Shown: positions 1 through 23,737, counted from the stretch's first letter. The stretch: 23,737 nucleotides of DNA from Ginkgo biloba (GCA_024626585.2 JANKJI020000002.1:9108021-9131757); one strand, 5' to 3'. Translations and numbers: made by a program. Notes: generated by a model not told the origin, from the letters alone.

Positions 1-722
1 GTTTTACGGATAGTATTTGTTTGTCTCACAAATAGTGTCCGACTGCCCCACAGGTAGTGTCTGATTGCAACCAGAGTTACAGATTGCAAGCATTCAATTA
101 CGAAGATCTCCTTGGGTTCTCTAAATTTTAGAAGAGGGTCCTCTCACAATGAGGCTGCAATTGAGAATATTGGGTATGAAATTCACAAAATTACCAATGT
201 ATGCATTGTTCATAAACTCTCATTACTATTGAGAACCTTGTGATAAAATTGCCTATGCAATCAATAACCATAAGCTCTCGTTGCTATTGGGAACCCTATG
301 ATGGATATGCACAACACACCTTAATAATTAAGGCTGCTTGTTAAGTTTTAGTTTGTCATTGAATGCAAAATTGGCCTTAACTGCAATATTGGAGATAAGT
401 TCTTATGGGCTTTTTACTAGCTCATCCAGAAATATCTAATTTGTTCTTCTGATTGTTTAGAATTATTTGATTGATTTTAACACGATTGTCTTGTTTAATT
501 GACCTATAAAATGTGCATTTTGTTGGACCAAAATTGCCGCACAAGCTCATGGTCATATAATGTCTTAAAATAATTTGATAAAAAGGTTTTATACTTCGTA
601 GTGAGGTAGGCATATTTGGATTATAACATCTTTCCTCATTGTTACATGCATAAAAGTTTAAAACTGTAACAACTTGGAATAGAAGTGATCATCGAGCAAA
701 AGTCCAATATTTGGAGAGGAGG

Positions 723-1677
723 ATGGCGAGTAGGTTTGGAAGTGTTTCAGGAAGGGGCAGAGGGCGTGTAGGGAGAAAGGGAGCAAGTGAGGTTGGGGAT
801 CAGCCTGCAGGAGGAGGAGGGGGCGCAAGTGGGGGTGGCGATGGCTTGGGTGGTGCCGTAGGGGGGGTGTAGATGGGGAAACCTGCGCGGGTGTTGACGC
901 TCACACAAGAGGTGGTGAAGCCGAGGGGGAGCCCCAAGCGGGTGGAGAGCCCCTGTGTGGGTGAGGAGCCCCGCGCAGGGATTGGTGGTAGTGTTGGGGG
1001 TGACCTCTGCTCAGGGTCCAAAGCAACAACAACCACGGTACAAACAAGGGGCATGGGTCCCCTCGGAGCAGCAAGTGCAGGGGGTAGTGCGAGCGCGGGA
1101 GCAGAAGGTGTCACTATTGAAATTGTCCAGTCAGAGAAAGAGCAGATCAACCAGGACAGGACCCAAGAGTTCAAAGGATATAATGTGGTCCTACGAGGAC
1201 AAATCAGCGAAAGAGGATGGTCAAGGATGGACATTGTTTACCAAAGAAGAAGCTAGTCTCGAGATCGCTCCCCAGTGGAGTTCATTCCTCTTAACTGTGT
1301 GGAGGGGAACAATTCTGTGCGTGCCATGGTTCGATCATTAAATGCCAAGTTTGCGGGTTCTGGAATATCCACCANNNNNNNNNNNNNNNNNNNNNNNNNN
1401 NNNNNNNNNNNNNNNNNNNNNNNNNNNNNNNNNNNNNNNNNNNNNNNNNNNNNNNNNNNNNNAGGTGAGGAAAATGAGACCATGCAGATGGATGAGCCCT
1501 GGGGTTTCGAGGGAGTTAAGCATCCCCAGAATGGCCCAAGGAACGACTTGCAGTCTGGACACCTTGCAATGGTGATAGTGGACCTGGAGGTGGCGATGGG
1601 AGAAGTAGAGCCTTTGGCCTCAGAGAAACTAGTGCCTGTAGCATAACCACATGGTGAGGACCCACCGACGCAGACCA
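723..1677 (+). mobile_element. GC-rich degenerate fragment, possibly LINE ORF1 (5' and C-terminal low-complexity parts)
   Basis: ATG at 723 opens a Gly/Arg-rich frame (MASRFGSVSGRGRGRVGRKG...) that continues into ORF 873-1256 through one in-frame TAG. 'EDGQGWTLFTK' resembles basic ORF1 C-terminal motifs. There is a sharp GC increase over the flanks, but no diagnostic domain is visible. Confidence 0.3.
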
Positions 1678-1777
1678 NNNNNNNNNNNNNNNNNNNNNNN
1701 NNNNNNNNNNNNNNNNNNNNNNNNNNNNNNNNNNNNNNNNNNNNNNNNNNNNNNNNNNNNNNNNNNNNNNNNNNNNN

Positions 1778-2450
1778 ACAGAGGGTAATCGATAGCCGAT
1801 AGACATCTAAGACACAGTATGATTGTTCATTTACATGATGGTTCAACTGTTTCAGACAGTTACAAACACTAAAACGATGTTCGAGGAAAAAGGGGTCGAA
1901 GATAGAATTAGTGTAGGAGAGACACTAGATAGCGGACAGAACTCAGAGAGAGAACTCAGTGGCAAGAGAACGATTAAGTACACTGGATTGAGGAAGAACG
2001 TCTTGGTGAGAGAACTCAGTTAGTAAGAGAGTGCGACTGAGTAGACTGACTGAGGAAGAATGAATTAGAGGAAGTTCCAGCGAGTCAAGAAGACAAAGAA
2101 TCTTGCAACACAGTGTGGACAAGAACTTGGACAATCGAGGCCCAAATTAGACCAACTGTGGGGAACAAAACCTTGTACTTGCTGTGTAAAGACCTGTGAG
2201 CTGTGAATCAAGAACAAGGGCATAAACATAGTCTACTATAATCCTTTTATGAGTTCATATTCTTAATGGAGTCTGGAGTTTTTCTACCCCAAGAGGTTTT
2301 TTTCCAATTAAAAAACATGTTGTCTTCTATGTATGAATTTCATGTGGTGTTTTAATTCCTTAAGTTCTTGAATGTTGTGGGTTCAAGTAATAATACTACC
2401 TGGAATTGACAAACATAGAAGTTAATCCGCTGAATCCATTGTAAGTGCCA
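1778..2450 (+). mobile_element. Probable LTR fragment (R/U5-like half)
   Basis: Non-coding, purine-rich, with a repeated 'gagagaactcagt' and a U5-like 'gagtttttctaccccaagaggttttttt cc' tract. The 5' end lies in a gap. No PBS was found after it. Confidence 0.3.
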
Positions 2451-4076
2451 TTGGGAGATTTTGATCCACCCATTGGAAAAACAGATCAACCAAACCCTTC
2501 CCAAAACACAGGGCTTTCAACTTTTGGAATTGAACATCATTGTATAGATGATAAATATGCTCCTCTATCCCCACTAACATCTCCAATGCACTATTCTATG
2601 AAAATTTAGTCGGCCAATTTTATTTTCTTTACTGAAAAATGATAGCCTCCTTCAATCTTTGATTCATAATCTCCTCAAACTATTGGTTCATGTATATGTC
2701 TTGCAATCGCTTCTAAAGGGATTTTTCTTCTATCTTCCATGGCTTCTCTGTTCCTACCAACCCATTAGCCATGCTCTCCACTGTCAGGGAAGTTGACCAT
2801 TGTATAGTTGGACTTGATTACCTCCTTGTCAACAAACTTAACGACTTGTTNNNNNNNNNNNNNNNNNNNNNNNNNNNNNNNNNNNNNNNNNNNNNNNNNN
2901 NNNNNNNNNNNNNNNNNNNNNNNNNNNNNNNNNNNNNNNNNNNNNNNNNNNNNNNCACATCTTTACTTGGTTGTCCAAATTGTGCAAACTCTTGATGAGG
3001 TGAATATCCAAAGTGTACTAGAAGAGGACTAAATTGTGTTTATACCCCTACCAACGAAGGAATTGTGAAAGTTACTGAAATTACATCATATTTCATTTCT
3101 TGGTTGAAATCATCAATTAAATCCTCTTAAGGTATTTTTGGCACTCCATTGTACTTTTTTTTGAAGAACTCTACCCTTTGTAACTCTACAAGTAGNNNNN
3201 NNNNNNNNNNNNNNNNNNNNNNNNNNNNNNNNNNNNNNNNNNNNNNNNNNNNNNNNNNNNNNNNNNNNNNNNNNNNNNNNNNNNNNNNNNNNNNNNNNNN
3301 NNNNNNNNNNNNNNNNNNNNNNNNNNNNNNNNNNNNNNNNNNNNNNNNNNNNNNNNNNNNNNNNNNNNNNNNNNNNNNNNNNNNNNNNNNNNNNNNNNNN
3401 NNNNNNNNNNNNNNNNNNNNNNNNNNNNNNNNNNNNNNNNNNNNNNNNNNNNNNNNNNNNNNNNNNNNNNNNNNNNNNNNNNNNNNNNNNNNNNNNNNNN
3501 NNNNNNNNNNNNNNNNNNNNNNNNNNNNNNNNNNNNNNNNNNNNNNNNNNNNNNNNNNNNNNNNNNNNNNNNNNNNNNNNNNNNNNNNNNNNNNNNNNNN
3601 NNNNNNNNNNNNNNNNNNNNNNNNNNNNNNNNNNNNNNNNNNNNNNNNNNNNNNNNNNNNNNNNNNNNNNNNNNNNNNNNNNNNNNNNNNNNNNNNNNNN
3701 NNNNNNNNNNNNNNNNNNNNNNNNNNNNNNNNNNNNNNNNNNNNNNNNNNNNNNNNNNNNNNNNNNNNNNNNNNNNNNNNNNNNNNNNNNNNNNNNNNNN
3801 NNNNNNNNNNNNNNNNNNNNNNNNNNNNNNNNNNNNNNNNNNNNNNNNNNNNNNNNNNNNNNNNNNNNNNNNNNNNNNNNNNNNNNNNNNNNNNNNNNNN
3901 NNNNNNNNNNNNNNNNNNNNNNNNNNNNNNNNNNNNNNNNNNNNNNNNNNNNNNNNNNNNNNNNNNNNNNNNNNNNNNNNNNNNNNNNNNNNNNNNNNNN
4001 NNNNNNNNNNNNNNNNNNNNNNNNNNNNNNNNNNNNNNNNNNNNNNNNNNNNNNNNNNNNNNNNNNNNNNNNNNNN

Positions 4077-4612
4077 AGATTTGAGATTACCCACATTGAT
4101 GACCTTATGAATCTCAAGATGAGCTTGTAAGAAACTGGATGTCCTCACTGCTTAAGTACAATTCCCAAGGTAAACTACGAGGCATCTACCTCAAAAGATT
4201 GTTGAACATTTGGAAGAGCAAGCACAAGTGTTGAGTTAGCTTCAAGTAGGTCATTAATCTAAGGAAGTTGATACTAGTTCTTAATTGTGATTTTGTTGAG
4301 AGCTCAATAGTTGATACATAAACACCATTTGCGATCCCTTTTAGAGACTAGAAGAGTAGGAGACACACAAGGAGATGTGTTGGGTTGGATGCGTCTATCT
4401 TCGATTAAGTGAGTGACTTGCCTTTGTAATTCTTCACTCTTAGACATAGATGTCTTATGAATTGGCTTGGTTGGCAGAGATGAACTTGGAAGAAGTTTAA
4501 TGGAATGCTGGATGGCTTGGCATGGCAGTAGACCCTTGGGTTCTTCAAACACATCACTATAAGAATCAAGAATAACATCCTTTTCCTTGGGGGATTGTAA
4601 TAGTTGAAACAT
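4077..4612 (-). pseudogene. Ty3/gypsy pol pseudogene (RT / RNase H / integrase remnants)
   Basis: SYSDVFEEPKGLLP..AIQHSIKLLPSS..EELQRQVTHLIEDRRIQPNTSPCVSPTLLVSKRDRKWCLCINY*ALNKITIKN*YQLP*INDLL is the RT start. It runs in frame into STLVLALPNVQQSFEVDAS*FTLGIVLKQ*GHPVSY (RNase H start), then in another frame HLEIHKVINVGNLK (integrase C-terminal HxVxNVxxLK motif). Confidence 0.92.
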
Positions 4613-5113
4613 ATTGATTCTAAGCTAATTGTACACAAAGCAATTTGCTTGGTAGTATTAGCAAGTTTAATAGCAGATTCCTTGCAAATTAGATCTTTGC
4701 CTATTCGCCTTGCAAAATATGCCACACATGCAAACACCACCTCCAAGTCTCAGTGTTGTGGTTGATGGAAATTTCATTTTTTGTTTGAGACAAAAATCAC
4801 GAATCCCCTTTAGTTCGATTTTTGGCATGTGTTGTAATGTCATAAAAATGCAATGTCTAGCACGTTTGACATTTTTCTCATTGGAATATGAAGGAGAAAG
4901 TATTCACATAGGTATTTTTTTGTACCAAAATAGTGGTTGAAATATATGTACCTTGAACAAAGATCCTTCAGTGTAGAGGGTGCCAACCCCTTGTTCTTTG
5001 TCTTTTGTCCCTGCAAATATGAAACATGAAGGACTTGGGAAGGGGACGTGATTGGGAGCCTAAAACTACCTTGGATATAAGGATATCAAGAAATGGAGTC
5101 CACAGATCTTGTG

Positions 5114-5125
5114 GCTTTGATACCA
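5114..5125 (-). promoter_or_regulatory. Primer-binding site (tRNA-iMet type)
   Basis: tggtatcaaagc, one mismatch from TGGTATCAGAGC, 4 nt after an LTR-like CA end. Confidence 0.85.
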
Positions 5126-7045
5126 AAATTGATGTGAGCAAAGTGAGAAGGGAAGGTTCTTTTGACTACAAAATGGAAAGAAAAATGCAAAACTTGCTCA
5201 GAGATTTTCAATGAATGTAGAAAATCTATTAAACTCCAACTATTTGTCCAAGGAATAGGGTGGCCATTATAGAGAGTGGCTCACCTCATGTTTGNNNNNN
5301 NNNNNNNNNNNNNNNNNNNNNNNNNNNNNNNNNNNNNNNNNNNNNNNNNNNNNNNNNNNNNNNNNNNNNNNNNNNNNNNNNNNNNNNNNNNNNNNNNNNN
5401 NNNNNNNNNNNNNNNNNNNNNNNNNNNNNNNNNNNNNNNNNNNNNNNNNNNNNNNNNNNNNNNNNNNNNNNNNNNNNNNNNNNNNNNNNNNNNNNNNNNN
5501 NNNNNNNNNNNNNNNNNNNNNNNNNNNNNNNNNNNNNNNNNNNNNNNNNNNNNNNNNNNNNNNNNNNNNNNNNNNNNNNNNNNNNNNNNNNNNNNNNNNN
5601 NNNNNNNNNNNNNNNNNNNNNNNNNNNNNNNNNNNNNNNNNNNNNNNNNNNNNNNNNNNNNNNNNNNNNNNNNNNNNNTGAGAATATTGTTGTCATATTA
5701 GTTGTGAACACATCAACCCAACAAACAATTCTTTCTCTTTGACACCTTGATTTGATTATCCCCATGTTGTCAATCTCTTGAATCATCATATGTACAAAAT
5801 TCCCTTAAAACAAGTATTTTGACTTCCTTGGAGACGATGCCATAAACTACTATTTTTGTTCTCATAGGGATGTCCTCCACTTTTGAAACTTCTTAAGCTT
5901 GAGTGAATGTACACATCCTACACCCATACTTCTCCCTTATTGTCATCAAATTCTTCCTTCAAATATTTGAGAATCTTTGCATCCTTTTCTTACATGGGAA
6001 ATATACATGGTTNNNNNNNNNNNNNNNNNNNNNNNNNNNNNNNNNNNNNNNNNNNNNNNNNNNNNNNNNTTTCCACCATTTCATCACGGGAGGAAAATGC
6101 ATCAAGTGCCAATTTGTTTGAGCTCCGCTTGGATTATGTGCACTATATCTCAATTGAGGGGCTCCTTGAGTTGTGTCAACTTTTTTTTTCTTAAGTATAA
6201 TCCTTGATGGAGATGCTTTTGTACCCTTAGTTTGTAATGAAATAATTGAGCAAGGGTAATTAACACTTGGTTAGTCAAAGGGTTAGGGCCATGTNNNNNN
6301 NNNNNNNNNNNNNNNNNNNNNNNNNNACACACGCACAACCACACAAACTTGATGCATTGTAACGAGAATATTATTATTGGATGTTATATGGTCATTGAGG
6401 ACCACTGTCCACTTGGCTTCCTCTTTTATTACTGTATGGCCTAACAAGATTTTTTCTCCTATAGTAATTCCCCCATGTATTCCTTGGACTTTTTGCCAAG
6501 AATGTCCATGTAACTGTCTTTACCCCGAAACCCTTCTCTGGTCGACTAATTCTTGATGTTGGACAAGAGGCTAGCCCTCCTTGTTCCCATTTAGACTTAA
6601 GATCACTACTAATTAGCTTACATAACTTCTTTCTATCATTTACCCATATTATCTTCCCTATATGGAGTTGTCATATTGTCAGCATGAGGAAAAGAGAAAG
6701 ATAGAAATGTTTTTCTCACAAGCAACCCATACAATTTTCAAAATGATGGAGTGTTCTCTTGTCTAATAACAACTCTATGGTGGATTTCTTTGAGAAAGTA
6801 ATACACCTCTTTGCAGACCTCTTGCTCCCTCCTACAAACAAGGCTACATTCTACCTTATCTAGATTTATTCAAACTCAAGCTTTTTCCCACTTAAGTCGA
6901 GTGACCATGTATGCTTCTATGCATGTCTCTTATCCATTATATTCAGGGATTTCCCCATCTTGTCCTCTTATTTTTTTCTCACTTGCTGCTAATTAGAGCA
7001 TCTTTTGAAAAAATGGGTGGTTATTTTTTATTTTGGGCATTGTCC

Positions 7046-7220
7046 AACTTTTCCCATTACAACTTCTCTCTAAGAAGCAACTCACCCCAAAATGACAACG
7101 TACTCCGAAAAAGAAGCTTATTTCCCAAAAACAACTTTTACCATAAAAGCAACTTACTCCAAAAAAGTAGCTTATTCCAAAAAAACATTTGGTTTGACAA
7201 AAAACAACTTTTCTCCAAAT
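7046..7220. repeat. Degenerate 18-bp tandem array (~9 units, consensus ~AACTTACTCCAAAAAAGC)
   Basis: Units start at 7061, 7079, 7097, 7115, 7133, 7151, 7169, 7187 and 7206, e.g. aacttctctctaagaagc / aactcaccccaaaatgac / aacttactccaaaaaagt. Confidence 0.85.
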
Positions 7221-7630
7221 CATCTCTAATTGTGTTTGAGAAAACCAATGCTTTTCTAATACTTGTCTTACTTTAGTAGTTTCATGTCCATTTTTTAGGA
7301 CATTTTTAGAATTTCTTGCCAACCCCAATTGCCATACCCATCACGGAATAAGTTTTTGGTGAAAACTTACTATTTTTGAATTGGCAAATACTTACAATTT
7401 TTAGAATTTATGGTTGCAATTTTTGTTTTCAACTGCAATTCCTCATCAATTTCCTTTTCACATATTGATCATTATCTAAAGACATTGTTTCTCAAGTAAA
7501 TTTTTTTTAGACTTTGTGCAAAATTTAGGCTGCCCCCTTTTCTATTCTCCATGTAATTATTCAAATGTTTGTTCTCCTTATTGTTATGACCCCCAATCTG
7601 AAATATAGGGAAAACTCCAGAAACATAATG

Positions 7631-7642
7631 GCTCTAATACCA
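7631..7642 (-). promoter_or_regulatory. Primer-binding site (tRNA-iMet type)
   Basis: tggtattagagc, 1 nt after '...cttaaca'. Confidence 0.8.
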
Positions 7643-8039
7643 TTGTTAAGNNNNNNNNNNNNNNNNNNNNNNNNNNNNNNNNNNNNNNNNNNNNNNNNNN
7701 NNNNNNNNNNNNNNNNNNNNNNNNNNNNNNNNNNNNNNNNNNNNNNNNNNNNNNNNNNNNNNNNNNNNNNNNNNNNNNNNNNNNNNNNNNNNNNNNNNNN
7801 NNNNNNNNNNNNNNNNNNNNNNNNNNNNNNNNNNNNNNNNNNNNNNNNNNNNNNNNNNNNNNNNNNNNNNNNNNNNNNNNNNNNNNNNNNNNNNNNNNNN
7901 NNNNNNNNNNNNNNNNNNNNNNNNNNNNNNNNNNNNNNNNNNNNNNNNNNNNNNNNNNNNNNNNNNNNNNNNNNNNNNNNNNNNNNNNNNNNNNNNNNNN
8001 NNNNNNNNNNNNNNNNNNNNNNNNNNNNNNNNNNNTAGA

Positions 8040-8230
8040 TGACCTCTGTTCAAATACTCTCTTCGCTAGAGTCTATTTATACCGATCAATAGGTTTCTGA
8101 GCCTGTAGAGGAGTTGCACCACTGAATGTTGATTTTTGATGCTTTGCCAAGAGACATAAATGCCCAATTAGCTAGATCCTTGAGTGATGTAGGGACAATT
8201 TTGTAGGTGTTCTTGAGCATTAAGAAGGGT
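8040..8230 (+). mobile_element. Possible LINE ORF2 fragment (region just before RT)
   Basis: ESIYTDQ*VSEPVEE..IFDALPRDINAQLARSLSDV..FLSIKKG loosely follows the L1 'LY...IP..IS...N..L...IS.EE..AL..M..GK' pattern; heavily decayed. Confidence 0.3.
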
Positions 8231-9299
8231 CACCGGAGTAGTTGTTTTGCACTATAAATCTCCAGATGGAATGCAGGGGTTATAGCTCGTGGATGAAGGA
8301 TATAGGTTGAATTGCTTCACAAGGGACATGGGATTACCACTTCATAGAAGGTATGGAATTACATAGATCACCTAGAGTAGAATCATGCATAGTGTAACAA
8401 CATTGGAGGAATGTGGATGACGTGTGACAGTTCGTAGGTTGAGCCACAAGAAGGGGCTTCAATCAAGAGGAAAGAACTCATAGAGGCACTACGACAGAGC
8501 CTGAGTGAACCCACCCTAATAAACCAAAATTGAACTTAAGATGTGAGGCTACTCTTAAAATGAGATGATGTCCAGACTACACACAACAAGAATTATGTCA
8601 CCAAGGTTTGGTCCTTATAGGAGACCATGCTCTTTGATGCTTAGGAGGATGAGCCTTGAGTTTGATTCTAAAATTTTTGTTATCAGGAATGCCCCAACAC
8701 ACCTTCTCCCTTACCTTATACTTTCTCCCCGTTTTCCAACTCCACATCTAAGTTGCATTTCCCTTCCATGTGCCTTTTTGGAAAATTTGTCATTTTTCCT
8801 TGCTACGGATTCTATCATCTTAGAAAGCACAAATTTTTCCCTTTGAACAATGCTTTTTTTTTTTTTTTATATCTGTGATAGTAAGTGTTGGCTGTAGAAA
8901 TCCCCACTACACTCAGGTTGATGCATGGCAAAAGAGATCTCTACCAACAACTTGAATTTTCAATTATTATGACGTTGAATTTAAAAATTAAAAGGATTTT
9001 TAGTCGAGAGAAAAAAATGTTGTGAGCTTGAAGCTTCGAAGATGGGAAGGAAGCTTAGGGTGGGAGTTGATTAACTCGTACAGAATCAAGTTGTAATAGT
9101 TAAGAGATTAGATTTGTAGGTAGGCAGGCTTTAAATTCTTTGTAATGGCCATTGTAGAGCCATTTGGCTCTTCGCAAGTTGGCACACAAGGTATGACGCA
9201 CATCGAGTCACAAGCTAGACCACAGGCAGAGCAAGATGGCACACAAGGGAGCTCGTGAATTTGTACCCAAGGTGTTCCACGAGGTGAGTCTAGTACTCC

Positions 9300-9930
9300 T
9301 CCCCCTCCCCTAGTTGTAGCTTTTGATTATGATAAAATTGATGTTGTTACTTATGCCTTTGCTTCAACTACGTTAATTGGCTTATCCTGTGCCAATAGGT
9401 TAAAGAGGTGTCGGAAGCCTTTGGTTGGAAGTTTTGTCCATTCGCTACCTTATTAGGGGATTTTACTCATTCACCTTTGATAGTGTATATTCTATGGACC
9501 AGGGGCTATTGCATGGTCCCTAGACATGTAGAAGAAATCTAGTAGTGTTGAACTGTTGGGTGGTTGATTTCTCTGTTGAGAATGTTGCGTGTTTTGCATG
9601 CTCGGTCTAGGTTGAGTTTTGTGGTTCCCTTTGTCTTTGGGTGAAATGCTTTGGGATATTTTAGCTTCCCATAGGGAACTTTATCTTCCATGATCCCCAC
9701 TAGATGTACAACCCTCGTCCTTATAAGAGGCTTTGTGTACAGGTGGACCTGTCCAAAGATCTTCCATTGGAAGTAATCTTGTTGTTTGGTTATAATNNNN
9801 NNNNNNNNNNNNNNNNNNNNNNNNNNNNNNNNNNNNNNNNNNNNNNNNNNNNNNNNNNNNNNNNNNNNNNNNNNNNNNNNNNNNNNNNNNNNNNNNCCAG
9901 TTTGCCTCTTTGCATCTCTCCTCACCCAAC
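9300..9930 (+). mobile_element. L1-clade LINE ORF1 pseudogene (DUF4283 region)
   Basis: LIRGFYSFTFDSVYSMDQGLLHGP*TCRRNLVVLNCWVVDFSVE..SV*VEF..LPIGNFIFHD..RPYKRLCVQVDLSKDLPLEVIL follows the plant L1 ORF1 pattern GFF.F.F...GPW...L..W...F...PVWV...IG...D...R.CV.VDLSK.LP. It carries several stops, and the zinc knuckle would lie in gap 9797-9896. Confidence 0.85.
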
Positions 9931-11083
9931 CAATTTGATCCTATTAAATTATGTGTTTATTGATGTGATTCCACATCAATACTCTTCTACAAAACCCAAT
10001 TGCTTAAGGTTGTTAAGATCCACGAAGTAATCTTCCATTTTCTTCATATCAAACACAAAAGGAATTCTGCCTTTTCCAGGTGAGAGTCAAAGTGTTTAGC
10101 CATGCCATCTCCAACCATGTCACACTCTCCCGAACTCGTGAACTCCTCCCATGTTTGAATTTCCAGCCTTTCTTGGTTTTGTATGTTTAAATCTAGTTAA
10201 TGTCATTATTGATTCATAGTCTCTTTGAGATGAAGGATAGTAGTTTGGATTTTCTCTTCATCATCTATTGGATTTAACCTGAAATTCTTGTTGAGCTTTT
10301 GAACCTGTGTCTTGCTCTTGTTCCCTTTTTTCTACCAGTGGAGTTTGGGATTTCCAACTTTGGTTTTTGGTATTGAGTTCCTCTGGGCGTAGTGTTACCC
10401 CTCTGATTCCTTAGTTTGCAGAATTCTCAAGGGAGGAGCATCTCTACATGCTTCTTCCAATCTTTCATATTCTCACCACAGCTGATGTAAATTATTTTGG
10501 TCCTGATTCCCTTCTCTGTCAAAATCCACAGGACCTCTGGCTTCCCTTCATCAATTCCTCCAAGGAACTACCTCATCCTCTGCTATTGGAGGGTTCTCAA
10601 TCCTTTCAACATCAATACGCTCGTTTTCTTACCACTCCCTATTTTTAGGCCGATTAACATTGATTTGCTGAAATAATTGTGCAAGCTCACACAATGCTCT
10701 ACCAACTTGCTTGTAGAGATTCATACACAGGCCTCAAATTTTCCTTTATGATTTCACATACCAAAGTGTCCTGTTTGGAATTTCGCCAGTTTCCCGTACT
10801 GGTTCCTGATAATCAGATCAAAAGTATTCTTTGCTGCCCACAGTGGCAGAACCAAAATCAATTTTAGGACCAGGTGTTACAAATCCACAATGTAAAAAGG
10901 AAGACCTTGATGCATGAAACAAGATCGGAAAAGTGAAACAAATGTGAAGTGCCTTTTCTTTTCAAATCCTTCTTGGATCTTCTAATCTGATTTGTTAGAT
11001 CTACTGGGTTTGTTGGTACAACACACAATAGCTCTCTTTTTGTCTAACGACCTTAATATATACAGCTACCTAAATATTATTTA

Positions 11084-11209
11084 TCAAACTTGATTGTTGA
11101 ACACTCCACTGCAAAGGTAGAATATTGGTTTCATTGAGCAAAGAAGGTTTAAAACGTATTTCTCAAACTTGATTGTTGAACACTGCATTGCAAAGGTAGA
11201 ATTTTGGTT
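11084..11209. repeat. 79-bp-period direct repeat in LTR-element leader
   Basis: tcaaacttgattgttgaacact(c/g)ca(c/t)tgcaaaggtagaat(a/t)ttggtt at 11084 and 11163; the second copy runs into a 100-N gap. Confidence 0.9.
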
Positions 11210-11392
11210 NNNNNNNNNNNNNNNNNNNNNNNNNNNNNNNNNNNNNNNNNNNNNNNNNNNNNNNNNNNNNNNNNNNNNNNNNNNNNNNNNNNNNNNNNNN
11301 NNNNNNNNNAGAATATTTCCCAAGAAAAACATATATAGCCAAAAATAAAACTAAAGAAAAATCATAGCTGAAAATTCAAGACTTGAAAAGAT

Positions 11393-12116
11393 GCTCTAAT
11401 ACCAATTAATGTGTTCTAGAGGAAAGGATCATTCAACAACAATCTGAAAGAGAGTGAGCAATTGATTCTTTGGATACACCCAAGAAGAGGCTCTGAAGTC
11501 TAACAAAAGAAGATCTTTAGTTCCTGGATGCTTGGCGAACGTTATAAAGGGGGATTGGAATTGATGCATCTCAGATCAAGATTAGATTCTGAAATGAATC
11601 AGTCCTTGATCTAAGCCACATTGCATCTTTCCTTATCTACGTCGTATCTTTTCTATCTAAGCTAAAAATTTGCAAAGACTGAGTTTTGGATTTTCTATGT
11701 GTTGTACGACAGCAAGTTCAATGAGAAAAGATATGATACAAATGTGATAATGGAAATGAATATTCAAATTCATCTGCAAATAAAAAAAGAATTGATAATC
11801 GATAGATTCTACAAGATTTGAGGAAAAGGCATCAAGAACACATAAATGTAAAATCTCTAACAATTCTTGAATTCCAAATCTTGAATTCAATTCTATGACT
11901 ATAAAAATATAAATTTTGATAAAGAAAACCCTAATATATGGTTTTAAGGAAAACCCTACTCTAATAATAAAAAAATAGGAAAACATAATCTAAACCAATA
12001 GTGATTGATGAGTGTGCATACAATATCCAATTCAGAATTAGATAATATATAATTATTCCTACTTTAAATACTATTTACTCAGACATGCAATTATTTATTA
12101 ACTAAGCGCATCATCA
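11393..12116 (-). mobile_element. 5' LTR (~11407-12116) plus tRNA-iMet PBS of a truncated LTR retrotransposon
   Basis: PBS tggtattagagc (11404-11393). Termini on + read 't(a)atgtg' at 11407 and 'catcatCA' at 12116, a decayed TGATG...CATCA inverted pair. No gag/pol follows. Confidence 0.65.
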
Positions 12117-12825
12117 ACCTGAGTTATACAAATATATAGTGAGGAAAGTAATCATTGATGTGTAGTGTTGGAATATATACAAATGTGGATGCATGAGATA
12201 TCAATTCCTCCCTACGTAGGCTGTAATTTTCTCCATTGTATTCAACACTAAGTAAGGAAAGAGGCATTCCAACTAAGTATATGAGAATCATTTGCATTAC
12301 TAAGAAAGTCAACTCTTTTTCCCACATTTGCTTTTCCTATTGTTGACTTCATTATCTCTTTTACATCTCACTTGCTTCTAAAGCTGAAGGGTTTCAAAAA
12401 AGACCAGGGAAGCAAGTTACAGGAACCTCTAGAATGAAACATCACTTCTGCGCATGGGTTGACATTACTATTTGGAATACAAAGTCAATAATGTTTAAAG
12501 GTGGGGGAAGCATCTAAAGTTAAGAAATTACTGTACTCAGAGCCTTCATCCTTCAAACCAAGACTGTCACTGTCATCAATGCCATTCAAATCAAATATAA
12601 GAAGCACACTCAGAAAATGATTGATTATGGGAAGGCATTCAATATAATGGTGATGTTGCCTGTTGATTTAACAATACTAGATCACGTATGATTCTGAATT
12701 GACACTCAAGACCACTGTGTTTACAGTGTTGCATGGTGTTCAAGGCAGGAAAAATAACAGATTGGGTCAGGCGAGGTCCCAGCTTGAAGCAGGCACCAAA
12801 TCTGCGCACACCAATCCTATGACTG

Positions 12826-13219
12826 TGATCTCATAGATACAGGATGAAGGTAATGACATGCCAGTTGAGGACTTGATGATGTATGTTAAGGGAGTACTCA
12901 CTACATGGAATGTTTAGAATGGGATTCACCATGATATCATGCAGGTAGTGGAATGCAGAATTACGAGGAGAAGATTTGCACTGAACAAATATTATATGAA
13001 TAGGATCTGAAAGAAAAATCTTTATATCCACACATGAGTCTAGTATGATCCCACATATACTGGATGCATATTGGAAAAATCAATTGAAGATTTGGTGGAA
13101 GAAGTTAAAGGAATGCTCACTACATTTAGATTGGGATTTGTCTTGATATCATGCGGGTAGCAGAATGCGTGGTCAGAGGGCAAACAGATATTGGTTGGAT
13201 TGTTTCTGATAGAAAAATC
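12826..13219 (+). repeat. Diverged tandem duplication, 220-bp period
   Basis: Copies at 12826-13020 and 13046-13219 share 'ctcactacat', 'gggatt', 'tgatatcatgc(a/g)ggtag', 'gaatgc' and 'tctga(a/t)agaaaaatc'. Confidence 0.85.
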
Positions 13220-13692
13220 AGTATCATTAATGTATTTCATGTGAAAATACTTGGACGTGTGGATTCTTCATTTAATAATGAGAGTCTTTGTTCCACAATG
13301 ATGGATGATTTTGACAAAGCCAATGAAGCATTCAAATGAGAAACAGTAAGACAGCCTTCTCTGCAACCTTCATTTTTGTTTATAGATTTAGCAATTGACA
13401 ATTGGGCCACTCAACCAAGAAGTAGAACAATGCAAAGCTTTGGGACCTGGGGTTCATTGTAGGTTGTTTGCAGGAACCTTTGAATTTTCATGAATTAACA
13501 TATAGGATAGTTCTGTTTCTTATTAATGTTCATGTTCAAGTATATTCCATCAAATTTCAGAAATATTCATCATAATGTTCATGGACAATGCTCTAAGATT
13601 TAAATGGAGTTGACTTTAGTATTCTGGTCTAATTCACAATTCTCTTTGGACAATTGAGTCTTTTGTCATTCGCTTCTTGTTTTCCATGGCAG

Positions 13693-13746
13693 GAGCTCAN
13701 NNNNNNNNNNNNNNNNNNNNNNNNNNNNNNNNNNNNNNNNNNNNNN
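13693..13746 (+). CDS. TRIM37: TRIM37-like E3 ligase, coiled-coil exon A (only first 7 nt visible; 3' end estimated inside N gap)
   Basis: Pyrimidine-rich acceptor 'cgcttcttgttttccatggcag' then GAG CTC A.. (E-L-x) before N-run 13700-13794. In TRIM37 as I recall it, the 18 residues before AKDE begin 'ELISLVQEV...', predicting a 54-nt phase-0 exon. The end coordinate is inferred, not seen. Confidence 0.6.
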
Positions 13747-13869
13747 NNNNNNNNNNNNNNNNNNNNNNNNNNNNNNNNNNNNNNNNNNNNNNNNCTGAAG
13801 GATAATGCTAGAGTTAAACACCAGTTGTATGAGCAATATTTTTTTTTCCTATTTTTTTGTGACTGGCAG

Positions 13870-13920
13870 GCTAAGGATGAGAGCTTGGCAGAACTGGAGA
13901 TGGCATATGAACGTATGCGG
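13870..13920 (+). CDS. TRIM37: TRIM37-like E3 ligase, coiled-coil exon B (AKDESLAELEMAYERMR)
   Basis: Acceptor 'tttttttgtgactggcag|G', donor 'CGG|gtacat', 51 nt, phase 0/0, open. Resembles recalled human TRIM37 AKDERVREIRNAVEMMI. Confidence 0.85.
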
Positions 13921-14323
13921 GTACATTTGTGGCATATTTCCTATTTCATTTTCTTTTTTTAACCAGGCAGTTCATTACATGCATGAACTCAAATAATTCA
14001 AATAGTGAATTAGTAGTTGTTGTAAGAATTGTTGTCACTAGTTTGGCAATATGTAGTATTGAAGTGGAAAATGTCTTTGGACATTTGATTTTGTGAGCTT
14101 GAGAGTGCAAAAAAATAGTAAACATAGGTGAGAAGTAGGATTACTACAAAATCATTAGGTCTCTACCAAAGACTTCCATGTGTTCCTTTGTTTGTTTTCT
14201 TATTTAGATGAATAGGTATTTGTCACGAAAATCTTCTAATGGTACTCTTATTATTTTGTACTTGTGTTTTCTGATTGTATTTTAGCAGTGATTGTCATTG
14301 AATATGGCATATTAGAATCACAA

Positions 14324-15896
14324 CATTGGAAAAAAGGTGGAATTCACACCCTCAACACCTAGTGCAGGTCATACCTTAACGGAGGAAACCCTATGTACAT
14401 ACACAAATACGGAAATGAAAATGAGGCTTTGAAGGAAGATACCATGTCATTATCGCACTTCTTTGGGCAACCCATCATTTTCTTGTCGCTGCTCTTGTGG
14501 GGCCTCTCAACCATCACTAGCATATAGCACTGCAACTACAAGGGAGAAAGTTTAACTTTCCTAGGAGGGTGGTTTGTGGGGGCACAGTGAGGAGATTTAA
14601 TGTGCGCTGGGTCCTTGCCTGGCTCCTACCTCTTCTTCTTGCTTTGCATTCGTTCTTGGCAACTTCTTTGTTCTTGGCACTTTGTTGACAGTGTAGGGGC
14701 ACTACACCAATGCTCAATCAACTCCATTAAGTGACCCAATTCAACTTGGACCTTCTTGGCTTGTTTACATTCTTTTCCCACCATGTGTCCATGGTGGAGA
14801 GGCCAAACACCTTGTGCCAAGAGATCAATGCATCTATAGACTTTGCTCATGGAGGTGGAGATAGAGGAACACTCGTTTTTTAGTGTCTCGTCTTTTTTGA
14901 GATTAGAGGGAGGTACTATTGCCTTTCAGGGATGCGAGAGTCCCTCCACACACTTATTTCTTGTAAGGACAAATGATGTGTGGCTATCGTTTTTAGAGAG
15001 CTCTTCCTCTGTAGGTGCCACCTTTTGGAGAGCACTACACAACGGCCATACAGAGTCCAACGCATCACCTCTGACCTCAATAGCAAGGCAAAAATGTCTA
15101 GGGCACACACAAAATCTCCAACAAGACATTTGACATTGCCCAAAGTGTCAGACTAGTTGTCGACCTCGTACATAGCCTAGCAAGAGGGAACCCAAACACG
15201 CCATGAGAGAACCTTATAGAATCGAAAGAGTCAGATCTAGATTTGAGAGAGAGAGCCTTATCACTAGTTTCTTTGTACCAGGCAATGGAGCTTCGACCTT
15301 GGACGTTACAAGAGAGACAAACCAAGCTAGGAAGTGGGGCTAATAGACAAGTGANNNNNNNNNNNNNNNNNNNNNNNNNNNNNNNNNNNNNNNNNNNNNN
15401 NNNNNNNNNNNNNNNNNNNNNNNNNNNNNNNNNNNNNNNNNNNNNNNNNNNNNNGCTTCAAAAAAGTCGCATAAGGACCATGGTAGCCTTTGGTTGGGCT
15501 TAGGACATCGTTTGGGTATAAGGTACGACTTCTAAGGTCAACTTTCTGCAACTAGGAAGCATAAATTCGCCCTAGAAGTAAGTCGTGGGCCTTAGCTGGA
15601 AGAACGATGTAGAAAACAAGCCAAGATCATGAGGAAATGACTTCCTTTAATCGCCTTTTATAGTTTACCAAGGGGTGCGACTGCACTTAAGGTTGGCTGG
15701 TAGTGTAGGCTCGCGATCGTTCAAATCCTTTGCATAAAGTGAATTGTCTCTTAGAAAGTGGACGCTAGAATTTAGAGTAGGCTGAGTTAGCATTTTAACT
15801 AATTTTTAGCCCTTCTAAGGGTCCCACCATCATGGTTAGTCACTAATTTGATCACTAACATACTTAACTCTTAGTTAAGCTCTTTTCCAACCCTCT
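14324..15896 (-). mobile_element. Probable long (~1.5 kb) 3' LTR with upstream purine tract
   Basis: On the minus strand: purine tract agagggttggaaaagag (15896-15880), 'TGttagtgatc' start at 15860, and TATAAAA at 15662-15656. The segment is GC-richer and non-coding relative to the flanking intron; the left boundary is approximate. Confidence 0.45.
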
Positions 15897-17536
15897 TTGT
15901 TTGTCGCTATGGACCGTTTATCTTCTAAGGGTTTAATTAATGCTTTTTGTAAGTCAAACTTCTCCTTTGACCAGGCTTTGACCAAGTTTGACTTGCCTTT
16001 GATTAGGGTTGATTGGGCTGTAAAACAAACACTTATCCCAAAGGCATCACAAGCAAGTGATTTATTCTTTCATCTTCTCAACATAGAAGAGGGCATTTTG
16101 AGCATTAGAACTTGCATCTTATGAAGCCTAGGACCAGTAGCTAGTTCTTGGTGTATGATAGATTGAAAATTAAACTCTCTTGAGTCTTGATGAACCTCCT
16201 ATGTTAGAGTTAGGGGGAGTTGGTCGTGCTTTATTTAGTTTGATATCACGTCATTCCCTTTTATCAAGAGGGTAAAAGTATTTTCAATGGAGATATTTAG
16301 AAATGCTTTTTTACAGTTCAAGCCCAATCTTTCCATTGTTATATTTTGCATGTTGCTTTTTTGCAATTGCCTTTTTAATGGTCTCGTTGGAAACATTGAC
16401 ACAATCCATGGCATAATTTACCTTGTATTGTTCCCCAAACAAAGACAAAAGGGAAATGTCCATCAATAAGTTTGTTGGCCATCTTCACTTGGACGTAGGA
16501 TGCCATTCATGTGCCACAATCTAACTTTGTGGGAAATTAAATAGTCTTAGGCATTAGCTGCAAGGATAGAAAGATTAAGGGCAATGGTTCCCATGTTTAA
16601 TGGATCATAAAATCTCCATCTTTTGTCTTCTATCACCATTAGCATTGAGACATTTTGAAGCATCTGCAATTGAACTCTTGACAATTTTGATAAAGAACTC
16701 ACCATACCCAAGACTAGATTACATATCAATAATAAATGGTCATTCAATCCTATCACGAGCTTGATGGCTACAATTGGTCGTATATGGCAATATTGTCAAC
16801 TATACATACATAAATTTTGCCATAATGCATAAATATTGACCAATCAACAGTAACACATTAGTTGGGTAGTTCTCAATGGTTGGATGATTGGCAATATAAC
16901 TGAGGTTGTGCGTTCTATATATCCACTTGATAGCTAGGAATTCAAAGAATAACAACCATTGGTAGTGAGTCTTTATTAATGTTGCTATTCATTACTATTA
17001 TTAATTAATATCAATTAACCATATCGAATGTAATAATTCTATTACATCTTCTCCGTCATTGCTCTCTTAGGCTTTGGTGGTTATGGAATGCATTTTCAGT
17101 ATGTTGAGGGTTGTTTGTTATGTTAAGCTTGGCATTATAATTTTGACATCCTTTCCATTCGACAATGTGTTTCATGATTTGTTTATCTTCCTTTTCATGA
17201 TTTGTTGTGGTATTAAACTAGCTCTGGTTTTGATATACTAGTTCGAAGCAATAAGAAATGTACATTGAGCTTCTTTCGACTTGTGATCTTTGTCCCTTAT
17301 GATATGGAACATGCATTTTTATTTGTTGCTTTTATAAAATGAGGTGCTTTTGGTGCGAAACTATATATTTCTTTGGATTAGTTGAAAATGAGATTAGCAC
17401 TTTAGATATTTTGATTTGATATTTGCTAAACGATATATTATGATATAGTTTAATTCTTTTGGGTGTTTTCTCTTTGATGGAAAATTTGTCAGGGTAATTA
17501 TGTTGGGTTGTTCATGTGCGTGATTTGTAACACTTA

Positions 17537-18415
17537 TGCTNNNNNNNNNNNNNNNNNNNNNNNNNNNNNNNNNNNNNNNNNNNNNNNNNNNNNNNNNNNN
17601 NNNNNNNNNNNNNNNNNNNNNNNNNNNNNNNNNNNNNNNNTAGGAGGAGATTGGCAAGGAAGAACTAGATGGATCGGCCATTGCAAGCATAATAGACACC
17701 CATCTCAAGTCAGTGATGGGGGTGATGAAGCAATGGTCACAAATCCAAATGGAATTGTTAATTGCCTTGCCGAATGCCATCAGGAAGCCTTGAGACCCTA
17801 TCCCTATTCAAGTTTGAAGCTCAACATTGTCTCGGGGCGAGACAAGGTTTTAGCTGTGGGGAAGTGTTGGACAAAGCGAAAGCCTAAGATCAATGACCGA
17901 TGGAACCTGTTACCAAAAACTGACAGAATTTGCCATGACGATCGACGGAACCTGTTCTCGAAGACCGACGGATCTGGTTGTCACCTGACAACTGACATAA
18001 CCTTCTGCTGACAACTGACGGAGCTGCCCTCAGCCGACATCAGCTCACCCACAGACCTAGGGTTAATCTATTGTAATTATGCATTGTAATTCTCTTCGAT
18101 GGTTATCATAACTGTCAAAGATGCGTATAAATAAGAGTTGTCTGAGAGGACCAATTAGTCTGAATTGTATTCTGTACATGTAAGTCTGGAGTATACCTTT
18201 CTTTGTAGATGGATTCGTGATCTGTCATGCTGTATTGTACTATGTCATCGATCTTGTATGTAACCATCATTATCTCTAATAATACAATGATGCGACTATC
18301 TGCGCATGGTAATGATGTATGAATGAATGGATGATATATGTATATAGATGCCATAATAGAGACAGACCAGCGACCAATCCTGCAGGAGTTCGGGATCAAA
18401 CCAAGACGCTTAACA
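17537..18415 (+). mobile_element. LTR retrotransposon with ACTTA target-site duplication; 3' LTR 17865-18415; 5' part lost in gap
   Basis: PPT-like 'tggggaag', then TGTTGG...CTTAACA (551 bp, TGTT/AACA inverted ends) with TATAAATA at 18126. ACTTA follows at 18416-18420 and also occurs at 17532-17536, immediately before 'TGct' and the 100-N gap. Confidence 0.8.
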
Positions 18416-18688
18416 ACTTACTTGAAGTTATTCAGAATTCTTTGTAGATCGTTTAGAGTCCACGACAGACTCTGAAATATGTCCTAAATTGATCAGTGAT
18501 TAAAATGATTATGCATAGGATACTAATTTTACTGATAATTTCCAGAGGATACATAAGAAATTTCATAAGTATCATATGATTTTTCCCCTCATAGAGAATG
18601 TGAACTTGGTTCTTGTCTTTCCATACTTTTGTTGCCCTGTGTTCTAGAATACACAATATTCCCTATTCTCTAAGTCACTCTCTATGTA

Positions 18689-18704
18689 CTCTCTCTCTCT
18701 CTCT
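18689..18704. repeat. (CT)8 microsatellite
   Basis: ctctctctctctctct read directly. Confidence 0.85.
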
Positions 18705-19382
18705 TTCCCTCTAATCTATGTGTATTATCCTTCCAATTATTTCTTCCTCCTACTTTTTTACTTGAGTGTCATTTTATTTCCATAACGACTTAAAGAAGAT
18801 GACCCATCTTGTAACTAAACTTTTAGTTTTGGTATGTAGAATCTACATTTTTATCTCAGTGAGTTACTCCTTTTTTTTTCCTCCTTATCAGAGTTAAAAA
18901 TCCTTTGTTCANNNNNNNNNNNNNNNNNNNNNNNNNNNNNNNNNNNNNNNNNNNNNNNNNNNNNNNNNNNNNNNNNNNNNNNNNNNNNNNNNNNNNNNNN
19001 NNNNNNNNNNNAGGATAATGCATTTGCATAAGAGGCCAAAAATTCCAAGTCTAGTACAAGAGGGTGCTGGTATAAGGCATAGAGGACCGGTTTGTGTGCA
19101 ACATTTTTTATGTGGGGTGGTATGGAGTGGAGAAAATAGAAAGGGAAATAGCATAAATTTGCAGACTGGGTACTACTAGAACATGCATTTGTCATGTGTG
19201 GTTCTTAGAATTTTTGGTAGTTTTCTTTCATTAAAGTTTATTCGTTCTTCTTGCTTTCTGTACTATTTTCAAGCTAATAGAGCAGTCTGGTTAGGCATGG
19301 AGTATTTATGAAAAGGTATGAGAAAAATTCCAAAAGATGAAAGAGAGTTTGAATAAGAACTTCAGTGGATTTAAACATGCAG

Positions 19383-19454
19383 ATGAGGCTTGAGGAACAA
19401 CTGAAATGCAAACTTCTAGCGTTGTTAGGTCAAAAGGGTTCAATGACACAAGAG
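19383..19454 (+). CDS. TRIM37: TRIM37-like E3 ligase, exon C (MRLEEQLKCKLLALLGQKGSMTQE)
   Basis: Acceptor 'catgcag|ATG', donor 'GAG|gtatgg', 72 nt, phase 0/0. Resembles recalled TRIM37 [24 protein letters not shown]. Confidence 0.9.
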
Positions 19455-19551
19455 GTATGGTATCATTGCTTTCTTCTTTCTTGAAAAGGAATCATATGAA
19501 TTGGAATTTCATGTTGCATGATAGACTTAAGATTTTGTGTGGCAATTGCAG

Positions 19552-19656
19552 ATGGAGCTTGTTGAAACAGTCCTCCATGAACTGGATAATCAGTTGAACA
19601 GAATCCCTAAAAGTGATCTTATTGCTCAAGAACCAATGATGTGTCGCATGCTTCAG
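19552..19656 (+). CDS. TRIM37: TRIM37-like E3 ligase, exon D (MELVETVLHELDNQLNRIPKSDLIAQEPMMCRMLQ)
   Basis: Preceded by a 97-nt GT-AG intron (19455-19551). Acceptor 'aattgcag|ATG', donor 'CAG|gtctat', 105 nt, phase 0/0. Resembles recalled TRIM37 [35 protein letters not shown]. Confidence 0.9.
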
Positions 19657-20021
19657 GTCTATTGATCTTTTATCCTCCAATGGCATTCAATTGTGGTACC
19701 AATTAAGATTGCTTTGTGTACCCCACCAGTTATTGTCAGTTTTCCTTAGTTGTGAGAATTCTTTTGAACTAAGCATCAATGATCTGTTTCTCACCTATTT
19801 TGTATTTACATGGTTACAGTCTTTAGATTACATGAAAAATGTAATCAACACTTCTTTTGTTATATCACTTGCAGTTATTACGTTTCTTGATTCTGCTATG
19901 CTTGGGTTGATGTGTTGAACAATCCTTGGAACAAATGTCCCCATGTGTCTTTGTGCTTAGAGATACTTCCCTAGTTAGGTATACCCATTCTGATAACTCC
20001 CTTTTAGGAGGTTCAACATGA

Positions 20022-21050
20022 TTTTTTTTTTTTTTTAAAACCAGAATGAAGAGGAAATTTATATTAGTACTAAAATGATATTACAAAAGTGGCAGTTGCC
20101 AATAAAACAGCTTATGATCTTTGCAAAATCATGTTGTCAGATCCCTCTGTTTACTCCTCTCCTTTGATATTGACTGTGGTAACATCTACATTCAACATAC
20201 ACTGAAGACTACTACATTGATTTTGCTATTACATTAATAAATTCTGTGGACACACTGGTCTCATTCAATTCAGTCTTCCACTTATTTCAACAAATCTGGG
20301 GCTGAGTGGAGATTGCCATAAGATGTGGAACCCACCATATGCTGACTATTATCTGAGGAGATGGTGGAGACCAAAGCAGGTACTTTATCTTTCNNNNNNN
20401 NNNNNNNNNNNNNNNNNNNNNNNNNNNNNNNNNNNNNTCGAGAACGCAAGACATCATTGAGGACTTCATTTCTAGCTCTTCGGGGAAAGCAGTCTTAAGG
20501 CTGGTATTAATTATTTCTTTTGCAAAATATGCAAGCATCTGAACAATCTTCCTCCACAAATTCGTAACTTCTTTGTGCAGATCCATTTGAGGAAGAGTGT
20601 CCTCAGTTTATCCTATTACTTCATTTCCAATGAGAGGTTTTTTCCTTATTGCTATATTATTAAGATCATATAGCATAAGGATCTTTTTTATCACCACTTG
20701 GAACAAAACTTTGGTATCTTAAAGAAAGGTTTCCGGATCTTTTCTCATTGAAGCAAATAATTTCTCTGTGATTTGAACTAATGACACCAGATTCTTATTC
20801 ATTTCTTTACTTCTACAAATGTCTTCCCTATAATCTAGTGTTCAATATGAAGTATCATAATTCTATTTATTATGATTTGGATCGTTTGTGTTTGAAATTT
20901 CCTTTTGATATGAATAGTTAATGTGATACTGCCTGGATCAGTGTGAATGTTTTCTGTTTTAAACTCTTCTGGTTGTGCAAATGCTGTGCTGCATCCTATT
21001 GATAAATTGGCAAAAATCAAAGAATAGAAATTTGCTGCTATATTTCAAGA
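20022..21050 (-). mobile_element. Possible 5'-truncated LINE 3' end
   Basis: A T-run at ~20022-20036 would be the poly(A) tail on the minus strand. An upstream decayed frame contains 'KIKYLLWSPPS', like the W.PP motif before plant L1 RNase H. The far boundary is a guess. Confidence 0.35.
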
Positions 21051-22334
21051 ATTGTTCATATCAATCTTGCATGAGAGACTGTGTCCATGAGGCCACTTGG
21101 CCTTTGGGACACCGCTGCAGGCTCATGGGCATGTTTGTCAGCAAATACACTTGACAAACCTTCTAAACATCAAAGTCTGCATCGAGATGATGTACCTTGT
21201 GGTATAGGCCCCTGAGGGCAACAGGCTAGCTGTATCAGACCTGCACCTATATCCTGCACAACATGAAAACAAGAAGCACCTGCTAAACATTAGTGCAAAC
21301 GAACACCAAGTGCCTTCTAGTGCAAACTCGGGTACCCTAATGGATCTGGGTATAGGTCTATTAGTACAAGTAGTAATGACTTATAGTGGATTCGTGGCCA
21401 TGAAAAACTATCGATGAGCTTATGAACATAGTTGCCAACCCAAATGCCTGGGTTCACTAGATGAATTTCTTGATCACGTTTGGGCATCTTTCATAGCAGA
21501 ATTTCTCTGCATTCAACCATCTAATGCCAATGTAGAGTAACACCCAATGATGTATGTTTAAGTGCTAGGTGCCTCCACTCCACACTATGTTACAGGAGTG
21601 CGGCTCCATGCCCATAATAGGACTCACCAGTCCAAAGAATGGATTTCAACAGCCAGCCCCAAGGTATCCATGAGAGAGATAAAACTAAAGTGACCCTTTT
21701 CATTAGGATATCTGCCAATCCAATTACCTATTTGATGGCCGCTTACCACATATCTTCCAAACCAAACAACTATGCAATGTTCACATATTCACCAGCATTG
21801 CGTTGCCTGCATCGACGCTTCAAGTATCACAATAATCTTGCTTCTATTGGCNNNNNNNNNNNNNNNNNNNNNNNNNNNNNNNNNNNNNNNNNNNNNNNNN
21901 NNNNNNNNNNNNNNNNNNNNNNNNNNNNNNNNNNNNNNNNNNNNNNNNNNNTATTATTGTTAAGATCATTATAGATGTTTGATTGGTGAATAGTGACAAT
22001 GTATCTTTCTAAAATTATATTTTTATGATGTGAGTTCAATAATGCATATTCAAATTGATGGTAGGTTACATTGACACATCATAGTATTCAAGAATAATGT
22101 GATAAATATCAATTATGTAAAAACATATTTATCTATGGGCTAGACATTGTTATTGCAGTAAATTCTGAAGATTTTCTAGACCCATTTTGAAAACAACTAC
22201 TGCCTTGCTTATGTCATGATTTTCCCCAATCCTTAGGGATTCAATGGTTCAAGTGTTTTCCCTAGAGTTGTAACTCCACAATAAAATCAACAAGCATACA
22301 TCATTTCCATCTAAGAAAAACATGTGATAAAATC

Positions 22335-22600
22335 CATGTTATTGGGTGTGCACATCCGAGATGTACCCCACATCTTGTACTTGGGTGCGGGGTCAAGTGC
22401 ATGTGGGTGTGCCTCAGTGCACCTAGACCTCATTGGGTGCACACTAGTATTGGGCATGAAGGTTTGCATTGAAAACATTTTAGAAGAAAAAAAGCTAAAA
22501 AAGCTACTTACTAATTACTAACCCTATCCCTAAGTTTATTGACCCTAACTTATTTTTCATGCTACTAACTCAGTAATCTACTTGCTAATTTATTATTTAT
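22335..22600. mobile_element. Possible DNA-transposon/MITE end with GGGTG(C/T) subterminal repeats
   Basis: Clustered gggtgt/gggtgc/gcacc motifs over ~120 bp, followed by an AT-rich tract; no partner terminal inverted repeat in the window. Confidence 0.3.
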
Positions 22601-22603
22601 TTG

Positions 22604-23737
22604 TGTTATGAGATCATTATGAGCACTAGAAAAAGAAGACAACAAGCATAAGAAAAAGACAACAAAGAAAAAGGAGAAGGTGAATCCTGAGAATTGACGA
22701 TTGACATCACAAACCTTCTTGCATAGCTAACTCTTGAAGGTCGGGAATCATTGAAGGCAAGCACACCAAGTGGAACCAGTCTCACCAAGGAGAACTTCGA
22801 GCATAGACCAAGAATGGAATACCAACGATCCAATTCGGGAAAGTCTATTAGAAGACTTGGAGAGCAAGTTTGTGGCTTCATACCAAAGAGTACAAAAGAT
22901 TTCAAAGATTGAACTTTACAAGGGTTTAGATGATAGTTGATAATGATGAAAGTGGAAGACAATCATTGATGCTCGACGATGAGGAGAGTGGGTTGATGTC
23001 CATAGGATTGTTAAGTGGACAATGTGTTTCAAGCGAGTAAGGTGTGCTAACTTGGCCAAGGGGGCTAAAGAGGGATTGGCAAAGCAGACCCTACCCAACA
23101 TTGTAATATTTCTAAGGCAATATGGATGGCTAATGGTCAAGGTGATCAAATCCACGAGCAGATAGCAGTCCTCGTAACATTTTGAGATATCACCAATGAT
23201 TGGTACAGGGAATATGCAACAAATCATTTCAAGGATTAGAAGTTATTGTGGAAGGAGTTTGAGTAAGACTTCAAGTACAGGACTGTAACACCACTAACAT
23301 ATGCATCACTTGTAAAGATTCAAGGTGAAATTAGAAATATAAGTGTACAATGTATACACAAAGATCTTTACAAGCAAATAAATGAGAATTGCTCCAATTT
23401 ATTCCTGATAGCAAAGGAAGTAGAAAGTGTTTACTAATATGAGGGAACTATTTGATGTAGACATGGTAGTGGCATTCATTCCCATATCACGATTGTTAGT
23501 GAACTCATCTTGTAACAGTCCAGTCTTTCCTCCAAAACCTAAGTAGATTAGTTTGACCTTCTCAAGCTATAAAAGCAATAGAAAGAATATCTTATACTAA
23601 TCATCAGAGTGCATGGTAACAAGATATTTCATTCATTTATCATTCAAGCATAATCAAAGCATCATTCACATTGAGCAAGCATAGTCCACATGAGTCAAGA
23701 CTTGATTGCGAGGACTAGGGGATAAGTTATTGAGTCA
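22604..23737 (+). mobile_element. Probable long LTR running off the window end
   Basis: Abrupt compositional change at 'TGTTATGAGATC', purine-rich non-coding U3-like sequence, TATAAAA at 23568, then a (tcat/gcat)-rich R-like region. Confidence 0.45.

What the first reader, a model, noticed from the sequence alone, without database searches (positions are those of the whole stretch)
13693..19656. Hidden TRIM37-like E3 ligase gene in a plant genome
Seen: three complete phase-0 GT-AG exons splice into a stop-free 76-aa peptide, AKDESLAELEMAYERMR|MRLEEQLKCKLLALLGQKGSMTQE|MELVETVLHELDNQLNRIPKSDLIAQEPMMCRMLQ, and a fourth upstream exon starts E-L. Against the human TRIM37 coiled-coil as I recall it, the alignment is gap-free with about 36/76 identities (hand count from memory). 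Known: TRIM37 is a RING-B-box-coiled-coil-MATH ligase that limits centrosome/centriolar assemblies in animals (PLK4, CEP192, centrobin) and ubiquitinates PEX5. It is regarded as the ancient TRIM lineage, and I do not know it from model angiosperms. Inference: an intact copy in a gymnosperm-like genome could track flagellated sperm and de novo centriole (blepharoplast) formation, as in Ginkgo or cycads. If the host is a centriole-less conifer, it would instead point to a non-centriolar plant role.
Basis: partly seen in the sequence, partly recalled or inferred. Interest (0 to 1): 0.8.

Follow-up and report, generated by a model that had tools for sequence, protein, structure and literature searches.

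The report
Gymnosperm TRIM37 ligase, coiled-coil exons
These are real exons of a seed-plant (probably Ginkgo) counterpart of the animal ubiquitin ligase TRIM37; such genes were already known from mosses and a spikemoss, and close relatives appear to be expressed in pine-family trees that lack centrioles, so the gene is probably not just a relic of swimming sperm.

Summary
Three stop-free, phase-0 AG/GT exons (13870-13920, 19383-19454, 19552-19656) map without gaps, and abutting each other, onto the coiled coil of TRIM37-type proteins. Summed identity is 60-62/76 to gymnosperm-type transcripts, 55-62/76 to mosses and 37/76 to bird TRIM37. A Sphagnum gene has the same exon sizes and phases. The flagged gaps touch only exon A and intron B-C. 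Pairwise dN/dS is about 0.15-0.18.

RING, B-box and MATH exons are not in the window. They are present in the nearest full-length relatives, with the key residues kept.

Plant TRIM37 is not new (Marin 2012; RefSeq moss and Selaginella).

The flagellated-sperm link is doubtful. The nearest intact, expressed relatives form a clade I infer to be Pinaceae (about 80%, host not confirmed), which lack centrioles. Verdict: new member of a known kind, moderate interest.

The parts
13693..13699 (+). Visible 5' end of exon A (codons for E-L after an AG acceptor); the homologous exon is 54 nt and starts E-L
   Evidence: the Sphagnum exon (L009:9200-9253) and the gymnosperm-type transcripts start this 18-aa block with E-L
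13700..13794 (.). Assembly gap hiding most of exon A (and possibly its donor)
13795..13800 (+). Possible 3' end of exon A (codons for L-K, as in plant homologues), followed by GA instead of GT; unresolved: non-canonical donor, contig-edge error or chance
   Evidence: hexamers coding L-K are 0.5% of positions
13870..13920 (+). Exon B, 17 aa, coiled coil
13921..19382 (+). Intron B-C, about 5.5 kb by estimate, three gaps, includes an LTR-like end at 17865-18415
19383..19454 (+). Exon C, 24 aa, coiled coil
19455..19551 (+). Intron C-D, 97 nt, GT-AG
19552..19656 (+). Exon D, 35 aa, end of the coiled coil and the following helix

Best explanation
The four exons encode the coiled coil of an intact, vertically inherited TRIM37 (TRIM subfamily A) gene in a gymnosperm, probably Ginkgo; the RING, B-box and MATH exons lie beyond the window or in gaps. 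Shown: exon identity, conserved intron positions, purifying selection, and the full domain set in the nearest relatives. Inferred from human TRIM37 (bioRxiv 10.1101/2024.10.09.617493 and .617407): the coiled coil forms an antiparallel dimer with RING/B-box at the ends and two MATH domains at the centre; MATH binds short peptide motifs weakly, so only clustered substrates are bound avidly, activate the RING and get ubiquitinated. In plants it most likely acts this way as a broadly expressed remover of aberrant protein clusters. Candidate targets are microtubule-organising scaffolds or PEX5 (my speculation). The job is probably not confined to sperm, though it may include the blepharoplast in Ginkgo.
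For:: nearest full-length relative P0001 has RING, B-box and MATH; its best PDB match is the human TRIM37 RING (E 1.7e-26); 40% identity to bird TRIM37 over 469 aligned positions; same exon lengths (54/51/72/105 nt) and phases in Sphagnum; dN/dS 0.15-0.18; 7 residues shared with the gymnosperm-type clade against mosses, only 3 window-specific changes. C18, C109, G322 and W373 equivalents kept in the land-plant relatives; exons A-D fall on the long helices of the model (125-224, 227-251); an intact, expressed clade with a Pinaceae-like divergence pattern, also present in two JGI assemblies; one Physcomitrium copy is seen on 55 contigs, suggesting broad expression.
Against: No RING, B-box or MATH exon in the window. 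The host of the window and the hosts of the related transcripts are inferred, not confirmed. B-box W120, needed for higher-order assembly in human, is L in land plants, so the clustering step may differ. No plant substrate was tested.
Confidence: 0.6

Rival explanations
1. One reading: the gene is intact but kept because of flagellated sperm; its plant job is to limit blepharoplast or basal-body assemblies, and it belongs to the ciliary gene set.
For: Confirmed plant hosts (Physcomitrium, Ceratodon, Sphagnum, Selaginella, Mesostigma) all belong to flagellate lineages; no angiosperm hit appeared; Ginkgo keeps flagellar genes (PMC9023351); human substrates are centriolar or centrosomal.
Against: The nearest relatives form a clade that fits Pinaceae and are intact, with core dN/dS 0.2-0.35 between genera-level groups. 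The protein searches are incomplete (they missed full-length Sphagnum), so the angiosperm blank is weak. From my own knowledge, land plants lack PLK4, CEP192 and centrobin.
Confidence: 0.22
2. The window holds a partial duplicate or a recently dead copy of the gene, not the working locus.
For: Only coiled-coil exons are seen; possible GA donor after exon A; no exactly matching transcript found; scan notes report decayed copies of flagellar genes in this genome (s1-596106, unchecked).
Against: All six splice sites of B-D are canonical, there are no stops, dN/dS is about 0.16 and there are few lineage-specific changes. Multi-kb introns and 16 gaps easily explain the missing exons.
Confidence: 0.14
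3. A chance coiled-coil resemblance, an unrelated family, or animal contamination.
For: Exon D alone gave no PDB match; exon B alone is only marginal against bird TRIM37.
Against: 81-82% amino-acid identity to plant TRIM37-type proteins against 49% to bird, abutting placement, and intron positions shared with moss.
Confidence: 0.01

Closest known systems
TRIM subfamily A / class VIII (TRIM37-like; Marin 2012, PMC3503706)
   Same: Coiled coil aligns without gaps; nearest full-length relatives have RING, one B-box, coiled coil and MATH; the paper already reports members in 'a few fungi and plants' with patchy losses.
   Different: I could not read which plants its figure lists, and found no paper naming a seed-plant member. 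The domains outside the coiled coil are not visible at this locus.
Moss and lycophyte TRIM37-like proteins (Physcomitrium XP_024373646, XP_024391968, XP_024371078; Ceratodon KAG0579097; Selaginella XP_024521060; Sphagnum contig L009)
   Same: 55-62/76 identity (Selaginella 44/76); same exon lengths and phases in Sphagnum.
   Different: Introns are 180-270 nt in Sphagnum against about 5.5 kb for B-C here; Physcomitrium has three loci; none has been studied functionally, as far as I found.
Gymnosperm-type transcript clade P0001/P0026/P0027/P0028 (Logan and JGI; inferred Pinaceae)
   Same: 60-62/76 identity; exon D about 90-92% identical in DNA; 7 shared derived residues.
   Different: The window is outside the clade (dS 0.62-0.72 against at most 0.22 within it). 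The clade has C at the Y375 position next to the peptide-binding W373; the state in the window's gene is unknown.
Vertebrate TRIM37 (human: PLK4, CEP192, centrobin control; Mulibrey nanism)
   Same: 37/76 to bird TRIM37 without gaps; C18, C109, G322 and W373 conserved in the land-plant relatives.
   Different: W120 is L in land plants; plant relatives have a long N-terminal extension (about 175 aa in P0001); the animal centriolar substrates are not known from land plants (own knowledge).

Membership tests
TRIM subfamily A (TRIM37) | Coiled coil homologous to TRIM37 | tested here: met
TRIM subfamily A (TRIM37) | N-terminal RING domain | tested here: inconclusive
   Not in the window; present in nearest relatives
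TRIM subfamily A (TRIM37) | Single B-box | tested here: inconclusive
   Not in the window; present in nearest relatives
TRIM subfamily A (TRIM37) | MATH/TRAF domain after the coiled coil, with the W373-type peptide site | tested here: inconclusive
   Not in the window; present with W373 in nearest relatives
TRIM subfamily A (TRIM37) | Nearest full-length relatives are closest to TRIM37 among characterised TRIMs | tested here: met
   PDB: TRIM37 E 1.7e-26 against TRIM3 2.3e-11; all named hits are TRIM37-type or unnamed; Atlas top clusters are TRIM37
Land-plant TRIM37 orthogroup | Shared intron positions and phases with another land plant | tested here: met
   Sphagnum L009 exons 54/51/72/105 nt, phase 0
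Working gene (against pseudogene) | Spliced transcript of this locus | not testable with these tools
Working gene (against pseudogene) | Purifying selection and intact splice sites | tested here: met
   (76 codons only)
Ciliary / flagellated-sperm gene set | Absent from lineages without flagella (conifers, Gnetales, angiosperms) | tested here: inconclusive
   A probably-Pinaceae clade keeps it, but hosts are not confirmed; leaning not met
TRIM subfamily A (TRIM37) | E3 ligase activity and cluster-dependent activation | not testable with these tools
   Needs biochemistry

The most novel reading that the evidence does not exclude
TRIM37 survives intact and expressed in both flagellated (Ginkgo) and centriole-less (Pinaceae) gymnosperms, with a changed peptide-binding groove (Y375 to C) in the latter. 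Its conserved job would then not depend on centrioles, and the loss of centrioles in conifers may have shifted its substrates, giving a natural comparison for the ancestral role of the oldest TRIM ligase.
Probability: 0.45. Interest if true: 0.6.

Novelty: new member of a known kind. Interest (0 to 1): 0.4.

Why it matters
TRIM37 is a human disease gene and the oldest TRIM lineage, and its ancestral role (centrosomal, peroxisomal or general cluster clearance) is open. A seed-plant copy extends its range in plants, where a 2023 MATH-family survey still states that it is absent (PMC10218331). If conifers without centrioles keep it under selection, the centriole cannot be its only purpose. Physcomitrium, with three loci, makes this testable by knock-out. 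The Ginkgo exons alone are an annotation-level result.

Tried and rejected
2. The joined spliced peptide was never built or searched.
3. Search for RING, B-box, exon E and MATH exons in all six frames of the window: nothing above background. By-eye look-alikes near 20140 and 20290 scored as noise.
4. Exon D against PDB sequences: no hit.
5. Identifying the hosts of the related runs through papers and supplements failed.
6. A fragment-length homologue search found no transcript identical to the window; the metagenome scan gave only distant (39-43%) members.
7. No TRIM37 occurrence in the 30 top papers on Ginkgo, Cycas, Marchantia or gymnosperms, and no paper held TRIM37, centriole, evolution and land plants together. 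The library is incomplete.
8. Pfam scans of other ORFs in the window found nothing significant.
9. P0009 (stick insect) is a spurious hit with no matched stretch.

Full report
OBSERVATION. Each has an AG acceptor and a GT donor, is phase 0 and has no stop or N. Exon A begins at 13693 with codons for E-L and then enters a 95-N gap. The other three flagged gaps are inside intron B-C, so they do not bear on frame. They do mean that B is linked to C and D only by scaffolding, strand and colinearity.

IDENTITY. Exon D alone found P0001, a 915-aa protein from a transcript contig, at E 4.4e-12 and 94% identity. P0001 has RING, B-box and MATH domains. Its best PDB match is the human TRIM37 RING and it is 40% identical to bird TRIM37 over 469 aligned positions. 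Placed independently and without gaps, exons B, C and D fall on abutting stretches of P0001 (341-357, 358-381, 382-416), of all plant homologues and of bird and coral TRIM37. Summed identities are 60-62/76 for the nearest transcripts, 55-62/76 for mosses, 44/76 for Selaginella and 37/76 for bird. No shuffle out of 200 reached the observed score for any exon, B only narrowly. In an AlphaFold model of P0001 175-610 (mean pLDDT 71.7), exons A-D correspond to residues 149-242, on the long helices that form the TRIM coiled coil.

GENE STRUCTURE AND SELECTION. A Sphagnum metagenome contig (L009; sample listed in PMC9584203) carries the whole gene with exons of 54, 51, 72 and 105 nt at the same positions and phase. 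This is independent support for the splice model and for vertical descent. Against the nearest transcripts dS is 0.62-0.72 and dN 0.10-0.12, so dN/dS is 0.15-0.18, on 76 codons only. The window shares 7 residues with that clade against mosses and has 3 changes of its own, against 6 in the clade (difference not significant, p 0.51). RING, B-box and MATH exons are not in the window. With a 5.5-kb intron and 16 gaps this absence is uninformative.

EXON A. Plant homologues end this exon with L-K. The six bases just after the gap code L-K and are followed by GATAAT, not GT. One reading: the true gap is 41 nt and the donor is a rare GA site (such sites are discussed in PMC7072748) or a contig-edge error, leaving a 69-nt intron that is in frame and stop-free. 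The other: the rest of the exon and a normal donor lie in the gap (intron about 123 nt) and L-K is chance. I cannot decide between them.

HOST. Notes from this scan call the genome Ginkgo; these are leads. My own evidence shows only that the window is sister to, and outside, a seed-plant-like transcript clade, which is compatible with Ginkgo.

THE NEAREST RELATIVES AND THE SPERM HYPOTHESIS. P0001, P0026, P0027 and P0028 form one well-supported clade. All have full open frames, with core dN/dS 0.2-0.35 between the four groups. I infer they are Pinaceae, at about 80%, for three reasons. First, they split two plus two (dS 0.10 and 0.13 within pairs, 0.17-0.22 between), as abietoid and pinoid genera would. 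Second, the largest cluster (27 sequences) has three tiers, at least 99%, 96-98% and 92% identity, as subsections, sections and subgenera of Pinus would. Third, the P0027 cluster also occurs as spliced transcripts in two JGI assemblies, one of which I recall as a temperate forest-soil metatranscriptome, where cycads are not expected; that recollection is unverified. Zamiaceae cannot be excluded. Conifers have non-flagellated sperm and lost many flagellar genes (PMC9023351), so if the inference holds, TRIM37 does not track flagella.

MECHANISM. Human TRIM37 is predicted to be an antiparallel coiled-coil dimer; its TRAF/MATH domain binds short motifs through W373 with low affinity, and substrate oligomerisation activates it. 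In the land-plant relatives the C18, C109, G322 and W373 equivalents are kept, W120 is L, and Y375 is C only in the putative Pinaceae clade. I therefore expect the plant protein to be an active RING ligase that reads clustered peptide motifs, with substrates that differ from the animal ones, since land plants lack PLK4, CEP192 and centrobin (own knowledge). Microtubule-organising scaffolds and PEX5 are plausible but untested. I put an intact gene with a role not confined to sperm at 0.6, a sperm-tied role at 0.22, a partial or dead copy at 0.14 and chance at 0.01.

NOVELTY. TRIM37-like genes in plants were reported in 2012 (PMC3503706), and NCBI names moss and Selaginella proteins accordingly, although a 2023 survey says the family is absent from green plants (PMC10218331). 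I found no paper on a gymnosperm copy and no earlier scan note on TRIM37. This is a new member of a known kind. The interest lies in the likely retention in centriole-less conifers, which one metadata look-up would settle.

Noticed in passing
window 13795-13869: Codons for L-K directly after the gap, then GATAAT and a 69-nt stop-free in-frame stretch to the exon B acceptor: possible GA-AG intron, edge error or chance.
   Followed up: partly
window 17865-18415: LTR-like segment (TGTT...AACA, 551 nt) preceded by a purine tract, inside intron B-C; no second copy in the window, no Pfam hit in the adjoining ORF.
   Followed up: partly
window 4307-4624 (-): ORF fragment that by eye resembles the start of a Ty3/gypsy reverse transcriptase; no Pfam hit.
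   Followed up: partly
P0001, P0026, P0027, P0028 (MATH domain): C replaces the otherwise invariant Y375 next to the peptide-binding W373; possible change of substrate preference in this clade.
   Followed up: partly
P0001, P0029, P0032, P0034 (B-box): Human W120, needed for higher-order assembly, is L in all land-plant members aligned and F in Mesostigma and Ancoracysta.
   Followed up: no
L009:9758-9829: The Sphagnum exon C uses a GC donor where the window has GT.
   Followed up: no
P0031, P0032, P0033; P0029, P0030: Physcomitrium has three TRIM37-like loci and Ceratodon two, although a MATH-family survey (PMC10218331) reports none in moss.
   Followed up: partly
window 11071-11209 and 12913-13168: Two short direct repeat pairs (60 nt at 88%, 44 nt at 82%) upstream of exon A; probably repeat debris or gap-edge duplication.
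   Followed up: no
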